Shown piece by piece: positions 1 through 64,000 of a stretch of 64,000 bases of DNA. How positions within the stretch are numbered: the stretch's first letter is position 1; the number at the start of each line of letters is the position of its first letter. Both the position numbers and the translations under genes were made by a program. The DNA is from SAR202 cluster bacterium (lineage in GTDB: Bacteria; Chloroflexota; Dehalococcoidia; Lucifugimonadales; UBA3495), in NCBI GenBank assembly GCA_016872385.1, contig VGZV01000006.1, forward strand, positions 768 through 64,767, read 5' to 3'. The notes under the pieces were generated by a model. It was not told the DNA's origin and searched no databases. It saw only the letters and a list, made by a program, of their open reading frames with translations.

Positions 1-1
1 G

Positions 2-388
2 GTGCTGTACGTGGCCATCAGCCGCCTGGATGAGCGGTGCATTCAGGAGGAGGAACGGAAGCAAGTGTGCGCCCACCGGAAAATCCGCGCCTTTGACGTG
101 GCACGGAACGGCACGCTGAGCAACAACCGGGTGCTGGTGGACCTGTCATCGGCAGAGCCGGGCGTGCCCGACGGCATGAAGGTGGACAGCAAGGGCCGCA
201 TCTTCTCCACCGGCTCCGGCGGCATCCAGATAATCTCGTCCCAAGGCGAGCGCCTGGCCACCATCCGGGTGCCGGAGGTGCCCCGAAACCTGGCCTTTGG
301 CGGCGCGGACTTCAAGACCCTGTTCATTACTGCAGGCAAGTCTCTTTACAGCATCAAAGTGAAGGAGCCGGGCATTGCGCCGTATTAG
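2..388 (+). CDS. SMP-30/gluconolactonase/LRE-family beta-propeller protein, C-terminal fragment (5' end outside window)
   Basis: ORF is open from the window edge. The C-terminal PRNLAFGGADFKTLFITAGKSLY is the typical last blade of this family. Confidence 0.7.
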   Translation: MLYVAISRLDERCIQEEERKQVCAHRKIRAFDVARNGTLSNNRVLVDLSSAEPGVPDGMKVDSKGRIFSTGSGGIQIISSQGERLATIRVPEVPRNLAFGGADFKTLFITAGKSLYSIKVKEPGIAPY

Positions 389-409
389 GCCCTGGTAATT
401 AAAGGCGGC

Positions 410-542
410 AGTATGTCAGTTTACCCCAGGCTCGACTCGTCGCACCCCGACAAGTCGGGATGCCCAGATACTTACATGGATTATGTGTTCTCCTGGATTC
501 CGGCTTCCGCCGGAATGACGAACGGCTAATTGATACACTACC
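410..542 (+). mobile_element. MITE-like non-autonomous element, family F, copy 1 (133 bp)
   Basis: Flanked by identical 11-bp TTAAAGGCGGC at 399-409 and 543-553. Imperfect terminal inverted repeats (AGTATGTCAGTTTA / TAATTGATACACTACC). Internal hairpins CCCGACAAGTCGGG and ATTCCGGCTTCCGCCGGAAT. Two further copies in the window. Confidence 0.75.
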
Positions 543-557
543 TTAAAGGCGGCCAAG

Positions 558-586
558 TTGACGGCCACCCTTGGAGTGGGCATAAT
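558..586 (+). promoter_or_regulatory. Sigma-70-like promoter candidate (TTGACG-17 nt-CATAAT) for the NHL-repeat gene
   Basis: Hexamers read directly at 558-563 and 581-586 with a 17-nt spacer, 33 nt upstream of the start at 619. Confidence 0.45.
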
Positions 587-618
587 CCCATCAACTCAGC
601 GCAAGGGAGGGAACAGAA

Positions 619-1539
619 GTGGCTACCAAGCAGCGCACAATAGTGGGCAGCGGGAAATTCACTTACGAGATGCACGAGGATTGGGCCAAGGTGCCCGCGG
701 GCTGGAAAATGCCCGCCGCCGCCGTGTATGGCGATAATGAGGACCGGGTTTACTGCTTTAACCGCGACCCGGACCATCCCATCTGCATCTTTGACCGGCA
801 AGGCAACTACATCTCCTCCTGGGGCAAGGGGACTTTCAAGTTTCCCCACGCCATCATCCTGGACAAGGAGCAGCACGTCTGGCTGGTGGAGCGCAACAAC
901 TGCCAGATTATGAAGTTCACCAAGGGCGGCCGGCGGCTGATGACCATCGGCGAGAAGGGCTATCGCTCCAACACCGGCGCGGATAACACCGATTTCGGCT
1001 CCAACGGCTGGAAGCTGGTCACCCGCGGCGCGGAACCTTTCAACCTGCCCGCGGGCATTGCGGTGAACGAAGCCGGAGAGGTCTTCATCGCCGACGGCTA
1101 CGCCAACGCCCGGGTGCACAAGTTTTCGTCCGATGGCCGCTTGCTCATGTCCTGGGGCGGGCCCGGCAAGGCCAACGGCCAGTTCAACCTGCCCCACGGC
1201 TGCTGGCTTGACCGCCGCGGGAGGCTGCTTATCTGCGACCGAGAGAACGACAGGGTGCAGGTGTTCAGCCAGGACGGCAAGCACCTGACCACCTGGCCCA
1301 CCAAGTTCATCGGCCCCGCCGTAATGTACGTGGACGGTGAGGACACCGTATATGTGGCTGAGCACAACGGCGGCCTCATCAGCATTTGCAACCTGGACGG
1401 CCAGCGGCTGGCCCAGTGGGGCGGCATGGAGCGGCGCTCTTGCCACGGGATTTGGGTGGACTCTCACAAGGACCTGTACGTGGTGCAGCCCTACACCGGC
1501 GGCGAGGGGCGCACCGTGGTCAAGTTTGTCCGCAGGTAG
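619..1539 (+). CDS. NHL-repeat beta-propeller protein
   Basis: 306-aa ORF with GTG start. Repeated NHL-type units (FNLPAGIAVNEAGEVFIADGYANARVHKF, FNLPHGCWLDRRGRLLICDRENDRVQVF). Confidence 0.7.
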   Translation: MATKQRTIVGSGKFTYEMHEDWAKVPAGWKMPAAAVYGDNEDRVYCFNRDPDHPICIFDRQGNYISSWGKGTFKFPHAIILDKEQHVWLVERNNCQIMKFTKGGRRLMTIGEKGYRSNTGADNTDFGSNGWKLVTRGAEPFNLPAGIAVNEAGEVFIADGYANARVHKFSSDGRLLMSWGGPGKANGQFNLPHGCWLDRRGRLLICDRENDRVQVFSQDGKHLTTWPTKFIGPAVMYVDGEDTVYVAEHNGGLISICNLDGQRLAQWGGMERRSCHGIWVDSHKDLYVVQPYTGGEGRTVVKFVRR

Positions 1540-1598
1540 GCGTTGCAGGCGGAAGGCGGTTTTGTTATAGTGTCTGGGTGCCTTCGGGCATCCAGGGC

Positions 1599-1674
1599 GG
1601 GGCTGTAGCTCATCTGGGAGAGCGCTTCAATGGCATTGAAGAGGTAGGGGGTTCGAGTCCCCCCAGCTCCACCA
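1599..1674 (+). tRNA. tRNA-Ala (anticodon GGC)
   Basis: Hand-folded cloverleaf. Acceptor GGGGCTG/CAGCTCC with the G3:U70 alanine identity pair, D arm GCTC..GAGC, anticodon stem CTTCA/TGAAG with loop ATGGCAT, T arm GGGGG-TTCGAGT-CCCCC, encoded CCA. Confidence 0.9.
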
Positions 1675-1689
1675 AAAGACTTTGGGCCT

Positions 1690-1765
1690 CCCTAAGTAGC
1701 TCAGTTGGGAGAGCGCCCCGATGGTATCGGGGAGGTAGGGGGTTCGAGTCCCCCCAGCTCCACCA
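1690..1765 (+). tRNA. tRNA-Thr (anticodon GGT)-like gene with non-pairing acceptor stem (possible pseudo-tRNA or assembly artefact)
   Basis: D arm, anticodon arm (CCCCG-ATGGTAT-CGGGG) and T arm fold normally. The 5' acceptor CCCTAAG pairs with the 3' CAGCTCC at only 1 of 7 positions. The last 35 nt are identical to the tRNA-Ala 3' end. Confidence 0.5.
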
Positions 1766-1839
1766 ACCACAAGACAGCAAAATTGCGGGGGGAGCGGACT
1801 TAATCCGCTCCCCCCTATTTTTCCCTTAATCCACGCCCC

Positions 1840-3663
1840 CTAGCGGGGCACGTGGTAGGGCACATTCACCAGGATTATCCGGTCTTGCCGCCCCAGGGCG
1901 GAACGCACCAGCATGGCCGTGTGGTTGTGTAAGAGCTGCTGCCACCAGCGGCGGGGCACAAACTCTGGAATTACTACCGTAATATGCTCGCTGGGGTTCT
2001 CGCTGGCCACCTTCTTGATGTAGTCCACCAGCGGGCGCACCACCTCCCGGTACGGTGAAGGCAAGATAGTCAGCGGGATATTGGTTTCCAGACGGTCCCA
2101 ACGCCGTTCCACCACGTGGGCCGTCTCCGTGTCCACCGCCACATGCACCGCTTGCACGTCCCGGCCAATGAGACGGGCATACTCAATGGCCGGCAGTACT
2201 GCCCGATGCACTCCGCCGACTGGAATGATAACCACCCTGCGACGAGTGGGCACCGCGGGCACATGATTTTCCAGTGACAGGGACTCAGCCAGAGCACGGT
2301 AATGGCCATGTATCACAGCCAGCCCCGATAGCAAGATGGGTATGGCCACCACCACCAACCACGCTCCCGTGGTGAACTTGGTGACAGTCAGGACAATCAG
2401 GACGGTTCCAGTGACCAGCGCCCCTACTCCCGTCACCAGGGAACTGTGCCACCAACCATGCCCTCGCTTTTGCCGCCAGTACCGGGTCATCCCAGCCATA
2501 GTCAGGCTAAAACCGATGAACACTCCGATGGCGTACAACGGCAAGAGTTGGTGCACATCGCCCTGGAAGAGGAAAATCAACAGGATGGCAAATCCCGCCA
2601 GGAGTAATATTCCGTTGGAAAACACCAGGCGGTCCCCCAGGTTGGACAAGGGCCGCGGCAAGAAACCGTCATGGGCCAGCCGCGCCGCCAGCGGAGGAAA
2701 GGCCGAAAAGCTGGTATTGGCTGCCACCACCAGGATAAACAAAGTGCTTAACTGGGTAACATAGTAGAACACACTGCTGCCAAAACTTAAGCGAGCCACC
2801 TGAGAGACCAGGGTCTCCCCCTCCACGGGCCGCAACTCGTACACATAAGCCACCGCGCTCAGACCAACAAACATGACGCCCAATACCACTCCCATCACCA
2901 GCAAGGTGATGCGGGCGTTCCGCACTTCCGGAGGACGGAAGATGTTCAAGGTGTTGGAGACAGCTTCAACACCTGTAATGGCCACACACCCGGAAGAAAA
3001 GGCACGCAGCAACAGAAAGGCGCTCAGGGTTGGCGCTCCCACCATTATGGAGGCGGGCAGCGGCTGGGGAGCCAGGCCCTGGAATATGTGACGGTACGCG
3101 GCTACTGCCAGCATGAGCAGGAAGCTGCCCACGAACAGATACACGGGTAGTGCCAGGAACTGGGCGGACTGCCGCACACCCCGCAGATTCAGCACTGTCA
3201 GTACCACCACCAGCAGCACCGCCAGAGGCACCCGAAAATGAATGAAGCTGGGGAACGCGGAAACTACCGCCGCAGACCCTGCGGTGACCGATACCGCTAC
3301 CGTTAACGCATAGTCCAACAGCAAGCTGGCTCCCGCCACGACACCGGGACCTATTCCCAGGTTTTCCTTGGCTACCACGTAAGCCCCGCCGCCACTGGGA
3401 TAGGTACGGATGACATAGTCGTAGCTGAGCATCACCAGCACCAGCAGGATGGCAATGGCTGCTGTGATGAACGGTATGTCCACGTGCCAGGTCTTGCCGC
3501 CCACGTTCAGGCCCAGCAAAATTTCTTCCGATGCGTAGGCGGATGATGAAATGGCGTTGGCCGCCACAATGACAAAGGCCAGCGGCACCCCCAAACGGGC
3601 GCTTCTGGCTTGCCAAGAGGCGAGAGGATTGCCAATGATTATGGAGCGAATGGAGTTAAACAT
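1840..3663 (-). CDS. APC-superfamily permease with C-terminal cytoplasmic domain (amino acid or KimA-like cation transporter)
   Basis: 607-aa ORF, about 12 hydrophobic segments, GGGAYVVAKENLG motif typical of this APC subgroup, ~150-aa soluble C-terminus. Confidence 0.75.
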   Translation of the reverse strand: MFNSIRSIIIGNPLASWQARSARLGVPLAFVIVAANAISSSAYASEEILLGLNVGGKTWHVDIPFITAAIAILLVLVMLSYDYVIRTYPSGGGAYVVAKENLGIGPGVVAGASLLLDYALTVAVSVTAGSAAVVSAFPSFIHFRVPLAVLLVVVLTVLNLRGVRQSAQFLALPVYLFVGSFLLMLAVAAYRHIFQGLAPQPLPASIMVGAPTLSAFLLLRAFSSGCVAITGVEAVSNTLNIFRPPEVRNARITLLVMGVVLGVMFVGLSAVAYVYELRPVEGETLVSQVARLSFGSSVFYYVTQLSTLFILVVAANTSFSAFPPLAARLAHDGFLPRPLSNLGDRLVFSNGILLLAGFAILLIFLFQGDVHQLLPLYAIGVFIGFSLTMAGMTRYWRQKRGHGWWHSSLVTGVGALVTGTVLIVLTVTKFTTGAWLVVVAIPILLSGLAVIHGHYRALAESLSLENHVPAVPTRRRVVIIPVGGVHRAVLPAIEYARLIGRDVQAVHVAVDTETAHVVERRWDRLETNIPLTILPSPYREVVRPLVDYIKKVASENPSEHITVVIPEFVPRRWWQQLLHNHTAMLVRSALGRQDRIILVNVPYHVPR

Positions 3664-3789
3664 GAGTTGACCAGGGAGCAGGACAGGAAAAATCTAGAAC
3701 TCAATCCGGCACTGCAAAACCCCCTTGGCGGTCCTCTTAGGCCAAGGGGGTCTGAAACATTTCACAGGCCAAGTTGGCAGAATAGACCA

Positions 3790-4872
3790 TTATTTCAGGT
3801 TAGGCGCCACCTCTTTGGCAAAGAGCCGGATTGAGTTCATGACACGGTTAACCGTGATTTGTCCGCCAACGTTTGGCTCAATCATTACGCCAGTCAGCCC
3901 CAGGTCGTCGCGCAATTGGGTAAGACGCTCCACCACCATGTCCGGAGTGCCGTAGGCCAGGCGGTCCCGCAGCAACTCTTCATATGTCACTTCAGCCAGG
4001 CGTTCAGCCCGCTCAGCCCGCTCTTCCGAGGCTGTGGTCCCGGCGCTGCTGGCCGACTTGGCAAAGTTTTCTGCCAGACGTCGGTAGGAGCGCATGGTGG
4101 TGGCTTCCGGCTCAGAAAGGGCTTTTTCCTTAGTCTCCGCCACGTAGGCAGGGATGCGCACGTACACGTCGCCATCACCAGGGTGGCCGGCCTCGCGCCA
4201 GGCCTGGCGGTAGCTCTTTATTGTCTGGTCAATCTCAGGCAGGCTGAAACCCCGCAGTCCGGTGACCATGGGCATACCCATGGCGCCAACCTGGGGGAAG
4301 GTCTCTTTGGTAGTAGCCGCCACCCGGATGGGCGGATGGGGCTTCTGGTAGGGCTTGGGCACCACGCTGAGTTCTTTGAAAGTGAAGTACTTGCCCTGAT
4401 GGGAGAAGCGCTCTTGCGTCCAGGCCTTCAGGATCACCTGCAGAGACTCCTGGAAGCGCTCGCGGCTTTCGCCGTAAGGAATGCCATAGCCTTCGTAGGA
4501 GCGGGGGAACCCGCTACGGCCCACACCGAAGTCCAGCCTGCCGTGGCTGACCTGGTCCACGGTGGCCGCTTCCTCGGCCAGACGCACCGGATGGCACAGG
4601 GGCAGCACGCTGACGCCGGTGCCGATGCGGATGCGCTCGGTGCGGGCGGCAATGGCGCCGGCCATTACCAGCGGCACCGACACCACTGAGGGTATGCCTG
4701 CGCCCATGGGGTCGGTGGGGCGACGCGGCCCGGCAAAGTGCCGCTCCGCCAGCCACAAGCCATCCAGCCCCAGCTCTTCAGCCATGTCCACTATTTGAAA
4801 GGCTTCAGTAAAGGCTTCTTCCTGAGTGACCCCAGACCGGTAATCGCACTCCATTACTAGGCCGACGTGCAC
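3790..4872 (-). CDS. LLM-class (luciferase-like) flavin/F420-dependent oxidoreductase
   Basis: 360-aa ORF. The N-terminus GLVMECDY...FQIVDMAEELGLDGLWLAERHF is typical of the luciferase-like monooxygenase family. Confidence 0.8.
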   Translation of the reverse strand: MHVGLVMECDYRSGVTQEEAFTEAFQIVDMAEELGLDGLWLAERHFAGPRRPTDPMGAGIPSVVSVPLVMAGAIAARTERIRIGTGVSVLPLCHPVRLAEEAATVDQVSHGRLDFGVGRSGFPRSYEGYGIPYGESRERFQESLQVILKAWTQERFSHQGKYFTFKELSVVPKPYQKPHPPIRVAATTKETFPQVGAMGMPMVTGLRGFSLPEIDQTIKSYRQAWREAGHPGDGDVYVRIPAYVAETKEKALSEPEATTMRSYRRLAENFAKSASSAGTTASEERAERAERLAEVTYEELLRDRLAYGTPDMVVERLTQLRDDLGLTGVMIEPNVGGQITVNRVMNSIRLFAKEVAPNLK

Positions 4873-4973
4873 GTTCTACCTCCTGGTCCTTGCTTCCAGA
4901 AGCAAGGCCGCAACTCACAGTCTGAATAATACCACTCTTATTAGTGTACCAGACAACGCCAGAGCTTCGGTCG

Positions 4974-5180
4974 CTAGCCGCTTTGCTTTAGATAGGTCTG
5001 GGGGCTGGCCAGAAATTTGGTGCGGCATTCCAGCCCGCAAAAATAGACCCACTGGCCGTTGTGAAAGCTGCGGGTGCCCTTTTGCGGGTCGACTTCCACC
5101 GCGCCGAACCTGGTGGTGCCGGTAGTGCTGCGGGCCGCCGCCACGTCTATCTCTTTGCCACAGACCGGGTCTTTGGGCAT
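4974..5180 (-). CDS. YHS-domain protein
   Basis: 68-aa ORF with DPVCGKEI...YFCGLECRTKF, the YHS/TRASH-type Cys pattern. Confidence 0.7.
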   Translation of the reverse strand: MPKDPVCGKEIDVAAARSTTGTTRFGAVEVDPQKGTRSFHNGQWVYFCGLECRTKFLASPQTYLKQSG

Positions 5181-5294
5181 TTCAACAACTCCGAATGCTA
5201 CGACTTCTCCATCCCAGATAGCAGAGGATAGGGTGAGTGCAGGTTACCCCCTCACCTAAATCCTCTCCCACAAGGGGGGGGCCTTGTTCCAAAT

Positions 5295-5384
5295 GTCACC
5301 CTGAGTCCCGATGCAATCGGGACGAAGAATCTAAATTTCCGGAATTTTAGACCCTTCGTCCTTCAGCCGAAGGACTCAGGGTGA
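5295..5384. repeat. Palindromic repeat family D, nested inside an outer inverted repeat
   Basis: Terminal inverted repeats GTCACCCTGAGTCC (5295-5308) and GGACTCAGGGTGAC (5371-5384). Inner hairpins GTCCCGATGCAATCGGGAC and GTCCTTCAGCCGAAGGAC. Outer inverted pair GGCCTTGTTCCAAA (5280-5293) and TTTGGAACAAGGCC (5429-5442). Confidence 0.7.
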
Positions 5385-5494
5385 CGAGAGTTGGATGAAA
5401 ATCGTATTCTCCCAGCGAAATCATTACTTTTGGAACAAGGCCCACAAGGGGGAGCATGATTCTCTGTTAGCGGTAGTTTATCCTGGCCGCTGTT

Positions 5495-6769
5495 TCACCC
5501 CGAAGGGGCAAGGTCGTACATGGACTCGCCCAGCCGCACCCTGCCCGGTTGGTCCAGCAGGGCGCGGGCAATCCTGGCCCGGTGCTCAAAGCTGGTGCCC
5601 ATGCGCATAGTCCAGGAGGACACCCGCCGGAACCACAGGTTCAGGTTAAACTCAGCCATGAACCCTATGCCGCCGTGGATTACCTGGGAGGAGCGCACCA
5701 CTGCCTCGCACTTGTCGTTGGCGAAGGCCTTGGCCTGGGATATCTCGATACTGGCGGGCAGCCCCTGGTCCATACGCCACAGGGCTTCGTAGGTCAGCAG
5801 CTGGACACCGTCTACCCAAACAATCATGTCGGCGCACAGGTGCTGGATGGACTGGAAGGCCCCAATGGGCCGCCCAAAGGCCACCCGGTTCTTGGCGTAG
5901 TCAATGCCCATCTCCGCATCCTTGCGGGTGGCGCCCAGCATCTGGGCGCACAGGAGGATGGTGCCCCGGTCCAGCATTCCTTCAATCACCGGCCAGCCCT
6001 GGTGCAGCCTTCCTACCAGGCTGGAGGCGGGGACAGCTACACGGTCAAAAGTCACCCGGCTCTGCTTGTCTTTGACCATGGTGCCCAGGGGCGTGTGGGA
6101 AATGCCAGGCAGGTTAGTATCCACCAAGAAAAGGGATAGGCCAGCTTCACTCCCCTGGGCTGAAATCCCCCCAACCCCCCTTTGCAAAGGGGGGCTAGAC
6201 AGTCCCCCCCTTTCGTAAAGGGGGGTCACGGGGGATTTGTCTCCACTGACAGGCGCAGTGCGGCAAGCCACCAGGAATTTCTGGGCGGCGTTGAAGTTGT
6301 CCACAAACATTTTAGTGCCGGAAATGACGTAGCCGTTGCCCTGGGGCGTGGCCTGGGCGTGCACCGTTTCAGGCAGCAAGCGCGGGTCAGTTTCCAGCAG
6401 TGCCCAGGTAAGGACCATGTCTCCCCTGGCCACCGCGGGCAGCACCTCTTTCTTCTGCTGCTCGCTGCCGTCTTTGGCAATGGTCAGAGCCGCCATCATG
6501 GTGCTGTGGAAGGGCACGGGGGCAATGGCCCGGCCCAGCTCTTCAAAAATCAGGCCCAGGTAGGCCAGAGGCAGGCCCTGGCCGCCATAGGCTTCCGGCA
6601 AGGCCAGGCCCAGCCAGCCCAAATCAGCCAGCTTCTTCCACAGCGCCGGGGGATAACCCAGGTCGTCGGCCTCCATAGCCCGGGCCATTTCCGGGGGGCA
6701 TTCCTTTTCCAGGAACTCCCGGGCCAGGTTTTTGAGCATTTGCTCTTCTTCGTTAAGCAGTACGTCCAT
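5495..6769 (-). CDS. Acyl-CoA dehydrogenase carrying an in-frame repeat-derived loop insertion
   Basis: ACAD-like throughout. Preferred start is the ATG at 6769 (MDVLLNEEEQ); the longer ORF to 6835 runs into a GC-hairpin repeat. About 30 extra residues lie between CRT and GLSLFLV compared with the neighbouring ACAD. Confidence 0.85.
   Translation of the reverse strand: MDVLLNEEEQMLKNLAREFLEKECPPEMARAMEADDLGYPPALWKKLADLGWLGLALPEAYGGQGLPLAYLGLIFEELGRAIAPVPFHSTMMAALTIAKDGSEQQKKEVLPAVARGDMVLTWALLETDPRLLPETVHAQATPQGNGYVISGTKMFVDNFNAAQKFLVACRTAPVSGDKSPVTPLYERGGLSSPPLQRGVGGISAQGSEAGLSLFLVDTNLPGISHTPLGTMVKDKQSRVTFDRVAVPASSLVGRLHQGWPVIEGMLDRGTILLCAQMLGATRKDAEMGIDYAKNRVAFGRPIGAFQSIQHLCADMIVWVDGVQLLTYEALWRMDQGLPASIEISQAKAFANDKCEAVVRSSQVIHGGIGFMAEFNLNLWFRRVSSWTMRMGTSFEHRARIARALLDQPGRVRLGESMYDLAPSG
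6163..6238. repeat. GC-hairpin repeat family B, embedded in frame in the ACAD coding sequence
   Basis: AAATCCCCC...GGGGGATTT terminal inverted repeat enclosing hairpins CCCCCCTTTGCAAAGGGGGG and CCCCCCCTTTCGTAAAGGGGGG. Translates as KSPVTPLYERGGLSSPPLQRGVGGI. Confidence 0.8.
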
Positions 6770-6874
6770 GACCGTCCAAGAACCCCCATCCTGACCTTCC
6801 CCCTTGGCAATGGGGAAGGAATAAGTCTCTCCCACTTAACCGGGGGATATTTAGAAGGGGCAGCTTGCGAGTTT

Positions 6875-8077
6875 CTAGCTCCTGGGCATGCCCAGGCCCC
6901 GGCGGGCTACCTGGTCCCGCATGACCTGTACGCTGCCGTGGTTGATGCCCGACTGGAAGGCTCCCAGAACGTTGTGGGCGAAGATGCCGTCTTCAATAGC
7001 TTCCGGCGAGCCGTTCATCAGTTGGGCATAAGGCCCCAACACCTGGGTGATGGTCTCGGTGGTGCGGACGCCATGCTCCGGGCTGAACACTTTTTCTGCG
7101 GAGCCTTCATAGGTGAACTTGCCGCCGTGCTCCACCAGCGACATGGAACGCAAGGTCATCAGGCGGCAGACCTGGGCCTCAATCCAGAGTTCCGCCAGCC
7201 TGTCCCGCACTGCCGGGTCCTGGGCCGGGGTGAACCCTTGAAAGTCGTTTTCTTTGACCCAGTTGATGATGTCCTCGTCACGGCTTACCGAGAGCAGGTA
7301 GCGGCTGGCCCCCACCCGGTCCAGGTTAAGGCCCATAGCCCCCACATACCACCCCATGTTCTCCTCGCCCAAAATGCAGGAGGCGGGGACGTGCACGTCT
7401 TCCAGGAACACCTCGTTGGTGCGGGCCTGTCCGTAAGTGGTGCCCAGAGGCGCAGTGGGGTTGCTCTGGATGGTCCACAGGGGGCGGACCGTGATGCCGG
7501 GAGTGTCCATGGGAATCAGGAAAATAGAGATTCCCTTGTGCTTGGGAGCTTCGGGATCAGTGCGGGCCATCAGATAAAGGTGGGTGGCGAAGTGGGCCGA
7601 GGAGGTGAACATCTTCTGGCCGTTGACCACGTACTCGTCGCCGTCCCGCACTGCCCGGCACTGGAGGCTGGCCAGGTCCGCGCCCGCCTGCGGCTCGGTG
7701 AAGCCCAGGCCAAACACAATCTCGCCCCGGATGATGCGGGGCAGGAAGTACTGCTTTTGCTCCTCGGTGCCCGCGGCCAGAATGGCCGGAGCGCCGCTGC
7801 CTGCGCCGCCCACGCCAATGCCTACGCGGGCGAACTCCTCTTCCACCAGGTACTGGTCAATGCGGCTGCCGCCCTGGCCGCCGTACTCCTTGGGCCAGCT
7901 GATGCCCACCCAGCCCCGGTCGGCGATTTTCTTCAGCAGCTCCCGGGTCCGAGGCCCGCGGCCTTCCTCCCACCCTTTGGCAGCTTCCGCCAGCACCTCA
8001 GGAGACACGTTCTCTGCAATGAACTGACGGACTTCTTGTTTGAGGGCTTCCTGCCGGGGCGTAAATCCAAAGTCCAT
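6875..8077 (-). CDS. Acyl-CoA dehydrogenase
   Basis: 400-aa ORF, ACAD-like over full length (GFTEPQAGADLASL, ARTDPEAPKHKGISIFLIP, C-terminal helical domain). Confidence 0.85.
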   Translation of the reverse strand: MDFGFTPRQEALKQEVRQFIAENVSPEVLAEAAKGWEEGRGPRTRELLKKIADRGWVGISWPKEYGGQGGSRIDQYLVEEEFARVGIGVGGAGSGAPAILAAGTEEQKQYFLPRIIRGEIVFGLGFTEPQAGADLASLQCRAVRDGDEYVVNGQKMFTSSAHFATHLYLMARTDPEAPKHKGISIFLIPMDTPGITVRPLWTIQSNPTAPLGTTYGQARTNEVFLEDVHVPASCILGEENMGWYVGAMGLNLDRVGASRYLLSVSRDEDIINWVKENDFQGFTPAQDPAVRDRLAELWIEAQVCRLMTLRSMSLVEHGGKFTYEGSAEKVFSPEHGVRTTETITQVLGPYAQLMNGSPEAIEDGIFAHNVLGAFQSGINHGSVQVMRDQVARRGLGMPRS

Positions 8078-8298
8078 GGGCGCACCTCAACCAGCGGCGG
8101 GCCTTTAACCTGGCCAGGCGAAGGCCGCAACTATTTCTAGTTTAAATGTCGCCACCATCTTGCCTTGCGCCAGTGGGAGTGTCAAGGGGAGAGAATGTCA
8201 CAACTAGGGAATCCCTCACCCCCTAATCCCCCTCTCCCGCCCATCGGGCGAGGGGGACTTTTAGGGACGGCCTTCCTCCGTTAGCTTACGCCTGCTAA

Positions 8299-9561
8299 TC
8301 ACTGCTGCCCCGCCCCCAGCTTATTCACAAAAGCCTTTCCGCCCTTCATGACCAGCTTCAGCTTGTTCCGGTCCCGCAGCAGGCCAATGTTGCCCAGGGG
8401 ATCGCCCTCCACCGCCAGCAGGTCCGCCTGCTTGCCCGCTTCCAGGGCGCCAATCTCCTTGTCCAGCCCGCAGCACTCGGCAGCCCAGCCCGTGGCCGCC
8501 TGGATGGCCTGCATGGGGGTCATGCCCCGCTCTACCAGCAGCTCCAGCTCCCTGGAGTTGGCCCCGTGGACAAAGCCGCCTGCGTCGGTGCCTGCCACCA
8601 CTTTCACTCCTGCGGCCAGGGCCTGGTGCATACTGGCCTGGTGAATCTCCTGCAGCGCCCTGGCCCTGGCCTGCATATGGGGTGCGCTGACCGTGGAGTG
8701 GAACTCGTACACTTCAAAGGTGGGCACGAAAAATGTGCCCATGTCGGCCATCATGCGCAGCAGGTCAGGCTCCTCTGCCAGGTAGCAGCCGTGCTCCACA
8801 GAGCCGACGCCCGCCTCGATGCACATCCGCAGCCCCGGCCCGCCCAGGGCGTGGCACATAGTCTTGCGGCCCAGGGCGCGGGCCTCCTGCACCAGGGCTT
8901 TTACCTCGTCGGGGCCAAAGGCGATGTCCCTGGGGCCGTGGCCGGAGCGGGAGCTGGCCCCGCCGGTGGTGGCGAACTTGATAACGTCGGCGCCCACCCG
9001 CGCCATCTCCCGCACCTTGGCCCGCACCGCATCTACCCCGTTGGCTACTCCCGAGGGCAGCCGCGGGTCTTCCGGGAAGCTGTGGCTGTGGCCCGAGGGG
9101 CTGACCCGGTCGCCGATGCCGCCGGTGGGTGAGATGATGCTCACCGAGACCACCAGCCGGGGGCCCGGGTACAGGCCTTCTTCCACCGCCTGCTTGAACC
9201 CGGCGTCCAGCCCGCCTGCGTCGCGGACGCAGGTGTAGCCCGCCGCCAGGGTGTCCTCCAGCACCTTGGCGGTGCGCAGGTACTGCAAGGAGAGGGGTTC
9301 CTGCAGGCCCCACCGGCTGGGCAGGTCGTAGCCTTTGGAGGCCAGGTGGTCGTGGCAGTCAATCAGGCCCGGCAGCAAGGTCAGGCCGGTAAGGTCAACC
9401 ACTTCTGTGTCCGGCGGCATTTGCACCGAGCCGCGCGGCCCCACCGCTTCTATGCGCTGGCCGTTGACCAGCACCACCGAGTTGTTGATTACCGGGCGGC
9501 CCGTGCCGTCAATGAGCCTTGCGCCTGTCAGAGCTTGCATGGGAACACCTCCTGCGGGCAA
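8299..9561 (-). CDS. Amidohydrolase-family metallo-hydrolase
   Basis: 420-aa ORF with LPGLIDCHDHL metal-binding motif and the later HA..G, GTDAG motifs of the amidohydrolase superfamily. Confidence 0.8.
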   Translation of the reverse strand: MPAGGVPMQALTGARLIDGTGRPVINNSVVLVNGQRIEAVGPRGSVQMPPDTEVVDLTGLTLLPGLIDCHDHLASKGYDLPSRWGLQEPLSLQYLRTAKVLEDTLAAGYTCVRDAGGLDAGFKQAVEEGLYPGPRLVVSVSIISPTGGIGDRVSPSGHSHSFPEDPRLPSGVANGVDAVRAKVREMARVGADVIKFATTGGASSRSGHGPRDIAFGPDEVKALVQEARALGRKTMCHALGGPGLRMCIEAGVGSVEHGCYLAEEPDLLRMMADMGTFFVPTFEVYEFHSTVSAPHMQARARALQEIHQASMHQALAAGVKVVAGTDAGGFVHGANSRELELLVERGMTPMQAIQAATGWAAECCGLDKEIGALEAGKQADLLAVEGDPLGNIGLLRDRNKLKLVMKGGKAFVNKLGAGQQ

Positions 9562-9869
9562 TGGGAACTGGCTGTGATGCTAGAGAAGGCGGTTGCCGGT
9601 GTCAAGCTGTACTAGCTCAGGGCACTGGTTCAGTTTGGGTCTCGTCACACCGGGGGAAGCCGGTGTCCAGTAAAGCGCGTCAACCTAACCAGCCTTGCAC
9701 AGCTTGTTAATCCACTCACCTTTCGACGGGCTCAGGATGAGCGGCGGAAATATTGAGCTACTAATGCATGACTTGCATGACTTGCATGACTTTATAGTCG
9801 TTGTCTGGAGTCTGGCTTCTACCGGAATGACGGGGAGCAAACTGATCCATCACCACAGCGCAATTCAAA

Positions 9870-9899
9870 TTGACACTCCTCTCAAGCCGATGATATATT
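9870..9899 (+). promoter_or_regulatory. Sigma-70-like promoter candidate (TTGACA-18 nt-TATATT) for the nuo operon
   Basis: Hexamers at 9870-9875 and 9894-9899 in a lower-GC intergenic region about 50 nt upstream of nuoA. Confidence 0.4.
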
Positions 9900-9947
9900 G
9901 GCTGCGATGATAGCTTCGTTTGCCCCGCGGGTGGACGTGATTTTTGA

Positions 9948-10379
9948 TTGTCCCGTAGTAGTTCTTTCATGACGCTTGCCATTCTCCAGGCGTTTGACGC
10001 CAGCCGGTACGCCCACAACTGGACTGCGGTAGCCCTGGCCGGGGCGGTGGCCGTGGCGGGAATGCTGTTCATGTTTGCCGCCTCCCGGCTGCTGTCGTCC
10101 CGCCGCCCTTCGGCGGTGAAACTTACCCCCTACGAATGCGGCATCCCTCCCGCCGCGTATAACTGGTCAAGCATTAACATCCGCTTCTACATCTTCGCCA
10201 TCCTGTTCCTGATGTTCGACGTGGAAGCGGTGTTCCTTTTTCCCTGGGCGGTGGTGTTCCTGAAGCAGCAAGCCCTGGGCAACCCGGTGCCCTTCTACGC
10301 CATGATTATCTTCCTGGGCGTACTGTTCTTTGCCGTGATTTACGGCTGGAAGAAGGGGGTGCTGGAATGGCAGAAGTGA
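9948..10379 (+). CDS. nuoA: NADH-quinone oxidoreductase subunit A
   Basis: Small 3-TM protein with KLTPYECG motif, first gene of the nuo cluster. The true start may be an internal Met. Confidence 0.85.
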
Positions 10380-10903
10380 TATTGGGTCCCGGCAATGTCC
10401 CGGCGCCCAGCCTGCTGGACCAGGCTTTGGCGGGCCGCGTACCTGGGGCGATTACCACCACCAAAGACCAGCTTTTTGCCCTGGCCCGCAAGTCCTCCCT
10501 GTGGACCCTAAGCTTTGGGCTGGCCTGTTGCGCCATCGAGATGATTTCCACCTACATGGCCCACCACGACTTTGACCGCTTTGGAGTGGTCACCTGGCCC
10601 TCGCCGCGCCAGTCCGACGTGATGATTGTGGCAGGCACAGTGGTCAAGAAGATGGCCGACCCCATCCGCCTGCTGTACGAGCAGATGCCGGACCCCAAAT
10701 GGGTCATCGCCATGGGTAGTTGCGCCACCAACGGCGGGCCTTACTACCGTTCCTACTCGGTGGTCATGGGCGTGGACCACATTATTCCCGTGGACGTGTA
10801 CGTGCCCGGCTGCCCGCCCCGGCCCGAAGCCCTGCTGTACGGCATACTGAAGCTCCAGGACAAAATCTCTCAGGACGCCAGGAAGAGTGGCGGACGCCAG
10901 TAA
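10367..10903 (+). CDS. nuoB: NADH-quinone oxidoreductase subunit B
   Basis: N2 cluster ligand motifs [14 protein letters not shown] and PGCPP. Confidence 0.92.
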
Positions 10904-11450
10904 CTCTCAGCCTGCCGTCCCCTCTCCCAAGCCCCACGCCGCTGCCCCCGGCCACGGTCCCGCAGCAGAGCAAGGGACAGACCGGCTTTCCCCCGCTGGC
11001 AAGGATTTCCTGGCCGCCGTGCAGGAAGCCCTGAAGGATTTTCACCCCCAGCCGGGAGCCCTCTTTGACCTGCCCCAAGTGCATGTGGAAAGCAAGGACA
11101 TCCTGGAAGTCTGCCGCCGGGCCAAGACCGACGCCAAGCTGCAAATGGAAATGCTGTCCTGCTTGGCCGCCGTGGATTACAAGGACCACCTGCAGGTGGT
11201 GTACTTCCTTTACGCCCTGAGTTTGGGGCAGACTCTGGTCATCAAGACCGACCTGCCCAACGAAGCGCCCCGCCTGTCCACTGTGACCAGCCTTTGGGCC
11301 GCTGCCGATTGGTACGAGCGGGAAGCCCACGACCTGTTCGGCGTGGTCTTTGACGGCCACCCGGCGCTTACTCCCCTGTTGCTCTACGAAGGATTTGAGG
11401 GGCGCCCGGGGCGCAAGGACTTCCCGTTCCACGATTACCAGGAGTTCTAG
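10887..11450 (+). CDS. nuoC: NADH-quinone oxidoreductase subunit C
   Basis: 30-kDa subunit signature region [18 protein letters not shown]. Confidence 0.9.
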
Positions 11451-11456
11451 ATTGCC

Positions 11457-11702
11457 TTGGAGCATGTGGTGCTGACTGCCCGGGTAGTTACTGAAGGTGA
11501 CCGATACATTGCCAGGGTGGACCAGCTTCCGCTGGAAGGGCATGGCGGCTCGGTCAAGCAGGCCCAGGACCAGTTGGTGCAGGTGGTGCGCGGCTGGATT
11601 GAAAGCCAGGACGCCGCAGGAAAGCTGCCGGAAGCGCTGGCCCAAGCGGGGATCCCAGGAGTGGAAGAAGACACTGAAGTCCAACTGGAGTTTGTGGAGT
11701 AA
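11457..11702 (+). CDS. Small HicB-like (UPF0150-type) protein inserted between nuoC and nuoD
   Basis: 81-aa ORF with TTG start. The pattern VVLTARVVTEGDRYIARVDQLPLEGHGGSVKQAQDQLVQVVRGWIE resembles the HicB/UPF0150 beta-beta-beta-alpha-beta core. No HicA partner seen. Confidence 0.4.
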   Translation: MEHVVLTARVVTEGDRYIARVDQLPLEGHGGSVKQAQDQLVQVVRGWIESQDAAGKLPEALAQAGIPGVEEDTEVQLEFVE

Positions 11703-11703
11703 G

Positions 11704-11878
11704 CCCCCCACCCTGGCCCTCCCCCTTGGCAATGGGGAGGGGATCAGACGCCTTCCCCCCAATAAAGGGGGAGGGTTGGGATGGGGGTGTTGAAAACTTC
11801 CTCTCCCCTTGTGGGAGAGGATTGAGGAGAGGGGCAATCTCTTATTCTGGCCTTCTCCCGCAAGGGGAGAAGGGATTC
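11704..11878. repeat. Cluster of GC-hairpin repeats (family A)
   Basis: CCCCCCACCC...GGGATGGGGGTG flanks enclosing CCCTCCCCCTTGGCAATGGGGAGGGG and CCTTCCCCCCAATAAAGGGGGAGGG. Followed by CTCTCCCCTTGTGGGAGAGG and CCTTCTCCCGCAAGGGGAGAAGG hairpins. Confidence 0.75.
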
Positions 11879-11901
11879 CAAGTCCTGATACAGTAGAAGC
11901 T

Positions 11902-13038
11902 ATGACCATGACCAACGTGCATACCAACATAGCCGCCGATGCCCACCCGGTGGAAATGCTGCTGAACATGGGGCCGCAGCATCCCTCCACCCACGGCGTG
12001 TTCCGGCTGGTGCTGTGGATAGACGGCGAAAAAATCGTGCGGGCGGAACCCCACATCGGTTACCTGCACCGCGGCTCAGAGAAGCTCTGCGAAGGGGAGC
12101 AGTACCACCAGGTAATTACCCTTTTTGACCGGCTGGACTACGTAGCCAACTTCAACAATGAGTGGGCCTACTGCCGGGCGGTAGAAAAGCTCATGGGCCT
12201 GACAGTCCCGGAACGGGCCGAGTACGCCCGCGTTATTCTGGGCGAATTGAACCGCGTCGCCAGCCACCTGCTGTACGTGGGGACAATGGGCCTGGACGCC
12301 GGAGCCATGACCCCCACCATGTTCTGCTTCCGGGGCCGGGAGCGCATCCAGGCCCTGTTTGAGGCGGTGTCCGGTGCCCGCATGATGCACAATTACTTCC
12401 GCATCGGGGGGCTGAAAGAGGACCTGCCGGAAAACTTTGTCCAGATGGTCAAGGACCTGATGCCCTTGCTGCGCCAGGACGTGGAGGAGAGCGACAAGAT
12501 TCTCACCTTCAACGAAATCTTCCTGGCCCGCCTGAAGGACGTGGGGGCCATCAGCCCCCAGGAGGCCATCAGCTACGGCTTCACCGGCCCCTGCTTGCGG
12601 GGTTGCGGCGTGGACTACGACGTGCGGAAGGCCCATCCTTATTCGGTCTACGACCGCTTTACCTTTGAAGTCCCCCTGGGCCTGGACGGAGATTGCTGGG
12701 ACCGCCATTGGGTGCGGGTCCAGGAGATGTACCAGTCCCTGAACATTGTTGAGCAGGCCCTGCAGCAGATGCCCCAAGGGCCGGTCACTTCCTCTCTGGG
12801 GCGGCGGCTGCTCCGGCCTCCCAAGGGCGAAGTTTACGTGCGGGGCGAGAACCCCCGGGGTGAGCTGGGCGTGTATTTAATCAGCGACGGCACGGACAAG
12901 CCCTACCGGGTCAAAGTGCGCCCGCCTTCTTTTTGCAACCTTTCCGCCATCCAGCACTTACTGCAGAACGCCTGGATTGCTGACTCGGTAATCATCCTTG
13001 GCTCCCTGGACATCGTGCTGGGGGAAGTAGACCGGTAA
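11902..13038 (+). CDS. nuoD: NADH-quinone oxidoreductase subunit D
   Basis: MGPQHPSTHGVFRL motif. ATG at 11902 is preferred over the ORF start at 11809, which lies in repeat DNA. Confidence 0.92.
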   Translation: MTMTNVHTNIAADAHPVEMLLNMGPQHPSTHGVFRLVLWIDGEKIVRAEPHIGYLHRGSEKLCEGEQYHQVITLFDRLDYVANFNNEWAYCRAVEKLMGLTVPERAEYARVILGELNRVASHLLYVGTMGLDAGAMTPTMFCFRGRERIQALFEAVSGARMMHNYFRIGGLKEDLPENFVQMVKDLMPLLRQDVEESDKILTFNEIFLARLKDVGAISPQEAISYGFTGPCLRGCGVDYDVRKAHPYSVYDRFTFEVPLGLDGDCWDRHWVRVQEMYQSLNIVEQALQQMPQGPVTSSLGRRLLRPPKGEVYVRGENPRGELGVYLISDGTDKPYRVKVRPPSFCNLSAIQHLLQNAWIADSVIILGSLDIVLGEVDR

Positions 13039-14201
13039 TGGGCATCACTGACCTATTGATAATCCTCCTTAGCCTGGCCGCGCTGTTTGCCGGGCTGACG
13101 GTGGCCGTGCTGGGGCTAATCTGGCTGGAGCGCAAGGTCTTGGGGCGCTTGCAGCAGCGCCTGGGGCCAACCCGCGCCGGGCCTATGGGGCTGTTTCAGC
13201 CCCTGGCCGACGCTTTGAAGCTAATCCTTAAAGAAGACATCGTGCCGTCTTCGGCGGAAAAGGCGGTGTTCTGGATTGCGCCGGTGATTGTGGTGCTTTC
13301 CGCCTTCGTTGTGTGGGTCACCATACCGGCGTCTCACACGCTGGTGGTGGAGAACCTGGACCTGGGGTTGTTCTACATCATCGCCGTGTCCGTGATTGGA
13401 ATCATGGGACTGGTGATGGCGGGCTGGGGATCTGCCAACAAGTACGGCACCCTGGGCAGCCTGCGGGCGGCGGCCCAGCTAATCAGCTACGAGATTCCCG
13501 TCATCATGGTGGTGGTGGCGGTGGCAATGCTGGCCCAGTCCATGGACTTGCGGGTAATTGTAGAAAGACAGGGCAGCTATCCCTTCGTCCTGCTTCAGCC
13601 CTTGGGCCTGGTGATTTTCTTCATTGCTGGGCTGGCCGAGGTGGGCCGCACGCCCTTTGACATCTACCACGCTGAGTCGGAAGTAGTGGGCGGGCCTTTT
13701 GTTGAATACAGCGGCGCCCATTGGTCCGTATTTTTCCTGGCGGAATACATCAACACCTTTGCCATCGCCGCCCTGACCACGCTGTTGTTCTTGGGCGGCT
13801 GGGCTGGTCCCTTGCTACCCCCCATTGTTTGGTTCCTGCTCAAGACTTTGGCAGTAGTGCTGGTGGTCTTCTGGGTGCGGGGGACCTTTCCCCGGCTCCG
13901 CATTGACCAGCTAATGGCTTTTGCCTGGAAAGCGCTGGTTCCCCTGTCCTTCTACGCCGTAATCAGCACCGCCATCTACCAGTTCTACGGCTGGCCGGCC
14001 TGGAGCCTCAGCCTCATGTCTCTGGCCGGGCTTTTGGCGGTAGGCTACCTGGTATATCAACGAATGACCGGCCCGGCCCGGCGGGTGGCCCAGGTGCGCG
14101 CCCGCCAGCAGGCGGCTATGCAGTCCCGGCGGTCCGGCATCTCCGGCGGACCGGTCGCTCCGCCTGCGGCGCAAACACCCTCTGCGCCAGGCCAAAGCTA
14201 A
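13038..14201 (+). CDS. nuoH: NADH-quinone oxidoreductase subunit H (with Pro/Ala-rich C-terminal tail)
   Basis: LERKVLGRLQQRLGPTRAGPMGLFQPLADALKL signature, 8 TM segments. Confidence 0.92.
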   Translation: MGITDLLIILLSLAALFAGLTVAVLGLIWLERKVLGRLQQRLGPTRAGPMGLFQPLADALKLILKEDIVPSSAEKAVFWIAPVIVVLSAFVVWVTIPASHTLVVENLDLGLFYIIAVSVIGIMGLVMAGWGSANKYGTLGSLRAAAQLISYEIPVIMVVVAVAMLAQSMDLRVIVERQGSYPFVLLQPLGLVIFFIAGLAEVGRTPFDIYHAESEVVGGPFVEYSGAHWSVFFLAEYINTFAIAALTTLLFLGGWAGPLLPPIVWFLLKTLAVVLVVFWVRGTFPRLRIDQLMAFAWKALVPLSFYAVISTAIYQFYGWPAWSLSLMSLAGLLAVGYLVYQRMTGPARRVAQVRARQQAAMQSRRSGISGGPVAPPAAQTPSAPGQS

Positions 14202-14234
14202 TGCTCGCAGATGTTCCTAATCTGAGGTGCGCCA

Positions 14235-14780
14235 ATGCTAAACAGCGTTAAGGGCATGGCCCTGACTTTTTTCTCCACCTTGAAGGGACTGCGCAAGCCG
14301 GTGACCCAGCAATACCCAGCCAAGCCTACGCCCGTGAAAGAGCGCTTCATGGGTTTCCCGGCCCTCACCTGGGACGACAAAGTGCCGGAACCGTTCTGCA
14401 CCGGCTGCATGGTATGCGTCCGCAACTGTCCCACCCAGTGCATGTCCGCAACCATGAAGGACAACCCCCTCTTCGCCGAGGGGAAAAGCGCCCGGCGCAA
14501 GATTATTGACCAGTTTGAAATCAACCTGAACCGGTGTATACTGTGCGGGATTTGCGTGGAGCTGTGCAACTTCGATGCCATTGTGATGAGTCACGAGCAC
14601 GAAATGAGCACTTACCAACGCAATGGCGACCGGGCGGATTTGCCCGCGCTGCTAGAGATTGGCAAGAAGTACCAGCAGACAACTAACTGGCAGCCTCCGT
14701 CTGCCAAGACCAAAGCCACGGCAGCGCCCAGTCCAAAACCGCAGCCAGCGGCGGCGGCACCAGGGGAGACTAAGAGTTAG
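14235..14780 (+). CDS. nuoI: NADH-quinone oxidoreductase subunit I
   Basis: Two 4Fe-4S motifs: CTGCMVCVRNCP and CILCGICVELCN. Confidence 0.9.
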   Translation: MLNSVKGMALTFFSTLKGLRKPVTQQYPAKPTPVKERFMGFPALTWDDKVPEPFCTGCMVCVRNCPTQCMSATMKDNPLFAEGKSARRKIIDQFEINLNRCILCGICVELCNFDAIVMSHEHEMSTYQRNGDRADLPALLEIGKKYQQTTNWQPPSAKTKATAAPSPKPQPAAAAPGETKS

Positions 14781-14878
14781 GCGCCAGTTTTTGGTTTTTT
14801 GACTTCCAAGGTCGGCAACGCCATGATTTTTGAGAGCCGCCGAGATGGTGGCTCATCTTTTGCCAAGAGTTTTTACAG

Positions 14879-15367
14879 GTGTCCCTGTACCTTTTTGCCT
14901 TGTTAGCCTTTTTGACCCTGGCCGGCGGCCTGGGAGTGGTATCCACTCGCAACGTGGTGCATGCCGCCCTGTATCTGCTGCTGTCGCTGCTGGCCGTGGC
15001 CGGGATTTATCTAATTCTTTTTGCCGAGTTTCTGGCGCTGGTGCAGGTGCTCATTTACGGCGGGGCCGTCGTCATCGTGGTGCTTTTCGCCATCATGCTG
15101 ACCCGCTCCAGCGAGTACCCGCGCATTTCCGACAACCGCCAGTGGCCCCTGGCGCTGGTAGCGGCCCTGGGACTGCTGGGGGTATTGGCAGCGGCCTTCC
15201 TGGCTGCCCCAATCCAGATAACACAGCTCCAAAGCCCCGATTTTACTGCGCTTTCCGGCTCGCTTTTTACCAAGTGGGCAGTGCCTTTCGAGATCGCTTC
15301 CCTGGTGCTGCTGGTTGCCCTCATCGGCGCAATCATCATCGCCCGCGCCGGAAAGAACGAGCGGTAG
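14879..15367 (+). CDS. nuoJ: NADH-quinone oxidoreductase subunit J
   Basis: 162-aa hydrophobic protein in the conserved position, GTG start. Confidence 0.85.
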   Translation: MSLYLFALLAFLTLAGGLGVVSTRNVVHAALYLLLSLLAVAGIYLILFAEFLALVQVLIYGGAVVIVVLFAIMLTRSSEYPRISDNRQWPLALVAALGLLGVLAAAFLAAPIQITQLQSPDFTALSGSLFTKWAVPFEIASLVLLVALIGAIIIARAGKNER

Positions 15368-15370
15368 GCC

Positions 15371-15691
15371 ATGGCACCCCTGGTTTACTTCCAGATTTTA
15401 AGCGCCGCCCTTTTCGTCATTGGGCTTTACGGAGTGCTGGCGCGGCGCAGCGCCGTGCTAGTCGTTATGTCCATCGAACTGATGCTAAATGCGGTGAACA
15501 TTAACTTGATTGCGGCGGCGTCCCACCTGGAAGGGCAGGGGCGTTTCCTGAACTTCGACGGCCACATCATTGCCATATTTGTCATCACCATTGCCGCCGC
15601 TGAAATTGGACTGGCCCTGGCAATCATTCTGCGGATGTACCGCAACCGCGCCACGGTGGACGTGGACGAAATCAACCTGATGAAGTGGTAG
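15371..15691 (+). CDS. nuoK: NADH-quinone oxidoreductase subunit K
   Basis: 106-aa 3-TM protein with the conserved membrane-embedded glutamates (SIELMLNA, AAAEIGLALA). Confidence 0.9.
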   Translation: MAPLVYFQILSAALFVIGLYGVLARRSAVLVVMSIELMLNAVNINLIAAASHLEGQGRFLNFDGHIIAIFVITIAAAEIGLALAIILRMYRNRATVDVDEINLMKW

Positions 15692-15706
15692 GCGAAAGTC
15701 GTTAGC

Positions 15707-17635
15707 ATGGAATGGGCCTGGCTTATACCGGTATTTAGTTTCGTTGCCTTCCCCCTGATTGTGCTGTTTGGCAAGCCCCTGCCCGGCAAGGGGGCGCCTA
15801 TCGCTATTCTTGCCATCGGCGGCGGGTTTGTCCTTTTCTGGGTGGCGCTGCTAGGATATTTGAACGTTGTGCCGGGCGTCAACAACTGCTTCACCAGCTC
15901 TGCCACCGGAGTCTTCACCTGCGATTACCGCATCAGTTGGTTCCATGCCGGGCTGCCAGGCCTGGAGGACAGCGTGGAACTGGCCTGGGGCATGATTATT
16001 GACCCGCTGGCCTTGGTGATGCTGGGCATGGTCACATTTGTGGCCCTGATGGTGCAAATCTACTCTTTGGGCTACATGAAGGGCGATCCGCGCTTTAGTT
16101 GGTACTACGCATACCACGCGCTGTTCGCCGCCGCCATGCTCACCCTGGCGCTGGCAGACAACTTCTTGCTGCTTTACGTGGCCTGGGAACTGGTGGGGGT
16201 ATGCTCCTACCTGCTTATCGGTTTCTGGTACGAGCGTCCGGCAGCCCGCAATGCGGCCAAGAAAGCCTTTATTGTGACTCGCCTGGGCGACGTGGGAATG
16301 CTGCTGGGCATCCTGCTCTTATGGCGGGAAGTGGGCAGCTTCAGCATGTTGGACGCCTTCGAAGCGGCGCACAACGGGGTGTTGAACCAGGGAGCGGCCA
16401 CGGCGGCAGGGCTGTTGCTGTTCCTGGGGGCCATGGGCAAGTCTGCGCAGTTTCCCTTCCATGTCTGGCTTCCCGACGCCATGGAAGGCCCCACGCCAGT
16501 GAGCGCACTGATTCACGCCGCCACCATGGTAGCCGCCGGCGTGTACCTGGTGGCCCGCGCTTACCCCATTTTCATGGCCTCAGGCGACGCACTGCTGGTG
16601 GTGGCGGTCATTGGCCTGATTACCGCGCTGCTGGCTTCCACCATTGCCCTGGCATCCACCGACTTGAAGCGCATCCTGGCCTACTCCACCATCAGCCATC
16701 TGGGGCTGATGATGCTGTCCCTAGGCGCACTGGGCTACACCGCCGCCCTGTTCCATTTAATGGCCCACGGCTTCTCCAAAGCCCTGTTGTTCCTGGGCGC
16801 AGGCAGCGTGCTGCACAGCACTGAAGAGCAGGACATACGGAACATGGGCGGCCTGCGAAAGCCCATGCCCTTGACCGCTTTTCTGTTCTCCCTGGGGGCC
16901 CTTTCCCTGGGCGGCATACCTATTCTGGCCGGGTTCTGGAGCAAGGACGAGGTCCTGTCCGCCGTCAGCCACAACATGAATCCCATATTTATAGTGCTGG
17001 CGTTGTTCACCGCCCTGCTCAGCGCCCTGTACATGGCCCGCGCCATGTTTGTGGTGTTCTTTGGCCCGGCCCGCACCCACGGCCACCGCCACTCGCACCC
17101 CATTCACGACGCTCAGCTATCCATGGCGGCGCCCATGCTCCTGCTGGGCGTGCTGGCCGCCGGGTTCGGACTAATCAGCTTCAACTGGCCGGGAAGTTAC
17201 CAGGGAATCGGGTCCTTCCTGTTTTTTAAGGAACACGAAGGGTTCCATATCACCTGGTGGATTGCCATTGTGTCCACCCTGCTGGCGCTGGCTGCTTTCT
17301 TTGCCGCTTACCTGGTCTACGTAAGGCAGCGCATCTCCCTGGAAGGAGCGCGCACTGCCTTTGCGCCGCTCATCCGGGTGGTGGAGAACAAGTATTACAT
17401 GGACCACCTTTATCAGTGGCTGGTAGACCGGGTGGTGCTGGTTGCCTCAGCGGCCATTGCCCTGGTGGACCGGGCAGTGGTTAACGATGTGGGGGTGAAC
17501 GGCCCTGCCGAAGTGGTAGGCCGCGTGGGGATTGCCATGCGCCGCCATGTCACGGGCCACCTTTACAGCTACGCCCTGGTCATGACTCTGGGGCTTATTG
17601 GGCTGGCAATTTTCTGGTGGCTGCGGGCGGGTTAG
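15707..17635 (+). CDS. nuoL: NADH-quinone oxidoreductase subunit L
   Basis: 642-aa antiporter-like subunit with WLPDAMEGPTPVSALIHAATMV. Confidence 0.92.
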   Translation: MEWAWLIPVFSFVAFPLIVLFGKPLPGKGAPIAILAIGGGFVLFWVALLGYLNVVPGVNNCFTSSATGVFTCDYRISWFHAGLPGLEDSVELAWGMIIDPLALVMLGMVTFVALMVQIYSLGYMKGDPRFSWYYAYHALFAAAMLTLALADNFLLLYVAWELVGVCSYLLIGFWYERPAARNAAKKAFIVTRLGDVGMLLGILLLWREVGSFSMLDAFEAAHNGVLNQGAATAAGLLLFLGAMGKSAQFPFHVWLPDAMEGPTPVSALIHAATMVAAGVYLVARAYPIFMASGDALLVVAVIGLITALLASTIALASTDLKRILAYSTISHLGLMMLSLGALGYTAALFHLMAHGFSKALLFLGAGSVLHSTEEQDIRNMGGLRKPMPLTAFLFSLGALSLGGIPILAGFWSKDEVLSAVSHNMNPIFIVLALFTALLSALYMARAMFVVFFGPARTHGHRHSHPIHDAQLSMAAPMLLLGVLAAGFGLISFNWPGSYQGIGSFLFFKEHEGFHITWWIAIVSTLLALAAFFAAYLVYVRQRISLEGARTAFAPLIRVVENKYYMDHLYQWLVDRVVLVASAAIALVDRAVVNDVGVNGPAEVVGRVGIAMRRHVTGHLYSYALVMTLGLIGLAIFWWLRAG

Positions 17636-19159
17636 ATGGATTTCTTCACCGCCATTGAGCAGTCTGCCCTGTTCCTGATTGTGCTGGCCCCCATTGCCGG
17701 GGCGTTGCTGACCATGTTCACTTCCAGGGAGCGCCCCCAGGATGCTTGGCACTTCGCCATTCTGGTGTCGGCCATTACCCTGGCCCTCTCCATCTTCATC
17801 TTTGTTCAATACGACTTTCGCGCTGGCGGCTACCAGCTTACCCACATTTTTAGGTGGCTGGGCTACCCCCTGGACATTAACCTCTCCCTGGGGGTAGACG
17901 GCATTGCCGCACCGTTGGTTTTGCTGAACGGCATCATCCTTTTTGGCGGCGTGCTGGTGGCCCAGACCATCAAGCGCCGCTCCCGTGACTTCTTTGTGCT
18001 TTTGCTGGCCCTGGGCGGGGGCGTGTTCGGCGTGTTTGTGGTGCGGGACCTGTTCTTCCTCTTCTTCTTCTATGAGCTAGCAGTGCTGCCCATGTACCTG
18101 CTCATTGGCGTTTGGGGCAGCAGCACCGACTTCGGCACCTTCCGGCGCACCAAAGAGTACGGCGCAATGAAACTGATGCTGTTCCTGGTGGCCGGCAGCG
18201 TCCTTATCTGGGTGGGCATTCTGGCCCTGTACGTGCAGGCGTGGAAGGCCGGTGCGCCGACCTTTGACATGTCGACGCTGGCGGAGATGGCCCAGCGGGG
18301 CGATTTCAGCGAGGGCCTGCAACGGTGGGTCTTCCCACTGTTTATGATAGGGTTTGGCGTACTGGCAGGCCTGTGGCCTTTCCACACCTGGTCTCCCGAC
18401 GGCCACGTGGCGGCGCCTACCGCAGTCAGTATGCTCCACGCCGGCGTGCTGATGAAGCTGGGAGCTTACGGCATCATCCGGGTGGGCATGGAACTGACGC
18501 CGGCCGGAGCAGAAGCCTGGATGCCCGTGCTAATTGGCTTGGGCACGGTCAACGTGCTATACGGCGCATTCTCCGCCATGTCTCAGGGCGACCTGAAATA
18601 CGTCATTGGTTACTCCAGCGTCAGCCACATGGGCTATGTGATTATGGGCATCGCCACCCTGCACCCCATTGGCGTGGGCGGGGCGGTGCTGCAAATGTTC
18701 TCCCACGGGATCATGACCGCCCTGATGTTCGTGCTGGTGGGGGCCATCTACGACCGCGCCCACATCCGTGACATCAACGTGCTGAACGGCCTGGTCAAGC
18801 GCATGGGCGCCGCTACCTTTTTCTTTGCCATTGCCGGGCTAGCCTCCCTGGGGCTGCCGGGCCTCAGCGGGTTTGTGGCCGAGTTCATGGTGTTCACCGG
18901 CGCATTTAAAGAGTACCTGCCCCTGGCGGTCCTGGCAGTGGCGGGAGCCGCGGTTACCGCCGTGTACATACTGCGGCTGTTGGCGCGCTCCTTTTTTGGC
19001 GAAGCCGATCCCAGGTGGGCGCACCTGACCGACCTTAGCCCAGTGGAAAAGGGCGTGGCCGGGGCCTTTGTGCTAATCCTGATTGCCGTGGGCGTTTGGC
19101 CAGAGCCGCTGCTGCGGGTAATTAACACCGGCGTGGCTTCATTGCTGAAGGTTTTCTGA
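17636..19159 (+). CDS. nuoM: NADH-quinone oxidoreductase subunit M
   Basis: 507-aa antiporter-like subunit with WSPDGHVAAPTAVSMLHAGVLMKLG. Confidence 0.92.
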   Translation: MDFFTAIEQSALFLIVLAPIAGALLTMFTSRERPQDAWHFAILVSAITLALSIFIFVQYDFRAGGYQLTHIFRWLGYPLDINLSLGVDGIAAPLVLLNGIILFGGVLVAQTIKRRSRDFFVLLLALGGGVFGVFVVRDLFFLFFFYELAVLPMYLLIGVWGSSTDFGTFRRTKEYGAMKLMLFLVAGSVLIWVGILALYVQAWKAGAPTFDMSTLAEMAQRGDFSEGLQRWVFPLFMIGFGVLAGLWPFHTWSPDGHVAAPTAVSMLHAGVLMKLGAYGIIRVGMELTPAGAEAWMPVLIGLGTVNVLYGAFSAMSQGDLKYVIGYSSVSHMGYVIMGIATLHPIGVGGAVLQMFSHGIMTALMFVLVGAIYDRAHIRDINVLNGLVKRMGAATFFFAIAGLASLGLPGLSGFVAEFMVFTGAFKEYLPLAVLAVAGAAVTAVYILRLLARSFFGEADPRWAHLTDLSPVEKGVAGAFVLILIAVGVWPEPLLRVINTGVASLLKVF

Positions 19160-19274
19160 AGAACTAAGCGTGCACAAATTGAACAAAATGGCCCCCATAC
19201 TGCCTTTCTCCCTTGCCAAGGGGGAAGGAACTGGGCATCTCCCCTTTACCAAGAGGGAGGTCTAGAGGGGCGTC

Positions 19275-20837
19275 ATGTCCACCGTCACTGAAAATCTGTA
19301 CCTGCTGACGCCGGAGTTCCTGCTGGCTGCGCTGGCGTTGCTGGTGTTTGCCCTGGACCTGGTGCTGCCGGAATCCCGCAAGACCTGGCTGGCCTGGATT
19401 GGCATGGCCGGTCTGACAGCGCTGGCGATCTTCTCGGTGCGGATGCTGGCCGGGCGCACCGAGTCGCTGTATGGCGGACTGCTGGCAGTGGACCAGTTTT
19501 CCCTATTCTTCAAAGTATTCTTCATGGGCTTGGGAGTGTTCATCATCCTGAGCTCGGTGGACTTTGTTAAGCAGCACCTGAGCCACCCGGGGGAGTTCTA
19601 CGGCATCCTGCTTTTCTCCATTCTGGGGATGAACATGATGGCCCAGGCCCGAGAACTGGTGACCGCATACATTGCTCTGGAATTGCTGAGCTTCAGCCTG
19701 TACGTGCTGACCGCCTACGCCCGCGGCAACCCCAAGTCCAACGAAGCCGCGCTGAAATACATCATCATCGGCGCGTTTTCCACGGCGGTGCTGCTGTACG
19801 GCATCAGCATGATTTACAGCGTAGCGGGGTCCACCCACTTTGATGCCCTGGCCGAGACCCTGAGCAGCCCCGGTCAGGCGGGGCCAGTGCTGTGGGTAGG
19901 GGTGGCGTTTCTGGTGGCGGGACTGGGGTTCAAACTGGCGGCAGTGCCCTTCCATATGTGGGCGCCCGATGTTTATGAAGGCGCGCCCCTGCCGGTGACT
20001 GCGTATTTGGCCATAGCATCCAAGGCTGGCGCCGCGGCCCTGGCGTTGCGTTTGATATCTGAGGGCCTGGTGCCCGCCAGGGAGGTTTGGCCCCACTGGC
20101 AGATTATCCTGGCGGCGCTGGCCGCCGCCAGCATGCTGGTGGGCAACCTGGTGGCTCTGGCCCAGCGGAACTTGAAACGGCTGATGGCCTACTCCAGCAT
20201 TGGCCACGTGGGGTACTTGCTGGCCGGCATGGCTGCCCTGAACATTGGCGGCGGCATGGCGGCCAACGGCATTATCTTTTACCTGGTGGGCTATGCGGCC
20301 ACCAGCTTGGTGGTGTTTGCCGCCCTCATCTCCTTTTTCAACCAGACCGGCCAGGAGGAGATAGCCGATTTGGCGGGGCTGGCGGACCGGCAGCCATTGC
20401 TGGCCGCTGCCATTGCCATTGGACTGTTCTCCCTGGCGGGCCTGCCCATTTTTGCCGGGTTTACCATCAAGTTCTACCTGTTTGCCGCCGTGGCCCAGGG
20501 TGGGTTCCTGTGGCTGGCGGGCCTGGCTATTTTCAGCAGCCTTATCTCCCTTTACTACTACTTGCAGGTCATACGGCAGATGTATATCCAGCCCGTACCA
20601 GGTACAGCCCCCGACGCCAGCGGCCACGGTGAGGAGCCCTCCCACACTGCCAGCCACGGCCAGGCTGTTGCCGGTCATGCTTCAGAGACCGCCGCTGCCG
20701 CGCTGCGCACCCCCACAGGGATGCTGCTGGCCGTGGTGGTAGCGGGCCTGGTGGCGGTGTTGGCGCTGGGTGTTTACCCAGGCCCCTTACTGGAGGCCAT
20801 CGAAAGGGCGAGCCAGGTTATCCTGCCCGGCATCTAG
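19275..20837 (+). CDS. nuoN: NADH-quinone oxidoreductase subunit N
   Basis: 520-aa antiporter-like subunit with HMWAPDVYEGAPLPVTAYL. Last gene of the cluster. Confidence 0.92.
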   Translation: MSTVTENLYLLTPEFLLAALALLVFALDLVLPESRKTWLAWIGMAGLTALAIFSVRMLAGRTESLYGGLLAVDQFSLFFKVFFMGLGVFIILSSVDFVKQHLSHPGEFYGILLFSILGMNMMAQARELVTAYIALELLSFSLYVLTAYARGNPKSNEAALKYIIIGAFSTAVLLYGISMIYSVAGSTHFDALAETLSSPGQAGPVLWVGVAFLVAGLGFKLAAVPFHMWAPDVYEGAPLPVTAYLAIASKAGAAALALRLISEGLVPAREVWPHWQIILAALAAASMLVGNLVALAQRNLKRLMAYSSIGHVGYLLAGMAALNIGGGMAANGIIFYLVGYAATSLVVFAALISFFNQTGQEEIADLAGLADRQPLLAAAIAIGLFSLAGLPIFAGFTIKFYLFAAVAQGGFLWLAGLAIFSSLISLYYYLQVIRQMYIQPVPGTAPDASGHGEEPSHTASHGQAVAGHASETAAAALRTPTGMLLAVVVAGLVAVLALGVYPGPLLEAIERASQVILPGI

Positions 20838-20926
20838 TCCCTGTGCTCCGGCCGGCACATCGCCATCTCCAAGCAAACTTATTGCCACCATTAGTCGTCG
20901 GTGGTGGTCATTCCGCAACTTGCCTC

Positions 20927-20935
20927 TGTTATAAT
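20927..20935 (+). promoter_or_regulatory. Extended -10 candidate (TGTTATAAT)
   Basis: Read directly in the low-GC spacer about 125 nt upstream of the 21061 start. No convincing -35. Confidence 0.25.
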
Positions 20936-21060
20936 CACTATCTGTGGCAGGAAATATCTAGAATGACTCCTGCCAATTAGCACCCTTCGCGGTGAAGAAA
21001 GCAGAATTCCTTTTCTTACTGCCCGGGGGAATAGCAAGCTAGTGTCCTGGAAACAAGCAT

Positions 21061-21552
21061 ATGCGCATAATTTCAGTAATTGGCAGCAGCAAAGCTACCC
21101 CTGAACTGGAGTCTCTGGCGGAACAGGTGGGGCGGGAACTGGCCCGGCGCGGCGTCCTGGTCATCTGCGGCGGCCTCACCGGCGTCATGGAAGCGGTATG
21201 CCGCGGGGCCAAGTCGGCCGGGGGCACCACCATTGGCATTCTGCCCGGGCGCAGTGTGGCCGAAGCTAACCCTTACGTGGACATCCCCATCATTACCACC
21301 ATGGGATACACGCGCAACGTGATTGTGGCCCACAGCGGGCAGGCGGTCATCGCCATCGGCGGGGCCTTTGGCACCCTGTCGGAAATTGCCTTTGCCCTGG
21401 GCGACCACATTCCGGTAATAGGCCTCAAGACCTGGCGGCTGGACCGCAACGGCCAGGACGAACTGGTGGACGGGGCCATCATCCGGGCATCAGACCCGGT
21501 GGATGCCGTTAATAAGGCATTGGAAGCAGCGGAAGCCCGAAACCACGCCTAA
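21061..21552 (+). CDS. TIGR00725/LOG-like Rossmann-fold protein
   Basis: 163 aa with [14 protein letters not shown] and [17 protein letters not shown] motifs of the LOG/TIGR00725 group. Confidence 0.7.
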
Positions 21553-21563
21553 CAGGAAGTCCA

Positions 21564-22913
21564 ATGACAACGAGAAAGCGTTCTTCGCCCAACATTGCAG
21601 GCATCAAGGGCCGGGAAGTCCTGGACTCCCGCGGGAACCCCACCGTCGAAGCTGAGGTATGGCTGTCCGACGGGTCGCGGGGCAGGGCGGTGGCGCCCTC
21701 TGGAGCCAGCACCGGCAGCCACGAGGCCTTGGAACTCAGGGATAAGGACTTGCTGCGTTTCGGCGGCCGTGGCGTCCTCAACGCCGTCGCCAACCTGGAC
21801 CAGTCCGTTGGCCCGGCGCTGAAGGGCCAGTCGCCCTTTGATCAAGCCGCCATTGACCAGCGCTTGATTGAACTGGACGGGACACCAGAGAAGCGGAAGT
21901 TGGGGGCCAACGCCATCCTGGCTGCTTCCCTGGCGGTGGCGCGGGCTGCCGCCGCATCCCAAGACCGGGCCGCAGGTAACGGTGGGGCAGGCGCGGACGT
22001 TCCGTTGTGGCGTTACCTGTCTGCCGGGCACGGCTTCACTCTGCCCGTGCCCATGTTCAACATATTGAACGGCGGACGCCACGCCTCCAACTCCACAGAT
22101 ATTCAGGAGTTCATGGTGATTCCCGTGGGGATGTCCAGCTTTGCCCAGGCCCTGCGGGCGGGCACGGAAATTTATCAGGCCCTGCGCAGCCGCCTGCACC
22201 GGGCTGGCCACAGCGTGAACGTGGGGGATGAGGGCGGTTTTGCTCCGTCGCTGCCCTCCAACCGGGACGCGCTGGAGATGGTGCTGAAGTCCGTGGAGGC
22301 CGCCTGCTATGCGCCAGGCCGGGACGTGTTCCTGGCTTTGGACGTGGCAGCCTCGGAACTGTATCATGAGGACGACCAGCGCTACCACCTGGAGCGGGAA
22401 GGAGCCGCCCTGACTTCCCAGGAACTGGTGGACCTGTATGTTCAGTGGGCCAAGGAGTACCCCATTATCAGCATTGAGGATGGCCTGTCCGAAGACGACT
22501 GGGAGGGCTGGGCCAACCTGCGGCGTCAACTGGGCAGCCGAATCCAGCTGGTGGGTGACGATCTGCTGGTGACCAACATCCAGCGCATCCAGCGGGCCAT
22601 AGACTCCCAAGCTTGCAACGCTGTGCTGCTCAAACCTAACCAGATTGGCACCTTGACGGAGACGGGGCAGGCTTTTTCCATGGCGCGCCAGGGAGGTTGG
22701 GGCACCGTAATGAGCCACCGCTCCGGGGAGACCGAGGACACCACTATTGCAGACCTGGCAGTGGCGTGGGACGTGCGGCAGATAAAGACCGGCGCACCCG
22801 CACGCTCCGAGCGAGTGGCCAAATACAACCGGCTCCTCAGGATTGAGGGAGAGTTGGGCAGAGAGGCCAAATATGCCGGAAAGAGCGCCTTCGACTACCT
22901 CCACATATTCTAG
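21564..22913 (+). CDS. eno: Enolase (phosphopyruvate hydratase)
   Basis: Full-length match by eye, including [17 protein letters not shown] and [11 protein letters not shown]. Confidence 0.95.
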
Positions 22914-22962
22914 TCAGCCATCCGGCCAGGATCAGGGCCCGGAAGGGGCTGGAACCCGGCCA

Positions 22963-23322
22963 ATGGACTCTCGCCGCAGCAACTGGAAGCTGGCGTGGCG
23001 GGTGGGCCGCTACCTGGCGGTGCTTGGCTTCTTTGGGATTTTCCGGCTGGCCTGGTGGGCTGTAGTCCAGGGCGTGCTGCCGCTGCGCGGCCTGCTGGCG
23101 CTGCTGGCATCACCCTCTTCGTCGGGGCGCGCGCCCAACGAGTTCAAGGATATGTACCAGCCGGACTCGCCCCAGAACCTGGCCACTCGCGGCAGCCACT
23201 CCGACGCTTTCTGGCGCATGTACCTGCAAGCCTATACTCCCAGGGCGTGGAGCATGCGGCGGCTGTTCCCCATGACCACGGGGCGGAAGTTGCCGCCTAA
23301 AGAGGAGCCAGAGGAGGATTAG
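22963..23322 (+). CDS. Hypothetical small membrane protein
   Basis: ATG at 22963 avoids overlap with eno. One or two hydrophobic segments (YLAVLGFFGIFRLAWWAVV). No recognisable family. Confidence 0.3.
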   Translation: MDSRRSNWKLAWRVGRYLAVLGFFGIFRLAWWAVVQGVLPLRGLLALLASPSSSGRAPNEFKDMYQPDSPQNLATRGSHSDAFWRMYLQAYTPRAWSMRRLFPMTTGRKLPPKEEPEED

Positions 23323-23489
23323 ACAGGCTGGGACTTGTCTGTCACCAGGTGTCCCCAATTCCTTTGCCGTAATGGTCACCATGCCGTGAATATGATATAA
23401 AATGGGTCTTGCAATTCATGGCCCGGCTCTTCGTACTACACCGGGCAGTCCTCAAAACCAGATAATTAAAGAAGCAGGGAGGTAAACCC

Positions 23490-24503
23490 ATGACTACCCG
23501 CATCGGCATTAACGGATTCGGCCGCATTGGCCGCCTGGTCACCAGGGCCATCATTGCCCGTTATCCGGAGAAGCTGCAAGTGGCGGCAGTCAATGACTTG
23601 ACCGACGCCAACACCAACGCCCACCTGTTCAAGTACGATACCAACTACGGCGTTTATCCTGGCAGCGTGGAAGCCCAGAACGGCAACCTGATGGTGGACG
23701 GCTCCAGCATCCGCGTGTTTGCCGAGCGGGACCCCGCCCGCATCCCGTGGTCGGAAATGGGCGTTGATTTGGTAGTGGAGTCCACCGGCATCTTCACCGA
23801 CGCCGACAAGGCCGCCGGCCACCTGAAGGGCGGGGCCAAGAAAGTGGTTATCTCCGCCCCGGCCAAGGGCGAAGACCTGACGGTAGTAATGGGCGTCAAC
23901 CACCAGAAATACGACACCAAGAAGCACCGCATCGTCTCCAACGCCTCCTGCACCACCAACTGCTTTGCCCCCATGGTCAAGGTGCTGCACGACGCCTTTG
24001 GCGTGGAGCACGGCCTTATGTCCACCATCCACTCTTATACCAACGACCAGGCCATTCTGGACCAGCGCCACTCTGACCTGCGCCGCGCCCGCGCCGCCGC
24101 CATGAACATAGTGCCCACGAGCACCGGCGCTGCCAGGGCCGTGGGTTCGGTGCTTCCGGAACTCAACGGCAAGCTCCACGGCATCGCCTTCCGGGTGCCC
24201 ACTGCCACCGTGTCCGTCACCGACTTCACCGCCAACGTGGCCAAGGACGCCACCGTGGAGGACGTGAACCGGGCCTTCCAGAAGGCCGCTGAGTCCGGGC
24301 TCAAGGGCGTGCTGGAATACTGCACCGAGCCTCTGGTCAGCGCCGACTTCAAGGGCAACCCCCACAGCTGCGTGTTTGACGCCCTGTCCACCATTGTGAT
24401 GCAGAAGCGCATGGTCAAGATTATGGGCTGGTACGACAACGAGTGGGGCTATTCCTGCCGCACCGCCGACCTGTGCGCCCTGATGAACGACAAGGGGATA
24501 TAG
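23490..24503 (+). CDS. gap: Type I glyceraldehyde-3-phosphate dehydrogenase
   Basis: INGFGRIGR N-terminus and active-site SNASCTTNC. GGAGG Shine-Dalgarno upstream. Confidence 0.95.
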   Translation: MTTRIGINGFGRIGRLVTRAIIARYPEKLQVAAVNDLTDANTNAHLFKYDTNYGVYPGSVEAQNGNLMVDGSSIRVFAERDPARIPWSEMGVDLVVESTGIFTDADKAAGHLKGGAKKVVISAPAKGEDLTVVMGVNHQKYDTKKHRIVSNASCTTNCFAPMVKVLHDAFGVEHGLMSTIHSYTNDQAILDQRHSDLRRARAAAMNIVPTSTGAARAVGSVLPELNGKLHGIAFRVPTATVSVTDFTANVAKDATVEDVNRAFQKAAESGLKGVLEYCTEPLVSADFKGNPHSCVFDALSTIVMQKRMVKIMGWYDNEWGYSCRTADLCALMNDKGI

Positions 24504-24536
24504 TCTGTTCCGGTAATAGGAGAGGCCAACCATATC

Positions 24537-25616
24537 ATGCTAAACAAGCCTGCGGCCAGCCAAAGGAGCCTGCGGCCAGTCTCGGCAGACCCCCAATGCG
24601 AGGAGGCTATCCTGACCTCCCTGGATAGCCTGATTACCCCCGCCGAACGGTTTTACATACGCAGCCACTTCTCCCAGGTCCCCCGCTTGGATGGCAGGAC
24701 CTGGAAGCTAACCGTTGGCGGCGAAGTGCGGCGTCCGCTGACCCTGAGCCTGGCGGACCTGAAGACCATGCCGGCGGTGGAGCAGGCGGCAACCTTGGAA
24801 TGCGCCGGGAACAGCCGTTCCTACGTCAAGCCGCCGGTGGAAGGCCTGGCCTTTCTCCACGGGGCGGTCAGCACCGGCTGGTGGAAGGGCGTGCCCCTGG
24901 CCCAGGTCTTGGCCCAGGCGGGCCTGAAGGACACAGCCAAAGAGGTGGTCTTTCAGGGGGCGGACCACGGCAGGGAAGAGGAACACGGCGAGGCCGTGGA
25001 ACTGAGCTACGAGCGGAGCCTGCCGGTGGGCAAGGCCATGCAGCCCGATACTCTGCTGGCCTACCAGATGAACGGGGAAGACTTGACCCCGGAACACGGC
25101 TACCCTGTCCGGCTGGTCACGCCGGGCTGGTATGCTATGGCGTCGGTGAAGTGGCTGACCAGCATCCGGGTGGACAGCCAGCCTTTTGACGGCTTTTTCC
25201 AGGGCCGCCGCTACGTGATGATTAACGAGGGGCCGGAGCACCGCATCCAGCGGGAGCCGGTGACGCTGCTGCGGGTCAAGTCCCTGTTCACCAGCCCGCG
25301 GCACGGCGAAGTGGTCCAGTTGGGACGGTTCAACCTTCACGGGGTAGCCTGGTCCGGGGCTGGCCCGGTGGTCAAAGTGGAGGTCAGCTTTAACGGCGGC
25401 CGCCACTGGCGCCAGGCCCGCCTGGTGGGGGAGGATCATCCCAACGCCTGGCGCCGCTGGGAGCTGGACTGGCGGGTCGCCGAACCCGGCCATTTCATCC
25501 TCATGGTGCGGGCCACCGACGCCGCAGGCAATACCCAGCCCAAGAACATCCCCTGGAACTTCCGGGGCTACGCCAATAACGCCATCCACGCCATTGCCGT
25601 GGAGGTGCCGGGATGA
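24537..25616 (+). CDS. Sulfite-oxidase-family molybdopterin oxidoreductase
   Basis: FYIRSHF, LECAGNSR (Mo-ligand Cys region) and the C-terminal dimerisation-domain pattern. Confidence 0.8.
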   Translation: MLNKPAASQRSLRPVSADPQCEEAILTSLDSLITPAERFYIRSHFSQVPRLDGRTWKLTVGGEVRRPLTLSLADLKTMPAVEQAATLECAGNSRSYVKPPVEGLAFLHGAVSTGWWKGVPLAQVLAQAGLKDTAKEVVFQGADHGREEEHGEAVELSYERSLPVGKAMQPDTLLAYQMNGEDLTPEHGYPVRLVTPGWYAMASVKWLTSIRVDSQPFDGFFQGRRYVMINEGPEHRIQREPVTLLRVKSLFTSPRHGEVVQLGRFNLHGVAWSGAGPVVKVEVSFNGGRHWRQARLVGEDHPNAWRRWELDWRVAEPGHFILMVRATDAAGNTQPKNIPWNFRGYANNAIHAIAVEVPG

Positions 25617-25657
25617 CGGCGGAAAGAGATTGGGTTAGAGATAGTTAATACTTCTAT

Positions 25658-25738
25658 GCTCACCCTTCGACAAGCTCAGGGTGAGCGTCCTTCGGCTGAA
25701 GGACCGCTCGTGGTGAGCCCATCGAACCACGAGTGGCG
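25658..25738. repeat. Palindromic repeat family C (hairpin triplet)
   Basis: GCTCACCCTTCGACAAGCTCAGGGTGAGC, GTCCTTCGGCTGAAGGAC and CGCTCGTGGT...ACCACGAGTGGCG hairpins. Confidence 0.7.
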
Positions 25739-25789
25739 AATTTTTTAAACACCGGGTAATCCGGGCGCGCGCTAAATCGAGACTTTGCC

Positions 25790-28700
25790 ATGGGATGGTT
25801 TGCAAACCTGCCGCTGGTGGTCACCCAAATAATCCGCCAGCGGCGGGTTTTTGTTTCTCCGGCAACCTGGCTGCTGCTGGCGATCCTGGCAGCAGCCCTG
25901 GCCCTGCGGCTGTACGGGATTAACTGGGACCAGGGCTACGGCTTCCACCCCGACGAGCGCTCCATCTACATGCGAGCCGGCTGCATGTACGACCTGCTGG
26001 TACAGGCGCCTGGCTACCAGGAGTGTCTGCGGGACCATCCCCAGACCCAGCCGGGCTTCCCCAGCCTGGGCGTGTTCCTGGACCCCCAGCGCAGCCCCCT
26101 TAACCCTCACTGGTTCCCCCTGGGCAGCATCCTGATTTACGCCCTGGTGTACCTGCGCTCTATCCTGGAGCTGTTCACCAACCTTTCCGCCCTGGACATG
26201 CGCTACGCCGGAAGGCTGTTGTCCGCCCTGGCGGACGTTGGCAGCGTTTATCTGGTTTTTTTGCTGGGGAAGCGCATGTATGGACAAGGCACGGGCCTGC
26301 TGGCCGCCGCCTTCGCCGCCTTTGCCGTCATCCACATCCAGAACAGCCACTTCTACCGGCCCGAGACTTTCTCGGTGTTTTTTACCCTGGCGGCTTTCCT
26401 GGCAATGCTGCGGATGATCCAGTACGGGCGCTGGCGGGACTCGGCAATACTGGGCTTGCTGGTGGGACTGGCCCTGGCCCCCAAAGTGAACGTGCTGCCT
26501 TTGCTGCTGCCCCTGGCGCTGGTCTATGGGTGGCGGTGGTATGACCTGGCGCGGCAAAAATCCCCCAAACCACCCTTTGAGAAAGGGGGGCTACAAAGAC
26601 CTTCACCGCGCTGGGGCCAGTCTTTTTCGCCCCTTATTAAGAAGGGGTTAGGGAGGATTGCCAGCGCCCAGCTTCTGGCCGGTCAAGCCGCCCTGGCCGC
26701 CGTAGTTGCCCTGGCAACCTTCTTTGCCGCCAGCCCTTATGCGCTGCTGGACTTTAAATCTTTTGTGGCGGACCAGATAGCCCAGGCCAACATGGCAAAC
26801 CATGCTGGCCTTTGGCCCTTCACCATCCAGTACGTTGGCACTACGCCCTTCCTGTACCAGATGCGTCAGAGCATAACCTGGGGGCTGGGCGTGCCGCTGG
26901 GACTGGCCGCCTGGGCCAGCATCCCCTTTACAGCAGCGATGGCCTTTCTGCAAAAGCAGACCTGCCGGGCCGACTGGCTGCTGCTGGCGTGGATACTCCC
27001 CAGCCTGCTGCTGCTGGAGAGCTTTGAAGTACGGTTCCTGCGCTACCTGTTCCCGCTGATACCCTTTATGCTGCTCTTGGCGGCACGGATGCTGGTGTGG
27101 CTGGCCGTAGCCGCCACGCAACGACTAGATGACGCTGGAAAAGCTCAGTTGCCCTCCGCCTCACCGGAAGAGGGCCAGGGCGAGGGCCGTCAACCCCCCC
27201 CTTTGCCCCCCTTTTTCAAAGGGGGGTTGGTGGGATTTGCGCCACGGAAACTCCTGGCCTGGACGCCGACGCTGCTCATCGCCCTGGTGATGCTGGGCAC
27301 GGTTTTTTACGCCCTGGCCTTTATGCGCATCTACGCCAGGCCTCATCCGGCAATAGCCGCTTCCCAATGGCTCCGGGAAAACGTGCCCGCCGGGAAGGCA
27401 ATAGCCAGCGACAACCACTGGGACGAGTTCATCCCAGGGTTGTACCAGTACCAGGTCTGGCAGTATCCCGCATACGACGCGGATTCCGCCGAGAAGATGA
27501 CCACCCTGGCGCGCCAGCTAGCAAAGTCGGAGTACCTGGTTTTCTACAGCCAACGGCCCTTCGCCAGCGTCAGCCGCGACCCCCAGCGGTTCCCCCTGAG
27601 CGGACATTATTACCAGCAGCTTTTTGCCGGAAAATTAGGCTACCAACTAGAAAAGAAGTTCATATCGTACCCGGAGTTGCTGGGCGTGGCCTTTCAGGAC
27701 GACCCTTATACCTGGTCAGGGCTGCCCAAACCCAGCCCAGCCCAGCCGGAACCAGGGTCGCTGCTGGCCCTGAACCTGGGCTACGCCGACGACAACGTGG
27801 TGGGCTACGATCACCCCCAAGTGCTGGTGTTCCGGAACACGGAGCGGCTGTCCGAATTATCGCTGCGGGCCCGCCTGACACCCTCGCGCCAAAGCCCAGA
27901 CTCCGGAACTGACCAGGGGCTGATGCTTTCTCCAGAACAGGCGGCGGCCCAGCGCAACGGCGGCGCCTGGTCAGAGATTGTCCACCGGGACTCGTGGACC
28001 AACAAACTGCCGGTACTGGCGTGGCTGCTGGCGGTGGAGGTCATCTACATGGCCAGCCTGCCCCTGGCCATGTTCCTGTGCCGGCCCCTGCCTGACCGGG
28101 GGATAGTCCTGGCCCGCATCCTGGGCCTGCTGGCAGTTTGTTACGTGGCCTGGCTGCTGGCCAGCCTGGGCTGGGTCCAGTTCTCCCGCACGGGCATCTG
28201 GTTAGGGATTCTGACAGTGGCAGCCCTGTCCGCCGTCGCACTAGCCGCTCACTGGCAGGAAATCCGCCAATTCCTGAAGGCCCGCTGGCGGTTGCTGCTT
28301 TTGGGTGAAGCTTTGTTCCTGGCCGCCTTCCTGGCCTTTGTCTTGCTGCGGGCGGCCAACCCCGACCTGTGGCACCCCTACCGCGGCGGCGAAAAACCTA
28401 TGGAACTGGCTTACCTGAATGCAGTGGCGCGCTCCAGCCTGATGCCCCCCTACGATCCCTGGTTCGCCGGGGGCTACCTGAATTACTACTACTGGGGCTA
28501 CTTCGTGGTGGCGGCGCTGGTGCGAATCACCGGCATAATACCCACCACGGCATTCAACCTGGCAGTCCCCCTGTTTTTTGCCCTGACCTTCACCGGGGCC
28601 TTTTCTCTGGTTTATAACCTGGCGGCGGCGACAATCCCCTCTCCAGCAATAAGGAGAAGGGGAAATGGAACAACAATTTCAACGGAGCAAGGCTTGAACG

Positions 28701-30538
28701 AATCCGCTCGTCCTGAGCCTGTTGAAGGACGAGTCACAAGTCCGCTCATGGTTCGACAAGCTCACCATGAGCGGTGGAGGCTGTTCAGTTCCGTCTTGGG
28801 AAGACCCAGTTCCTGGCCGCCGGTTACCGCCGGGCTGCTGGGAGGGCTCATGGTAGCGGTCATGGGCAACCTGGACGGGGTAGTGCAACTGGCCCAGGGC
28901 GCATGGCGAAAGCTGGTCCTGGGGCAGCCCTTCCCAGCCTTTGATTTCTGGCGCAGCAGCCGCATGGTGCCGGACCTGCCTGCGTTTGACCCATCGCCCC
29001 TGGCCTTCTGGATGCCAGGCCACGCCCCAGGCGCGGCGGAGGTATCGCCCCACATCACCGAGTTCCCCTACTTCACTTTTCTGTTTGCCGACCTGCACGC
29101 CCACATGATGGTCATCCCCTTCACCCTGCTGGCGCTGGGCCTAGCCCTAACCCTGGTACTGGGGCTGCGGCAGGCTAAAAGCTGGTGGGCCATGTCCGCC
29201 ACCGGCGTCCTGGGGCTGGCGCTGGGATCGCTGTGGGTAATCAACAGCTGGGACTACCCGGCCTACTTGCTCCTGATGGCGGCGCTGCTGGGACTGGCGG
29301 CGTGGGCCGCGCCCGGCGGGGCGGTGTTCCGCGCGGGATTGTGGCTGGCCATGTGGGCCGCAGTGGTTGCAGTAAGCGTACTGGCCTTCTGGCCCTTCCG
29401 CCAGGCCTACCAGACCTTTGACCCCGGCCTGGCTCCATCCCTTTGGCGGACGCCGCCTGAGCGGTATTTCGCCATTCATGGGGTGTTCCTGCTGGTGGCG
29501 ATAGTGCATCTGGTCCAGCAGTGGCGTGATGCACGCCACTCCCCAACTCCCCCTTTGCAGAGCGGGATCAAAATTGTTCTCCCCTTTAGTAAAGGGGGGC
29601 TGGGGGGATTTCTAATTCTGGCCCTGGGAGCGTTGGCGGCAGTCTATCTGGCGGCGGCGGGCTACTGGACGGCAGCCACGCTGACACTGGTGCTGGCCTT
29701 CACCATCAGCGCCGCCGGAAGGGAGTTGAAGCGCGACGCCCAAAGTGGGCCATGCTTGCCAACGGTAGCCTCCCTGGTCCTGCTGGGCATGGCCCTGTCC
29801 ATTGGCATTGGCCTGGACCTGGCGCGGCTAAACGGGGACATTGGGCGCATGAACACCTTCTTCAAATACTACCTGGAAGCCTGGGTGCTGTTTGGCGTAG
29901 CTAGCGCATACCTTCTGTGGCGTCTGGGAGCAACAGGATTTTTCCGCCAGGGGTTGGCAGGCAAAGCAACTTTGGGTATTATGTTATTGTTTTTAGTGGG
30001 CAGCTTGATTTACCCGGCGCTGGGCGCCCGCGCCCGGTTGGCTGACCGTTTCAACCCAACCGCGTTGACGCTGGACGGCACGGCCTATATGCGCCAAGCC
30101 GTTCATATGGAAGAAGGGCAGCCTATCGCCCTGGAGTACGACCTGGAGGCCATACACTGGCTCCAGGACAACGTTCAAGGGTCGCCAGTGGTGCTGGAAG
30201 CCCACCACGAGCAGTACCACTGGAGCAGCCGGATCTCTGTCTATACCGGCCTGCCGACAGTGCTAGGATGGCCGTGGCACCAGATTCAGCAGCGGGGCGA
30301 CAGCACTGCTGTTTACCGCCGGGCGGCAGATGTGCGGGAAATTTACAGCACTGTGTCGGTGGAGCGGGCCCAGGCATTGTTGCAACAGCACCAGGTGCGG
30401 TACATAGTGGTGGGCGAACTGGAGAGGGCTTACTACCCTGCGCCTGGTCTGACCAAATTCGAAAGTATGACGCGCCAGGGGTTGATTACCCTGGTGTACC
30501 AGAATCCAAGAGTGCAAGTTTACCGCACGCCCTGGTAG
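25790..30538 (+). CDS. Giant polytopic membrane protein: N-terminal GT-C/ArnT-like region plus DUF2298 / Chlor_Arch_YYY domain
   Basis: 1582-aa ORF with dozens of TM segments and the hallmark FAGGYLNYYYWGYF (YYY) motif. Contains four in-frame repeat-derived segments. Confidence 0.8.
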   Translation: MGWFANLPLVVTQIIRQRRVFVSPATWLLLAILAAALALRLYGINWDQGYGFHPDERSIYMRAGCMYDLLVQAPGYQECLRDHPQTQPGFPSLGVFLDPQRSPLNPHWFPLGSILIYALVYLRSILELFTNLSALDMRYAGRLLSALADVGSVYLVFLLGKRMYGQGTGLLAAAFAAFAVIHIQNSHFYRPETFSVFFTLAAFLAMLRMIQYGRWRDSAILGLLVGLALAPKVNVLPLLLPLALVYGWRWYDLARQKSPKPPFEKGGLQRPSPRWGQSFSPLIKKGLGRIASAQLLAGQAALAAVVALATFFAASPYALLDFKSFVADQIAQANMANHAGLWPFTIQYVGTTPFLYQMRQSITWGLGVPLGLAAWASIPFTAAMAFLQKQTCRADWLLLAWILPSLLLLESFEVRFLRYLFPLIPFMLLLAARMLVWLAVAATQRLDDAGKAQLPSASPEEGQGEGRQPPPLPPFFKGGLVGFAPRKLLAWTPTLLIALVMLGTVFYALAFMRIYARPHPAIAASQWLRENVPAGKAIASDNHWDEFIPGLYQYQVWQYPAYDADSAEKMTTLARQLAKSEYLVFYSQRPFASVSRDPQRFPLSGHYYQQLFAGKLGYQLEKKFISYPELLGVAFQDDPYTWSGLPKPSPAQPEPGSLLALNLGYADDNVVGYDHPQVLVFRNTERLSELSLRARLTPSRQSPDSGTDQGLMLSPEQAAAQRNGGAWSEIVHRDSWTNKLPVLAWLLAVEVIYMASLPLAMFLCRPLPDRGIVLARILGLLAVCYVAWLLASLGWVQFSRTGIWLGILTVAALSAVALAAHWQEIRQFLKARWRLLLLGEALFLAAFLAFVLLRAANPDLWHPYRGGEKPMELAYLNAVARSSLMPPYDPWFAGGYLNYYYWGYFVVAALVRITGIIPTTAFNLAVPLFFALTFTGAFSLVYNLAAATIPSPAIRRRGNGTTISTEQGLNESARPEPVEGRVTSPLMVRQAHHERWRLFSSVLGRPSSWPPVTAGLLGGLMVAVMGNLDGVVQLAQGAWRKLVLGQPFPAFDFWRSSRMVPDLPAFDPSPLAFWMPGHAPGAAEVSPHITEFPYFTFLFADLHAHMMVIPFTLLALGLALTLVLGLRQAKSWWAMSATGVLGLALGSLWVINSWDYPAYLLLMAALLGLAAWAAPGGAVFRAGLWLAMWAAVVAVSVLAFWPFRQAYQTFDPGLAPSLWRTPPERYFAIHGVFLLVAIVHLVQQWRDARHSPTPPLQSGIKIVLPFSKGGLGGFLILALGALAAVYLAAAGYWTAATLTLVLAFTISAAGRELKRDAQSGPCLPTVASLVLLGMALSIGIGLDLARLNGDIGRMNTFFKYYLEAWVLFGVASAYLLWRLGATGFFRQGLAGKATLGIMLLFLVGSLIYPALGARARLADRFNPTALTLDGTAYMRQAVHMEEGQPIALEYDLEAIHWLQDNVQGSPVVLEAHHEQYHWSSRISVYTGLPTVLGWPWHQIQQRGDSTAVYRRAADVREIYSTVSVERAQALLQQHQVRYIVVGELERAYYPAPGLTKFESMTRQGLITLVYQNPRVQVYRTPW
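26558..26659. repeat. Family B GC-hairpin repeat in frame within the DUF2298 CDS
   Basis: AAATCCCCC...GGGAGGATT ends, hairpin CACCCTTTGAGAAAGGGGGG. Translates as KSPKPPFEKGGLQRPSP...PLIKKGLGRI. Confidence 0.7.
27192..27238. repeat. Family B GC-hairpin repeat (half element) in frame within the DUF2298 CDS
   Basis: CCCCCCTTTTTCAAAGGGGGG followed by GGTGGGATTT. Translates as PPPLPPFFKGGLVGF. Confidence 0.65.
28704..28775. repeat. Family C palindromic repeat in frame within the DUF2298 CDS
   Basis: CTCGTCCTGAGCCTGTTGAAGGACGAG and CCGCTCATGGTTCGACAAGCTCACCATGAGCGG hairpins. Translates as SARPEPVEGRVTSPLMVRQAHHERW. Confidence 0.75.
29541..29611. repeat. Family B GC-hairpin repeat in frame within the DUF2298 CDS
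   Basis: CTCCCCTTTAGTAAAGGGGGG followed by GGGGGGATTT. Translates as SPTPPLQSGIKIVLPFSKGGLGGF. Confidence 0.7.
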
Positions 30539-30566
30539 GCACAAGCTGACCAGGTTTGCTGGAACG

Positions 30567-30851
30567 GTGGATGTGGCCGAGACCATTGCAATAATTCGCG
30601 ACTTATTTATCATCGCTGCGGCGGCAGTATTTATTGCTGTCTTTATCCCAATAGGCATTCTTTTTCTTCGGATGGCCAAGCCCTTAATCCGGGCCGCGGA
30701 TAATCTGGAAAACATCAGCAGCACCGTGCTGAATCAGGTGATTAAGCCGTTAAGCACCTTGGGCGGGCTGCTGGAGTTTATAAATCGTATATTGGGGCAG
30801 TGGCGCGAGCGCACGGCCCCAGACAGGAGTAAAGGCGATGGGCAGGAATGA
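30567..30851 (+). CDS. Small membrane-anchored protein (DUF948-like)
   Basis: 94-aa ORF with GTG start and one N-terminal TM helix followed by a helical region. Sits beside a YtxH-like gene, a common pairing. Confidence 0.45.
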   Translation: MDVAETIAIIRDLFIIAAAAVFIAVFIPIGILFLRMAKPLIRAADNLENISSTVLNQVIKPLSTLGGLLEFINRILGQWRERTAPDRSKGDGQE

Positions 30852-31053
30852 CACCTTTCTGGCAGGGCTTATCACTGGGGCGGTAATTGGCGCGGTGGCC
30901 GGGCTGCTCTTAGCTCCCAAGTCGGGCAAGGAGACCCGGGAGATGCTGGTTGATCAGGGCCAGCGCGCTGGCCGGTATGTTGGAGACGCCATACGCCGCC
31001 GCCGTGGGGAAGAAGAAACTTCCGACGACACCGCCTCCGTTTCTACTCGATAG
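30838..31053 (+). CDS. YtxH-domain protein
   Basis: FLAGLITGAVIGAVAGLLLAPKSGKETREML is the YtxH signature. Confidence 0.65.
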   Translation: MGRNDTFLAGLITGAVIGAVAGLLLAPKSGKETREMLVDQGQRAGRYVGDAIRRRRGEEETSDDTASVSTR

Positions 31054-31140
31054 GCCAGGTTCAACCACAGTCAAGCAAGTGGGGCGAGTACTGAACTCGC
31101 CCCGCTTCATTTTGCGCCCCAGGCAGGATGTGCTTCAGAG

Positions 31141-31255
31141 GGTGTGTGACCATTCTCGCTCGTGGTGAGCTTGTCGAACCATGATCGGAAATGATCCGCC
31201 CATCCTTCGACAAGCTGAGGACGAGCTGACAATGTAACGGCAGTTCTCACACGTA
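31141..31255. repeat. Palindromic repeat family C element with GTGTGTGA / TCTCACAC ends
   Basis: Degenerate TTGTCGAACCATGA and TCCTTCGACAAGCTGAGGACGAGC hairpin cores between GTGTGTGACCATTC and CAGTTCTCACACG. Confidence 0.6.
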
Positions 31256-31271
31256 TTCTTATCTGCCCTGG

Positions 31272-32099
31272 TCAGGCGCCCCACCGGGGATATGACCCCA
31301 GCACCTTCAGCATACTTACCTGGCGTTGCAGCCCCGCCAGGGCTTCGGCCACATTGGGGTCGCTGCGGTGCCCCTCGCAGTCAATAAGAAATATATAACG
31401 GCCCAGGACTTCTTTGGTAGGCCGGGACTCCACCTTGGCCAGGTTTATGCCCATGCGGGCAAATTCCCCCAGGGCGCGGAAGAGCAAGCTGGGGGCATCC
31501 TGGTCGTAGGAAAAGCAAATGGAGGTCTTGTCCCGGCCTGTAGGCTCGTGATCAGTGCGGGCCAGCACCACAAATCTGGTGACATTGTTGGGGTAGTCCT
31601 GGATGCTCTGGGCGATAATAGCTGCCCCGTGCAGTTCCGCCGCCCGACGGGGGGCAATGGCCGCCGCCGGTACGGCGCTGGCTTTCATGTCCAACACTGC
31701 CGCCACTGTACTTAGGGAGGCCATCTGCTGGGCCTGGGGAAAACAGCGCTCCAAGAACTTGCGGCACTGGCCCAGGGCTTGGGGGTGAGAGTAGATTACC
31801 TGCACGTCCTCGGTGCGGGCGCCGGGCTTTGCCATCAAGTAGTGGTCAATGGGTAGTACAATCTCCTGCCAGATAGCCAGACCTGACTGGCTGATAAGCA
31901 GGTCCAGGGTGTAGGTCACCGAACCTTCCAGACTATTTTCAATGGGCACCACGCCTTCCTCGGTGATGCCTGACGACACTGCATGGCCCACCGCAGCGAT
32001 GGTGGGAAAGGCCTGCAACTCTGCGCCGGAGTCATAGCGCAGGGCAGCTTCCTCAGTATAAGTGCCTGCTGGACCAAAAAAGGCGATGCGTTTACCCAT
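31272..32099 (-). CDS. pheA: Prephenate dehydratase
   Basis: 275 aa. PDT domain (IAFFGPAGTYTEEAA, TRFVVL) plus C-terminal ACT domain (ESRPTKE...YIFLIDCEGH). Confidence 0.9.
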   Translation of the reverse strand: MGKRIAFFGPAGTYTEEAALRYDSGAELQAFPTIAAVGHAVSSGITEEGVVPIENSLEGSVTYTLDLLISQSGLAIWQEIVLPIDHYLMAKPGARTEDVQVIYSHPQALGQCRKFLERCFPQAQQMASLSTVAAVLDMKASAVPAAAIAPRRAAELHGAAIIAQSIQDYPNNVTRFVVLARTDHEPTGRDKTSICFSYDQDAPSLLFRALGEFARMGINLAKVESRPTKEVLGRYIFLIDCEGHRSDPNVAEALAGLQRQVSMLKVLGSYPRWGA

Positions 32100-32281
32100 C
32101 CGTTGCTTCCCGCCGAAGGCAGTGTCCCCTGTCGTAGGGACTTACCAGGAACCCGGACACACTCCTACGGGCCTTCCTCAAGCCATCCAAGCTTTTGCCA
32201 GTTTACCATATCTGAAGACTGTAGAGTTGGGGTAAAATAGGCCTGGCATTGCGAGTTCATCGGGGAAGGACAAGGTCAGAA

Positions 32282-33010
32282 ATGAAGAAATTGCTGATGG
32301 TCGCGGCGGTAGTGATTCTGGTATTGCTCATAGTCGTAGTGGGCGTACTGGGATACTACGGATTTGCGCCAGGAGTATCCAGCCTGCTGGGTGCCAACAA
32401 GCCCAAAGACCTGGGAGTCAGCTACACGGAGCAGCACTTGCAGAGCGCCCGGGCCAAGCTGGGGCAGCAGTTTATGACATTGCCTCAGGGGACAAGCGCC
32501 GCCCAGAGCCGTCAGTATTCCGGCCAGAAAAGCATAAACGCCAGTTTCACCCAGGAGGAACTGACCGCCCTGGTGAATGACCAGCGTTGGGCGTACCATC
32601 CGGTGACCGACGCCCAGGTGCGGATTAACCCCGACGGCACTGTAGAGTTTTCCGGCAAGCTGCTCATAGACCGCCTGGATGGCTTTGGCCAGTCCATCCG
32701 GCTGAGCCAGCAGGAACAGTCCTATGCTCAGGACTTTTTGAAGTTCGTTAAGACCGACCCGGCCATTTACGCCAAGGGATCCCTCACCGTGGTGAATAAC
32801 CAGCTGGATTTGAACGTGACCGAGGCTAAAGTAGGCCGTTTGGATGTCCCTGTGGATGACGTAACCGATGACCCTTCATACATGAACGAAGTGGCTCAGC
32901 GGGCGCGGGCCAGCGTGACCGGGCTTTCTGTAACATCGCTAAACTTCCAGGGCGGGCAGATGAACCTGAACGCCAGCATACCCGCCACCGAGTCGGTGTT
33001 GCCGCCGTAA
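32282..33010 (+). CDS. Hypothetical membrane-anchored protein
   Basis: ATG at 32282 (MKKLLMVAAVVILVLLIVVV) gives a signal-anchor followed by a soluble domain. No family recognised. Confidence 0.5.
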   Translation: MKKLLMVAAVVILVLLIVVVGVLGYYGFAPGVSSLLGANKPKDLGVSYTEQHLQSARAKLGQQFMTLPQGTSAAQSRQYSGQKSINASFTQEELTALVNDQRWAYHPVTDAQVRINPDGTVEFSGKLLIDRLDGFGQSIRLSQQEQSYAQDFLKFVKTDPAIYAKGSLTVVNNQLDLNVTEAKVGRLDVPVDDVTDDPSYMNEVAQRARASVTGLSVTSLNFQGGQMNLNASIPATESVLPP

Positions 33011-33075
33011 GGCAACTGGCTCAGAGCCATATGCTAATATATCTCCAACGTTGCAGTACGTTGAGGTGACCGGCC

Positions 33076-35553
33076 ATGACCACCCCTTCCCGGCAGATTG
33101 AACTGCGCTACGACCCCGCCGCCATTGACCGCAAGTGGCAGGAGCGCTGGGCCGCCGATGGCCTCTACCGCGTGCCCGACGACGATCCCCGGCCCAAGTG
33201 GTTTGAGATGACCATGTATCCCTACCCCTCCGGCGACCTGCACATCGGCCACTGGTACGCCATGGCCCCTTCCGACTGCCACGCCCGCTTCCGCCGGATG
33301 CAGGGATACAACGTGCTGCACCCCATCGGCTTTGACGCCTTCGGCCTGCCTGCGGAGAACGCCGCCATCAGCCGGGGCATTCACCCCTACACCTGGACCA
33401 TGAGCAACATCCAGAATATGCGCCGCCAGCTCAAGTCCATCGGCGCAATCTACGACTGGGACCGGGAAATCATCTGCTGCCTGCCGGAGTATTACCGCTG
33501 GAACCAGTGGTTTTTCCTCCAAATGTACAAGGCCGGCCTGGCCTACCGGGCCAAGGCCCCCGTGGTGTGGTGTCCTTCCTGTCAGACGGTGCTGGCCAAC
33601 GAGCAGGTGGTGGACGGCAACTGCGAACGCTGCCACACGGCCATTACCCGCCGCGACCTGGAGCAGTGGTTCTTCCGCATCACCCAGTACGCCGATCAGC
33701 TCCTGGACTTCCAAGGGCTGCTGGAGTGGCCGGAAAAAATCCTGACCATGCAGCAGAACTGGATTGGCCGCAGCGAGGGCGTGGAAATCAGCTTTGACAT
33801 TTCCCACAAGGGGCTGGACCATAAGGAGATTCGCGCCTTCACCACCCGCATTGACACAATCTTTGGCGTCACCTTCATTGTGCTGGCCCCGGAGCACCCC
33901 CTGGTGCCCCGGCTGACCTCCAGGGAGCAGCACGGCGCCGTGGCGGAGTACATTGCCCAGGCCCGCCGCACCTCGGAGATTGAGCGCCAGTCCACTGAGA
34001 AAGAAAAGACCGGCGTATTCCTGGGGACTTACGCGGTGAACCGGCTCAATGGCGAGCAGGTGCCCATCTTCATCGGCGACTACGTGCTGATGAGCTACGG
34101 CACCGGCGCAGTCATGGGCGTGCCCGCCCACGACTCCCGGGACTTTGCCTTTGCCAAGAAGTATGGCCTGCCCATCCGCCAGGTCATCGCCCCGGTATCT
34201 TGGGATGGAAGCGAACTGACTGGGGCCTACTTGGGCGACGGCTTTATGACCGCCTCGGGCCGCTACGACGGCATGACCAACCAGGAAGGCAAGCGGGCCC
34301 TGGCCCAGGACATCGAGGCCAAGGGCTGGGGCAAACGCACCATCACCTACCGCCTGCGGGACTGGCTCATATCCCGCCAGCGGTACTGGGGCACGCCCAT
34401 TCCCATGATTTACTGCCAGGCCTGCGGCATTGTGCCGGTGCCCGAATCTGACCTGCCGGTGCTACTGCCCCCCGATGCCGAGTTCAAGCCCACTGGGGAA
34501 TCTCCCCTGGCGGCGCACCAGGGCTTCGTCAGCGCCACCTGCTCCCAGTGTGGCGCTGCCGCCCGGCGCGAGACCGACACCATGGACACCTTCGTGGACT
34601 CCTCCTGGTACATGCTGCGCTACACCAGCCCCCAGTACCATCAAGGCCCCTTTGACCCGGCCCTGATGCAGAAGTGGATGCCCGTGGACCAATACACCGG
34701 CGGGGCGGAGCACGCGGTGATGCACCTGCTCTACTCACGCTTTTTCACCAAGGCCCTGCGGGACCTGGGCTTGCTGGAGTTCGACGAACCCTTCCTGCGG
34801 CTGTTCAACCAGGGCATCATCCTGGGAGAAGACCACGAGAAGATGAGCAAGAGCCGGGGCAACGTGGTGAACCCGGACCTGGTGGTGGGCCAGCTAGGGG
34901 CCGACGCCACCCGCTGCTTCATGATGTTCATTGGACCCTGGGACCAGGGCGGCCCCTGGAGCGACGTGGGCATCAACGGCGTGGCCCGCTGGTTGAACCG
35001 GGTGTGGGGCGTCATGGAGCACGACCCGGCCCACCTGGAGGGCGGCGCAGGCAACCCCCAGGCCATCCGGGAGACCCAGCGCCTGCTGCACCAGACCATC
35101 CGCAAGTGCTACCAGGACCTGGACCGGTTCAAGTTCAACACCGCCATCGCCAGCCTCATGGAGCTGACCAACCACCTGACCAGGGTGTGGGCCGAGGCCA
35201 GCGTGGACGCCGCTGCCTGGCGGGAGTGCACGGAGAAGTTCCTGCTGATGCTGGCCCCCCTGGCGCCCCACCTGGCCGAGGAGATGTGGGAGAGCACGGG
35301 CCACGCCTACAGCATCCACCAGCAGCGGTTCCCCCAATGGGACGAAGAGCTGGCCGCCGAGGAGACCATCACCCTGGTGGTGCAGGTCAACGGCAAGGTG
35401 CGGGACCGCATCCAGGCCCCCGCGGGCATCAGCTCCGAGCAGGCCCAGGAGCTAGCCCTGGCCAGCCCCAAGGTGCGGAGCTTCATGCAGGGCAAGGCGG
35501 TGCGCCAGGCAGTGTACGTGCCGGGGCGGCTGGTGAACGTGGTGGTGGGGTAG
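33076..35553 (+). CDS. leuS: Leucine--tRNA ligase
   Basis: 825 aa with HIGH motif (LHIGHWY), KMSKS motif and the CP1 editing domain. Confidence 0.95.
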   Translation: MTTPSRQIELRYDPAAIDRKWQERWAADGLYRVPDDDPRPKWFEMTMYPYPSGDLHIGHWYAMAPSDCHARFRRMQGYNVLHPIGFDAFGLPAENAAISRGIHPYTWTMSNIQNMRRQLKSIGAIYDWDREIICCLPEYYRWNQWFFLQMYKAGLAYRAKAPVVWCPSCQTVLANEQVVDGNCERCHTAITRRDLEQWFFRITQYADQLLDFQGLLEWPEKILTMQQNWIGRSEGVEISFDISHKGLDHKEIRAFTTRIDTIFGVTFIVLAPEHPLVPRLTSREQHGAVAEYIAQARRTSEIERQSTEKEKTGVFLGTYAVNRLNGEQVPIFIGDYVLMSYGTGAVMGVPAHDSRDFAFAKKYGLPIRQVIAPVSWDGSELTGAYLGDGFMTASGRYDGMTNQEGKRALAQDIEAKGWGKRTITYRLRDWLISRQRYWGTPIPMIYCQACGIVPVPESDLPVLLPPDAEFKPTGESPLAAHQGFVSATCSQCGAAARRETDTMDTFVDSSWYMLRYTSPQYHQGPFDPALMQKWMPVDQYTGGAEHAVMHLLYSRFFTKALRDLGLLEFDEPFLRLFNQGIILGEDHEKMSKSRGNVVNPDLVVGQLGADATRCFMMFIGPWDQGGPWSDVGINGVARWLNRVWGVMEHDPAHLEGGAGNPQAIRETQRLLHQTIRKCYQDLDRFKFNTAIASLMELTNHLTRVWAEASVDAAAWRECTEKFLLMLAPLAPHLAEEMWESTGHAYSIHQQRFPQWDEELAAEETITLVVQVNGKVRDRIQAPAGISSEQAQELALASPKVRSFMQGKAVRQAVYVPGRLVNVVVG

Positions 35554-35610
35554 GGTGTTGGGGATGCTTTACAGGCAGTTCATTAGTAAATGGAGAACAA
35601 TAATCTTGCT

Positions 35611-36267
35611 TTAAAGGCTCTCAAGCCATTTCACCCAGTCATCAAAGTGTGCGCACTGCTGACGAATTGCCGTTAAGCCGATGCGTTGTGCTACTAGAGG
35701 GCCATGAACCACTTTCTGATATGACGGGCAAGTATGCATGATCCTTTTTGAAGGTGCACTCTCAGGGTTGTCATTTATTTCCTCGGGGGTCGAAAAGCTC
35801 TCCCGTACGCGTGTGAGAGTCTGCCCTGCCGCTGGCATGTTAAGTGCAACGCCAATTGCCTCAGGCTTGCAAAATAGCAGGGCCTCGAACTCGTGGACCA
35901 TCAGATAGGGGCGGAATCGGCGGTCTCCAATTTGGGATTTCCACTGAATTTCAACGTGTTGCGCGCGATGAACTGGACTTCCTGCAAGCCGTGATTCCAT
36001 CCCCGGAAAATCTGAAGGCAAGCCATAGTAGTCAATGAATGTTGTAACTGCAACAACTCCGGAGTCACCTAAAAGCCGTTTTACGTCCCTTTCCACTTTT
36101 TGATAGTCTGTAATCCCACCCTGGAAAACCGCACCTCGTTTCACCCGCTTAGTAGTCGCAATGGTGGGAGTTAGGCTGACTTCTAATGCTAAAAGATGGG
36201 GAGCAAGTACGTCCTTAACAAACCGTTCTTCAGTTTGTCCCTCTACTAGAGCCAGGACACGCTTCAT
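35611..36267 (-). CDS. DUF4276-like protein (predicted Toprim-like nuclease partner of the upstream ATPase)
   Basis: About 218 aa. Motifs LALVEGQTEERFV, IDYYGLPSDFPG, MVHEFEALLF and NPESAPSKRI match my recollection of DUF4276 proteins. The ATG at 36267 overlaps the ATPase stop (TGATG). Low-GC composition. Confidence 0.7.
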   Translation of the reverse strand: MKRVLALVEGQTEERFVKDVLAPHLLALEVSLTPTIATTKRVKRGAVFQGGITDYQKVERDVKRLLGDSGVVAVTTFIDYYGLPSDFPGMESRLAGSPVHRAQHVEIQWKSQIGDRRFRPYLMVHEFEALLFCKPEAIGVALNMPAAGQTLTRVRESFSTPEEINDNPESAPSKRIMHTCPSYQKVVHGPLVAQRIGLTAIRQQCAHFDDWVKWLESL

Positions 36268-37361
36268 CAAGGCCTACCAGTCAGGACGTTTTTCTCCCAC
36301 AATTCACCCAGGCTGTAATCTTCAAGCCATGAGGCCATGTCGGCTTCCCTCAAGTGCTTGAATACGCTTGCGCCATCCTCCCTGTTGACAACCCAGACGT
36401 GCTGTGGTTCCAAATGGTTGATAAGGGTCACTGACTGGGTGGCCACCAGTAGTTGTGTTCGTGTGGATGCGGATTGGAAAAGTCCCGCCAGAATCTGGAT
36501 GGCCGCGGGATGCAGCCCCAATTCAGGCTCATCAATCAAGATAACTGATGGAAGGTCCGGTTGAAGAAGCAGCGTTGCAAGACAGATAAATCTCAGCGTA
36601 CCGTCAGATAGTGCGGATGCGTTGAAGTACGTGTCGCTGCCTATTTCCTCCCACTCCAGCCGAATCTTATCGGGGTTCAGCGCCGTAGGGACGAGTTTAA
36701 ACCCCCGGAAAAATGGCGCTATTTGCCTAACAGTATCCTCGATGTTTCGGTAGTAATCCGTTTTCTTTTCTTGGAGCAAATATAGAAATGCAGCCAGGTT
36801 GGCCGCATCCGGGCGAAGGAAGCGATTGTCTGCAACATCGCACGTTTGTTTGGGCGGGGCAGACGGGCTGGTGTCATGAAAGTGGTATATCCGATAACTG
36901 TCAAGATACTTCTGGATATACCTAGAAATACCCCCCTTCGACGTCGCTAACTGCGCCTCTTTCTGCCCAGACCAATGCTCAGGAAAAAGGTATGGTCGAC
37001 CAGGATAATTTTCGGTATCCCAGAAATTTGATTTCTCGCTTTCGATCAGGAAATCATTATTTTCAGTGGGTATAAGTATGAGTTCGTAGATATTTTGGTT
37101 AAGCCCTTCCGCGAAAGTCACTTTGATGGAAAGTTTCTCGGTGCGCTTCCTGCCAAAATGCAGAATTGCATTTGCGCCGCCAGCCTGCCCTGTGTAGATG
37201 GCCAGCTCTTGTCTATATATCCTGTTGAGCAAATGGAAACAACTGATGAGATTTGACTTGCCGGCGCCATTACCTCCAATGAATACATTCAGAGGCCCAA
37301 ACTCAAGCTCTTGGTCACGGATGGACTTAAAACCCTGAATGTGCATGCTATGCAACGGCAT
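36267..37361 (-). CDS. ABC/SMC-type AAA ATPase (AAA_15/AAA_21-like)
   Basis: 364 aa. Walker A GGNGAGKSN, signature-like LSDGTLRF, Walker B ILIDEPELGLHP, H-loop-like VATQS. GGAG Shine-Dalgarno 11 nt upstream. Low-GC composition. Confidence 0.8.
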   Translation of the reverse strand: MPLHSMHIQGFKSIRDQELEFGPLNVFIGGNGAGKSNLISCFHLLNRIYRQELAIYTGQAGGANAILHFGRKRTEKLSIKVTFAEGLNQNIYELILIPTENNDFLIESEKSNFWDTENYPGRPYLFPEHWSGQKEAQLATSKGGISRYIQKYLDSYRIYHFHDTSPSAPPKQTCDVADNRFLRPDAANLAAFLYLLQEKKTDYYRNIEDTVRQIAPFFRGFKLVPTALNPDKIRLEWEEIGSDTYFNASALSDGTLRFICLATLLLQPDLPSVILIDEPELGLHPAAIQILAGLFQSASTRTQLLVATQSVTLINHLEPQHVWVVNREDGASVFKHLREADMASWLEDYSLGELWEKNVLTGRP

Positions 37362-37491
37362 AGATACTAGCTCCGCTGGAAGTCCTCGTATTGTACAGCA
37401 GGCATCGCTGTCACAGGGCCCTTAACTGACCCATAGAACGCGCAGTTTTGGCCTGGGAGCACTTCCAGGGATAATGAAGGAGCATTCGCTC

Positions 37492-38775
37492 CTACTCCCT
37501 CCTGCTAATGCTCTCCAGCACCTGGAAGTACTCGGGGAAGGTCTTGGAGACGCAGCCGGGGTCGTTGATGGTGATGGGCGCTCCCCCCAGGGCGGCCAGG
37601 GAGAAGCACATGGCCATGCGGTGGTCGTTGTAGGTGTCAATGGCGGCGGGCTTTAACCGGCGCGGCGGAGTAATCTCCAGGTAGTCCTTACCCTCGGTCA
37701 CGGTGGCCCCCAGCTTGCGCAGCTCCGTGGACATAGCTGCCAGCCGGTCCGTCTCCTTGACCCGCCAGTTCCCCACGTTGCGAATCACCGTCTTGCCCTT
37801 GGCGAACAGCGCCGTGGCCGCCACCGTCATAGCGGCGTCGGGGATGTGGTTCAGGTCCAGGTCCACGCCGTGCAGGTCGCCCTGGCGCACCTCAATCCAG
37901 TCTGAGCCCCGCCGCACCTTGGCCCCCATCTGCTCCAGCACATCGGCCAGCCGCACGTCCCCCTGTACGCTGTCGGCGCCCACGCCGTTGACTCGCACCG
38001 GCCCGCCGCTAATGGCTGCCGCCGCCAGGAAGTAGGTGGCGGAGGAGGCATCGCCCTCCACCAGGGCGCGGCCGGGAGAGATGTAACCCTGGCCGCTGGG
38101 CACCCGGAACCATTCCCAGCCCGACTGTTCCACCGGCACGCCAAAGCGTTTCATGGTGTCAATGGTCATGGCGATGTAAGGCTTGGACACCAGGTCGCCC
38201 TCCACCCGAATCAGCAGGTCTTGCCGCCCCAGGGGCGAGGCCAGCAGCAGCGCGGTGAGGTACTGGCTGGACACGTTGCCCCGGATGGAGACCTCGCCGC
38301 CGCTTAAACCCGAAGCGTGAATGCGCAAAGGAAGGCAGCCGTCCTGCCCCAGATACTCAATGCGCGCCCCCAGGGGGATGAGGACGTCCACCAGGTCCCT
38401 GATGGGCCGCTGGTGCATGCGTGGCTCGCCGGACAGGGTGTAAGTGCCCTGGCCCAGGCACAGGGCGGCGCACAGGGGCCGCACGGCGGTGCCGGCGTTG
38501 CCCAGGAACAGGTCCGCCTCCCGCACCTGGAAAGGCCCGCCCTGGCCTTCCACCCGGCAGCGGGTCTTGTCTTCTGAGAGTTCAAGGCGCACGCCCAGTT
38601 TTTCCAGGGCCGCCACCATATGGCGGGTGTCATCGCTGTCCAGCAGATTGTAGACCTCGGTGCTGCCCTGGGCCAGGGCAGACAGCAACAGGATGCGGTT
38701 GGACAGGCTTTTGGAGCCGGGCAGGGAAACCTGGCCCTCCACGCGCGCAATGGGCTGCAACGTCAGCTGTTCCAT
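37492..38775 (-). CDS. aroA: 3-phosphoshikimate 1-carboxyvinyltransferase (EPSP synthase)
   Basis: 427 aa with [21 protein letters not shown] and NDHRMAM motifs. Confidence 0.95.
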
Positions 38776-38857
38776 AAAACATTCCGTGTCCTATATACGA
38801 CATTAATCAGTTAACACGATTATAGGCTGGCCCCCATCGGCGGTCAAAAACCCCGGT

Positions 38858-38991
38858 AGTGTATCAATTAGCCCTTCGTCGTTCCGGCTTGCGCCGGAAC
38901 CCAGTGGTGCGTATCAGCCATGTCCCTATCTGGGCATCCCGACTTGTCGGGGTGCGACCAGTTGAGTCCTTAAGCAAACTGAGACACTACT
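38858..38991 (-). mobile_element. MITE-like element family F, copy 2 (134 bp, inverted relative to copy 1)
   Basis: Flanked by identical 11-bp AAAACCCCGGT at 38847-38857 and 38992-39002. Same internal hairpins as copy 1. Confidence 0.75.
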
Positions 38992-39006
38992 AAAACCCCG
39001 GTTTGG

Positions 39007-39035
39007 TTGACATCCAAAGGGTGCTGGGCTATATT
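39007..39035 (+). promoter_or_regulatory. Sigma-70-like promoter (TTGACA-17 nt-TATATT) driving the cobalamin riboswitch and cbi operon
   Basis: Near-consensus hexamers at 39007-39012 and 39030-39035, about 60 nt upstream of the riboswitch core. Confidence 0.6.
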
Positions 39036-39094
39036 ACCGTCAGTCAAGGGCTGGACTTGCAGGGCGTTGGCCCGTTGTTAACAATCTAGCGACA

Positions 39095-39275
39095 CCCGCG
39101 GCGCCCAGGGGCTGAATAGGGAAGACGGTGCGAGTCCGTCACGGTTGCGCCACTGTGTGCGGGGAGTTGGCCGAATACAACGCCACTGTCCCCCCCCCAA
39201 TGTTGACGGGGCCAGGATGGGAAGGCATCGGCCCAGCGATGATCCGCAAGTCAGGAGACCTGCCCGGGTTGATGG
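39095..39275 (+). promoter_or_regulatory. Cobalamin (B12) riboswitch
   Basis: Conserved core AATAGGGAAGACGGTGCGAGTCCGTCACGGTTGCGCCACTGT, B12 box GCCACTG...GGGAAGGC and AAGTCAGGAGACCTGCC. Lies upstream of cobalamin biosynthesis genes. Confidence 0.85.
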
Positions 39276-39360
39276 GACCACTCCTCTGCGCCCAACAGAG
39301 TTGGTCTTGTAGCATCCTGGCATAGGCCTCCGGCCCATGACAAGATATCTGCTATGCGCT

Positions 39361-39392
39361 CCCCTGGCCGCAATTGGGCCAGGGGATTTTTA
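39361..39392 (+). terminator. Intrinsic terminator (probable riboswitch expression platform)
   Basis: CCCCTGGCC-7 nt loop-GGCCAGGGG followed by ATTTTTA. Confidence 0.6.
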
Positions 39393-39416
39393 GTTGGGGA
39401 GAATTTTGGGCGTTTT

Positions 39417-39502
39417 GCCCCCCACCCTGCCCTCCCCCTTGTTAAGGGGGATACAACTAAGATCCTTCCCTCTTACTAAGGGGGAAGGTGGGGATGGGGG
39501 TC
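39417..39502. repeat. GC-hairpin repeat family A
   Basis: GCCCCCCACCC...GGTGGGGATGGGGGTC ends enclosing CCCTCCCCCTTGTTAAGGGGGA and CCTTCCCTCTTACTAAGGGGGAAGG. Confidence 0.7.
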
Positions 39503-39536
39503 AACTCGCCGAGAGTCTAAAGCTGGTGCAAGGACC

Positions 39537-40187
39537 ATGTCCCTGGTTCAAAAATACGCCCTCCTCCCGGACGAGATTGACCGGCAGAGCCTCCAGATGG
39601 TGGAGGCCAGCTTGCCGTCGTCCCTGGGATTTGCCCACCGCGAGCATTACGTGGTATGCCGCATTGTGCGGGCCGAGGGCGATCCGGACATCGCAACATC
39701 GGTGCGGTTCAGCCCCGGCGCAGTGGCAAAGGGACTGGCGGCGCTGGCTGCCAGGGCGCCGGTGCTCACCGATGTGCGCATGGTGGAGGCGGGCATCTCC
39801 CGCGCCTTGCTCCAGCGACATGGCATCGCCACGCGCTGCCTGATAGACGCCCCCCAGGTGGCCGAGCGCGCCCGCCGGGAAGGCACCACCCGCTCAGTGG
39901 CGGCGCTGCGCGAACTGCAACCCCAACTGAACGGTGCGGTGGTGGCCATCGGCAACGCACCTACCGCGCTGCTGGCCCTGCTGGACATGGTGGACGCTGG
40001 AGAGGCTTTGCCAGCCCTGATTATCGGGATGCCCGTGGGTTTTGTGGCTTGTCCTGAGTCCAAGGAAGAGCTGATGCGCCGCCAAACACCCTACATCAGT
40101 ATTCAGGGACGCCGCGGGGGCAGTTCCGCCGCCGCCGCCACCGTGAACGCTCTGCTGGACTTGCTGAGCGGGCAGGGGGACAAATGA
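39537..40187 (+). CDS. cbiC: Precorrin-8X / cobalt-precorrin-8 methylmutase
   Basis: 216 aa with the AIGNAPTALLALLDMV motif of CbiC/CobH. Confidence 0.9.
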   Translation: MSLVQKYALLPDEIDRQSLQMVEASLPSSLGFAHREHYVVCRIVRAEGDPDIATSVRFSPGAVAKGLAALAARAPVLTDVRMVEAGISRALLQRHGIATRCLIDAPQVAERARREGTTRSVAALRELQPQLNGAVVAIGNAPTALLALLDMVDAGEALPALIIGMPVGFVACPESKEELMRRQTPYISIQGRRGGSSAAAATVNALLDLLSGQGDK

Positions 40188-40202
40188 CTACAAGATCTTC
40201 CC

Positions 40203-40347
40203 AAATCCCCCCAGTCCCCCCTTTGGCAAAGGGGGGAAATAGAAACCCGTCCACTCCACAAGGGGGGGGACTTTGCCAGTCTCCCCATGCACAAAGGGGA
40301 GAGCCTATCCAATCCCCCCTTTCGCAAAGGGGAGTGAGGGGGGATTT
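40203..40347. repeat. Tandem family B GC-hairpin repeats between cbiC and the conserved part of cbiX
   Basis: AAATCCCCCC...GGGGGGATTT ends enclosing CCCCCCTTTGGCAAAGGGGGG, CTCCCCATGCACAAAGGGGAG and CCCCCCTTTCGCAAAGGGGAG. Confidence 0.75.
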
Positions 40348-40360
40348 ATGGGGCGTAATC

Positions 40361-41206
40361 ATGCTCTGCCACGGCAGCCAGCGGGGGGCCAGCCGGGCCG
40401 AATGCTCCTGCGCCTGGCAAAACACTGGCGCTGCATCCCCGGCCTGGTGCCGCCAGTGCCCCAGCACCCCCGTGGGGCTCCAAGAGGCCGCCCAACTCTT
40501 GCAGAAAAATCTGAGTCCTGCCCGTGCCCAGGTAATGCTGTCCTGCCTGGAGTTCATCCCGCCCCATCCGCCGCAGGCGGTGGGGCTGCTGGCCCAGCAA
40601 GGCCTGAAGCGCATCGTCATCATGCCCTACCTGTTGGGGCACGGCAAACACGCCACCCTCGAGCTTCAGGAGGTGCTGGAAGAACTGCGCCGGGCCAACC
40701 CCCAGGTCGCCATCCACCTGGCCGAGGGCCTGGGGGCAGACCCTCGCATTGCGGACCTGGCGGCGGAACGGGTGCGCCAGTTGGAGGCCGTTGAGGGCCG
40801 CAGCAAGCGCCCGGCCGGCGTGCTGCTGGTGAAGGCGGGCACCAAGACCCAGTACGACGACTGCCTGTGGCTGGAACAGTTGGGGCAGATGGTGGAAAAG
40901 GCCCTGGGGGTAGGTTATGCTGTAGCAGTGGCCCAGTCCCACTACGGCGACCCCACCATGGAAGCGGCCACGGCCCGGCTGGTGGAGCAGCGCAAAGTTT
41001 CGTCCCTGATTTGCGTGCCTTACCTGCTCTTCCCTGGCCTGATATTACAGCGCAACGTGCTGGGCACCCTGGGTAAGTTGCAGCAGCAGTACCCCAACGT
41101 GCCCATGCAGGTGACGCCGCCCCTGGGCACCGATGAGCGACTGGTGGCGGTGGCCGCTGACCGTATTAAGGATGTGTGGCAGCGTGCGGAAGCAGGTGGA
41201 GCATAA
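40361..41206 (+). CDS. cbiX: Sirohydrochlorin cobaltochelatase, long two-domain CbiX type
   Basis: The conserved part begins MLCHGSQRG (the HGS motif). The second half has IVIMPYLLGHGKH. The ORF is also open in frame back to an ATG at 40184 that overlaps the cbiC stop (ATGA), so the start is ambiguous. Confidence 0.75.
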   Translation: MLCHGSQRGASRAECSCAWQNTGAASPAWCRQCPSTPVGLQEAAQLLQKNLSPARAQVMLSCLEFIPPHPPQAVGLLAQQGLKRIVIMPYLLGHGKHATLELQEVLEELRRANPQVAIHLAEGLGADPRIADLAAERVRQLEAVEGRSKRPAGVLLVKAGTKTQYDDCLWLEQLGQMVEKALGVGYAVAVAQSHYGDPTMEAATARLVEQRKVSSLICVPYLLFPGLILQRNVLGTLGKLQQQYPNVPMQVTPPLGTDERLVAVAADRIKDVWQRAEAGGA

Positions 41207-41208
41207 TT

Positions 41209-41290
41209 TCCCCCTCTCCCTCAGATGGGAGAGGGTTGGGGTGAGGGTGAATCTATCCCTCACCTCAGTCCTCTCCCACAAGGGGAGAGG
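41209..41290. repeat. GC-hairpin repeats (CTCTCCC...GGGAGAG / GGGTGAGGG...CCCTCACC type)
   Basis: CCCTCTCCCTCAGATGGGAGAGGG, GGGTGAGGGTGAATCTATCCCTCACC and CCTCTCCCACAAGGGGAGAGG hairpins. Confidence 0.7.
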
Positions 41291-41321
41291 ATGCCTCCAA
41301 ATTTGAGGCGTTTTGGTTGAA

Positions 41322-42524
41322 ATGCCAGAAGAACAAGACAAGCAGGACCTTCAGGAAAGCGACTACAGCCAGCCGACGGTGAAGCGCCGGGGGATGCGCA
41401 CCGGCTACACCACTGGCTCGTCCGCCGCCGCCGCCGCCAAGGGCGCCGCCCTGACGCTGCTCACCGGCCAGCCGGTGGCTGAAGTCACCATTCACCTGCC
41501 CGTGGGCCGGGACGCTGCCTTCAAGCTGCACCGCTGCCAGAAGCTGGAGGGCGGCAAAAAAGTGCTGGCCTCGGTTATCAAGGACGGCGGCGACGACCCG
41601 GACGCGACCCACGGCGCAGAAATTTGCGTCACGGTGTCGTTGGCCCCCGACGATCAGAAGGGCCTGAAAATCGTGGGCGGTCCCGGAGTGGGCATTGTCA
41701 CCCGCCCCGGCACCGGCATCCCGGTGGGTGAGCCTGCCGTAACGCGAGTGCCCCGGCGCATGATGACAGAGTCCTTGCAGGCTGCCGCCCGCAGCCAGGG
41801 CCTGCCCGAAGACACGGGATTCATCGCCGAAGTCTCCGTCACCAACGGCGAGGAAATTGCCAAAAAGACCACCAACTCTCGCCTGGGAGTATTGGGCGGC
41901 ATCTCAATTCTGGGCAGCACCGGCGTGGTGCAGCCCTTTTCCACCGCGGCCTGGCGGGCCAGCGTCCACCTGGCCATAGACGTGGCGGCGGCCAACGGTG
42001 TGAAACATATGGTGCTGTCCACCGGCACCCGCAGCGAGGAGTACGCCAAGGCCTGCCTGGACCTGCCCGACATGGCCTACGTGGACGTGGGCATCTTCAG
42101 CGGCCCGGCCCTCAAGCGGTGCGTCATGCGCGGCATACCCAGGGCCAGCCACGTGGGAATGGTGGGCAAGTTCTCCAAAATGGCTATGGGCTACTTTGTC
42201 ACCCACGTGGCGGGCAACAAAGTGGACGTGGGATTCCTGGCCGACCTGGCAGGCCGGTGCGGCGCTTCGGCCCAGGTGCAGGAAGAGATGCGCCAGGCGG
42301 CCAGTGGGCGTCACTTCCAGGAAATTGCCCAGGCCAACGGCCTGCTTTCGGTGTTCCCCTTGATGTGCCAGATGGTGTGCGCCGAAAGCCACAAGCTCCT
42401 GGGGCAGGATGCCAGCGCCCTGACTGTGGACGCCCTGTGCTTTGATTTTGACGGCGCCCTGCTGGGCCACGCCTCCACCTCGCCCCAGGGAGTGCCCCTG
42501 GTGGCAGGCGCCGGACGGCGGTAG
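41322..42524 (+). CDS. cbiD: Cobalt-precorrin-5B (C1)-methyltransferase
   Basis: RRGMRTGYTTGSSAAAAAKGA N-terminal signature of CbiD. ATG at 41322 (the ORF opens at a TTG at 41313). Confidence 0.9.
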   Translation: MPEEQDKQDLQESDYSQPTVKRRGMRTGYTTGSSAAAAAKGAALTLLTGQPVAEVTIHLPVGRDAAFKLHRCQKLEGGKKVLASVIKDGGDDPDATHGAEICVTVSLAPDDQKGLKIVGGPGVGIVTRPGTGIPVGEPAVTRVPRRMMTESLQAAARSQGLPEDTGFIAEVSVTNGEEIAKKTTNSRLGVLGGISILGSTGVVQPFSTAAWRASVHLAIDVAAANGVKHMVLSTGTRSEEYAKACLDLPDMAYVDVGIFSGPALKRCVMRGIPRASHVGMVGKFSKMAMGYFVTHVAGNKVDVGFLADLAGRCGASAQVQEEMRQAASGRHFQEIAQANGLLSVFPLMCQMVCAESHKLLGQDASALTVDALCFDFDGALLGHASTSPQGVPLVAGAGRR

Positions 42525-42533
42525 AAGCGCCAG

Positions 42534-43250
42534 ATGGACAACTTGTGCGAGGGGGCCAGGGTTTCTCAAGCGCACCCCCACCCTAGCCCTCCCCCTAATT
42601 TAGGGGGAGGGAATGGAGTCCCTTCCCCATGCCAAGGGGAAGGGCAGGATGGGGGTCCCCCAACCCGCGCCCTGGGCCTGCCCGACGACGCCTTTGAGCA
42701 GCGCCGCCCCCTGCGGGGCCAGATTACCAAGCGGGAGGTGCGGGCAGTCAGCCTATACTCCCTGGGCCTGCGCCCCGGCAGCGTGGTCTGGGACATTGGC
42801 GCGGGCACCGGCTCGGTAGCCCTGGAGGCAGCGGTCATCGCGTGCCAAGGAAAGGTCTTCGCCATTGAGCGGGACCCGGAAAGCCTGCCCTTGCTGGAGC
42901 GCAACGTAGCCCGCTACAGCCCCGGCAACGTGACAGTGGTCCCAGGGGAAGCCCCGGCGGCCCTGGCCGGACTGCCGGACCCAGACTCGGCATTTATTGG
43001 CGGCAGCGGCGGCAAACTGGCGGAGCTGCTGGCGGCGGTGGCTCAGCGGCTGAAGCCCCAGGGCAGGGTAGTGGTCAACCTGGCAGCCCTGGAGCGGGCG
43101 CAGGAGGCATACCACTGCCTGAAGGAACTGGGGCTGGCTACGGAACTGGTGATGGTGCACTCCGCCCGGGGCAAGGAGATGCCCGACGGGGCGGTGCGGC
43201 TGGAGTCCCTGAATCCGGTATTTGTGGTGACGGGCTGGCGAAGAGAGTGA
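42534..43250 (+). CDS. cbiT: Cobalt-precorrin-6B (C15)-methyltransferase, decarboxylating
   Basis: ITKREVRAVSLYSLGLRPGSVVWDIGAGTGSVALEAA SAM-binding region. The first ~45 codons are family A repeat DNA (42573-42656), so the true start is uncertain. Confidence 0.8.
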   Translation: MDNLCEGARVSQAHPHPSPPPNLGGGNGVPSPCQGEGQDGGPPTRALGLPDDAFEQRRPLRGQITKREVRAVSLYSLGLRPGSVVWDIGAGTGSVALEAAVIACQGKVFAIERDPESLPLLERNVARYSPGNVTVVPGEAPAALAGLPDPDSAFIGGSGGKLAELLAAVAQRLKPQGRVVVNLAALERAQEAYHCLKELGLATELVMVHSARGKEMPDGAVRLESLNPVFVVTGWRRE

Positions 43251-43325
43251 GCAGATAAAGCTAACCCGCCCATCCCCGGACAAGCTCCGGATGAGTGGTA
43301 TATGGGCTCAAGTATCAAGAACAGG

Positions 43326-43458
43326 AGTGTATCAGTTTACCCCAGGACTCGACTCGTCGCACCCCGACAAGTCGGGGTGGCCAGATACTTACATGGATAT
43401 GTATTCCACTGGATTCCGGCTTCCGCCGGAATGACTAAAGGCTAATTGATACATTACG
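43326..43458 (+). mobile_element. MITE-like element family F, copy 3
   Basis: Near-identical to copy 1 (AGTGTATCAGTTTACCCC...GGCTAATTGATACATTACG). Flanks are only partly duplicated (CAAGAACA / CAAAAACA). Confidence 0.65.
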
Positions 43459-43527
43459 CAAAAACACTGGTATTAGCTTTGTTCAGGAATCAGCAGGTGT
43501 TTCAAGTCACGTTGCAGGAATAGCCCA

Positions 43528-44259
43528 ATGACTAGCAGTCAGTCCTCAACCTCCAATGGTTGTCTCTACGGCGTAGGCGTCGGCCCCGGCGACCCGGAGC
43601 TGTTGACCCTTAAAGCGCTGCACCTCCTCCAGCGGGTGCCGGTTATCTGCGTGCCCCAGTCGGAGACCAGCCGGGACAGCTATGCCCTGAGCATTGTGCG
43701 GGGCTTCCTGGACCTGGGCCGCCAGGAAATCTTGCGGGTAACTTTCCCCACTGACGACGCCGAGGGCGCTGCCCGCTCCTGGCGGGACGCGGCAGAAGTG
43801 CTGGCGGGACGGCTCCAGCAAGGCCAGGATGTGGCCTTCATCACCGAAGGCGACCCCATGCTTTTCAGCACCTTCTCCTACGTGCTGGAGAGTATTCGCA
43901 CCAACCACCCCCAGATACCTGTGGAAATCATTCCCGGCGTGTCTTCGGTAATGGCCGCGGCGGCCAGCGCCGGAGTGCCTCTGGTCACCCACGGCCAGCG
44001 CCTGGCTATCCTGCCCGCGGTGTATGGCATTGACGACCTGCGGGAGGCCATTGCCAGCTACGACACCATCGTGCTGATGAAGGTAAACCGCACCCTGCTG
44101 CAAGCCCTGGCCAGCCTGGAGCGGCTGGGACTGGCGGGCAAGGGCATCTACGTGCGGCGGGCCAGCACGGCCAGGGAGCGGGTGGTGCGTGATCTGACCC
44201 AGTTAACGGAAGAAGACCTGGACTATTTCTCCCTACTGATAATCCGGAAAGGTGAATAA
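43528..44259 (+). CDS. cbiL: Precorrin-2 / cobalt-factor II C20-methyltransferase
   Basis: LYGVGVGPGDPELLTLKA TP-methylase N-terminus, size and operon context. Confidence 0.88.
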   Translation: MTSSQSSTSNGCLYGVGVGPGDPELLTLKALHLLQRVPVICVPQSETSRDSYALSIVRGFLDLGRQEILRVTFPTDDAEGAARSWRDAAEVLAGRLQQGQDVAFITEGDPMLFSTFSYVLESIRTNHPQIPVEIIPGVSSVMAAAASAGVPLVTHGQRLAILPAVYGIDDLREAIASYDTIVLMKVNRTLLQALASLERLGLAGKGIYVRRASTARERVVRDLTQLTEEDLDYFSLLIIRKGE

Positions 44260-45116
44260 TGGCTAGCGGCAAAGTTTATTTCATCGGCGGCGGCCCCGGC
44301 GACCCGGAACTACTGACCCTCAAAGCCAAGCGGCTCATGGAGACGGCGGACATGGTGATTTACGCCGACTCCCTGGTGCATCCCTCTATTGTGGAGTTCG
44401 CGCGTCCCGGCGCGCAGGTCCACGGCAGCAAGACCTTGAACCTGGGCCAGATTATGGAACTGACCCTGCAGGCGGTGAAAGAGGGCAAGACCGTGGCCCG
44501 CATTCAGAGTGGAGACCCCTCCATTTACGGAGCCATGTTGGAGCAGATGCGGGTGCTGGAACGGGAAGGCGTGGACTACGAAATTATCCCCGGCGTCAGT
44601 TCGGCCTTCGCCGCCGCCGCCCGCCTCAAGGTGGAGCTGACGGTGCCAGAGGTTTCCCAGACCGTTATTTTGACCCGCGTGGAAGGCCGGGTGTCCATGC
44701 CCCCTGGCGAAGAACTATCGTCGCTGGCCTCCCACGGCAGCACCCTGGTGTTGTTCCTAAGCATCACCCGGATGCCCCGTATTGTGCGGGAACTGCGGGC
44801 TGCGGGTTATCCCAAGGATACCCCCGTAGCAGTGGCCTACCGGGTGGGCTGGCCGGACGAGCAGATTATCCGGGGCACCCTGGCGGACATCTCCCCCAAG
44901 GTGCGGGCGGCCAAGCTCACTCTCCAGGCGTTAATCCTGGTGGGCAAGGCCCTGGACCCGGCCCTGCGCCAGCCTGTCACATCTCTGGGCGAGGGTACTG
45001 AAGTCGCCACTTCCCACCTGTATTCCGAGACATACACCCACCGCTACCGGCTGGGCAAGGGGCGGAGCAGGGCTAAAAAGGAACCTGTACCCGCCGCCAG
45101 CAGGGATGGCGACTAA
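44259..45116 (+). CDS. cbiF: Precorrin-4 / cobalt-precorrin-4 C11-methyltransferase
   Basis: KVYFIGGGPGDPELLTLKAKRLMETADMVIYADSLV. ATGA-type overlap with cbiL. Confidence 0.88.
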   Translation: MASGKVYFIGGGPGDPELLTLKAKRLMETADMVIYADSLVHPSIVEFARPGAQVHGSKTLNLGQIMELTLQAVKEGKTVARIQSGDPSIYGAMLEQMRVLEREGVDYEIIPGVSSAFAAAARLKVELTVPEVSQTVILTRVEGRVSMPPGEELSSLASHGSTLVLFLSITRMPRIVRELRAAGYPKDTPVAVAYRVGWPDEQIIRGTLADISPKVRAAKLTLQALILVGKALDPALRQPVTSLGEGTEVATSHLYSETYTHRYRLGKGRSRAKKEPVPAASRDGD

Positions 45117-45134
45117 CCTGATTGTTCACACTTA

Positions 45135-45220
45135 CCCGCTCATGGTTCGACAAGCTCACCATGAGCGGGCCTGACCCCACGGCGCCACTGCCCTCGCCCT
45201 GAGCCTGTCGAAGCGCGGCC
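45135..45220. repeat. Palindromic repeat family C
   Basis: CCCGCTCATGGTTCGACAAGCTCACCATGAGCGGG plus a degenerate CCTGAGCCTGTCGAAGCG unit. Confidence 0.7.
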
Positions 45221-45238
45221 TCCAGGAGCACACTGCCC

Positions 45239-46381
45239 TTGCATTCAGACGGCAGCTCCCACACCATCATCCTCGCCGTGTCCCGCCGGGGGGCCGCCCT
45301 GGCCCGCACCCTGGCGGCGGCCCTGCCGGACAGTCCTGCCCTGTATTTGGACCGGCGGATGATGGAGGCGGCTGACCAGGCTACGCCCTTTGACCTGCCT
45401 CTGCGCCCGGTGGTGCAAAAGTTGTTTGGCGATTGCCAGCAACTGGTGCTGTTTCTGCCCGTGGGCGCGGCCATGCGCTTGCTGGCGCCCTGCCTTCAGG
45501 ACAAGCACACTGACCCGGCGGTGGTCTGCGTGGATGATGCGGGGCGCTTCGCCGTAAGCCTGCTCTCCGGGCACCTGGGCGGCGCAGACCAGTTAGCTCA
45601 GCAGGTAGCGGCAATTCTGGGAGCCGCGCCGGTAGTTACCTCGGCATCCCACGTCACCGGCGCCATTGCTGTGGACTTGCTGGGCCGGGACTTGGGCTGG
45701 AAGCTGGAGGCCAATTCCCTGGCAGTGACGCGGGCCAGCGCCGCGGTGGTCAACGGCGATCCGGTGGGCATTTACCAGCAGGCCGGGGAGCGCCACTGGC
45801 GGCCCCAAGACACTCCCCTGCCTAGCAACCTGCGTGTCTACCCTTCTGTCCAGGCCCTGGCCGAGTCGGACGCCGTAGCGGCCCTGATTATTTCCGACCA
45901 AGCGGGTGTTTCTGGCGATAGGGGCAGGTTTGAAACCCGCCCCTACGGACATTTTCTCTCGCCTAAGCACGTGGTGGTGTACCGGCCCCGCAGTCTGGTA
46001 GCAGGCATGGGCTGCCGCAAAGGGGCACCGGTGGAAGAGTTGGAGGCGCTGCTGGCGGATACTTTTCAGCAGCACAACCTGGCCCTGGGCAGCTTGCGCT
46101 GCATCGCCACCGCAGACCTCAAGGCCGATGAGCCAGGGCTTAAAGAGCTGGCCCAGCGCCACGGCGTGCCCCTGATATGCTACCCCGCCCAGGAACTCAA
46201 CCGCGCCTTTGAGGAACACGGCAGCCGGGCCGCCACCCCTTCCCAGGCGCGACGCTTGCTGGGCATATGGGGGGTGTCAGAACCGGCGGCGCTGCTGGCG
46301 GCGGGCAGCCAGGAGTTGCTGGCGCCCCGGCAGAAATCGGCGCGGGCCACCATTGCCGTGGCGCGGATGGTGTTTGGGTAA
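45239..46381 (+). CDS. cbiG: Cobalt-precorrin-5A hydrolase
   Basis: 380 aa. CbiG N-terminal and middle regions plus the C-terminal GMGCRKGAPVEELEALL motif. Confidence 0.85.
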   Translation: MHSDGSSHTIILAVSRRGAALARTLAAALPDSPALYLDRRMMEAADQATPFDLPLRPVVQKLFGDCQQLVLFLPVGAAMRLLAPCLQDKHTDPAVVCVDDAGRFAVSLLSGHLGGADQLAQQVAAILGAAPVVTSASHVTGAIAVDLLGRDLGWKLEANSLAVTRASAAVVNGDPVGIYQQAGERHWRPQDTPLPSNLRVYPSVQALAESDAVAALIISDQAGVSGDRGRFETRPYGHFLSPKHVVVYRPRSLVAGMGCRKGAPVEELEALLADTFQQHNLALGSLRCIATADLKADEPGLKELAQRHGVPLICYPAQELNRAFEEHGSRAATPSQARRLLGIWGVSEPAALLAAGSQELLAPRQKSARATIAVARMVFG

Positions 46382-46449
46382 AAGGACGACCCCGCCTAGC
46401 CTCCCCTTGGTAAAGGGAGGAACGGGTTCTCCCCCTTAACAAGGAGAAG

Positions 46450-47388
46450 TCAGAGGGGATAGTAACTCCCCAACTCAGCCTTGCGGAACAGGCCCGGCGC
46501 GGCCAGCCCGGGGAAGCGGTCGGGGTACATAGCCTCGGCCAGGGCTTCCATCACGTCCACCACCCGCGGCCCGTGGCGGCTGGGCACTCTCCCGTCGAAC
46601 AGGTACACCTGGCTATGGCGCACCGCAGGTAAGTCTTTCCACCCTGGCTGGGTGGGAAGCCACTGGGCCGCCTCCCAGGCGGAGCGCTCCAGGTCAAAGG
46701 CGCAGGGCATCATCATTATGTAGTCCGGCTGGTACGTCCGAACCTCGCTCCAGGCCAGTTCCCGGGACTTGCCCCACTTCTCCGCCAGGCCCTCGCACCC
46801 GCCCGCCAACTCCACCAGCTCCGGCGTCCACTGGCCCGTGTTGCGCAGCGGTTCCAGCCAGTCAATGCACAACACCTTGGGGGGTGTGACCACATCGGCC
46901 AGGCTGGACTGCACTGTTGCAACCCTTTGCCGGAGGCTCTGCACCAGGGCAGCGGCTCTTTCCGGGACCTGGGCGGCCCGGCCAATGGCCAAAATATTCT
47001 GAAAAATGTCCTCCAGCCCCGCAGGCCGGATGCTGACAATCTCCGGCTGGTAGTCCAGCACCCTGGCAGCGGTCTCAAACACCGAGCCGCCGCCGATGGC
47101 GCAGACCTCACAAAGCTCCTGGGTGAGGATAACGTCGGGGCGAAGCTCGCGCAGCAGGTTGCCGTCAATCCAGTGCATGGAGCTTCCAGTTGCGCGGGCC
47201 TGCTGGACAATGGCGTCAATTTCCGCGCTGCTCAAGCCGGACACATCACGAATGGCCCGGCTGACCACCGGCTTGGCGCGGGCAGCGTCAGGATAGTCAC
47301 ACTTGTGGGAGACGCCCACCAGTTGGTCGCCCAGACCCAGGGCATAGACCATTTCAGTGGCGCTGGGCAGAAACGAGACTATGCGCAT
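46450..47388 (-). CDS. BtuF-like (cluster 8, Fe/B12-type) binding protein without signal peptide
   Basis: Begins directly with MRIVSFLPSATEMVYALGLGDQLVGVSH, the first strand of the mature BtuF-type fold. No hydrophobic leader. Confidence 0.7.
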   Translation of the reverse strand: MRIVSFLPSATEMVYALGLGDQLVGVSHKCDYPDAARAKPVVSRAIRDVSGLSSAEIDAIVQQARATGSSMHWIDGNLLRELRPDVILTQELCEVCAIGGGSVFETAARVLDYQPEIVSIRPAGLEDIFQNILAIGRAAQVPERAAALVQSLRQRVATVQSSLADVVTPPKVLCIDWLEPLRNTGQWTPELVELAGGCEGLAEKWGKSRELAWSEVRTYQPDYIMMMPCAFDLERSAWEAAQWLPTQPGWKDLPAVRHSQVYLFDGRVPSRHGPRVVDVMEALAEAMYPDRFPGLAAPGLFRKAELGSYYPL

Positions 47389-47468
47389 ATCGGAACCCTC
47401 CAGCAGGATTCAACGTCAGTATAAAAGGTGTAAACTGAAAACAGCAACGTGCGCAGAGGATTAAGGGC

Positions 47469-47897
47469 ATGACTCAATTGCGGGCGGCACGGTGGATGAC
47501 AGTCCTGGCCCACGGCCTGGCGTGGTCGGCCTTTGCCTTCATCCTCTTCTGGCCCTGGATGTACCATGGCACCACCATTGAGGTAGGGCCGGACGGCATC
47601 CAGCGGGTGGTGCCTTACTCCGCCACCTTCCTGGAGGTCAACAGCCGGTGGACCCTCATTCCCCTGCTGGTCCCCGTGGGACTGACTGCTGCCGGACTAC
47701 TGGTTGCGCTGGGCGCTCACGGGCGACGAAATATAGTGTTGCTGTGGATTGTCACGGCTCTGGCGGCGGTATTCTGCGTATTGGGGTCTTTCAGCGTCGG
47801 CATGTTTTACGCTCCCGCTTGCCTGGCATTGCTGGCAGCGGCTATCATATTCACCATGTCCAAGGGGCAAACTACGGCGGCAAGGACCGGCATATGA
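47469..47897 (+). CDS. Hypothetical 4-TM membrane protein
   Basis: 142-aa ORF with four hydrophobic segments. No family recognised. Confidence 0.45.
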   Translation: MTQLRAARWMTVLAHGLAWSAFAFILFWPWMYHGTTIEVGPDGIQRVVPYSATFLEVNSRWTLIPLLVPVGLTAAGLLVALGAHGRRNIVLLWIVTALAAVFCVLGSFSVGMFYAPACLALLAAAIIFTMSKGQTTAARTGI

Positions 47898-47937
47898 GCC
47901 TGCATCAACGCTTTGGGCTTGCCCGCAAGGAGAAAAT

Positions 47938-48237
47938 ATGCCCGCGCAGCTGCGCATCTATACCATCAACAAGGGCCACATGGACGACTTTGTGGCCGCC
48001 TGGAAGAAGGGAGTCTACCCCCTGTGGCTGAAACACGGCTTCAAGATTGACCGCGCTGGGGTTATCCCGGAAAGCAACCAGTTCATGTGGGTATTGTCCC
48101 ATGATGACCCGGTGGACTGGGAGGCCAAAGAAAAGGCCTATTATGCCTCACCGGAGCGTAAGGGCCTGAAGCCCGACCCGGCCCAGTGGATTGCCCGCGC
48201 CGAACGCTACTTCTACAATGAAGTTGTGAAGCCGTAA
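47938..48237 (+). CDS. NIPSNAP-family protein
   Basis: ATG at 47938 preceded by AAGGAG. MPAQLRIYTINKGHMDDFVAAWKKGVYPL fits the dimeric alpha-beta barrel NIPSNAP pattern. Confidence 0.65.
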   Translation: MPAQLRIYTINKGHMDDFVAAWKKGVYPLWLKHGFKIDRAGVIPESNQFMWVLSHDDPVDWEAKEKAYYASPERKGLKPDPAQWIARAERYFYNEVVKP

Positions 48238-48267
48238 GGGTATCCGGCTTCCTGGGCGGAGCTTTCA

Positions 48268-49158
48268 GTGGCAGCGAAAATTCTGGACGGCGTGGCCCTG
48301 GCGAAACAGGTCCGGGGCGAGGTGGCCGCCGGGGTGGCGGAGCTGCGCCAGCGGCACGAAGTTGTGCCCGGACTGGCAGCGGTGCTGGTGGGGGACGACC
48401 CTGCCTCGGCTATTTATGTGCGCAACAAACGCCGCGCCTGCGATGAAGTGGGGATGTTCAGCGAAACCTTTCCCCTGCCTGCCACAACAGCCCAGGAAGA
48501 AGTGCTGGCCCTGGTGGCAAAGCTGAACCAGGACCCTCGATTCCACGGCATACTGGTGCAGCTGCCGCTGCCCCGCCAGGTGGACGAAAACGCGGTCATA
48601 GAAGCGGTCTCTCCGGACAAGGACGTGGACGGCATCCACCCTTTCAACGTGGGCAAACTGGCCCAGGGGATGCCCCGGTTCATTCCCGGCACGGCTGCAG
48701 GCGTCCAGCAGCTCCTGCTGCGCCACGGCTACGACCCGGCAGGCAAGCATGTGGTCATCTGCGGGCGCAGCAACATTGTGGGCAAACCCCTGGCCATGCT
48801 GCTGATGCAGCGGCAGGCCGGGGCCAACGCCACTGTCACGGTGTGCCACACCCGCACTAACAACCTTCCTGAAATTACCCGCCAGGCGGACATCCTGGTG
48901 GCGGCGGTGGGCCAACCCAGGGCCATTTCCGGCAACATGGTAAAAGAAGGCGCGGTGGTCATAGACGTGGGCATCAACCGGGTAGAGGACTCCACCCGCA
49001 AGCAGGGCTACCGGCTGGAGGGGGACGTGGACTTTGAGACCGTTTCCCAAAAGGCAGCGTCCATCACCCCTGTGCCCGGCGGGGTAGGCCCCATGACCAT
49101 TGCCATGCTACTGGTGAACACCCTGACCGCGGCCCGGCTGGGCCTGAGAAGCTTGTAG
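48268..49158 (+). CDS. folD: Bifunctional methylenetetrahydrofolate dehydrogenase/cyclohydrolase
   Basis: KILDG...YVRNKRRAC, DVDGIHPFNVGKL, GRSNIVGKPLAMLL and PGGVGPMTIAML. Confidence 0.95.
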   Translation: MAAKILDGVALAKQVRGEVAAGVAELRQRHEVVPGLAAVLVGDDPASAIYVRNKRRACDEVGMFSETFPLPATTAQEEVLALVAKLNQDPRFHGILVQLPLPRQVDENAVIEAVSPDKDVDGIHPFNVGKLAQGMPRFIPGTAAGVQQLLLRHGYDPAGKHVVICGRSNIVGKPLAMLLMQRQAGANATVTVCHTRTNNLPEITRQADILVAAVGQPRAISGNMVKEGAVVIDVGINRVEDSTRKQGYRLEGDVDFETVSQKAASITPVPGGVGPMTIAMLLVNTLTAARLGLRSL

Positions 49159-49162
49159 ATAA

Positions 49163-49400
49163 CTGCTTGACCCCTCACCCCAGTCTTCTCCCACAAGGGG
49201 TGTTGCCTCAAAACACTTGCGCCTGACTGAAAATGTCATCCTTCGTCCCGATTGCATCGGGACCCACAATGACATTTTGGGCAAAGCCCGGTTTTCTAGA
49301 TTCTTCGTCGTCCCCATGTCATCGGGACTCCTCAGAGTGACACTTTTGAGGCAAGCTCCCCACAAGGGGAGCGAGGGCAAGCTGCTTATACCTCGATGGG
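49163..49400. repeat. Composite repeat: family D units nested inside an outer CTCCCACAAGGGG / TTTTGAGGCAA inverted repeat
   Basis: AAAATGTCAT...ATGACATTTT hairpin containing GTCCCGATTGCATCGGGAC. Second unit GTCACTCTGAGGAGTCCCGATGACATGGGGAC on the opposite strand. Outer pair TTGCCTCAAAA / TTTTGAGGCAA. Confidence 0.65.
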
Positions 49401-49426
49401 GGAAGGCAGGGATGAGGGTTACTGTT

Positions 49427-50482
49427 ATGCGCACCAGCGACTTTGATTACTACCTACCGCCGGAGCTGATTGCCCAGACCCCGGTGGAACCTAGAGATGC
49501 CTCCCGTCTGATGGCGCTAGACCGGGCGACCGGCCAGCTGGCCCACCACAATTTCAGGGGCATCCTGGAGTACCTGCGCCCCAACGATTTGATGGTGTTC
49601 AACCAGAGCCGGGTGATTCCTACCCGGCTGCGGGGCAGGCATTCCGCCACCGGCGGTTCCGTGGAGCTGCTGCTGCTGCGCCAGGAAACTCCCGGCGTGT
49701 GGCTGGCCCTGGGCAAGCCTGGGAGGCGGCTGCGTCCGGGGGCGCGGGTGACCCTGGAACCGCAGTCTTCAGACACCGGCAGTGCCCGCAGCCTGGCGGC
49801 AGAAGTCTTGTCAGTGAACGAAGACGGCACTCGCCGGATGCGCCTGGAGGGGGGCCATGCCCAGTGGGAGGCCCTGGGAATAGTGCCCCTGCCGCCCTAC
49901 ATTCACCAGCCCCTGGCCGACCCGGAACGCTACCAGACGGTGTACGCCCGCCAGCCCGGCAGCGTGGCCGCGCCCACGGCAGGGCTGCACTTTACGCCGC
50001 AGTTGCTGGAGGAGATAAAAGGCTGTCGCGCGACTCTTGCCTTTGTCACGTTGCATGTGGGGCTGGACACCTTCCGTCCGGTGCAGGAGGAGGACCCAGC
50101 GGAGCACAAAATCCACACGGAGTACTATGAAGTTGACCAGGCCGCTGCCCAGGCGCTGGCCCAGGCTCGGCGCACCGGCGGGCGGATTATTGCGGTGGGC
50201 ACCACCTCCGTGCGGGTGCTGGAACAGGTCGCCCAGGACTTGGCCGCCCAAGGAAGCAGTGAAATTCACCCAGTGCAGGGCGATGCCAGCCTTTTTATTC
50301 GCCCGGGCCACCAGTTCCGGCTGGTGGACGCCATGCTCACCAACTTTCACCTGCCCCGCTCCACGCTGCTTATGCTGGTCTCCGCTTTTGCTAGCCGGGA
50401 AATGATCCTGCAGGCCTACCAGGAGGCGGTGGCGCAACGCTACCGGTTTTACTCCTTTGGGGATGCCATGCTGATATTGTAA
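49427..50482 (+). CDS. queA: S-adenosylmethionine:tRNA ribosyltransferase-isomerase
   Basis: MRTSDFDYYLPPELIAQTP N-terminus and C-terminal SFGDAMLI. ATG at 49427 is preferred; the ORF start at 49217 lies in repeat DNA. Confidence 0.95.
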   Translation: MRTSDFDYYLPPELIAQTPVEPRDASRLMALDRATGQLAHHNFRGILEYLRPNDLMVFNQSRVIPTRLRGRHSATGGSVELLLLRQETPGVWLALGKPGRRLRPGARVTLEPQSSDTGSARSLAAEVLSVNEDGTRRMRLEGGHAQWEALGIVPLPPYIHQPLADPERYQTVYARQPGSVAAPTAGLHFTPQLLEEIKGCRATLAFVTLHVGLDTFRPVQEEDPAEHKIHTEYYEVDQAAAQALAQARRTGGRIIAVGTTSVRVLEQVAQDLAAQGSSEIHPVQGDASLFIRPGHQFRLVDAMLTNFHLPRSTLLMLVSAFASREMILQAYQEAVAQRYRFYSFGDAMLIL

Positions 50483-50538
50483 AGAGCGGAACTCCAGGGA
50501 TTTTACGTATTTGCGGTTGTATTTAGAGATGAAGAGTT

Positions 50539-50547
50539 TGTTATAAT
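50539..50547 (+). promoter_or_regulatory. Extended -10 candidate (TGTTATAAT) upstream of the surface-protein gene
   Basis: Read directly in an AT-rich spacer 46 nt upstream of the ATG at 50593. Confidence 0.3.
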
Positions 50548-50592
50548 CAAACACGATTGACATTTATATTCTTAAGGTAGCGCGGATACGGC

Positions 50593-53500
50593 ATGACAAA
50601 GTTCAAAGGTTCGATTGGGGCCGTAGTCCTTGCCTTGGCGCTGGCCCTGGCCTCAGCGGCAGCAGGCATGGGCGTCCTTTACGCTCAAACCCCCTCACCG
50701 GGAACGATCAGCATCAGTCCCCAGGCTGGCACTGCTGGGACAGTGGTTACCGTAACCGGCACTGGTTTTACTGTCGGCGAAACCGGCATCAGCATTACCT
50801 ATGACGGCACGGCAGTACTGACCAATATCACTGCCACTAGTGGAACTTTCACCCAAAATTACACTATTCCTTCATCCACTACCACCACGCACACCTTTTC
50901 CGGCACCCGCACCAGCGGTACGGTCAACAGTGTCACCTTTGAATTGCTGAAGCCCTTCATAAGTCTCAGCTCCTCCAGCGGCCCTCCCGGCGCCTCCATT
51001 ACCGTTACCGGCTCCAACTTCCGCGCCAATGAGACCGGCATCTCCGTGACCTACGATGGCGCCACCATGGTCTCGGGACTAAATGCAGGGTCCAATGGCG
51101 GGTGGAGCGCCACGTTCAATGCGCCCTCTTCCCTAGTAGGCCCCCACACCATAGCAGCTTCCGGATCCCAAACCCTGGCATCCACGGTACCCAGCCTGAC
51201 ATTCACGGTCAGCGCAGGCATTTCCGCCTCCAAGAACAGCGGGCCAGTGGGTACGCCGGTGTCAGTGAGTGGCGCCGGGTTTGCCGTAAATGAGACTGGC
51301 GTGAACATCACTTTCGACGGCGTTAACATAGCTTCAACTACGGCCAACGCCCAGGGCACCTGGACGGCCAACTTTACCGTTCCCGCCACCGCAAGCGGCA
51401 ACCACACCATTGGCGCATTTGGCCGCACTACCTTGGCCACCTCCGTTGGCACGGTGGCTTTCACCGTACAACCCGCCATTGCCCTGAACAAGTCCACGGG
51501 CGCGCCGGGCACTTCCGTAACCATCACCGGCACCGGCTTTGCGGTCAGCGACACCAACATCAACGTGACCTTTGGCAGCACCACGGTGCTGTCCAATTTG
51601 CGGGCTGACTCCAAGGGGGGATGGAGCGCCAACTTCTCCGTTCCCACCACCTCGGCAGGCACCCACACCGTCTCCGCCTTCGGCAACGGGACGCCCGCCT
51701 CCAGCATTTCGGACCAGTCCTTCACCATTGGGGCGGGCATTACCCTCAGCCGGCCCAGCGGCCCGCCGGGATCCTCCATCACGGTGACTGGCACCGGCTT
51801 TGGCGCCAACGAAAGCGGCATTGTCATTACGTATGACGGAACTCCGGTGGCTTCGGGCATTGCCGCCAACAGCGTGGGGGCATGGACGGGCAGCTTCAGT
51901 GTTCCCGTATCCGCCGCGGGCAGTCACGTAGTGCGGGCCTTTGGCGGTGTGGGCGGCGGCGGCAGTTCCGGCGATGCGAGCTTCACCGCCAGCCCAACCA
52001 TTACCCTGAGCAAGTCCAGCGGCGCGCCAGGCACTTCCATAACTGTCAATGGCGCAGGATTCGGAGCCAATGAGCGCAGTATCAGCCTCACCTTTGACGG
52101 GGTGCAGATTGCTTCTGGAATAAACGCCAATGCCCAGGGATCGTGGGTGACCACCATCAACATCCCCGGATCAGGCAGCGGCGCTCATACCATTGCGGCA
52201 ACAGGATCTTCTTCGTCCCAGTCCACGGGAGTGGATGCTCCCTTTACCGTGGGATCTGGGCTGACACTTAGCCGCAGCAGCGGGCCGCCGGGCACCGCCA
52301 TAACCGTGGGCGGCGCTGGTTATGCTCCCAATGAACGGAACATTAACCTGACCTACGACGGCGTACAGGTGGCATCCGGAATTACGGCCAACGCCCAGGG
52401 GGCCTGGACTTACAATTTCACGGTGCCGCCTTCACCCACTGGGTCACACACCATTGCCGCGGGAGGAGCCAGCAGCCAGGGCGCGCCGCCGGATACCGTA
52501 TATTCCGTTACACCGGCCCTTTCTCTCAACCGAACCAGTGGGCCGCCGGGAACTTCCATTGCGGTCACCGGCGCAGGTTTTGGGGCCAGCGAGCGGGGCA
52601 TCACCATAACTTTTGAAGGCACGCCGGTGGCTTCGGGCATTAACGCCAATGCCCAGGGGTCATGGACACAAAATGTGGTGGCGCCGCCATCCCCGGCAGG
52701 AGCCAGGGCGTTGAGTGCATCGGGGCCCATCACTCAAACCTTTGGCAATTCAGACGTCACCTTCATAGTAGCGGCGGAGCTGACCGTCAACCGCCACACC
52801 GGCGCTCCCGGCACTCCCATTACCGTGGGCGGCGCAGGCTTTGCCAGCGGTGAAGGAAGCATAACCTTAACTTTCGACGGCACTCCAGTAGCTTCCGGCA
52901 TCACTGCCAACGCCCAGGGCGGATGGAGCGCCACTTTTGCCATACCCGCCGCCGCCGCAGGCCCACACGAGATCAAAGCTTCAGGCTCTGCTACCCAGGG
53001 AGCCTCCGCGCCGGACTTCCGGTTTGCTGTGGTGCCGGTGGTTAGCATCTCCCCCAACACCGGCAACGTGGGAATGCGCACCGAAGTTACCGGGTCGGGG
53101 TTCAGTCCTAACGCCAGCCTGGCCATTACCTTTGGCGAAGAGCAGATTCGAGGCGGAGCGGTGACAGCCAATGGGGCAGGCAGCTTCAGCTTCGCGGTGG
53201 TTATTCCCCGGGCCAGGGCTGGAGCCCAGGCCTTGAAGATTGTAGATGGCGACCGTAATGAAGCCCAGGTGTCATTCACTATTGAAGGCGTGCCGCCGCG
53301 TATGCCAGGACCCCTTACTCCCAAGAACAACGAGCGCATGGGATTGCTGGGCAACATCTCTCCCACGCTGACCTGGTCCAACCTCCATGACCCCAGCGGC
53401 GTGACCTATGCGCTGCAAATTGACGCCAACCCCAGTTTCTCCAGGCCTATTTTGGAAAAGTTCGACCTGACCTCTCCCAGCTACACCCTGGCGCCGGGTG

Positions 53501-54591
53501 AGGCATTGCCCCGGGGCAGATACTACTGGCGCGTCCGCTCCGTGGACGGCGCATACAACGAAAGCAGCTGGTCGGAGCCAATCGTACTGCGGTCGGGCCT
53601 GATGCCTCTTTGGGCGCTAATCGGCTTAGTGCTGGTGGCGCTGGCCGCCGTGGGCGGGGCCGGAGTTTTCGGTTACCTGTACTTCTTCCGCCGCAAGACC
53701 GAGGTAATCCGCGTAGGAGAGGTGGCTGTTCCTACCCCGGTGCCGGGTTATTTCCGGGAATTGAGCGCACCAGAAGAAGCCGCCAAGCCCCAGCAGCAGC
53801 GCGCCTTGGGACTGCCGTCCCGGCTGGCGCTTCCTGGGGCCACCAGCAGCAGAAGGCCGCGGGTGTTATCGCCCCAGGAGCAGGGGCGGCTGAAAATCCT
53901 GGCGGAGTTTGCCAAGTCCCTGCCCCTGATTCAAGTGGGGTATGACGCCGACTGGCTACAAGAGGTGGCCTCCAGCGCCAACGGCGAAGGTTCTCCCGAG
54001 GCAGTCCGCGAGCAGCTGCTGGCTGGCAACATTTCCCTCAATTACGAGCCTTCGTGGCAGAGCCATCCCCTGTACCTGGAACTGCGTAGCGTCCTGGACG
54101 GGCATCCTCTGCTCCAAGGCCTGGACAACTACATCGAATCCGTGAACCGTTGCGCCAGCGACGTTGCGGGCATGCTGCAGGAAATCTACCGGGAAACCTC
54201 AGGCATTGTGTCTGACGAGGCCATGCGCCGGGGCCGGTGGCAGTACGTTTATGCAGTTTACGCCGACGCCCTGGGCTGGTTCCGCGGCAAGTTCCTGCGG
54301 GAACCTTCGGAACGGGACTACTACATGCTGGCCGATGGCCAGGAGCCTGCTCAAGAAGAGGGCAACGTCATGTGGCTACGGGGAGCCGATGCCACACCCT
54401 TTGCCGGAGAGTTGGTGACTGCGCCAGACCAGGCAGGACTGCAGGAATCCCTGGAGCTGCACATCAGGCTGCGGCGGAACTACCGGAAGAACGAGCGGGC
54501 CAAGTCGCTGGTGGAGACGCTGGCCCAGTTGGAAGTCCAGCGGGACCGGCTGCTGGGCGCGCTGGGGCAGTTGGGCCAGATGGGCGGTTAG
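50593..54591 (+). CDS. Type I membrane surface protein: signal peptide, ten IPT/TIG-like Ig repeats, Fn3-like module, TM helix, ~300-aa cytoplasmic domain of unknown function
   Basis: 1332 aa. Ten ~87-aa repeats (consensus S.S.GPPGTSITVTG.GF..NE..I.LTYDG..VASGI.ANAQG.W...F.VP.S..G.H.I.A.G). YYWRVRSVDGAYNESSWS module. TM segment LMPLWALIGLVLVALAAVGGAGVFGYLYFF followed by RRK. Confidence 0.8.
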   Translation: MTKFKGSIGAVVLALALALASAAAGMGVLYAQTPSPGTISISPQAGTAGTVVTVTGTGFTVGETGISITYDGTAVLTNITATSGTFTQNYTIPSSTTTTHTFSGTRTSGTVNSVTFELLKPFISLSSSSGPPGASITVTGSNFRANETGISVTYDGATMVSGLNAGSNGGWSATFNAPSSLVGPHTIAASGSQTLASTVPSLTFTVSAGISASKNSGPVGTPVSVSGAGFAVNETGVNITFDGVNIASTTANAQGTWTANFTVPATASGNHTIGAFGRTTLATSVGTVAFTVQPAIALNKSTGAPGTSVTITGTGFAVSDTNINVTFGSTTVLSNLRADSKGGWSANFSVPTTSAGTHTVSAFGNGTPASSISDQSFTIGAGITLSRPSGPPGSSITVTGTGFGANESGIVITYDGTPVASGIAANSVGAWTGSFSVPVSAAGSHVVRAFGGVGGGGSSGDASFTASPTITLSKSSGAPGTSITVNGAGFGANERSISLTFDGVQIASGINANAQGSWVTTINIPGSGSGAHTIAATGSSSSQSTGVDAPFTVGSGLTLSRSSGPPGTAITVGGAGYAPNERNINLTYDGVQVASGITANAQGAWTYNFTVPPSPTGSHTIAAGGASSQGAPPDTVYSVTPALSLNRTSGPPGTSIAVTGAGFGASERGITITFEGTPVASGINANAQGSWTQNVVAPPSPAGARALSASGPITQTFGNSDVTFIVAAELTVNRHTGAPGTPITVGGAGFASGEGSITLTFDGTPVASGITANAQGGWSATFAIPAAAAGPHEIKASGSATQGASAPDFRFAVVPVVSISPNTGNVGMRTEVTGSGFSPNASLAITFGEEQIRGGAVTANGAGSFSFAVVIPRARAGAQALKIVDGDRNEAQVSFTIEGVPPRMPGPLTPKNNERMGLLGNISPTLTWSNLHDPSGVTYALQIDANPSFSRPILEKFDLTSPSYTLAPGEALPRGRYYWRVRSVDGAYNESSWSEPIVLRSGLMPLWALIGLVLVALAAVGGAGVFGYLYFFRRKTEVIRVGEVAVPTPVPGYFRELSAPEEAAKPQQQRALGLPSRLALPGATSSRRPRVLSPQEQGRLKILAEFAKSLPLIQVGYDADWLQEVASSANGEGSPEAVREQLLAGNISLNYEPSWQSHPLYLELRSVLDGHPLLQGLDNYIESVNRCASDVAGMLQEIYRETSGIVSDEAMRRGRWQYVYAVYADALGWFRGKFLREPSERDYYMLADGQEPAQEEGNVMWLRGADATPFAGELVTAPDQAGLQESLELHIRLRRNYRKNERAKSLVETLAQLEVQRDRLLGALGQLGQMGG

Positions 54592-54674
54592 AGCTTGTGT
54601 GACGATTCCCGCTCATCCTGAGCTTGTCGAACCACGGGCGGGCTGGGTAGACGGCATTTCTCACACAGGCTCTT
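54590..54674. repeat. Family C element with 20-bp terminal inverted repeats
   Basis: AGAGCTTGTGTGACGATTCC...GCATTTCTCACACAGGCTCT ends around a CCCGCTCATCCTGAGCTTGTCGAACCACGGGCGGG hairpin. Starts within the stop codon of the preceding gene. Confidence 0.7.
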
Positions 54675-54706
54675 AGTCCCCTCATGCCAGTCCGGCGGCT
54701 GGGTAT

Positions 54707-55117
54707 TCAGGCCAATTGCAGCAACTGCACGATATTGCCATCGGGGTCTTTAAAGGTGGCAACCCAGCCGCCCCAGTGCTCCTGCTCAGGAGGACGGATG
54801 AACTCCACTCCTTCCTGGCGCAGACGCAGGCACTCGCTGTGAATCTCATCCACGCCCAGGTGAGGCATAATGCGGTAGGGGTCGGCGGCTTCGCCGCTCA
54901 CCCTGCTGTGCAGGCCTACGTTTAGCCGCAACTCCCCCAACTGGAAGGCCACAAAATGGCCGTGGTGAGAGTGCACTGGCAGCCGCAACACCCTCTGGTA
55001 AAAGTCCACCATCTTATCCAGATTGCTGGTCCAGAGAGTAACGCCCACCAGGCTGGTTATCACTGAGAGGCCGTGGCGGGCTGGGACGCCTGACCTGCGG
55101 CGCAGCGGCGGCAGCAA
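54707..55117 (-). CDS. VOC/glyoxalase-family protein
   Basis: 136-aa ORF with the paired beta-alpha-beta-beta-beta pattern (VGVTLWTSNLDKMVDFY, FKDPDGNIVQL). Its 5' end overlaps the Fur-family gene by 58 nt, so the start is probably internal. Confidence 0.65.
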   Translation of the reverse strand: MLPPLRRRSGVPARHGLSVITSLVGVTLWTSNLDKMVDFYQRVLRLPVHSHHGHFVAFQLGELRLNVGLHSRVSGEAADPYRIMPHLGVDEIHSECLRLRQEGVEFIRPPEQEHWGGWVATFKDPDGNIVQLLQLA

Positions 55118-55512
55118 CCGTAGAAGTCCACCCTTTGCCAGCCAATCTCAAAGTTGGCATCCCGCGCAACCTGGTTCTTCAGCCGCACCACCGCCTGGTG
55201 CCCCTGCTGGGCATCCACCACGTCGCCGCACTGGACACATACCAGGTTAACGTGGGGGTCCAGGTTAGGCTCATAGCGGGATACCTTCTGGAAGGGAAGC
55301 TCCTGGATCAAGCCGCTCTGTTCCAGCACGTCCAGGGTGGAGTAAATGGTGGCCAGGGTCATGGAAGGAAAGTGTTGGCGGACCCGCTCGTAAATCTGCT
55401 GCACCGAAGGGTGGTCAGAGGAGTTCAGCACCGCCTCGGCAATGGCCAGCCGCTGGGGAGTGACCCGGACACCCCACTGGCGCAGACGGGCAGCCAACTG
55501 TTGTTGCATCAT
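55060..55512 (-). CDS. Fur-family transcriptional regulator
   Basis: VTPQRLAIAEAVL...TIYSTLDVLEQSGLI winged helix, then CVQCG...CRRC metal site. Confidence 0.85.
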   Translation of the reverse strand: MMQQQLAARLRQWGVRVTPQRLAIAEAVLNSSDHPSVQQIYERVRQHFPSMTLATIYSTLDVLEQSGLIQELPFQKVSRYEPNLDPHVNLVCVQCGDVVDAQQGHQAVVRLKNQVARDANFEIGWQRVDFYGCCRRCAAGQASQPATASQ

Positions 55513-55595
55513 GGCAGCACTCCTCCGTGAAGAGGACTGTTTCCTGCACTATAACGCTGAGGACTGCGCCTTGCAACTTGGGGGTGGTTGAGCAG

Positions 55596-55726
55596 CAGGG
55601 CCTTTTGATTCTCGGCCCGCTCGTCGTGGCGCCCCGACGAGTCGGGGCGCGCCCTGGACAGGCCCATCAGCCGCAGGGCAGCCACATAGGTCTGCCCCTA
55701 CCTTCAGAGACAATCGAAAGACCCTG
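55596..55726 (-). mobile_element. MITE-like element family G, copy 1 (131 bp)
   Basis: Flanked by identical 10-bp GGTTGAGCAG at 55586-55595 and 55727-55736. Terminal inverted repeats CAGGGCCTTTTGATTCTC / GACAATCGAAAGACCCTG. Internal hairpin CGCCCCGACGAGTCGGGGCG. Confidence 0.8.
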
Positions 55727-55744
55727 GGTTGAGCAGCAGGCCGC

Positions 55745-55773
55745 TTGCAAACCCAGTGCCGCCGGTCTATCCT
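55745..55773 (+). promoter_or_regulatory. Promoter candidate (TTGCAA-17 nt-TATCCT) for tRNA-Ser
   Basis: Hexamers at 55745-55750 and 55768-55773. The -10 ends 11 nt before the mature tRNA 5' end. Confidence 0.45.
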
Positions 55774-55784
55774 GGGAATGGGTT

Positions 55785-55875
55785 GGAGAGATGGCCGAGC
55801 GGTTGAAGGCGCCGGTCTCGAAAACCGGTATGGGCCTTTGGTCCATCGTGGGTTCGAATCCCACTCTCTCCGCCA
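55785..55875 (+). tRNA. tRNA-Ser (anticodon CGA)
   Basis: Acceptor GGAGAGA/TCTCTCC, anticodon stem CCGGT/ACCGG with loop CTCGAAA, long variable arm, T arm GTGGG-TTCGAAT-CCCAC, discriminator G, encoded CCA. Confidence 0.9.
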
Positions 55876-55996
55876 GCCTTGTTTCCTCCCAGTGCCAGCC
55901 AAGTCATAGCCAGTTCTCCAGCCAAACTCCATTTCCAGCCAGGCCAATCGCGCAGCCTAATTTGCCACGAATTCAGAATGTGAGGTAACCACAACA

Positions 55997-57145
55997 ATGC
56001 CAGGGAAAAGGATAGTCATTATTGGGGGCGGTTTTGGCGGTGCAGCCGCGGCCCGGACTGCCCGCCAGTTTTGGGCCGCGACCACGAAGTAACCGTAATT
56101 GATCGCAGCAAGCAGGCCTACCTGTGCGGTTCTTTTCCCCTGCTCATCGTGGGAGAGCGGGAGTCCAACAAGGTGCGCCGCTCTCTGGGCAGCCTTACCC
56201 GCCGCGGCGTCCGGCACCTGGAAGCCGAAGTAGAGAGCGTGGATACCTCGTCCCACACAGTGACCACTTCCGCAGGCAAGCAGGAGTATGATTACCTGGT
56301 GCTGGCCTCGGGCGCAGTTTATGACTGGGACGCCGTCCCTGGGGCCAGGAACGCCTACTCTTTCTACAATATAGACACGGCCCGCCGCCTGCGCCGCAAG
56401 CTGGCTTCTTTCCGCAATGGCCGGGTAATTATTGCGGTGGCCTCATTGCCCTACAAGTGCCCGCCTGCGCCCTTTGAAACCTCGCTGGTGCTGGACTGGG
56501 CATTTACGCGCAGCGGCGTGCGGCGGGACGTGGAAATCCACGTTTTCACGCCGGAACCCATGCCCCCTGGCAGTGGCCGGGCCCCAGGCGGGCGCTAAAC
56601 TGTTGGGCGACATGCAGGCCAGGGGCATCCAGCCCCACACCAACGCGGCGATTAAAGAGGTCTCCAGAGATGGCCGCCAGGCCCTGTTCAGCGACGGCTC
56701 CACCCTGGATGCAGACTTGGTTATCACGGTGCCCACTCACCGGGCGTCCCCCCTGGCGCGGGCAGCGGGGCTGGCTGGGCAGTCTGGCTGGGTAGATGTC
56801 AAGCCAGACACCCTGGAAACCAGGGTGCCCAATGTCTATGCCATTGGCGACGTGAACAATGTCCCCATGGCCAATGGCCGGGGCATCCCCAAAGCTGGCG
56901 TGTTTGCTTCCGCCGAGGGCGAGACCGTGGCTCGCAACATCGCCGCCGCGGTGCTGGGGACTCCGCCAGCCAAATTTGCCGGCGAGGGCTACTGCTTCAT
57001 TCTGTACGGCGGAAACCAGGCAGGGTCCATCCGCGGCCAGTTCCTGGCGGCAGAGCGGCCGGTAGTGAACTTGCAGGGGGCCAGTCCTGAAGGGTATCAG
57101 GGCAAGGAGCAGTTTGAAGCGGACTGGCGCGCATTCAGAATATAG
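55997..57145 (+). pseudogene. Sulfide:quinone-reductase-like FAD/NAD(P) oxidoreductase interrupted by two frameshifts
   Basis: The protein is split over three frames: MPGKRIVIIGGGFGGAAAARTARQ (55997-), LGRDHEVTVIDRS...HVFTPEPMP (56071 frame) and LAVAGPQAGAKLL...YAIGDV... (56432 frame). The junctions fall at a TTTT run near 56059-56062 and a CCCCC run near 56563-56567. Confidence 0.7.
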
Positions 57146-57221
57146 GCTGAATTAGCGGCGCAGGATTGCGCCATCCGGGGCATCCCAGCCAGTACGGGAT
57201 GCCCCGTTTATTTGCGGCCAG

Positions 57222-58247
57222 CTACTTGGCGGGATACTCTATCCGGTACACCTTCGCCGCCGTATCGTGGAACATGGCGGCTCGCTCCGTGGGCGAGTAG
57301 CCCTTGGACAGCCGCTTGAAGGCGTTGAACAGCACGTGGTAGGAAGATGATACCTTGTCCGGCGGGAAGTTGCTTTCAAACATGCACCGGTTGGGACCAA
57401 ACTGCTCAATGCAGTAGTTCATGAGCGGGGCCAGACTGCGGGCCAGCTCTTCGGAACCGATGGGCTTTTCCCGGGTATGCCAGTCAAAGCCGGTGCGGGT
57501 CATGCCAACGCCGCCCAGCTTGCAGTAAACGTTGGGGCACTTGGCTAACTCGGCAATGTTCTTGCGCCAGGCGCCCATTACCTCTTCGTCCTTGTTGGCG
57601 TAAGGGCCAACCCGCATCAGCCCGCCAATGTGGTTGAGCACAATGGTCAGGTTAGGCACAGTCCTGGCCAGGTCCGCCAGGTCGGGAAGCTGGTGAAAAT
57701 ACATCCAGCCCTCCAGGGACAGGCCCATCTTGGCCAGTTCCCGTGCGCCAGCCCGGAAGTTGCTGGAGGTCATGATGTTTTTGGGCTGCCTGCTTTCCAC
57801 TTCCGGGTGGGGGTCCCAGTTCACCGAGTGGCGAATGCCGCGGAAGCGGTTGGGGCTGGCGGCCTTGAGGGCATCCAGGACTGGCTTCACCTTCTCGCCC
57901 AGTTTCAAATCGGCATGGCCCACAATGGCGGCGGCCACCCGGCAAGGGCCGTACATCCCGCTGGCGCTGGCGGCGGCCAGCCCCTGCACAAACTCCACCT
58001 CTCCCACAGGCTTCATCTCCACCGGGCCGCTGGCGCGGTACATGGAACGGGCTTCGATGAATACCGTGGAGCGGATATTGTGCCCGCTGTTCACGTCGGC
58101 GGCCAGCTCGTGCAACAGGTAGCGCTGGTAGGGGATTCGCTCCATCCGCATGTCCCAGAAATGGTGGTGCGGATCGCAGATGGGCAGTTCGGGTTCCAGG
58201 GTCGGTTCCTGCGTCAAGGCCAGCCAGTCGTTCCCGCCGTAAGGCAT
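57222..58247 (-). CDS. Amidohydrolase-2 (TIM-barrel metal-dependent hydrolase) family protein
   Basis: ATG at 58247 preceded by GGAGGAG. ICDPHHHFWD metal-binding motif. The longer ORF to 58412 has no support. Confidence 0.8.
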   Translation of the reverse strand: MPYGGNDWLALTQEPTLEPELPICDPHHHFWDMRMERIPYQRYLLHELAADVNSGHNIRSTVFIEARSMYRASGPVEMKPVGEVEFVQGLAAASASGMYGPCRVAAAIVGHADLKLGEKVKPVLDALKAASPNRFRGIRHSVNWDPHPEVESRQPKNIMTSSNFRAGARELAKMGLSLEGWMYFHQLPDLADLARTVPNLTIVLNHIGGLMRVGPYANKDEEVMGAWRKNIAELAKCPNVYCKLGGVGMTRTGFDWHTREKPIGSEELARSLAPLMNYCIEQFGPNRCMFESNFPPDKVSSSYHVLFNAFKRLSKGYSPTERAAMFHDTAAKVYRIEYPAK

Positions 58248-58421
58248 AAAGGCTCCTCCAGTGCAACATTTAAAAGTACGGGTACATAATACCGCAAAGC
58301 GGGCTGGGCGTCTGTGGGCCAGCTTGGTTGCACCGCCTGCTGGCGACAAAGAATAACTGATAAAGGCTGCTATCCATTGGCAGCGGGGTCTGGAACGACC
58401 CCGCCCTGTCACCTCATCCCC

Positions 58422-58552
58422 CAGGGTCTTTCTATTGTCCCCGAATGTAGGGGCAGACCTATGTGTCTGCCCTGCGACTGATGGGCCTGTCCAGGGCGCG
58501 CCCCGACGAGTCGGGGCGCTCCTACCAGCGGGCCTAGACTCGAAAGACCCTG
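58422..58552 (+). mobile_element. MITE-like element family G, copy 2 (131 bp, inverted relative to copy 1)
   Basis: Flanked by identical 10-bp CCTCATCCCC at 58412-58421 and 58553-58562. Ends CAGGGTCTTTCTATTGTC / GACTCGAAAGACCCTG. Confidence 0.8.
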
Positions 58553-58570
58553 CCTCATCCCCAGCGGCTC

Positions 58571-58599
58571 TTGACGCACCCTGGCTTCCCGTGTTTAGC
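58571..58599 (+). promoter_or_regulatory. Weak promoter candidate (TTGACG-17 nt-TTTAGC)
   Basis: Good -35 at 58571-58576, poor -10. Upstream of the TPP-enzyme gene. Confidence 0.2.
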
Positions 58600-58709
58600 T
58601 TCCCCCAGCAGCGGGTCCCTCCTTTCCAATTTGCTTTTCGGAAAAGGTTGCTGGCCGCTTCTGCTCAATCACTCATCCCAGGAATGAACTTGGCTAAGAT
58701 TAGCCCCAG

Positions 58710-60389
58710 ATGAAGGAGGACTGCCCGATGGCTATAGATGTCGCTACTGGCATCGCCCGCATTCTCAAGCAAGAGGGGGTGGAATGGGTGTCCACTTTCC
58801 CGGTCTGCCGGGTGAACAATGCCCTGGGCCGTGAAGGCGTGCCCATGATTATGATGCGCGACGACCGTTATGCGGTGGCGGTGGCCGATGCTTATTCCCG
58901 CATTACCGCCGGAAGGCGCATTGGAGTATGCACCTTTCAGGGCGGCATCAACGCCGCCGGTATGCAGTACGCTTACCCTGGCATGGCCCAGGCCTACGAG
59001 GACGGCTCCCCGGTGCTGTGCATTACCGACGGCGTGCCCATTGGCAGTTCCGGAAATAGCCAGTTTGACGTTACTTCCAGCATGAAGACCGTGTCCAAGT
59101 GGTTTGGGTACGTTGATAAGCCGGAGCGGCTGCCCGAGTTCATGCGCCGGGCGTTTACCATGCTGCGCAGCGGGCGGCCTGGCCCGGTAATCCTGGCCAT
59201 TCCCGACACTTCCGGGACCTACGATGAAACGGCTGACCCATACATGACGGTCAAGGGCTGGAAGGCGGCTCCGGACCCAGAGGATGTGGCGTTTGCGGTG
59301 CAGTTGCTCCTGAAAGCCCGGAATCCCCTCATTTACGCCGGCGAAGGCGTTATCTACGCAGGGGCTTCCGCCGAGTTGAAGGCCTTTGCTGAATTGGTCA
59401 ACGCGCCGGTGATAACCACCCTGAAAGCCAAGGGTGCTTTCCCGGAGAATCACCCCCTGTTTGTGGGCGTCCGCGGCGACCACGTCTCCGACTACCTGGC
59501 CAACAGCGACCTGATCCTGGCGGTGGGTTCCAGCCTGTCGCCAGGCCGGTTCAGCCACGGCATTCCTGGCGCGGTCAACAAGACCATCATTCACTGCATC
59601 GTTGACGAACTGCACGTGAACAAATCCTATCCCACGACCCAGGCAATTATCGGCGACGCCCGCTACACGCTTCAGGCCCTAATCCGGGAGGTATCCGCCA
59701 GCACCGCCGAGGCTGGGCGGCCAGCCGGGAAAGTGGCCGCAGAGGTGAAGGCCGCCAGGGACGCCGGAATGGCCAAGTACCGGGAACTGATGCGCTCCAG
59801 CGACAAGCCCATTAACCCCTACCGTGTCTACGGCGACATGATGAAGGTGCTGGACCCACTGAACTCCTTTGTCACCCATGAATCGGGAAATACCCGCGAC
59901 CAGTTGAGCACAGTTTATGACACGCTGGTGCCCCGGGGGTTTCTGGGCTGGGGCAACGTTTCCACCCTGGGCTTTGGCCTGGCTGCGTCCATAGCGGCCA
60001 AACTGGCCCAGCCGGACCGGCCCGCAGTTACGGTCACTGGCGAGGCGGGCCTGGGCTACATGCTGGGCAACCTGGAAGCGCCCTTGCGCCAGAAGCTGGG
60101 TATAACCATTGCCCACATCAGCAACGGCGGGTTCGCCGGTTATGGCCCCGGGTTCTGGGGCCAGGGCCACGACCCCTTTACCCACAAGGTGCTGGGGTAC
60201 GACGAGGTGGACATGTCCAAGGTAGTTGGGCAGCTGGGCCTTCACTCGGAACGGGTCACCGAACCCGCGGAAGTAATTCCCGCCCTGCGCCGCGCCCTGG
60301 CCGCCAACCAGTCGGGGCAGCCGTCCTACATTGAGTTCATCTGCAGCCAGTACCCAGTGTACGGCCGCTGGGTGGGCCGGCAAGACTAG
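58710..60389 (+). CDS. Thiamine-diphosphate-dependent enzyme (acetolactate synthase / sulfoacetaldehyde acetyltransferase-like)
   Basis: 559 aa with three-domain TPP-enzyme layout and TPP-binding region VTGEAGLGYMLGNLEA...NGG. The start could be the ATG at 58728. Confidence 0.8.
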   Translation: MKEDCPMAIDVATGIARILKQEGVEWVSTFPVCRVNNALGREGVPMIMMRDDRYAVAVADAYSRITAGRRIGVCTFQGGINAAGMQYAYPGMAQAYEDGSPVLCITDGVPIGSSGNSQFDVTSSMKTVSKWFGYVDKPERLPEFMRRAFTMLRSGRPGPVILAIPDTSGTYDETADPYMTVKGWKAAPDPEDVAFAVQLLLKARNPLIYAGEGVIYAGASAELKAFAELVNAPVITTLKAKGAFPENHPLFVGVRGDHVSDYLANSDLILAVGSSLSPGRFSHGIPGAVNKTIIHCIVDELHVNKSYPTTQAIIGDARYTLQALIREVSASTAEAGRPAGKVAAEVKAARDAGMAKYRELMRSSDKPINPYRVYGDMMKVLDPLNSFVTHESGNTRDQLSTVYDTLVPRGFLGWGNVSTLGFGLAASIAAKLAQPDRPAVTVTGEAGLGYMLGNLEAPLRQKLGITIAHISNGGFAGYGPGFWGQGHDPFTHKVLGYDEVDMSKVVGQLGLHSERVTEPAEVIPALRRALAANQSGQPSYIEFICSQYPVYGRWVGRQD

Positions 60390-60398
60390 GCACCGCTA

Positions 60399-60526
60399 AG
60401 AGCCTGTGCCAAAAGTGCCCGCTCATGGTTCGACAAGCTCACCATGAGCGGGCTAAAAGCTACTCATCCTTCGACAAGCTCAGGATGAGCGGGCTGGGTA
60501 GACCGCATTTCTCACACAGGCTCTAA
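60399..60526. repeat. Family C element (double hairpin) with terminal inverted repeats
   Basis: AGAGCCTGTGCCAAAAGTGC...GCATTTCTCACACAGGCTCT around CCCGCTCATGGTTCGACAAGCTCACCATGAGCGGG and CTCATCCTTCGACAAGCTCAGGATGAGCGGG. Confidence 0.75.
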
Positions 60527-60542
60527 CAGAATGCCGAACCTG

Positions 60543-60647
60543 TCACCCTGAGTCCTTCGGCTGAAGGACGAAGGGTCTGGGGTAGTGGGCGTTTGCCCCG
60601 CCCCAGATTATTCGTCATCCCGATGATATCGGGACTCCTCAGAATGA
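60543..60647. repeat. Family D palindromic repeat
   Basis: GTCACCCTGAGTCC...GGACTCCTCAGAATGAC ends. Inner hairpins GTCCTTCGGCTGAAGGAC and ATCCCGATGATATCGGGA. Confidence 0.7.
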
Positions 60648-60924
60648 CGCCCCCCGTTTGTTAGGCACTCTTAATCTGGGCAATCCAGTTATCTCCATCT
60701 GCCTGGCCTCCGTTGTCATCAACGCATATCCCTCACAGAAGCCAGGCTCCCCAAACTCTCTGCTGCCAAAGCCCCAGGCAGCGGTCTCCAGCGCTTCACC
60801 CCAGTGTTAGCCGCCCCTGCCAGTTCAATGCAGGGATTCATTCCCATCCGCACTTGCACTGCGGGTCTTTTAATAACATGAGTCATCCCGAATTTTCGGC
60901 CAGATTTGTAGGGAGAGGGACCAA

Positions 60925-61010
60925 CCTGGTACGGCCCCGTCATTCCATCCTCCGGCTGAAGGATGGAATCCAGTTGCCGCTCTGGGTTCCGGCTTCCGCC
61001 GGAACGACGA
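60925..61010. repeat. Fragmentary repeats related to families D and F
   Basis: CATTCCATCCTCCGGCTGAAGGATGGAATC and GTTCCGGCTTCCGCCGGAAC hairpins. Confidence 0.55.
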
Positions 61011-61135
61011 CATAGTCGCCCTGGACTTGGCCCGGGTTGGTGCAGTTGTCATTCCTTGCTGTCAAACTCTTGGATGACTCATGTTTACGAGAAATTATAT
61101 AGGTGATTAGCCTTTATATTGAAGATTCAAGATGA

Positions 61136-61164
61136 TTGACAAAGTAGTGTTCGGATACTATCAT
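61136..61164 (+). promoter_or_regulatory. Sigma-70-like promoter candidate (TTGACA-17 nt-TATCAT) for the SBP gene
   Basis: Hexamers at 61136-61141 and 61159-61164 in an AT-rich spacer about 115 nt upstream of the ATG at 61280. Confidence 0.4.
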
Positions 61165-61279
61165 TCCCATACGTTTACGCCATGGGTTCTGGCGCGTCAT
61201 TTACCTGACAGGCGGTATTGACCAGGCATTACAAACACCACAACACGGCAAATTTGGGCAATGCGGAGAATGGAGAGTT

Positions 61280-63138
61280 ATGAGTCACCCTTATAAAAGG
61301 CTAGGGGCCAAGTTCACCACGGTGGCTGCTTCATTGCTGATTCTCCTGCTGGCCGTGGCCTGCGGCGCCGCCGCCACCCCCACTCCTGCGCCTGCCGCCA
61401 AGCCCACTCCTGCGCCTGCCGCCAAGCCCACTCCTGCGCCTGCCGCCAAGCCCACTCCTGCGCCTGCCGCCAAGCCCACCGCCCCGGCTGCGCCAGTGGC
61501 TGCGCCGCAAGCCACCGCCGCGCCCACGCAGTGGCTCCGACCGCCGCGCCGGCAGTCAATCCGGGCAAGGTAAAGTTGCTGGTGGGCGACTTTGGCTCCG
61601 AGCGGTTTGACACCAACTATGGCTCCACCGGCAAGGAGATACGCAAGAACTTCCACGGCCACCTGACTGCCTGGGACCAGGTGGATGGCCGGATGGTCAT
61701 CGTCCCAGGCATCGCCAGCAAGTGGGAACTGTCCAATGGCGGCAAGACCACCACCTACACCATACGAAAGGGGGCCAAGTTCCACGACGGGACGGAGATT
61801 ACCGCCGAGGACGTGCTGTGGACCCTTCAGCATGGCATTGGGTCCCAAGCCAGAGGATATTCCAAGAGTTCCCCCGGCATCACCTACTCCACCATCATGG
61901 ACAAAATTGAGCAGACTGGGCCTGACCAGGTTAGCGTAACCACCAAAATCCCGTCCCCCGAGTTGGTGGTCTACATCTCGGAAAACGAGGGGGGCGCCAC
62001 TCAAGGCCAGGTGCTTCCCAAGCGAGCATCCCTCCACGATGAAAAGGACGTGACGGATTTTGAGGCTAAACCCATTGGCGCCGGCCCCGGCAAGGTGGTG
62101 AAGCACGTCAAGCTCCAGTCCATCACCTTCGAGCGGTTCGATGGTCACTTCTACCAACCCGCCAACGGTTTCCCTGTGGATAAGCGGTACAAATTCAAGG
62201 AGTTGGAGCTGGTGCAAATTCCAGAAGAAGCGACCCGGGCGGCGGCCATACGGACTGGGGAGGGGGACATTGCCGCCATCAGCCTGGCGACGCGGAAGCA
62301 AGTTGAAACTGGGGGAGCCCGCGTGATTTTTAGTCAGGAAGCAGTAATCATCGAGGCTTTCCAGTGGGGGTGCTTTAAGCCCCAGTACCCCTGCTCCGAC
62401 AAGCGGGTCCGCCAGGCCCTGAACTACGCCTTTGACAAGAAGGTGCTTCAGGAGCGGCTCATGGGAGGGCCTGAAGTGATGGAACTACGAGGCTGGTGGG
62501 TTATCACCCCCAGCACCATCGGCTACAGCCCGGAGTTGGCCCCCTGGCCCTTTGACCCCAACAAGGCCCGCCAGCTTTTTGCCGAAGCGGGGTACAAGAC
62601 CCCCACCAACCCCGGGGGCAAGGATTTCGGCAAGCTGGTGATCAACGCCAACCAGGACCCGCTGATTGCCCCCCTGATGGAGTCGGCGCAACTGGTAGGT
62701 GACTTCTGGAGCCGCGAGCTGGGGATAAACGTGGAAATAAAGACTTGGGACAAGGCCAACTTTACTACCCAGCGCGCCGTCGCCTTTGAGCAGTTCGACG
62801 GAACGATCTCTTGGACCGCCCAGAACACCCGGTTAGATGCGGGGGGCGTCACCAGAAACTACCATTTGAATCTCCAGAAGGGCGGTCCCTCGGCACGGCA
62901 CCACGCTGACCCGGAACTGTTTGCCATAGTGGAAAAAGCCTTGACCGGCATTGGTCAGGAGGGGTACGAGAAGAACCTCAACAGTATGTACCGGCGGCTG
63001 CGGGAGGAAGCGTATGACATATCCGCCGGGGGGTACATCAACACTCCCTACGCCGTGGGGCCGCGCATCAAGTCCTGGCAGCCCTACCGGGTGGCCGAGT
63101 ACGCCTCGGCCCTGCATACCATCCAGCTGGCTCCGTAG
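61280..63138 (+). pseudogene. Family-5 (peptide/nickel-type) ABC substrate-binding lipoprotein, apparently frameshifted after the linker
   Basis: ORF 61280-61573 encodes a lipoprotein signal (LLILLLAVACG) plus a Pro/Ala linker, then runs out of frame. The SBP body (KVKLLVGDFGSERFD... to 63138) is in another frame and has no signal peptide of its own. Confidence 0.65.
61379..61474 (+). repeat. Perfect tandem repeat, 4 x 24 bp (CCCACTCCTGCGCCTGCCGCCAAG), encoding (PTPAPAAK)4
   Basis: Four identical units counted directly: 61379-61402, 61403-61426, 61427-61450 and 61451-61474. Confidence 0.9.
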
Positions 63139-63297
63139 CTGATCCTATATTGCCAAGCATGGGATTGCGAAGCCCCAGCCCTCACCCTTGGGGTAGGCTG
63201 GGGCTTTAATTTGTTCCAGAACTGCCGGCCAGGGGCAATGCCTTGTGTTCCTGCCTGGAATACGCCCAGCAGAAATTCTTGAAAAATCTGTTAATGG

Positions 63298-63326
63298 TTG
63301 ACAGGCACTCAAGTGAGTCCCAAAAT
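63298..63326 (+). promoter_or_regulatory. Promoter candidate (TTGACA-17 nt-CAAAAT)
   Basis: Hexamers at 63298-63303 and 63321-63326, 60 nt upstream of the ATG at 63387. Confidence 0.3.
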
Positions 63327-63386
63327 CTGCCTATACCATTGGGCGCCCGCCAAAACAAGAGCCACACAAAATGAGGAGAAACTGCC

Positions 63387-64000
63387 ATGCCGTTCTACAC
63401 TAAAGGCAATGTCCGCATTCACTATGAGGAAGCAGGGTCCGGGTTTCCGCTTTTGCTCATCCCCGGCGGCGGCTTGAACTCCAAAATCAGCAACTGGCCC
63501 ACTCAAGTCTTTAATGCAATGGATGAGTTCAAGAACGAGTTTCGCTGCATTACCATGGACCAGCGCAACGCCATTGGCGGCGAGTCCACTGGGCCAGTCC
63601 CGGTGGATGATCCGTGGGGGGCCTTTGCCGCCGACCAACTGGGGCTGATGAACCATCTGGGCATCCGGAAGTTTGGGTTCATCGGCTTTTGTATTGGCGG
63701 CCCCTTTGCCCTCAAGCTCATTGAAGGGGCCCCAGACCGGGTTGTGGCCGCTGTGCTGTGCCAGCCGGTGGGACACAACAAGAAGTTTCCTGATTCTATG
63801 TACAACTCAGGCCACGATAACTGGGCGCCAGAACTGTTGGCCCAGCGTACTGACGTGACCATGCCGACTCTGGAGAAATACCTGCATAACCTCTACCGTA
63901 CCCGGCCCGGGTTTGTGTACAGTGTCACCCGCGATTTTGTCCGTTCATGCCAGACACCCCTGCTGGTCATGCCTGACGACACCCCGTCCCATTCCTACGA
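63387..64000 (+). CDS. Alpha/beta-hydrolase-fold protein, N-terminal part (3' end outside window)
   Basis: Absent from the ORF track because no stop codon is reached. ATG at 63387 preceded by AGGAGA. My translation is open to the window end (MPFYTKGNVRIHYEEAGSGFPLLLIPGGG...FGFIGFCIGGPFA...). The nucleophile elbow reads G-F-C-I-G-G. Confidence 0.7.
   Translation, partial: MPFYTKGNVRIHYEEAGSGFPLLLIPGGGLNSKISNWPTQVFNAMDEFKNEFRCITMDQRNAIGGESTGPVPVDDPWGAFAADQLGLMNHLGIRKFGFIGFCIGGPFALKLIEGAPDRVVAAVLCQPVGHNKKFPDSMYNSGHDNWAPELLAQRTDVTMPTLEKYLHNLYRTRPGFVYSVTRDFVRSCQTPLLVMPDDTPSHSY

Follow-up and report, generated by a model that had tools for sequence, protein, structure and literature searches.

Few 'safe haven' strategies are known among bacterial transposons. 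Insertion just upstream of a promoter belongs to them, and it has so far been linked to a single transposase superfamily. Promoter targeting was reportedly described for TnGBS and ISLre2 by Brochet in 2009 and by Guerillot in 2013. The Mutator-like elements of the TnGBS/ISLre2 and ISKra4 groups insert in front of sigma-A promoters, 15–17 bp upstream of the -35 box, with 8 or 9-bp repeats, and they do so in both orientations when their terminal repeats are near-perfect complements (Guerillot et al. 2014, PMC3942029). The same authors liken the targeting of TnGBS to that of Ty3 (PMC3942029), and the word MITE has 0 occurrences in their paper.

A different family is relevant to the locus described here. 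Members of the IS1 family generate duplications of 8–9 bp (ISfinder), and classical IS1 prefers AT-rich DNA; we know of no docking of classical IS1 at promoters. The motif GGnnnTG is the end signature shared by IS1 and IS6 (PMC6807381).

In this study, we analyzed a window of 64,000 nucleotides (the whole stretch of DNA under study, contig C6:768-64767) and scanned the assembly to which it belongs (2.70 Mb, 111 contigs, 61% GC). The window carries copies of Family F, a non-coding MITE of 131–147 bp that probably arose by deletion from an IS1-like insertion sequence with a single ORF, with 8-bp duplications, docked 15 nt upstream of TTGACA-like hexamers. Family F resembles the TnGBS/ISLre2/ISKra4 elements in its 15-nt peak, which falls within 15–17 bp, in its 8-bp duplication, in its use of both orientations, and in leaving promoter and gene intact. 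It differs from them in the transposase, which is Mutator-like in those elements, whereas the cognate transposase here is IS1-like (DDE_Tnp_IS1) and the genome holds no p-MULT gene. The terminal repeats differ as well, with GGGTGTGAC... in the ISKra4-type elements and GGTAGTGTATCAG... in Family F. Promoter docking appears so far to have been published for Mutator-like elements only, and we did not find the IS1-like and MITE case described: no report of -35 docking by any MITE or IS1-like element was found in the literature, of which our coverage is incomplete, and the repeat sequence was not found in a relevant context in the literature searched.

RESULTS

Identity and boundaries of Family F

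A BLASTN search of the genome with copy 1 returned 165 matches, 59 of them near full length, and a profile search (nhmmer) built from these 59 aligned copies returned 215 non-overlapping matches, including 112 at full length. The full-length copies account for 15.4 kb (0.57% of the genome). Element boundaries were fixed by alignment, with 59 copies first and then with 111 copies together with their flanks. The consensus element reads R-GTAGTGTATCAGTTTGC ... GCTAATTGATACACTAC-Y, i.e. R-GTAG...CTAC-Y. The terminal inverted repeats of the 111 copies are approximately 18 nt long (RGTAGTGTATCAGTTTGC / GCTAATTGATACACTACY), and the two ends co-vary within a copy. Comparison of the left and right flanks revealed an identity of 0.71–0.85 per position over exactly 8 positions, while the positions immediately outside these 8 showed values of 0.25 and 0.39. 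These outer positions belong to the element, since they carry a purine on the left and a pyrimidine on the right.

The target-site duplication of Family F is 8 bp. Without shifting, the two flanks are identical at 8/8 positions in 31 copies, at 7/8 in 26 copies, and at 6/8 in 13 copies (n = 111), and an identity of at least 6/8 is found in 70 of the 111 copies compared with 1.4% of random flank pairs. The sequence-only reading of the window had claimed a duplication of 10–11 bp around an element at 410–542. Identical 11-mers (TTAAAGGCGGC) are indeed present at 399–409 and 543–553, but the element bounds were off by 3 nt, and only the last 3 of the 11 bases are part of the element consensus. 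In copy 1 the match extends past the 8-bp duplication by three bases, GGC, because the element start GGCAG (a variant of GGTAG) matches by chance the bases after the right-hand duplication.

Individual copies are 130–154 nt long and differ by indels, and the coding capacity of the element is limited to two short ORFs of 38 and 55 aa. With terminal inverted repeats, a duplication of fixed length, a small size, many copies, and no transposase gene, Family F is a MITE, and the earlier description of copy 1 as a non-autonomous MITE with terminal inverted repeats and two hairpins is borne out across the 111 copies. The largest subfamily has approximately 30 copies, and its nearest neighbours reach 98.5% identity, indicating that the amplification was recent. 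When the pattern CACTACY-N(5-30)-TTGAC was counted in 40 relatives, a clear excess over the control was observed in this genome only, which suggests that the exact family is largely species-specific. An Rfam scan of the element gave sub-threshold chance matches only. The features of the three copies in the window and of their surroundings are listed in Table 1.

Table 1. Position of Family F copies and neighbouring features in the window
Feature	Position	Strand	Basis
Left 8-bp duplication TTAAAGGC, copy 1	399..406	.	Register from 111 copies
Family F MITE copy 1, 136 bp	407..542	+	nhmmer full-length match C6:1175-1308 = window 408-541, plus terminal R and Y
Left terminal inverted repeat GGCAGTATGTCAGTTTAC, degenerate; consensus GGTAGTGTATCAGTTTGC; fits GGnnnTG	407..424	+	Alignment
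Hairpin 1 with 5' CGTC tag: CGTC-GCACCCCGAC-AA-GTCGGGATGC	438..463	+	Compensated stems; DNA fold z-score -3.2
Hairpin 2 ATTCCGGC-TTCC-GCCGGAAT with 3' GACG tag; CGTC-tagged REP-type module	497..520	+	Stem conservation
Right terminal inverted repeat GCTAATTGATACACTACC	525..542	+	Alignment
Right 8-bp duplication TTAAAGGC, copy 1	543..550	.	111-copy register
7-nt spacer GGCCAAG, from duplication to -35 hexamer	551..557	.	Same length across the genome (24 exact and 34 near-exact cases)
Putative promoter TTGACG-17-CATAAT of the NHL-repeat gene	558..586	+	TTGAC-17-CATAAT at the orthologous site in both same-genus genomes
NHL-repeat gene, GTG start, 306 aa	619..1539	+	ORF list; orthologues with 85-86% DNA identity in G001 and G002
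Left 8-bp duplication AAAACCCC, copy 2	38847..38854	.	
Family F MITE copy 2, in the opposite orientation to copy 1	38855..38992	-	nhmmer full-length, E 1.9e-39; duplication 8/8
Right 8-bp duplication AAAACCCC, copy 2	38993..39000	.	
Putative promoter TTGACA-17-TATATT, 7 nt past the copy 2 duplication and before the cobalamin riboswitch	39008..39036	+	Sequence
Cobalamin riboswitch, about 45 nt past the copy 2 promoter	39082..39281		Rfam RF00174, 101 bits
Family F MITE copy 3; duplication 7/8 (CAAGAACA / CAAAAACA); no -35-like hexamer at the docking offset	43325..43459	+	

Docking upstream of the -35 hexamer

The docking offset was defined as the number of nucleotides from the element end with the flanks read outward, so that the 8-bp duplication and a further 7 nt give an offset of 15. 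Of the 222 flanks, 24 have an exact TTGAC beginning at this offset, compared with a mean of 0.2 at other offsets (Poisson p ~2e-41). The peak is narrow, with 4 occurrences at offset 14, 2 at offset 16, and 0 at offsets 18–26, and the reverse word of TTGAC forms no peak at any offset in the 222 flanks. With relaxed matching, at least 5/6 of TTGACA is found at offset 15 in 34 of the 111 elements (0.64 elsewhere), and at least 4/6 in 52 of the 111 (7.0 elsewhere). A TANNNT motif follows the hexamer by 16–18 nt in 19 of 42 docked flanks (45%) against a background of 4.2%, examples of these -10 boxes being TAAAAT, TAGAAT, TATATT, TACAAT, and TATAAT. Docking occurs in both orientations, through the left end in 22 cases and through the right end in 18, and the enriched flank positions are mainly T-T-G.

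These data bear on several points of the earlier reading, which had noted a fixed distance between the element and -35 hexamers in the window. That relation holds genome-wide and far above chance. The distance of 4 nt given for the gap between duplication and -35 box has to be replaced by a spacer of 7 nt, while the distance of 15 nt from element end to hexamer is unchanged and is confirmed throughout the genome. The TTGACG-17-CATAAT at copy 1 is present as described; copies 2 and 3 were found where they had been placed, copy 2 with an intact duplication and a docked promoter.

A recognizable -35 box at the offset is found in only 30–47% of copies; the others may be next to promoters that are weak, decayed, or of another type, or may have inserted away from promoters. 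Conservation at copy 1 and the riboswitch that follows at copy 2 indicate that the docked hexamers there belong to promoters; elsewhere this is predicted from sequence. The promoter at copy 1 is kept before the NHL orthologue in both congeners (G001 and G002), where the DNA upstream is unalignable and contains other repeats, and no clean empty site was found in these two genomes. When raw ORFs of at least 100 aa were used to compare gene orientation with docking, they gave no discrimination in this 61% GC genome.

Active target choice and retention

Two explanations had been offered for the fixed offset: a transposase that targets promoter-upstream DNA, and retention of insertions that leave a promoter undisturbed. 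Under the latter, insertion would be essentially random, and the pattern would arise from the survival of insertions that spare or favourably modulate the promoter. Selection must in any case purge insertions that disrupt genes, the elements are intergenic and thus in DNA rich in -35 boxes, and more than half of the copies have no clear -35 box at the offset, all of which would accord with retention. However, retention alone is insufficient, since a peak with a width of one nucleotide cannot result from it: no insertions are seen a few bases further upstream, where they would do no more harm. In addition, the offset recurs in unrelated hosts and for autonomous elements (see below).

Tandem arrays argue in the same direction. 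In at least three arrays, on C57 (a triple), C3, and C36, the elements are separated by exactly 8 bp of identical sequence, and the C57 triple has GTCAA-N7 on its promoter side. Since one 8-mer is shared within such an array, the same site was hit repeatedly, two or three times; arrays with an 8-bp spacing are expected if a later insertion uses the duplication copy nearest the promoter. The repeated hits on one site point to active target choice rather than mere retention. We consider random insertion followed by retention extremely improbable, whereas targeting of promoter-upstream DNA by the transposase fits the sharp peak, the use of both orientations, the re-hit 8-mers, and the geometry of the autonomous relatives. 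On C10, a fourth pair is likewise spaced by 8 bp, but the duplications around it are not those expected from two simple insertions.

A probable IS1-like parent

Elements of 1.5–2.7 kb whose ends are identical to the repeat RGTAGTGTATCAGTTTGC occur in several phyla and encode a single-ORF IS1-like transposase. Three of these (L137, L140, and L147) are complete, have 8/8 duplications, and share 17–18 of 18 repeat bases with the MITE; each contains one ORF of 285–305 aa, which ends with a stop codon within the repeat. The transposase scores 26.6–28.4 bits against Pfam DDE_Tnp_IS1 (PF03400; gathering cut-off 24.1), and its N-terminus scores as HTH_38, HTH_23, and InsA HTH. Its best NCBIfam match is transpos_IS1 (NF033558; E 2e-18, 64–67 bits), which is below the curated cut-off of 100 and therefore indicates a divergent lineage. 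The transposase has at least 8000 relatives, many of which are named 'IS1 family transposase' by their sources.

Comparison with the IS1 family shows the same order of an InsA-type HTH followed by DDE_Tnp_IS1, the 8-bp duplication, and ends of the GGnnnTG type, the GGTAGTG end of Family F fitting this signature. In contrast to classical IS1, the insA/insB pair with its programmed frameshift was not found; the autonomous relatives have a single frame of 283–305 aa, span 1.5–2.7 kb with passenger ORFs, and fall below the NCBIfam cut-off. Because of this single open frame, the parent is placed with the single-ORF members rather than with classical IS1.

The distribution of the ends was surveyed with the 17-mer GTAGTGTATCAGTTTGC, for which 596 Gb of genomes were searched for exact matches; approximately 70 are expected by chance. 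The search returned 50 stretches, whose hosts include Verrucomicrobiota, Acidobacteriota, Planctomycetota, Proteobacteria, Bacteroidota, and Chloroflexota, among others. In nearly all of them the base before the 17-mer is the G of the repeat, and many sites have a partner repeat, forming 88-bp MITEs in one Pseudomonadales MAG and 2.1–2.7-kb elements elsewhere. Among single 17-mer ends, TTGAC occurs at offset 15 in 5 of 51, compared with at most 1 at any other offset, and this docking rate per flank equals that in the present genome. The 50 matches were accepted as real because of the preceding G, the partner repeat and 8-bp duplication wherever checkable, and the shared docking offset.

Elements of this kind are also present among the relatives of the host. 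The IS1-like gene was detected in 36 of 401 sampled Chloroflexota genomes and in 28 of 150 genomes of the same family, including both congeners. The same-genus genome G002 encodes an intact IS1-like transposase in an element whose right end, GGTAGTGGGTCAGTTTG, equals that of one MITE subfamily and which sits before TGGTGC-17-TAGAAT. Seven more complete Chloroflexota elements have perfect 8-bp duplications, and their ends equal those of the MITE subfamilies GGTAGTGTCTCAG, GGTAGTGGGTCAG, and GGTAGTGCATCAG. Subfamily variants of the repeat are carried by L179, L180, L194, L197, L204, L206, and the G002 element. At offset 15, four of the seven show TTGAC or TTGTCG, and one more shows TTGTGC followed by TATACT; these five docked loci include TTGACA-17-TATACT and TTGACT-17-TATGCT. 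The 8-bp duplication is shared by the MITE and 10 complete autonomous elements, in a sample of about a dozen. The search for an insertion sequence with matching termini, which the sequence-only reading had suggested, was accordingly successful in a congener, in the same family, and in other phyla, while none is assembled in this genome.

Within the genome itself, a 111-contig MAG, no IS1-like transposase is assembled, and inverted repeat pairs 0.3–5 kb apart are only pairs of separate MITEs. The absence of a multi-copy insertion sequence is usual in a fragmented MAG. Two candidate autonomous ends were examined and rejected: the one at the start of contig C102 is an IS5-family insertion sequence, which lies at no fewer than nine contig ends and is nested in a MITE at TTA, and the one at the end of C18 results from an IS3-type element that inserted into a MITE.

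A Mutator-like (p-MULT) transposase, of the type found in ISKra4, ISLre2, or IS256, was also considered as the mobilizing enzyme, and an ISKra4/p-MULT parent was the first working model. The geometry published for these elements (PMC3942029) is that of Family F in duplication length, distance from the -35 box, and orientation with near-perfect repeats. ISKra4-type transposases are present in 30 of 150 same-family genomes, and genes of this type in 23 of 401 genomes of the class; beside some Dehalococcoidia copies, a 7-nt spacer separates the duplication from TTGAC, and at L014 the element end is followed by 8 nt, 7 nt, and TTGACA. IS256-type elements of related genomes, which end AGTAGAGT.../...ACACTACC, also have 8-bp duplications. 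However, the ISKra4-type ends examined read GGGTGTGAC... or GGGTGTCCGTCAG... and match the MITE repeat for a few bases only, and the working model was dropped on comparing the ends. The IS256-type parent was dropped likewise, as these elements share only about 8 terminal bases with the MITE and show no docking in 27 copies from three related genomes. No ISKra4, IS256, or ISLre2 transposase (NF033572, NF033543, NF033529) was detected in this genome, whereas the IS1-like elements share 17–18 of 18 repeat bases, the 8-bp duplication, and the docking. A Mutator-like parent is therefore very unlikely in our view.

Proposed mechanism and the docking landmark

In the mechanism that we propose for an IS1-like origin, a helper transposase supplied in trans, which we infer because none is assembled in this genome, would bind the two terminal repeats and actively pick the position of insertion. 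The landmark would be either the promoter-bound sigma-A/RNA polymerase complex or the -35 DNA itself, and staggered cuts would be made at about -43 and -50 relative to the transcription start. Under either landmark, the core promoter and the gene would survive intact, so that insertions would be tolerated and a high copy number could be reached. Everything upstream of about -50 would be replaced by the element, which could cut off activator sites or read-through transcription.

With regard to the landmark, active targeting could also be achieved if the transposase read TTGAC(A) directly, for example with its own helix-turn-helix, and RNA polymerase and sigma had no role. The terminal repeat contains a (C/T)TGA(T/C) box 9–13 nt inside, present as TTGAT, CTGAT, or TTGAC at a fixed place, and both the T-T-G character of the flanks and the helix-turn-helix scores of the transposase N-terminus would suit direct reading. 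However, the in-element box and the target hexamer are on opposite sides of the cut site, and one binding mode therefore does not explain both. A correctly spaced -10 box accompanies 45% of docked sites compared with a background of 4%, although intergenic TTGACA is promoter-enriched anyway, and TTGAC is at the offset in 0 of about 14 Bacteroidota ends, which is a small sample. To our knowledge, Bacteroidota promoters lack TTGACA. Direct reading of the hexamer seems unlikely on balance, though it retains appreciable weight. Tethering to sigma-A/RNA polymerase, as proposed for TnGBS, is favoured because of the co-occurring -10 boxes and the Bacteroidota ends that are without TTGAC. Such tethering would resemble that of the yeast retrotransposon Ty3, whose position is set by a bound initiation complex (Pol III, TFIIIB) and not by a long DNA target. 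Ty3 differs in being a eukaryotic retroelement that uses an integrase and a different polymerase, and tethering of Family F is so far what we infer.

A broader interpretation is quite possible, and we hold it tentatively. An IS1-like lineage distributed across many phyla, with a near-invariant 18-nt end, may have evolved a Mutator-like docking (with one cut 7 bp and the other 15 bp before the -35 hexamer), with sigma-A region 4 or the alpha C-terminal domains as the shared host landmark in place of a DNA word; the MITE would then mark active sigma-A promoters and possibly insulate them. One geometry used by two unrelated enzymes would point to a shared host landmark, and with two such enzymes the choice between polymerase or sigma and a DNA word becomes testable. 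If this interpretation is true, a MITE with more than 100 copies per genome would label active sigma-A promoters across the genome of an uncultured Dehalococcoidia lineage, and might insulate them.

Docked copies could also be put to use, as each would point to a -35 box and would provide a way to find sigma-A promoters in uncultured Chloroflexota from sequence only. The family shows how a MITE may spread through the intergenic regions of a small genome while its genes stay intact. Each 145-bp insertion parts a promoter from its former upstream DNA, and such insertions may have rewired the regulation of dozens of genes, including the B12 riboswitch operon beside copy 2.

Internal hairpins

The two internal hairpins noted in copy 1 are real and structurally conserved across the 111 copies. 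CGTC-tagged REPs consist of an 8–9-bp stem starting with AT, a 4–5-nt loop, and an unpaired CGTC tag (PMC3733652). In Family F, hairpin 1 has two alternative, fully compensated stems across copies (GCACCCCGA versus ACACCGGC/GCACCGGC), and its CGTC tag is present in 62 of the 111 copies. Hairpin 2 has a perfect 8-bp stem in 68 of the 111 copies, either ATTCCGGC (31 copies) or the compensated GTTCCGGC (36 copies); its GACG tag is found in 77 of the 111, and its 4-nt loops are often reverse complements of each other.

The hairpins form a facing CGTC-tagged pair, which fits the CGTC-1 REP type. They resemble the CGTC-1 REPs and Neisseria dRS3 (Di Nocera et al. 2013, PMC3733652) in their 8-bp stems starting with AT, 4-nt loops, CGTC tag, and head-to-head arrangement, but differ from the CGTC-1 REPs in being cargo within a DDE-type MITE that has its own terminal repeats and duplication. 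The hairpin 2 module alone occurs about 60 times in this genome and is also spread through the genomes of the family. The hairpins are also cargo of other MITE families in this genome; one of these, which contains the same hairpin pair, has different ends and a different target.

Possible promoter docking by a second MITE and in other hosts

The family G MITE, with two copies in the window, has ends (CAGGGTCTTTCGAT) unlike those of family F and a duplication of 10 bp. Across the genome, a -35-like hexamer lies 8–9 nt past this duplication in 5 of 11 copies, suggesting that docking at promoters may extend to more than one element of the source genome, family G besides family F. Analysis of ends with the family F repeat in Bacteroidota hosts revealed that TTGAC at offset 15, the docking position of family F (8-bp duplication plus 7 nt), is absent from all ends checked, and TTTG is found at offset 21 in two of them (loci L117 and L124). 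The sequences of these ends hint that docking tracks the promoter type of the host.

Internal cargo and relatives of family F

A further MITE family, with approximately 58 copies in the genome and the ends GGGTCTTGCCTCAAAAC / GTTTTGAGGCAACGCCC, sits within CCTCTCCC...GGGAGAGG hairpins. The CGTC-tagged hairpin pair inside family F is also present in this family, and is thus a cargo common to MITEs that differ in both ends and targets. In one gammaproteobacterial genome, an 88-bp MITE with at least 12 copies is bounded by a 17-nt repeat identical to that of family F; the same IS1-like lineage has therefore given rise to MITEs independently in a distant phylum. The autonomous IS1-like elements (1.5–2.7 kb) contain passenger ORFs, such as that for a 425-aa P63C-domain protein in the L137 element. 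A 4.2-kb element in a Chitinophagaceae MAG encodes an IS1595-type transposase, an IS1-like transposase, and an HTH_3 protein; it shares the family F repeats, and its 8-bp duplication (GAATTTGT) is perfect.

Table. Positions of the mobile elements (C, source-genome contigs; L, loci in other genomes).
Element	Location	Host or sequence
Family G MITE	55596-55726; 58422-58552	window
GGGTCTTGCCTCAAAAC / GTTTTGAGGCAACGCCC MITE (examples)	C5:20555-20657; C12:38182-38284; C28:22777-22881	source genome
88-bp MITE	L116, L120, L123, L129, L138, L142, L143, L148, L157	Pseudomonadales MAG OZ244040.1
4.2-kb element	L124:509-4687	Chitinophagaceae MAG JBBJMP010000020.1
Autonomous IS1-like element with passenger ORF	L137:684-1961	
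IS5-family insertion sequence (contig ends)	C16, C94, C41, C39, C38, C11, C21, C61, C102	source genome
Adjacent family F pair	C10:42753-43049	source genome

Nested and adjacent elements

At least nine contigs break at an insertion sequence of the IS5 family, which has the end CTAGAGAGTGTCGTCAAATAAGGAGG and a protein beginning with MTASHRRHDISDRVWE; on C102 this insertion sequence is nested within a family F MITE, at TTA. On C10, a longer duplicated sequence, CGAAGCCGTAATTTG, flanks the two neighbouring family F elements and does not match the outcome of two simple 8-bp insertions; the arrangement may have arisen by composite movement or by recombination. The string CACTACCCACAGGGTGTTGAC, observed at eight sites in one related genome of the same order (G035:C1), probably belongs to another repeat family.

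Follow-up and report, generated by a model that had tools for sequence, protein, structure and literature searches.

Positions 6163-6238 of the window, by which we mean the whole 64,000-nt stretch of SAR202 cluster bacterium DNA analysed here, hold a palindromic element inside an open reading frame (ORF) for an acyl-CoA dehydrogenase (ACAD), and the locus raises the question of how such an element came to lie in a gene and how the gene and its protein accommodate it. We consider it highly probable that a small dispersed hairpin repeat inserted into loop codons of the ACAD and is read through, as a selfish or neutral element that leaves the fold otherwise untouched. The features of the locus are the following, with the lines of evidence in brackets.

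5495-6769, minus strand: host gene P0001, an acyl-CoA dehydrogenase family protein of 424 aa (Pfam, alignment, Foldseek)
6149-6162, minus strand: extra 14 nt adjoining the element, part of the codons S-AQGS (orthologue alignment)
6163-6238, minus strand: two-hairpin member of the repeat family, 76 nt (pattern, fold, nhmmer)
6163-6172, unstranded: outer arm and tag AAATCCCCCC, pairing with 6230-6238
6175-6194, unstranded: inner hairpin 1, CCCCCCTTT-GC-AAAGGGGGG
6204-6225, unstranded: inner hairpin 2, CCCCCCCTTT-CGT-AAAGGGGGG
6230-6238, unstranded: outer arm and tag GGGGGATTT, pairing with 6163-6172
6875-8077, minus strand: neighbouring paralogue of the ACAD, with the short loop DPEAPKHK and a YEG motif (sequence, Pfam)

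The element at 6163-6238 and its host gene

The letters of the element run AAATCCCCCC-AA-CCCCCCTTTGCAAAGGGGGG-CTAGACAGT-CCCCCCCTTTCGTAAAGGGGGG-TCAC-GGGGGATTT, a nested palindrome of 76 nt with the termini AAATCCCCC and GGGGGATTT and two CCCCCCTTTnnAAAGGGGGG hairpins between them, and in the orientation of the ACAD gene its right half is the canonical ...CCCCCCTTTGCAAAGGGGGGTTGGGGGGATTT. The hairpin pattern was matched eight times in the window and not once in 100 shuffles, the RNA fold of the element region reached -57.3 kcal/mol (z = -4.1), and the nhmmer profile of the family matched the element twice (E = 1e-9 and 3e-5). The ORF continues through the element, which is read as the peptide KSPVTPLYERGGLSSPPLQRGVGGI. 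These results confirm the sequence-only reading of this DNA, which had described a two-hairpin palindrome read through inside the ACAD ORF. Tryptic peptides predicted from the element-bearing ACAD include SPVTPLYER, GGLSSPPLQR and GVGGISAQGSEAGLSLFLVDTNLPGISHTPLGTMVK.

The orthologue search covered 40 relatives, and one clear orthologue of P0001 was present in almost all those that belong to the same taxonomic family. In each relative the match split into two pieces, corresponding to residues 1-176 and approximately 206-423, that are directly adjacent in the DNA, and the insert segment was absent in 18 of the 18 aligned orthologues, which show a 30-residue gap between ..CRTAPxSxxxx and G(I/L)SLxLVD. 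One of these orthologues comes from a species of the same genus (G001), and a partial orthologue from a second same-genus species (G002) breaks at the insert site. The best 119 homologues among 5.8 billion proteins, all labelled Dehalococcoidia or Chloroflexota, also lack the segment and are 388-405 aa long, compared with 424 aa for P0001, and the alignments of homologues from the PDB break at the same place. The adjacent paralogue has eight residues (DPEAPKHK) at the homologous position, just as the sequence-only reading had noted. An insertion, which that reading had also proposed, is thus borne out by the relatives; its size has to be revised, since the net excess of the ACAD gene over its orthologues is 30 codons (90 nt) and not 76 nt, comprising the 76-nt element and the 14 nt at 6149-6162. 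Candidate origins of these 14 nt are a lineage-specific loop, filler and a decayed duplication.

The genome is a metagenome bin of 111 contigs, and repeats are frequent break points, both of which could favour a chimera created by the repeat during assembly. However, the exact P0001 protein was found on five contigs, and a separate assembly (ENA ERZ27247963, contig k141_100474, 70 kb) carries the identical gene with the same junctions and a single mismatch in 7275 nt; moreover, a chimera would not be expected to keep the frame or to leave both gene halves in order. The insertion in the ACAD gene is real and no assembly artefact, and we regard a chimera as scarcely credible. When JGI metagenomes were searched for an empty ACAD allele, none was found.

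Whether the gene survived the insertion was judged from its domains, its conserved residues and its rate of evolution. Pfam found the ACAD N-terminal and C-terminal domains of P0001, and the middle domain scored 31.8 bits, short of the Pfam cut-off of 33.3, because the insert splits it; inserts of this kind can thus push domain models under threshold. In addition, P0001 lacks the canonical catalytic Glu that belongs to the YEG motif and has RMGTS there instead. A weakened domain score and an ACAD subunit without this Glu are what a young pseudogene might show, one inactivated by the insertion with its stop codons yet to come. This is quite unlikely, since the frame is intact over all 424 codons, 130 of the 130 family-invariant columns in a 52-sequence family alignment are kept, and the dN/dS values against the same-genus orthologue are 0.15 upstream and 0.18 downstream of the insert. 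The Glu is likewise absent from all orthologues, so that its loss is a family trait, and essential genes, such as that for ValRS, bear similar inserts. The host gene therefore looks alive rather than decaying, and the paralogue at 6875-8077, which has the YEG motif, is likely its partner in an alpha2beta2 ACAD.

The position of the insert in the protein was examined in an AlphaFold2 model of P0001 (mean pLDDT of 76), which matched ACAD structures in Foldseek with TM values of 0.88-0.91. Residues 177-206 had pLDDT values below 50 and the flanking strands (164-170 and 211-217) had values above 90, and in this model the insert is predicted to form a disordered loop, bounded on each side by a confidently modelled beta strand of the ACAD middle domain. 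The middle beta domain of ACADs is located on the outer side of the tetramer. The loop that bears the insert is probably exposed at the surface, since homologues have between 6 and 17 aa in this loop and since it has been struck independently by hairpin inserts in two other orthologues. One of these (P0010) carries a 45-nt unit of the same family, GAATCCCCCCTGACTCCCCTTTCGCAAAGGGGGGAAGGTGGGATTT, and the other (P0004) a different hairpin adjoining the native CAGGGGATTTC. The surface loop named in the sequence-only reading is consistent with these data, and inserts of this kind mark loops that tolerate 15-30 extra residues.

In the mechanism that we propose, a copy of the hairpin repeat would have inserted into surface-loop codons of the ACAD middle (beta) domain, and the net change of 90 nt would have retained the reading frame. 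Read-through of the ACAD mRNA would then add approximately 30 Pro/Gly-rich residues, most likely translated as a flexible surface loop, with the fold otherwise untouched. The element would not have been recruited for a function and is probably selfish or neutral.

The repeat family and its tolerance in coding sequence

The canonical unit of the family is 45 nt long (AAATCCCCCCTGGCCCCCCTTTGCAAAGGGGGGTTGGGGGGATTT), its TGG/TT asymmetry gives it an orientation, and its tag, AAATCCCCCC / GGGGGGATTT, is found in all copies. The basic unit can be described as the tag AAATCCCCCC, 2-3 nt and a C6T3...A3G6 hairpin, and two such units facing each other would make up the 76-nt element. A profile search of the genome (2.70 Mb) returned 105 nhmmer hits at E < 1e-3, which merged into 92 loci. 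A codon log-odds caller of our own predicted 2332 genes, covering 84% of bases. By these calls, 40 loci are in intergenic DNA, 12 overlap the end of a gene, 22 are found at an ORF margin, probably outside true genes, and 18 fall well within 15 ORFs. In each of these 18 intragenic copies the frame is maintained and no stop interrupts it, the coding score in that frame is positive to either side, and the copies are not biased towards one orientation with respect to the host gene (8 versus 10, tallied from the listed strands). Pfam confirmed 12 of the 15 hosts: the ACAD, DUF2298/PMT_2, RecG, a FAD_binding_4 oxidase, an amidohydrolase, MutS2, TrpF, a CoxM-like flavoprotein, a molybdopterin subunit of the CoxL/xanthine-dehydrogenase type (two copies), a CitMHS transporter, an AMP-binding ligase and ValRS. 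Since only about 20% of the loci are intragenic, compared with about 84% of the DNA being coding, insertions within genes are selected against, yet they are far from excluded.

The other copies considered in the window lie in one gene and in one intergenic region, as listed here.

26558-26592, plus strand: copy in the DUF2298/PMT_2 gene (25790-30535), read as KSPKPPFEKGGL; in frame, absent in five orthologues
27197-27238, plus strand: copy in the DUF2298 gene, read as PPLPPFFKGGLVGF; in frame, in a variable linker
29579-29611, plus strand: copy within the DUF2298 domain, read as LPFSKGGLGGF; in frame, absent in five orthologues
40203-40347, unstranded: two-hairpin copy of 145 nt with a longer spacer, upstream of a gene; negative coding score on the 5' side

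All three copies in the DUF2298 gene, which Pfam identified as PF10060, and the copy outside genes at 40203-40347 had been noted from the letters, and all four proved real. The linker around 27197-27238 also looks repeat-derived in two same-genus species, as judged from protein sequence. Comparable differences between species were seen at other hosts: the ValRS insert is absent in three relatives (G001, G007 and G015), and one insert of the molybdopterin subunit is absent in both same-genus species. The other insert of this subunit is common to our genome and G002, with the same right boundary and the hairpin preserved, and is absent in G001. Since inserts are present in one species and absent in a close relative, the family is probably mobile.

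The consensus unit contains no stop in any of the six frames and reads ..PP..(K/R/Q)GG.., for example KSPLAPLCKGGLGGF, NPPNPPLQRGARGD and IPPGPPLQRGVGGI; the pattern ..PP..GG.. always results because C runs encode Pro and G runs encode Gly, and both are present on each strand. The peptide encoded by such a stop-free unit, with Pro-Pro and Gly-Gly in the six frames, would be turn-forming and hydrophilic. We considered whether the freedom from stops is 'designed', and this was rejected, since real copies have 4.1-5.3 open frames of six, compared with 4.2 in random windows of the same length, and are thus barely more open. The openness of all six frames accordingly belongs to the consensus and does not amount to a strong statistical signal. 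Because the copies are hardly more open than random DNA, the main filters would appear to be net length and landing site: selection would retain only copies whose net length is divisible by three and that land in loops or linkers. With these filters, and with the Pro and Gly that the C and G runs encode, the mechanism of tolerance is reasonably explained. Inserts of this kind also lengthen ORFs and give rise to spurious 'PPLxKGG' proteins in databases.

Two further explanations bear on what becomes of the segment once it is transcribed. Since 90 nt is divisible by three, its removal by RNA excision or protein splicing would be as neutral for the frame as its translation, and the mature protein would then lack the insert. 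Known inteins are far longer than 30 residues, and a Pro/Gly-rich insert of 30 residues falls far below their size. An Rfam scan of seven unit-bearing loci from other organisms returned no match, and removal would leave unexplained the intact frame and the lack of stops in every one of the 18 intragenic copies. Moreover, the established view of the palindromic elements of Rickettsia is that they are read through (PMC10969869). We therefore regard removal as very improbable.

The second explanation is co-option, in which the hairpin in the mRNA would tune translation or stability of the ACAD operon, or the Pro/Gly loop would have gained a function, such as contact with a partner. The hairpins are nearly perfect and very stable, and a structure of -57 kcal/mol within the mRNA might have effects on expression; in addition, the molybdopterin-subunit insert common to two species has kept its hairpin. 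However, near-perfect hairpins equally fit a recent insertion, and intrinsic-terminator scoring of the element raised no flag. The ACAD insert is absent in both same-genus species and in all other orthologues, the copies lie in 15 unrelated genes and in both orientations, and the loop is predicted to be disordered. Co-option is thus unlikely, and read-through of a selfish or neutral insert is the reading that we retain.

Distribution beyond this genome and the search for a mobiliser

The family is not specific to this lineage. Within the same taxonomic family, 12 of 24 genera have the left-half pattern; none of the 16 other families sampled from the order has it. Nevertheless, when the core pattern CCCCCCTTTn(2-3)AAAGGGGGGn(2-3)GGGGGGATTT was scanned more widely, it was found on at least 120 contigs with labels spanning many phyla. 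Among the matches listed, these labels are Desulfobacterota, Nitrospirota, Methylomirabilota, Beta-, Gamma- and Alphaproteobacteria, Binatia, Acidobacteriota, Planctomycetota, Deinococcota and Bacillota, and the isolates include Chromatium okenii, Thiorhodococcus, Thiothrix, Iodobacter, Lysobacter, Luteimonas and Geomesophilobacter. Pattern matches numbered 159 in C. okenii, 126 in Lysobacter Root916, 80 in Luteimonas R10 and 60 in Iodobacter arcticus. In distant genomes, as in ours, the units are single or form head-to-head or tail-to-tail pairs.

Eight long ORFs from these loci were found to contain an in-frame unit that either is flanked by Pfam domains or falls within the domain that was matched. 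Their products are two radical-SAM proteins (Nitrospirae and Methylomirabilis), RlpA, Tex, a solute-binding protein, a protein with an FGE-sulfatase domain and, in C. okenii, a hybrid histidine kinase and GlnRS. The unit was also present on 92 IMG/VR contigs (predicted phage), many of them Mu-like, and in the Mu-like phages it lies at differing positions of homologous portal proteins. Genuine genes that host the unit in frame are thus found in Nitrospirota, Methylomirabilota, Beta- and Gammaproteobacteria and among the portal proteins of Mu-like phages.

One candidate for a mobiliser was a RAYT/Y1 transposase (PF01797), and it was rejected, as its presence did not correlate with element load in 41 relatives. 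PF01797 was not found in the element-rich relatives G001, G002, G004 and G020, nor in C. okenii despite its 159 units, and none of 10 Y1 loci from four distant genomes had a unit within 1.5 kb. The sole RAYT-like ORF of our genome is flanked by GTAG REPs. A partner gene beside the unit was likewise rejected: when ORFs within 3 kb were clustered all against all, at most 8 of 120 loci (among the matches listed, from other genomes) shared a family, and the genes that recur near the unit on viral contigs are Mu-like phage genes. A longer autonomous or parent element in this genome was also discarded, since shared flanks reach just about 35 nt. Two target-site duplications considered at the ACAD site fared no better in alignments judged by eye: one of 8 nt (CAGKGGAG) would break the frame, and one of 18 nt matches at only 10 of its 18 positions. 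Comparison of the ACAD, ValRS and molybdopterin-subunit sites with diverged orthologues revealed no clean duplication.

Relation to described repeat systems

The sequence-only reading had held that in-frame tolerance of palindromic elements is established for Rickettsia, and that it knew of no such report for the present family. The first part stands, since the Rickettsia palindromic elements (RPEs; Ogata et al. 2000/2002) are in frame and their read-through is established, as reviewed in PMC10969869, and for the second part our literature search found no publication that describes this repeat family. However, tolerance in frame is also known for the GTAG/CGTC REPs: a minority of their units are intragenic and encode 10-30 residues (Di Nocera, De Gregorio and Rocco 2013, PMC3733652), and such in-frame copies have been described in Opitutus, Thauera and Thioalkalivibrio and across several phyla, including in uvrA and uvrB (PMC3733652). 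In-frame palindromic repeats as such were thus already known, and we count this family as a further case of them, outside any named family.

Like the RPEs, the elements described here form a dispersed palindromic family and lie in frame in unrelated housekeeping genes, at sites where the fold tolerates them, with probable read-through. The ACAD copy has features of this class, in that it belongs to a dispersed palindromic family and sits in a genuine gene whose frame is kept, in a place that orthologues leave without an insert and that the model assigns to a loop. In contrast to the RPEs, the host belongs to another phylum, the elements measure 45-76 nt rather than approximately 100-150 bp and are built on GC runs, and the family is not confined to a genus, being found in many phyla and on phage contigs. 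Host, length and composition set the element apart from RPEs proper, and we have not filed it as one. Read-through palindromic repeats are accordingly no oddity of Rickettsia, since a free-living bacterium of the Chloroflexota has them in at least 15 genes.

With the GTAG/CGTC REPs the family shares a short hairpin unit that bears a conserved tag on one side and is single or forms head-to-head and tail-to-tail dimers, and the CGTC REPs also have no dedicated transposase (PMC3733652). It differs from them in that the tag is AAATCCCCCC, the stem consists of homopolymer runs and no association with Y1/RAYT was found. In-frame fusion with genes is also known for bacterial MITEs, namely QMITE1 of Coxiella (PMC5896051) and the enterobacterial RU/ERIC elements (PMC2759123). 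The two-hairpin form resembles these in its terminal inverted repeats of approximately 33 nt, in being non-coding itself and in its in-frame fusions; unlike for them, neither a clean target-site duplication nor a parent insertion sequence was found for it, and the 45-nt form is smaller than usual MITEs. Because the tag and RAYT tests failed, and because neither a clean duplication nor a parent element was found, we place the family outside the REP superfamilies and do not classify it as a MITE.

A bolder reading, which we put forward tentatively and consider possible but doubtful, is that the family represents a third, undescribed superfamily of tagged hairpins (AAATCCCCCC and a C6T3/A3G6 hairpin), present in well over ten phylum-level groups and in Mu-like phages, moved by something other than a RAYT and with a homopolymer design that is unusually compatible with coding. 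Within this reading, targets may be chosen by their likeness to the element ends. The lead comes from one ACAD orthologue, P0010, in which the ends of the element coincide with the native codons for Glu-Ser (GAATCC) and Gly-Ile-Ser (GGGATTTC), suggesting that landing may be guided by the likeness of the target to the element termini.

Independent hits in one ACAD loop

The copy of the C6T3...A3G6 hairpin repeat (the unit) read in frame within the middle-domain loop of an ACAD lies in one of two adjacent ACAD genes, and the same loop carried independent hits in two further orthologues.

Window 5495-6769, minus strand: insert-bearing ACAD gene
Window 6875-8077, minus strand: upstream ACAD gene
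Window 6785-6850: second repeat family, ACCCCCATCCTG..CCTTCCCCCTTGnnAAGGGGGAAGG.., filling the spacer between the two genes
L167 (GCA_964457285.1), gene 501-1697: ACAD orthologue with a 45-nt unit in the loop
L169 (JGI 3300045950): ACAD orthologue with a hit in the loop

Because the ends of the L167 unit coincided with native codons, GAATCC (Glu-Ser) and GGGATTTC (Gly-Ile-Ser), this arrangement suggests that likeness to the termini of the element may guide its insertion or replacement. The two genes in the window look like an alpha2beta2 pair. The catalytic motif YEG was present in the upstream gene and was replaced by RMGTS in the insert-bearing ACAD and in all its orthologues. The top PDB sequence match of the insert-bearing ACAD was Tcur3481 of the Tcur3481-Tcur3483 steroid ACAD (6wy8), with ChsE4-ChsE5 (4x28) as a further match. 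The second repeat family in the spacer, which was abundant across the genome, added 22 spurious codons (MGETYSFPIAKGEGQDGGSW..) at the upstream end of the ORF.

In-frame units in other genes, genomes and phages

Family units were also found in frame in essential or core genes of the source genome (G000), and in two genes of Chromatium okenii LaCa.

G000 C37:15040-18066: ValRS
G000 C13:31766-34486: MutS2
G000 C2:75921-78491: RecG
G000 C18:4340-5233: TrpF
C. okenii L147 803-2665: GlnRS
C. okenii L060 5791-7998: hybrid histidine kinase
DUF2298 gene (window 25790-30535), residues about 950-1005: fourth variable region

ValRS contained a further repeat-derived insert, IPPTPLSQRGAMGDV, besides the family unit, and both inserts were missing in three orthologues. 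The fourth variable region of the DUF2298 protein was the translation of yet another repeat (..ARPEPVEGRVTSPLMVRQAHHER..); at the same place, the orthologue of the same-genus relative G001 had PPSAPLCKGGRRGIS-type sequence that looks, as read from the protein sequence, like a unit of the hairpin family.

In C. okenii LaCa, where the unit pattern gave 159 matches and no match to a Y1 transposase was found in the genome, GlnRS carried three to four in-frame units between its catalytic and anticodon-binding domains, and the last linker of the hybrid histidine kinase held several. The unit also occurred on 92 predicted viral contigs (IMG/VR, L175-L266), many of them Mu-like phages carrying genes for portal, Mu F, Gam and GemA proteins. 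Homologous phage portal proteins had an in-frame unit at differing positions, and a GemA-like protein carried one as well; phages are a possible vehicle of the unit between phyla.

RAYT-like ORF and nested composites

L155 1438-1890 (G000 C13:34416-34868), minus strand: RAYT-like ORF, 150 aa
G000 C44:21028-21242 and C57:2010-2226: 215-nt composites

The RAYT-like ORF matched PF01797 weakly and had the motifs HVHGIL and NFYEH. Its 3' end overlapped one GTAG-tagged REP (GTAGGGGTGACGTATGCGTCGCCCCTAC), and another lay in frame within it, translated as VEATHTSPLQ. In the composites, another inverted-repeat element (CCTTGTTTCAAAAGT...ACATTTGGAACAAGG) was nested with one half of the family unit on each side, and a fragment of this inner element was found at window 5400-5460, directly downstream of the ACAD gene.

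Follow-up and report, generated by a model that had tools for sequence, protein, structure and literature searches.

How does a long gene that carries four copies of dispersed repetitive DNA, drawn from two families, remain a single open reading frame? The question is raised by a locus in a 64,000-nucleotide stretch of a SAR202 cluster bacterium contig (VGZV01000006.1), here called the window, in which positions 25790..30538 (+) encode an uninterrupted ORF of 1582 amino acids (0 stops). Answering it requires that the protein, the repeats, the positions that they occupy and the frames in which they are read be considered in turn.

Identity and conservation of the protein

The original prediction described the product as a large, conserved and uncharacterised GT-C-like protein with an ArnT-like N-terminal half and a Chlor_Arch_YYY domain bearing the sequence NYYYWGYF, and profile searches agree with this description. 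Pfam places PMT_2 at residues 125-244 (1e-11; 45.7 bits, cut-off 26.1) and DUF2298 (PF10060) at residues 784-1368 (7e-105; 352 bits against 27.8), while the NCBIfam model Chlor_Arch_YYY (TIGR03662) spans residues 741-1580 with 529.8 bits, the cut-off being 300.25. The C-terminal half is consequently a full-score member of the Chlor_Arch_YYY/DUF2298 family, and the YYYxG motif is present as YLNYYYWGYF/NYYYWGYF. The NCBIfam profile for the flippase-associated protein Agl23 (TIGR03663) gave 26 bits with the 1582-residue protein, far under its cut-off of 126.25.

AlphaFold models of the protein, run as two halves, have pTM values of 0.81 and 0.84. Foldseek pairs the N-terminal half with STT3/AglB/PglB/ArnT (E 2e-9 to 4e-5) and the C-terminal half with STT3/DPY19/AftA (E 2e-4 to 5e-3). 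The likeness to the GT-C enzymes (STT3/AglB/PglB, ArnT, PMT) thus lies in the PMT_2 match and the STT3/PglB/ArnT-type fold of the N-terminal half, the C-terminal half resembling GT-C folds weakly. The loop after TM1 contains the invariant residues W46, D47, D55, E56 and R57; predicted structure and sequence together display the polytopic fold and conserved acidic first external loop that define the GT-C superfamily. The protein is a predicted tandem GT-C-like putative glycosyltransferase, consisting of a PMT_2/STT3-like N module and a DUF2298/Chlor_Arch_YYY C module. A literature search on the DUF2298 family returned incidental mentions only and no member with demonstrated activity.

The gene is not normally split: 28 of the 29 genera have the orthologue as one ORF, and the PF13231 + PF10060 architecture is found in 120/120 best homologues. 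The protein retains 306 of the 315 columns (97%) that are invariant across 40 homologues, from which we conclude that the gene is not a pseudogene. This measure was used rather than dN/dS since the orthologues, at 55-65% identity, have saturated synonymous sites. To judge from its sequence, the gene is intact and conserved, and appears functional.

The genome is a MAG of 111 contigs, and repeats are well known to cause misassembly. That a short-read assembler misjoined the repeats, or that the gene is a decaying pseudogene, is nonetheless extremely improbable. None of the four inserts shifts the frame or brings in a stop, five public contigs encode the identical 1582-residue protein, and related genomes, assembled independently, have inserts of this kind in the same loops; the retention of invariant residues argues against decay.

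Two palindromic repeat families

Family B is a 44-46-nt hairpin-in-hairpin (AAATCCCCCC..CCCCTTTnnnAAAGGGG..GGGGGGATTT), which also occurs in composite forms of 76 and 102 nt, and is present at about 105 hairpin loci genome-wide; as a control, 160 hairpins were found in the real genome versus 8 in a shuffled one. Neither a target-site duplication nor a consensus target was found among its genomic copies. Family C comprises 339 hairpin units. Its 59 complete copies, of 123 or 156 nt, have terminal inverted repeats (GAGCNTGTGTGAGAA...TCACACANNCTC) and TTA/TAA on both flanks, features shared with IS5-family MITEs and their 3-bp TNA target duplication; the 156-nt variant holds a nested insert. Searches of Rfam 15 with the repeats of both families gave nothing at the gathering threshold, the best match (AaHKsRNA41) being weak (18-29 bits; cut-off 97), and no relevant paper came out of a literature search for the family C DNA core and its translated peptides.

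As short GC-rich extragenic hairpins in hundreds of copies, and with compensatory GG:CC/CC:GG variants in the family C stems around a conserved loop, the repeats also recall REP elements, which are associated with RAYT (Y1) transposases. The sole Y1_Tnp-like ORF found in the genome (C13, 29.5 bits) is flanked and interrupted by a GTAG-tagged hairpin family. This cognate hairpin is neither B nor C, and a RAYT was therefore rejected as the mobiliser of either family.

Profiles built from intergenic copies match inside the gene (nhmmer, E 1e-6 to 6e-10, calculated for the whole 2.7-Mb genome). The segments are hence copies of the intergenic families, as had been proposed, and the three family B repeats and one family C repeat lie at the coordinates originally given for them (Table 1). 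Their peptides, among them PPFFKGGLVGF and LPFSKGGLGGF, agree exactly with the translation, and all are in frame.

Table 1. Repeat elements within the 1582-residue ORF; positions are those of the window, and the scored part is given after the nhmmer E-value where it is shorter than the element.
Site	Position	Strand	Element	Residues	Read as	nhmmer E
1	26558..26659		102-nt composite family B element	257-290	QKSPKPPFEKGGLQRPSPRWGQSFSPLIKKGLGRI	1.6e-6 (26558-26592)
2	27192..27238		single-hairpin family B element	468-483	PPLPPFFKGGLVGF	2.9e-8 (27197-27238)
3a	28704..28733	-	family C hairpin unit, reverse orientation		ARPEPVEGRV	2.4e-6
3b	28742..28774	+	family C hairpin unit, loop TCGACAAGCTC		PLMVRQAHHER	5.8e-10
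4	29541..29611		two-hairpin (76-nt type) family B element	1251-1274	PTPPLQSGIKIVLPFSKGGLGGF	2.7e-7 (right hairpin, 29579-29611)

Site 1 has the termini AAATCCCCC...GGGAGGATT and two CCCTTT..AAAGGG-type hairpins with a middle hairpin between them; the second (~26626-26659) is too decayed to score on its own. The RWGQSF stretch was considered as native sequence between two insertions. A single 102-nt composite is preferred because genomic family B copies of 100-103 nt have the same architecture. Site 2, whose left terminus is decayed, aligns with 28 single-hairpin family B copies. Site 4 fits family B copies of 70-78 nt; its left terminus and left hairpin (29541-29575) are decayed, the latter too far for a score of its own. 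Alignment to complete MITE copies reveals that sites 3a and 3b are the two-hairpin core of the 123-nt family C MITE: the copy in the gene (28704-28775) consists of the two inner hairpins alone, with no recognisable terminal inverted repeats or target duplication, unlike IS5-family MITEs. Site 3a is a GGACGAG stem variant and lacks the TGA that closes the same frame in 58% of copies.

The DUF2298 gene is not the only host. Family B lies inside genes at 24 of its 105 loci, in at least 15 genes; the in-frame hosts are the DUF2298 gene and 14 others, ten of them confirmed by Pfam (MutS2, PRAI, both XDH subunits, CitMHS permease, RecG, ValRS, FAD oxidase, Mg-chelatase and RluD). Called genes contain only 19 of the 339 family C units (5.6%), in a genome that is 80% coding.

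Position in the protein and insertion history

All four sites have pLDDT values below 50 in the AlphaFold halves, the low-confidence stretches covering residues 262-280 (site 1), 959-994 (site 3) and 1254-1268 (site 4). The loops in question vary in length among orthologues, and the insert positions are, by predicted structure, compatible with the fold. A topology of 27 transmembrane helices was modeled by combining hydropathy with DSSP helices, the positive-inside rule and the analogy of GT-C enzymes. In this model the density of K+R in orthologues is 0.169 for 'in' loops versus 0.079 for 'out' loops, and all four sites fall in 'in' loops. On the question whether the segments share one side of the membrane, the model accordingly answers that all would be cytoplasmic. 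The four inserts probably occupy disordered loops on the cytoplasmic face.

Comparison with orthologues identifies the segments as insertions and, together with the nhmmer matches to the intergenic families, speaks against conserved native sequence. None of the 21 aligned orthologues has site 1; sites 2-4 are situated in hypervariable loops. Site 4 brings no net gain in length relative to the orthologue loops; it may represent an insertion accompanied by a deletion, or an older event. Repeats of the same kinds recur in relatives. The site 2 loop contains B-type elements in G002 (E 3e-7), in G004 and in about nine further homologues, in other frames; those of G001 and G002 are B-like elements in another frame than that used here. 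The site 3 loop of G001 has a family B element (E 6e-8) where the present genome (G000) carries family C, and the G020 orthologue possesses a family C unit in yet another loop, 'in' according to the topology model. B- or C-type peptides are found in these loops in about 10 of 120 homologues, and most orthologues are without any insert. Since same-genus orthologues bear separate repeats in these loops, read in a different frame or belonging to the other family, the hits have been recurrent and independent. The claim of four independent insertions is borne out at sites 1 and 3; the elements of G001 and G002 in the site 2 loop leave room for an older or recurrent event there.

Could the inserts have been kept for a function, the hairpins acting in mRNA or DNA (as a translational pause, an mRNA stabiliser or a recombination site) or the peptide PPxxKGGxGG serving as a linker or recognition motif? 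All four segments fold into hairpins (-25 to -41 kcal/mol; z-scores -2.0 to -4.3), which have thus been kept in every copy, and many diverged orthologues also have a B-type element in the site 2 loop. The density of inserts is likewise suggestive: the gene has taken four events in 4.7 kb, some 80-fold more than the coding average of the genome predicts (about 23 internal events in 2.17 Mb of coding sequence, or 0.05 expected for this gene). Against this, orthologues use different frames and different families share a loop, so that no particular peptide is conserved; most orthologues do without an insert altogether, site 1 is unique to this genome, and the partial decay of hairpins at sites 1 and 4 is consistent with neutral drift. 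We consider retention for function improbable.

Reading frames and the origin of the inserts

Four insertions free of stops had been regarded as unlikely unless selected or biased in composition. This argument is weaker than claimed because in a genome of 62% GC most short stretches are open: random stretches of 33-45 nt are stop-free in some 70-77% of frames. A stop-free bias exists in family B, where it is moderate: the consensus is open in 6/6 frames, and of the single-hairpin copies in intergenic DNA, 38% have no closed frame among the six, compared with 13% of random 45-mers. Family C has none (62% of frames open versus 77% for random stretches), and a strong bias was therefore discarded as the main cause. 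The consensus of the full 123-nt family C MITE has stops in 6/6 frames, so that translation could not pass through a complete MITE. A random insertion has a chance of about 1 in 4 to 1 in 7 of keeping the frame. Frame preservation would thus be mostly survivorship, purifying selection on a needed gene having removed the insertions that break it.

The reading that we hold with considerable confidence is that a conserved tandem GT-C-like gene has taken repeated hits from small, non-autonomous palindromic repeats of two families, and that the copies seen today are frame-keeping loop insertions. Both families, abundant in intergenic DNA, would strike the gene again and again; the survivors of purifying selection would be those that kept the frame, introduced no stop and fell in dispensable, disordered and probably cytoplasmic loops, where they would now be translated as Pro/Gly-rich or basic loop extensions, presumably neutral. 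Tolerance alone may not be a full explanation for the clustering of four events, and a target preference may contribute.

Such a preference could reside in the loop DNA itself, if C-run/G-run sequence coding for Pro and Gly, or the remnants of older copies, attracted new copies by site preference or gene conversion. Relatives do have Pro/Gly-rich loops with C/G runs at sites 2 and 3 (PPPPPSP, GEGPPPP), and repeats nest elsewhere in the genome, the 156-nt family C variant being an example. Site 1, however, has no such context in orthologues, and the want of a detectable target-site duplication or consensus for family B also tells against it. Targeting is compatible with survivorship rather than a replacement for it, and as the explanation of the four inserts it is a slender prospect, less probable than retention for function.

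The closest known case is that of the Rickettsia palindromic elements (RPEs), multi-copy, palindromic, non-autonomous repeats that occupy intergenic DNA and also lie in frame within unrelated housekeeping genes. There they add translated peptide segments where the fold can accommodate them, and one genome harbours several families side by side (PMC10969869). Families B and C are similarly dispersed, palindromic and multi-copy, and lie in frame inside conserved ORFs at positions that predicted structure indicates to be fold-compatible. They have no sequence relationship with RPEs and are much shorter (33-102 nt versus about 100-150 nt), and their host is a free-living freshwater Chloroflexota rather than an obligate intracellular bacterium. 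A further difference is that one gene has received four inserts from two families, with the same loops hit again in orthologues. The phenomenon is known from Rickettsia and is met here in a new lineage; it opens no new mechanism.

A more far-reaching proposal, to which we give little credence, is that, across a whole class of Chloroflexota, hairpin repeats land time and again in the cytoplasmic loops of this tandem GT-C family and may be kept there because the hairpins or the Pro/Gly-rich peptides do useful work. If so, the repeats would, for example, pace translation of a 27-helix protein or tune the length of its loops, and would be a standing source of innovation in protein loops rather than passengers.

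RPE-style colonisation of coding sequence extends beyond reduced intracellular genomes to a free-living Chloroflexota genome of 2.7 Mb, including essential genes such as ValRS, RecG and MutS2. For annotation, PPFxKGGxGGF and RPEPVEGR/MVRQAHHER in database proteins are to be taken as translations of repeats and not as domains. For the DUF2298/Chlor_Arch_YYY tandem GT-C family, the inserts mark out five loops that are dispensable and probably cytoplasmic, a natural map that should be useful for tagging, truncation and structural work.

The focal gene and its product

The 1582-codon open reading frame, on contig C6 of the source genome (G000; 2.70 Mb, 111 contigs, estimated completeness 97%), contains no stops. 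Its PMT_2 plus DUF2298 architecture is shared by all 120 of its best database homologues, mostly 1480–1620 aa in length. The NCBIfam model Agl23 scored 26 bits, far under its cut-off of 126. A whole-protein relative is found as a single open frame of 1450–1685 aa in 28 of the 29 genera of the order, hence the gene is not one that is normally split. The protein retains 306 of the 315 columns invariant among 40 homologues, and five contigs in public assemblies encode the identical sequence. This is a genuine gene that selection maintains.

AlphaFold modeling of the two halves gave pTM values of 0.81 and 0.84. The N-terminal half matched the folds of STT3/AglB/PglB/ArnT (E 2e-9 to 4e-5) and the DUF2298 half, more weakly, those of STT3, DPY19, and AftA (E 2e-4 to 5e-3). 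With both modeled halves resembling GT-C enzymes, the protein looks like two tandem GT-C-type modules, each followed by a soluble domain; the YYY motif is predicted to lie in a long conserved external loop. An 800-residue DUF2298-only paralogue is present in every genome searched.

Two families of dispersed hairpin repeats

Family B is a hairpin inside a hairpin, AAATCCCCCC-nn-CCCCCTTTnnnAAAGGGGG-nn-GGGGGGATTT, found singly (44–46 nt) or in two-hairpin forms of approximately 76 and 102 nt, at about 105 loci in the source genome. Relatives carry it in a patchy manner: the two genomes of the same genus and five to six other genera of the family have it in abundance, and a phylum-wide sample of 201 genomes yielded it in only six, each of them from the same class. 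By our own gene calls (2335 genes, 80% coding sequence), 24 of the 105 loci are internal to genes, 15 in number. Ten host proteins were confirmed by Pfam: MutS2, PRAI, both xanthine-dehydrogenase-type subunits, CitMHS permease, RecG, ValRS (two copies), FAD oxidase, Mg-chelatase/VWA protein, and RluD. Family B elements are tolerated in essential genes (ValRS, RecG). An acyl-CoA dehydrogenase-like frame carries a two-hairpin element in frame, with positive coding potential on either side.

The family C unit is a hairpin of 33 nt whose loop, TCGACAAGCTC, is nearly invariant; its stem positions 9–10 and 24–25 are divided equally between GG:CC and CC:GG. Only 19 of its 339 units (5.6%) lie inside called genes, most at the ends of frames. 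Two units, one inverted, make up the core of a 123-nt MITE bounded by the terminal repeats GAGCNTGTGTGAGAA...TCACACANNCTC and flanked on both sides by TTA/TAA; a 156-nt variant holds a nested insert. With the 3-bp target duplication these measure 126 and 159 nt, both multiples of three, and so length alone would never shift the frame; despite this, the MITE consensus has stops in six of six frames. Among the matches listed, the exact 29-nt pattern GCTCATSSTTCGACAAGCTCASSATGAGC occurs in Acidobacteriota, Planctomycetota, Elusimicrobia, Dongiaceae (Alphaproteobacteria), Deltaproteobacteria, a Leptolyngbya, and Lindowbacteria. Sharing of an invariant-loop hairpin by so many phyla suggests that a widely distributed protein may recognize it.

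Rfam holds no family for B or C, and a literature search for the family C hairpin found no paper describing it. Rfam AaHKsRNA41 (Aggregatibacter sRNA 41) gave weak, sub-threshold matches to family C DNA (29 and 18 bits, cut-off 97); this "sRNA" family may itself have been built on a related repeat. The sole Y1-transposase-like frame of the genome goes with a third, GTAG-tagged hairpin family, one copy of which (GTAGGGGCGACGTATGCGTCGCCCCTAC) lies directly beyond its stop and a second in frame within the gene, reading VEATHTSPLQ.

Features of the window and of the source genome (G000)
Feature	Location	Strand	Details
Focal frame	25790-30538	+	1582 aa
PMT_2 (Pfam)	residues 125-244
DUF2298 (Pfam)	residues 784-1368
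Chlor_Arch_YYY (NCBIfam)	residues 741-1580		529.8 bits, cut-off 300.25
DUF2298/Chlor_Arch_YYY half	28010-30535		residues 741-1582
Site 1, family B	26558-26592		nhmmer E 1.6e-6
Site 2, family B	27197-27238		nhmmer E 2.9e-8
Site 3a, family C	28704-28733	-	nhmmer E 2.4e-6
Site 3b, family C	28742-28774		nhmmer E 5.8e-10
Site 4, family B	29579-29611		nhmmer E 2.7e-7
Low-confidence model stretches at the four sites	residues 262-280, 466-482, 959-994, 1254-1268		pLDDT < 50
Acyl-CoA dehydrogenase-like frame	5495-6835	-	76-nt family B element at 6163-6238 (SGDKSPVTPLYERGGLSSPPLQRGVGGIS)
ValRS	G000 C37:15037-18051	-	two family B inserts within the catalytic tRNA-synt_1 domain span
RecG	G000 C2:75957-78494	+	112-nt family B composite near N-terminus
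Complete family C MITEs	e.g. 60399-60526, G000 C1:29625-29747		123 nt (14 copies), 156 nt (24 copies)
GCTCATSSTTCGACAAGCTCASSATGAGC pattern	45135-45170, 60418-60494, 54608-54644, 31157-31230		loci L031-L110
AaHKsRNA41 matches	31075-31232, 28706-28772
DUF2298-only paralogue	G000 C48:5825-8134
Y1/RAYT-like transposase	G000 C13:34416-34868; locus L143 1438-1890	-	150 aa, HVHGI and NFYEH motifs

Insert sites and predicted membrane topology

Profiles built solely from intergenic copies and searched over the whole genome with nhmmer recover families B and C at sites 1 to 4, bearing out the repeat coordinates and peptides first read from the sequence. At sites 1 and 4 the other half has decayed, yet matches the 102- and 76-nt two-hairpin forms found elsewhere in the genome; the family C copy is the two-hairpin core alone, with a shortened spacer and unrecognizable termini. 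Four insertions had been proposed. Alignment with 21 orthologues reveals a clean insertion at site 1 that none of them shares, not even those of the two same-genus genomes. Sites 2, 3, and 4 fall in the most length-variable loops of the protein.

A 27-helix topology built from hydropathy and DSSP helices places the N-terminus inside, and the conserved acidic loop after TM1, the YYY loop, and both soluble domains outside. Loop charge was scored on the orthologues alone, to keep the inserts from biasing it; K+R density was 0.169 in "in" loops versus 0.079 in "out" loops. In this model all four insert loops (06, 10, 16, and 22) are "in," as is loop 18, to which a family C unit maps in the orthologue of a related genome (G020). 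The proposed test, whether all four segments fall on one side of the membrane, thus has a positive answer in the predicted topology.

The combination of three separate B sites with a C site is unique to the focal gene. With some 23 internal repeat events in the 2.17 Mb of coding DNA, a gene of 4.7 kb would be expected to carry about 0.05, so that the focal gene is enriched approximately 80-fold. This is most simply due to long dispensable loops, although a target preference of the elements may also be the cause.

Frame preservation and recurrence

The original prediction offered two explanations for the intact frame: selection of frame-compatible insertions, or elements biased to be stop-free. 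All six frames of the family B consensus are open, giving KSPQPPFAKGGWGD, NPPNPPLQRGVGGI, and IPPTPLCKGGLGGF. Stop-free frames make up 76% in intergenic B elements of all lengths; in intergenic single hairpins they make up 83%, versus 70% in random 45-nt pieces of the genome; all six frames are open in 38% of intergenic single-hairpin copies and 13% of random 45-mers. In family C units 62% of frames are free of stops, fewer than the 77% in random 33-nt pieces of the genome; the full 123-nt consensus has a stop in each frame, and the in-gene core is open in three of six. A moderate stop-free bias therefore holds for family B and fails for family C. At site 3 the frame used by the reverse unit is TGA-closed in 58% of family C copies, but this unit is the GGACGAG stem variant, common in intergenic copies, and no rescue mutation is needed. 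With the one-in-three length constraint included, the odds of preserving the frame are about 1 in 4 for family B and 1 in 7 for family C, and purifying selection on a needed gene eliminates the remainder. Both explanations are thus partly right: selection is the main filter, assisted by the moderate compositional bias of family B alone.

In a related genome (G001) the site 3 loop is occupied by a family B element (E 6e-8) rather than family C, while G002 and G004 carry B elements in the site 2 loop in other reading frames (RGVRGDF, PLPKGGIRG). B- or C-type peptides occur in about 10 of the 120 best database homologues, mostly at the site 2 loop. As families and frames differ within the same loops, insertion occurred independently in several lineages; no specific insert peptide is conserved among the orthologues.

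Rickettsia palindromic elements (PMC10969869) present the same phenomenon of in-frame palindromic repeats in genes, although the lineage and the elements here are unrelated, and the latter much shorter. The new points are that a single gene has four inserts of two families, that these are confined to predicted cytoplasmic loops, that such inserts recur among orthologues, and that at least 15 genes are affected.

Follow-up and report, generated by a model that had tools for sequence, protein, structure and literature searches.

The system closest to the locus described here is HEC-01 (Hma-embedded candidate 01 of PADLOC-DB v2), which was discovered inside Hachiman (Hma) loci and whose two proteins were described as similar to an ABC fold and a Toprim (BpOLD, 6NK8); when its discoverers tested one HEC-01 in E. 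coli, it gave no protection against any phage (Payne et al., 10.1101/2024.01.29.577857). With a HEC-01 from cold seeps, by contrast, E. coli B was protected from one or more of T4, T5 and T7, the magnitude for HEC-01 not being given; in the cold-seep survey, HEC-01 ranks with the candidate defence types that are most abundant in certain environments. To our knowledge, neither a mechanism nor a structure exists for HEC-01. Several other systems are built on a comparable plan. In the methylation-associated defence system MADS, defence needs both Mad3, an AAA_15/21 ABC ATPase, and Mad4, a DUF4276 Toprim protein, and mad6-8 are mandatory among its eight genes. PARIS consists of an AAA_15/21 ATPase of about 55 kDa (AriA, thought to be the sensor) and a separate Toprim effector, the DUF4435 nuclease AriB. 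The OLD family (P2 Old, BpOLD, Gabija GajA) follows the same ABC ATPase plus Toprim logic, with the two parts fused in one protein, while in AbiL (AbiLi/AbiLii) and RloA/RloB the AAA_15/21 ATPase is accompanied by a small partner from the Toprim superfamily, of the Pfam family RloB (PF13707).

We analyzed a 64-kb stretch of a SAR202-cluster (Chloroflexota, Dehalococcoidia) genome, hereafter the window, in which the gap between leuS and aroA is filled by two intact minus-strand genes, A (ATPase) followed by B (DUF4276) (Table 1). The minus strand across their junction reads ...GGTAGGCCTTGATGAAGCGT..., so that the TGA stop of gene A (36269-36267) and the ATG of gene B (36267-36265) share one base, exactly the TGATG coupling that the initial annotation had described; an alternative TTG start at 36270 would extend gene B to 219 aa. 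A GGAG (37374-37371) lies 9 nt upstream of the ATG of gene A in the spacer towards aroA; this spacer has a predicted folding z of -2.06. In the promoter scan, no sigma-70-like promoter came up on its minus strand; the sole strong minus-strand promoter, TTGACC-17-TATAAT (38847-38819), is upstream of aroA, so the pair may be transcribed by read-through from aroA. No terminator-like site was found in the spacer between gene B and leuS. The pair in the window is situated near a cbi operon.

Table 1. Features of the leuS-aroA interval and its flanks (coordinates of the window)
Feature	Coordinates	Strand	Remarks
leuS	33076..35553	+	left flank
Spacer, gene B stop to convergent leuS stop	35554..35610		57 nt, AT-rich; other edge of inserted block
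Gene B (HEC-01B by model match), DUF4276, Toprim-like predicted metal-dependent nuclease	35611..36267	-	218 aa from ATG
TGATG stop/start overlap of A and B	36265..36269	-	translational coupling, read from sequence
Gene A (HEC-01A by model match), ABC-type ATPase, SMC/Rad50-like head without coiled coil	36267..37361	-	364 aa ORF
Spacer, aroA stop to gene A start	37362..37491	-	130 nt
aroA	37492..38775	-	right flank

The two genes differ in composition from everything around them. In 300-nt windows, G+C is 0.45-0.52 over 35600-37400, compared with 0.62-0.70 in leuS and aroA, and the third-position values (GC3) are 0.55 for A and 0.46 for B against 0.89 for leuS and 0.87 for aroA. The 1,751-bp coding block has a G+C of 0.495, whereas that of the window is 0.61 (z = -6.5). 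When a segment of 1,751 bp was slid along the 64 kb, the minimum was 0.491 with a start at 35582, a value that the A/B block practically equals, and the lowest value among 34 non-overlapping control segments was 0.58. The low-GC block that had been noticed in hand counts is thus a compositional shift far beyond chance.

In the relative L010, leuS and aroA are adjacent, some 40-70 nt apart and with no pair between them, and about 40 Dehalococcoidia leuS loci and 80 aroA loci all lack the pair. The A/B pair is therefore an insertion, horizontally acquired by this SAR202-cluster genome, as the proposed comparison of the leuS-aroA junction had been meant to reveal. Metagenomes were also scanned with AroA in search of a closer empty site; the best identity was only 71%, and neither leuS nor the pair stood beside aroA at any locus. 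The bareness of the insertion, also remarked on initially, was borne out: we found no integrase within +/-10 kb, no tRNA gene within 18 kb, and only short, chance-level direct or inverted matches when terminal repeats or a target-site duplication were sought around the cassette. The upstream and downstream non-coding ends, compared over eight loci, contain no common sequence.

Gene A carries the ATPase motifs GGNGAGKSN, LSDGTLRF, ILIDEPELGLHP and VATQS on which its first description as an SMC/ABC-type ATPase was based. Its Walker A spans G29-GNGAGKSN-37, the signature begins at L251-SDG, the Walker B/D-loop reads I274-LIDEPELGLHP, and T308-Q309-S310 occupies the H-loop position; these motifs are invariant across 36 homologues. 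In Pfam the protein matched AAA_21 (1.4e-31, 111 bits) as well as AAA_15 and SMC_N, the last just at threshold (40.2 versus 40). A weak N-terminal RecF match covers residues 3-47 only. Its AF2 model (pLDDT 81) retrieved PtuA (retron/Septu) and the heads of SMC, Rad50 and RecN in Foldseek searches (prob 1.0, E 1e-15 to 1e-12), and the predicted fold is of the ABC type. A retron-like system, considered because the best fold matches were to retron PtuA, was rejected, there being no reverse transcriptase and no Rfam RNA in the cassette. The public source record labels gene A 'chromosome segregation protein SMC', an annotation that the present analysis corrects.

Gene B matched the Pfam family DUF4276 (PF14103) over its full length (3.4e-53, 181.2 bits versus a gathering threshold of 30.2; profile positions 1-192 of 192) and no other Pfam family, in agreement with the assignment made earlier from its motifs LALVEGQTEERF, DYYGLP, HEFEALLF and SAPSKRI, all of which are present. 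The AlphaFold (AF2) model (pLDDT 89.9, pTM 0.87) places strands at residues 2-8, 30-36, 73-79 and ~119-123 with helices between them, in agreement with the alpha/beta fold of Toprim domains, in which helices enclose four parallel strands. In a Foldseek search of the PDB, the top four matches were the C-terminal Toprim regions of OLD proteins (6NJW, 6NJX, 6NJV and 6NK8), with prob >= 0.99 and E values of 4e-4 to 2e-3 at TM scores of just 0.39-0.53. The DUF4276 alignment profile matched nothing among PDB sequences even at E <= 10, so the relationship between B and OLD is one of fold and motif order only. Among viral structures (BFVD), Foldseek returned nothing significant, with an RloB-like protein at E 0.07.

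Conservation within the family points to the same kind of active site. Across 59 members (37-52% identity), only E9, G10, E13, G50, G51, D79, E128, E162, K185 and G197 are invariant, and the candidate active-site residues are E9, E13, D79, (H125) E126, E128, E162 and K185. For comparison, BpOLD has E400/E404, a glycine after beta2, D455, E508 and K562, and the second Asp of its DxD contacts waters only (PMC6755086). E9 directly follows strand 2-8 and forms with E13 an ExxxE like that of E400/E404, so the EGxxE motif singled out in the initial annotation as a Toprim/OLD-type arrangement holds throughout the wider family. G50-G51 follow a low-confidence loop (40-49) of the model. D79 ends strand 73-79, the position of the Asp after beta3 in OLD, and an acidic residue starting the next helix and an invariant Lys are likewise shared; where the Toprim DxD has its second Asp, however, gene B has Y81 (D79-Y-Y81; conserved in at least 90%). 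By their order and predicted secondary structure, the invariant residues fit an OLD-type two-metal site, and the view of gene B as a Toprim-fold protein related to OLD-family nucleases, and as a putative nuclease, appears largely right.

Both proteins matched the PADLOC models of HEC-01 over nearly their whole length: gene A matched HEC-01A (PDLC04175) at 8.3e-142 and 470.5 bits (residues 3-364 on profile positions 6-362 of 363), and gene B matched HEC-01B (PDLC04188) at 1.3e-79 and 265 bits (residues 1-219 on positions 11-226 of 230), with no PADLOC model other than those of HEC-01B matching gene B at E <= 0.1. The genes are adjacent on one strand, as in the HEC-01 architecture, with a one-base overlap and in the same order of ABC ATPase followed by TOPRIM/DUF4276. 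Judged by model matches and adjacency, the pair is a further example of this catalogued candidate family and, belonging to it, a clean new example and not a new kind of system. The profile searches proposed at the outset, which expected DUF4276 and AAA_15/AAA_21, all returned matches. The proposal of an uncharacterized defence module stood in part: the PADLOC models make the pair a defence candidate, but the family had already been published as HEC-01 in 2024, and its two tests gave mixed results.

The HEC-01 scores far exceed those of the PADLOC models for AriA, AbiLi, mad3, GajA and Old. Gene A reached 106 bits with the PADLOC MAD3 model, as opposed to 470 for HEC-01A, and 89 bits with the NCBIfam MAD3 equivalog NF047739, whose cutoff is 420; gene B matched no mad4 model, and no mad6-8-like or restriction-modification (R-M) genes lie within +/-10 kb. 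PARIS, although a mechanistic template, differs in its DUF4435 effector and in AriA, whose models give gene A only 59-104 bits and which gene A, at 364 aa, falls well short of in size. The Old and GajA models (about 59 bits) matched the ATPase only, and the likeness of gene B to OLD is confined to the fold level. The AbiLi model scored 89 bits. What sets the present copy apart from described HEC-01 is its place in a SAR202 MAG, where leuS and aroA flank it and no Hachiman or other defence locus encloses it.

The closest homologues (55-76% identity) are scattered over at least six phyla, the nearest coming from Brocadia, Geobacter, KSB1, Nitrospirota and Geothermincolia, within a DUF4276 family of about 3,700 clusters at 50% identity. 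Homologues of A and B were found together on the same contigs, and a T(G/A)(A/G)TG overlap joins them in all seven homologous loci examined (8/8 with the present one). Cassette G+C stays at about 46-52% in hosts whose flanks span 35% to 70%. The idea that homologues would neighbour defence genes held for some contexts: in L092 and L177 the pair is enclosed by the hsdS and hsdR genes of a type I R-M system, a position that RloA/RloB also takes, and on an Aeromonas plasmid it lies within a WYL-SNF2-ATPase-DUF4276-methylase cluster. It did not hold for most, since, of 11 close homologues sampled, eight or nine stand alone among housekeeping genes, outside defence islands. One copy adjoins vapBC on an 11-kb mobilizable plasmid. 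There is also a copy from which the nuclease core has been deleted, which would be in keeping with a potentially toxic B. Plasmids seldom carry the family (13 of 72,556 records), and tblastn against 50,697 phage genomes yielded no homologue. The Geobacter copy is located inside a cbi operon; a functional link to cobalamin biosynthesis was considered and dismissed as coincidence, the other nine contexts being unrelated.

We favour, with a probability of roughly 0.6, the reading of the pair as a horizontally acquired HEC-01 module in which an ATPase sensor would control a Toprim nuclease that stops infection. By analogy with PARIS (AriA/AriB), OLD and Gabija, ATPase A would act as sensor or regulator, holding or licensing nuclease B; a phage-derived cue would trigger B to cleave nucleic acid (DNA or tRNA) through a two-metal site comprising E9/E13, D79, E126/E128 and K185, and cleavage would halt infection and would probably be costly to the cell. 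For this reading we counted the full-length HEC-01A/B and DUF4276 matches, the OLD fold matches, the invariant residues, the conserved ATPase motifs and ABC fold, the joint occurrence of A and B homologues, the coupling, the insertion and its foreign composition, and the spread of the nearest homologues over other phyla. For the link to defence we counted the hsdS-hsdR embedding and the Aeromonas plasmid cluster and, from the literature, the Hachiman embedding, the cold-seep protection and Mad3/Mad4; the anti-phage function of the present HEC-01 clade remains inferred. Counted on the other side were the negative test by the discoverers and the positive report without a magnitude, the predominance of solitary close homologues (8-9 of 11), the Tyr in the DxD, TM scores to OLD of 0.4-0.5, and the empty searches of 50,697 phage records and of PDB sequences.

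Other readings weigh the same observations differently. The pair might be an accessory module that needs a DNA-modification system, the SAR202 copy being an orphan without autonomous function. Mad3 and Mad4 do belong to an eight-gene system, the L092 and L177 pairs are lodged between hsdS and hsdR, the Aeromonas copy has an SNF2 protein on one side and a methyltransferase on the other, and stand-alone HEC-01 was inactive in E. coli (Payne et al.). Nevertheless, we consider such dependence unlikely in view of the weak MAD3 scores, the failure to match mad4, the lack of R-M or mad6-8-like genes within +/-10 kb, and the solitary homologues in several phyla, whose intact ORFs, invariant catalytic residues and conserved coupling argue for selection on an autonomous unit. 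Nor do we think it probable that we are dealing with a selfish cassette of the addiction or self-spreading type, which, like R-M or toxin-antitoxin complexes, would serve mainly its own maintenance or spread, with any phage effect secondary. A bare insertion of about 1.9 kb that brings no recombinase, tRNA or repeats and occurs across many phyla in housekeeping DNA, in one case inside the Geobacter cbi operon, would suit such an element, as would the constant G+C, the copy beside vapBC and the copy with its nuclease core deleted; yet toxicity, post-segregational killing and self-mobilization have no direct evidence, the non-coding ends are not conserved between loci, and carriage on plasmids is rare.

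A related reading makes the present HEC-01 clade an autonomous cassette, a bare ~1.9-kb unit with its own ~48% G+C that needs no recombinase to spread, anti-phage activity being secondary or absent; this seems to us very unlikely. If it were true, the ATPase/Toprim pair or an R-M-like selfish addiction could drive insertion and retention, and the cassette would have landed between housekeeping operons, and even within them, in at least six phyla. We give least credence to a housekeeping role in DNA repair or chromosome maintenance, such as that of RecF (ABC ATPase) with RecR (Toprim). The public SMC label, the weak N-terminal RecF and SMC_N matches and the resemblance to SMC, Rad50 and RecN heads would lead in that direction, but gene A is short, without coiled coil and similar to the head domain only, its SMC_N and RecF matches are marginal, B keeps a nuclease-type acidic site, and the pair is absent from the locus in relatives, foreign in composition and patchily spread across phyla.

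The preferred reading, a horizontally acquired HEC-01 candidate defence module, reveals no new kind of system. The function of HEC-01 rests so far on one negative and one thinly described positive test. To this the locus adds a very clean natural insertion, for which a relative supplies the empty site, a small set of family-wide invariant residues, and the observation that this clade resides mostly alone in housekeeping DNA and not in defence islands.

The low-GC, two-gene island recognised in the initial annotation is real and its reading was sound, and comparison with PADLOC-DB v2 assigned the pair to HEC-01, a candidate family already known and named, of which it is a new member, so the label of uncharacterised module does not hold. 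Gene A, encoding a 364-aa ABC-type ATPase, matched HEC-01A (PDLC04175, 8.3e-142, 470 bits) and gene B, encoding a DUF4276 protein, matched HEC-01B (PDLC04188, 1.3e-79, 265 bits), both over their full length. Outside the HEC models, the highest scores for gene A were far lower: PDC-M07A and mad3 (~106 bits), AriA (104), AbiLi (89), and GajA and Old (59); its only NCBIfam match was a sub-threshold one to MAD3 (89 bits vs a cutoff of 420). [quoted passage not shown] Such a pairing has indeed been tested, a point on which the initial annotation was unsure, but sparsely and with mixed results: when Payne et al. challenged their one representative in E. coli MG1655 deltaRM with a BASEL subset and classic coliphages, it did not protect the host, whereas a cold-seep representative in E. 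coli B is reported to protect against at least one of T4, T5, and T7, with no magnitude stated. The HEC-01 pair is related to Mad3-Mad4 (Mad4 being a DUF4276 protein) of the eight-gene MADS system, in which defence falls on deletion of either gene, and the PARIS structural paper groups "MADS3-4" and AbiL among ABC-ATPase/TOPRIM defence systems.

Both minus-strand ORFs lie within 35554-37491 and are translationally coupled as proposed, with one base common to the gene A TGA and the gene B ATG (...CCTTGATGAAG...). Because leuS and aroA face each other, the intergenic region that holds the pair is convergent; the pair itself reads in the aroA direction.

Features of the leuS-cbiC region of the window
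Feature	Position	Strand	Remarks
leuS	33076..35553	+	flank
gene B	35611..36267	-	ORF, 218 aa from ATG; TTG one codon upstream also open
gene A	36267..37361	-	ORF, 364 aa
aroA	37492..38775	-	flank
sigma-70-like promoter	38819-38847	-	points to aroA, possibly also the A/B pair
sigma-70-like promoter	39007-39035	+	points to riboswitch and cbi operon
Cobalamin riboswitch	39082-39281	+	Rfam RF00174, 101 bits, full length; upstream of cbiC and cbi operon
terminator-like hairpin	39360-39386		near Cobalamin riboswitch
cbiC	39537	+	downstream of Cobalamin riboswitch

The compositional break is no chance fluctuation. In 300-nt windows, G+C was 0.45-0.52 within the block vs 0.62-0.70 in the flanks, and the 1,751-bp coding block (G+C 0.495) is effectively the lowest of all sliding-window positions in the 64 kb; none of 34 non-overlapping control windows fell below 0.58 (z = -6.5 for the block). 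Third-position G+C was 0.55 for gene A and 0.46 for gene B vs 0.89 for leuS and 0.87 for aroA. The exact A and B proteins were found in a "SAR202 cluster bacterium" MAG and in contigs from at least six metagenome samples, invariably in the order aroA / A / B / leuS. Beyond these, the closest homologues are only 76% (A) and 70% (B) identical and come from unrelated lineages (Brocadia, Geobacter pickeringii, KSB1, Nitrospirota, and Geothermincolia); contigs common to the two homologue lists indicate that the pair travels as a unit. Among related Dehalococcoidia genomes the 3′ flank of leuS varies. One locus (L010, LeuS 77% identical) keeps the convergent leuS-aroA junction and cbiC order of the window with only a short spacer (3031-3101) and is an empty site; the closest relative (L007, LeuS 88%) carries a 777-aa TPR-repeat gene there instead (2305-4638), and in a third (L013) cbiC follows leuS immediately (10476-10574). 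The pair was absent from the leuS site in all of about 40 Dehalococcoidia loci and from the vicinity of aroA in all 80 metagenome aroA loci. Its absence from relatives, its homologues in unrelated lineages, and its foreign composition show that it was horizontally acquired. As first described, the insertion sits between housekeeping genes: within +/-10 kb there are only such genes, including the cbi cobalamin operon, aroA, leuS, pheA, and a glycosyltransferase-like membrane protein gene, with no integrase or defence gene, the closest tRNA gene is 18 kb off, and flanking repeats do not exceed chance.

All motifs originally quoted were found in the two ORFs, and Pfam returned the families expected for each. 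Gene A matched AAA_21 (1.4e-31, full length), AAA_15, SMC_N, and AAA_23. Across 36 homologues, its Walker A (G29-G-N-G-x-G-K-S-N37), signature (S252-D-G), Walker B and D-loop (D277-E-P-E-L-G-L-H284), and H-loop position (T308-Q-S) are invariant. Its AlphaFold model (pLDDT 81, pTM 0.83) matched retron type I-A and Septu PtuA ATPases, SMC heads, Rad50, and RecN (E 1e-15 to 1e-12, probability 1.0). Together, these matches identify gene A as an ATPase head of the ABC type that lacks a coiled coil.

Gene B is a full-length DUF4276 protein (181 bits vs a threshold of 30.2, profile 1-192 of 192), a family of 3,697 clusters at 50% identity, almost all of whose members have a single domain and a length of about 220 aa. 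A sequence search of solved structures found no relative, even with the cutoff relaxed to E <= 10. Its confident AlphaFold model (pLDDT 89.9, pTM 0.87) had as its best four PDB matches the C-terminal Toprim-containing regions of class 2 OLD nucleases (6NJW, 6NJX, 6NJV, and 6NK8; E 4e-4 to 2e-3, probability >= 0.99, TM 0.39-0.53), with only noise ranked below, in agreement with the suspected Toprim/OLD-type likeness. In an alignment of 59 family members (37-52% identical to the window protein), just ten columns were invariant, namely E9, G10, E13, G50, G51, D79, E128, E162, K185, and G197; Y81, H125, E126, and R175 were conserved in at least 90%. In the model, strand 2-8 leads directly into E9, strand 73-79 terminates at D79, and the helix after the fourth strand starts with H125-E126-F-E128. 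The OLD nuclease BpOLD (6NK8) has E400 and E404 (ExxxE), D455/D457 (DxD), T506/E508 where the first helix in its helical domain begins, and K562 (PMC6755086). The candidate gene B residues agree with this site in order and placement, except that a conserved tyrosine replaces the second DxD aspartate; the order of the motifs and the predicted secondary structure lead us to infer that they map onto the BpOLD active site. Two papers reached this assignment independently, Payne et al. by aligning HEC-01B to the BpOLD metal site and the Menshen study by classing DUF4276 and RloB as Toprim members.

Possible expression signals also lie around the pair. Within 160 nt there are three copies of the 13-nt motif CTGGAAGTnCTC: a direct one just 5′ of the gene A Shine-Dalgarno (37376-37388), an inverted one in the spacer (37457-37469), and one in the final codons of aroA (37522-37534). 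Folding of the aroA-A transcript predicts pairing between the inverted copy and that by the Shine-Dalgarno (MFE -72.3 kcal/mol, z = -2.06), which could, with modest support, form an RBS-occluding or alternative hairpin; the arrangement is not conserved in other loci. The two promoters in the aroA-cbiC intergenic region are divergent and near-consensus, each with 11/12 matches.

Ten further loci with 55-76% identical pairs were examined. Seven are bare two-gene insertions among housekeeping genes, and one is cut by a contig end. In one of the seven, from Geobacter pickeringii CP009788.1 (locus L089, 8910-10657; 65% identical), the pair (G+C 0.515 vs flanks of 0.68-0.70) interrupts the operon for cobalamin biosynthesis, with a precorrin methylase gene on one side and cbiG on the other. 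It has the operon's orientation, so transcription of the cbi genes downstream must run through it or begin after it. The remaining two, syntenic loci L092 and L177, have the pair embedded in a type I R-M system, with hsdS on one side and hsdR on the other; another AAA_15 ATPase and an AEP/DEAD helicase come next. A and B are intact in L092; in L177 (10001-11164) an in-frame deletion joins A residues 3-347 to B residues 173-218 (the last 46), with loss of the whole Toprim core. The stop/start overlap is kept in all intact loci, cassette G+C is 0.46-0.52 in six of seven hosts while flanks range from 0.35 to 0.70, and the loci have no non-coding ends in common. Of 72,556 plasmids, 13 carry a more distant homologue (34-45% identity), for the most part with an annotated AAA ATPase gene alongside; no phage record carries one. 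One plasmid homologue, on Aeromonas media pMC64A (locus L175, 4117-10166; 45% identical), belongs to an IS-flanked cluster of WYL-domain protein, SNF2-related protein, AAA ATPase, DUF4276, and DNA methyltransferase genes that may be a multi-gene modification-linked defence locus; another adjoins vapBC on an 11-kb MOBQ plasmid.

We favour, at a probability of about 0.6 and by analogy, a model in which the ATPase would sense an infection cue and control the Toprim nuclease, which would cleave DNA or tRNA and abort infection, as in PARIS, OLD, or Gabija. The R-M embedding and the pMC64A cluster are the setting expected of an accessory of modification-based systems, orphaned in the SAR202 genome; with seven of ten pairs standing alone, we consider this unlikely. 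A selfish addiction-type or self-spreading cassette, which the bare insertion without a recombinase gene and the homologue adjoining vapBC bring to mind, is just as unlikely. The source record names the gene A product "chromosome segregation protein SMC", implying a repair or segregation function; this is very improbable, and the name is an over-annotation because gene A has the ABC head domain only. The locus is of interest because the experimental basis of HEC-01 is weak, because the invariant gene B residues form a short list, and because of how the cassette inserts, without a recombinase, into housekeeping DNA across phyla.
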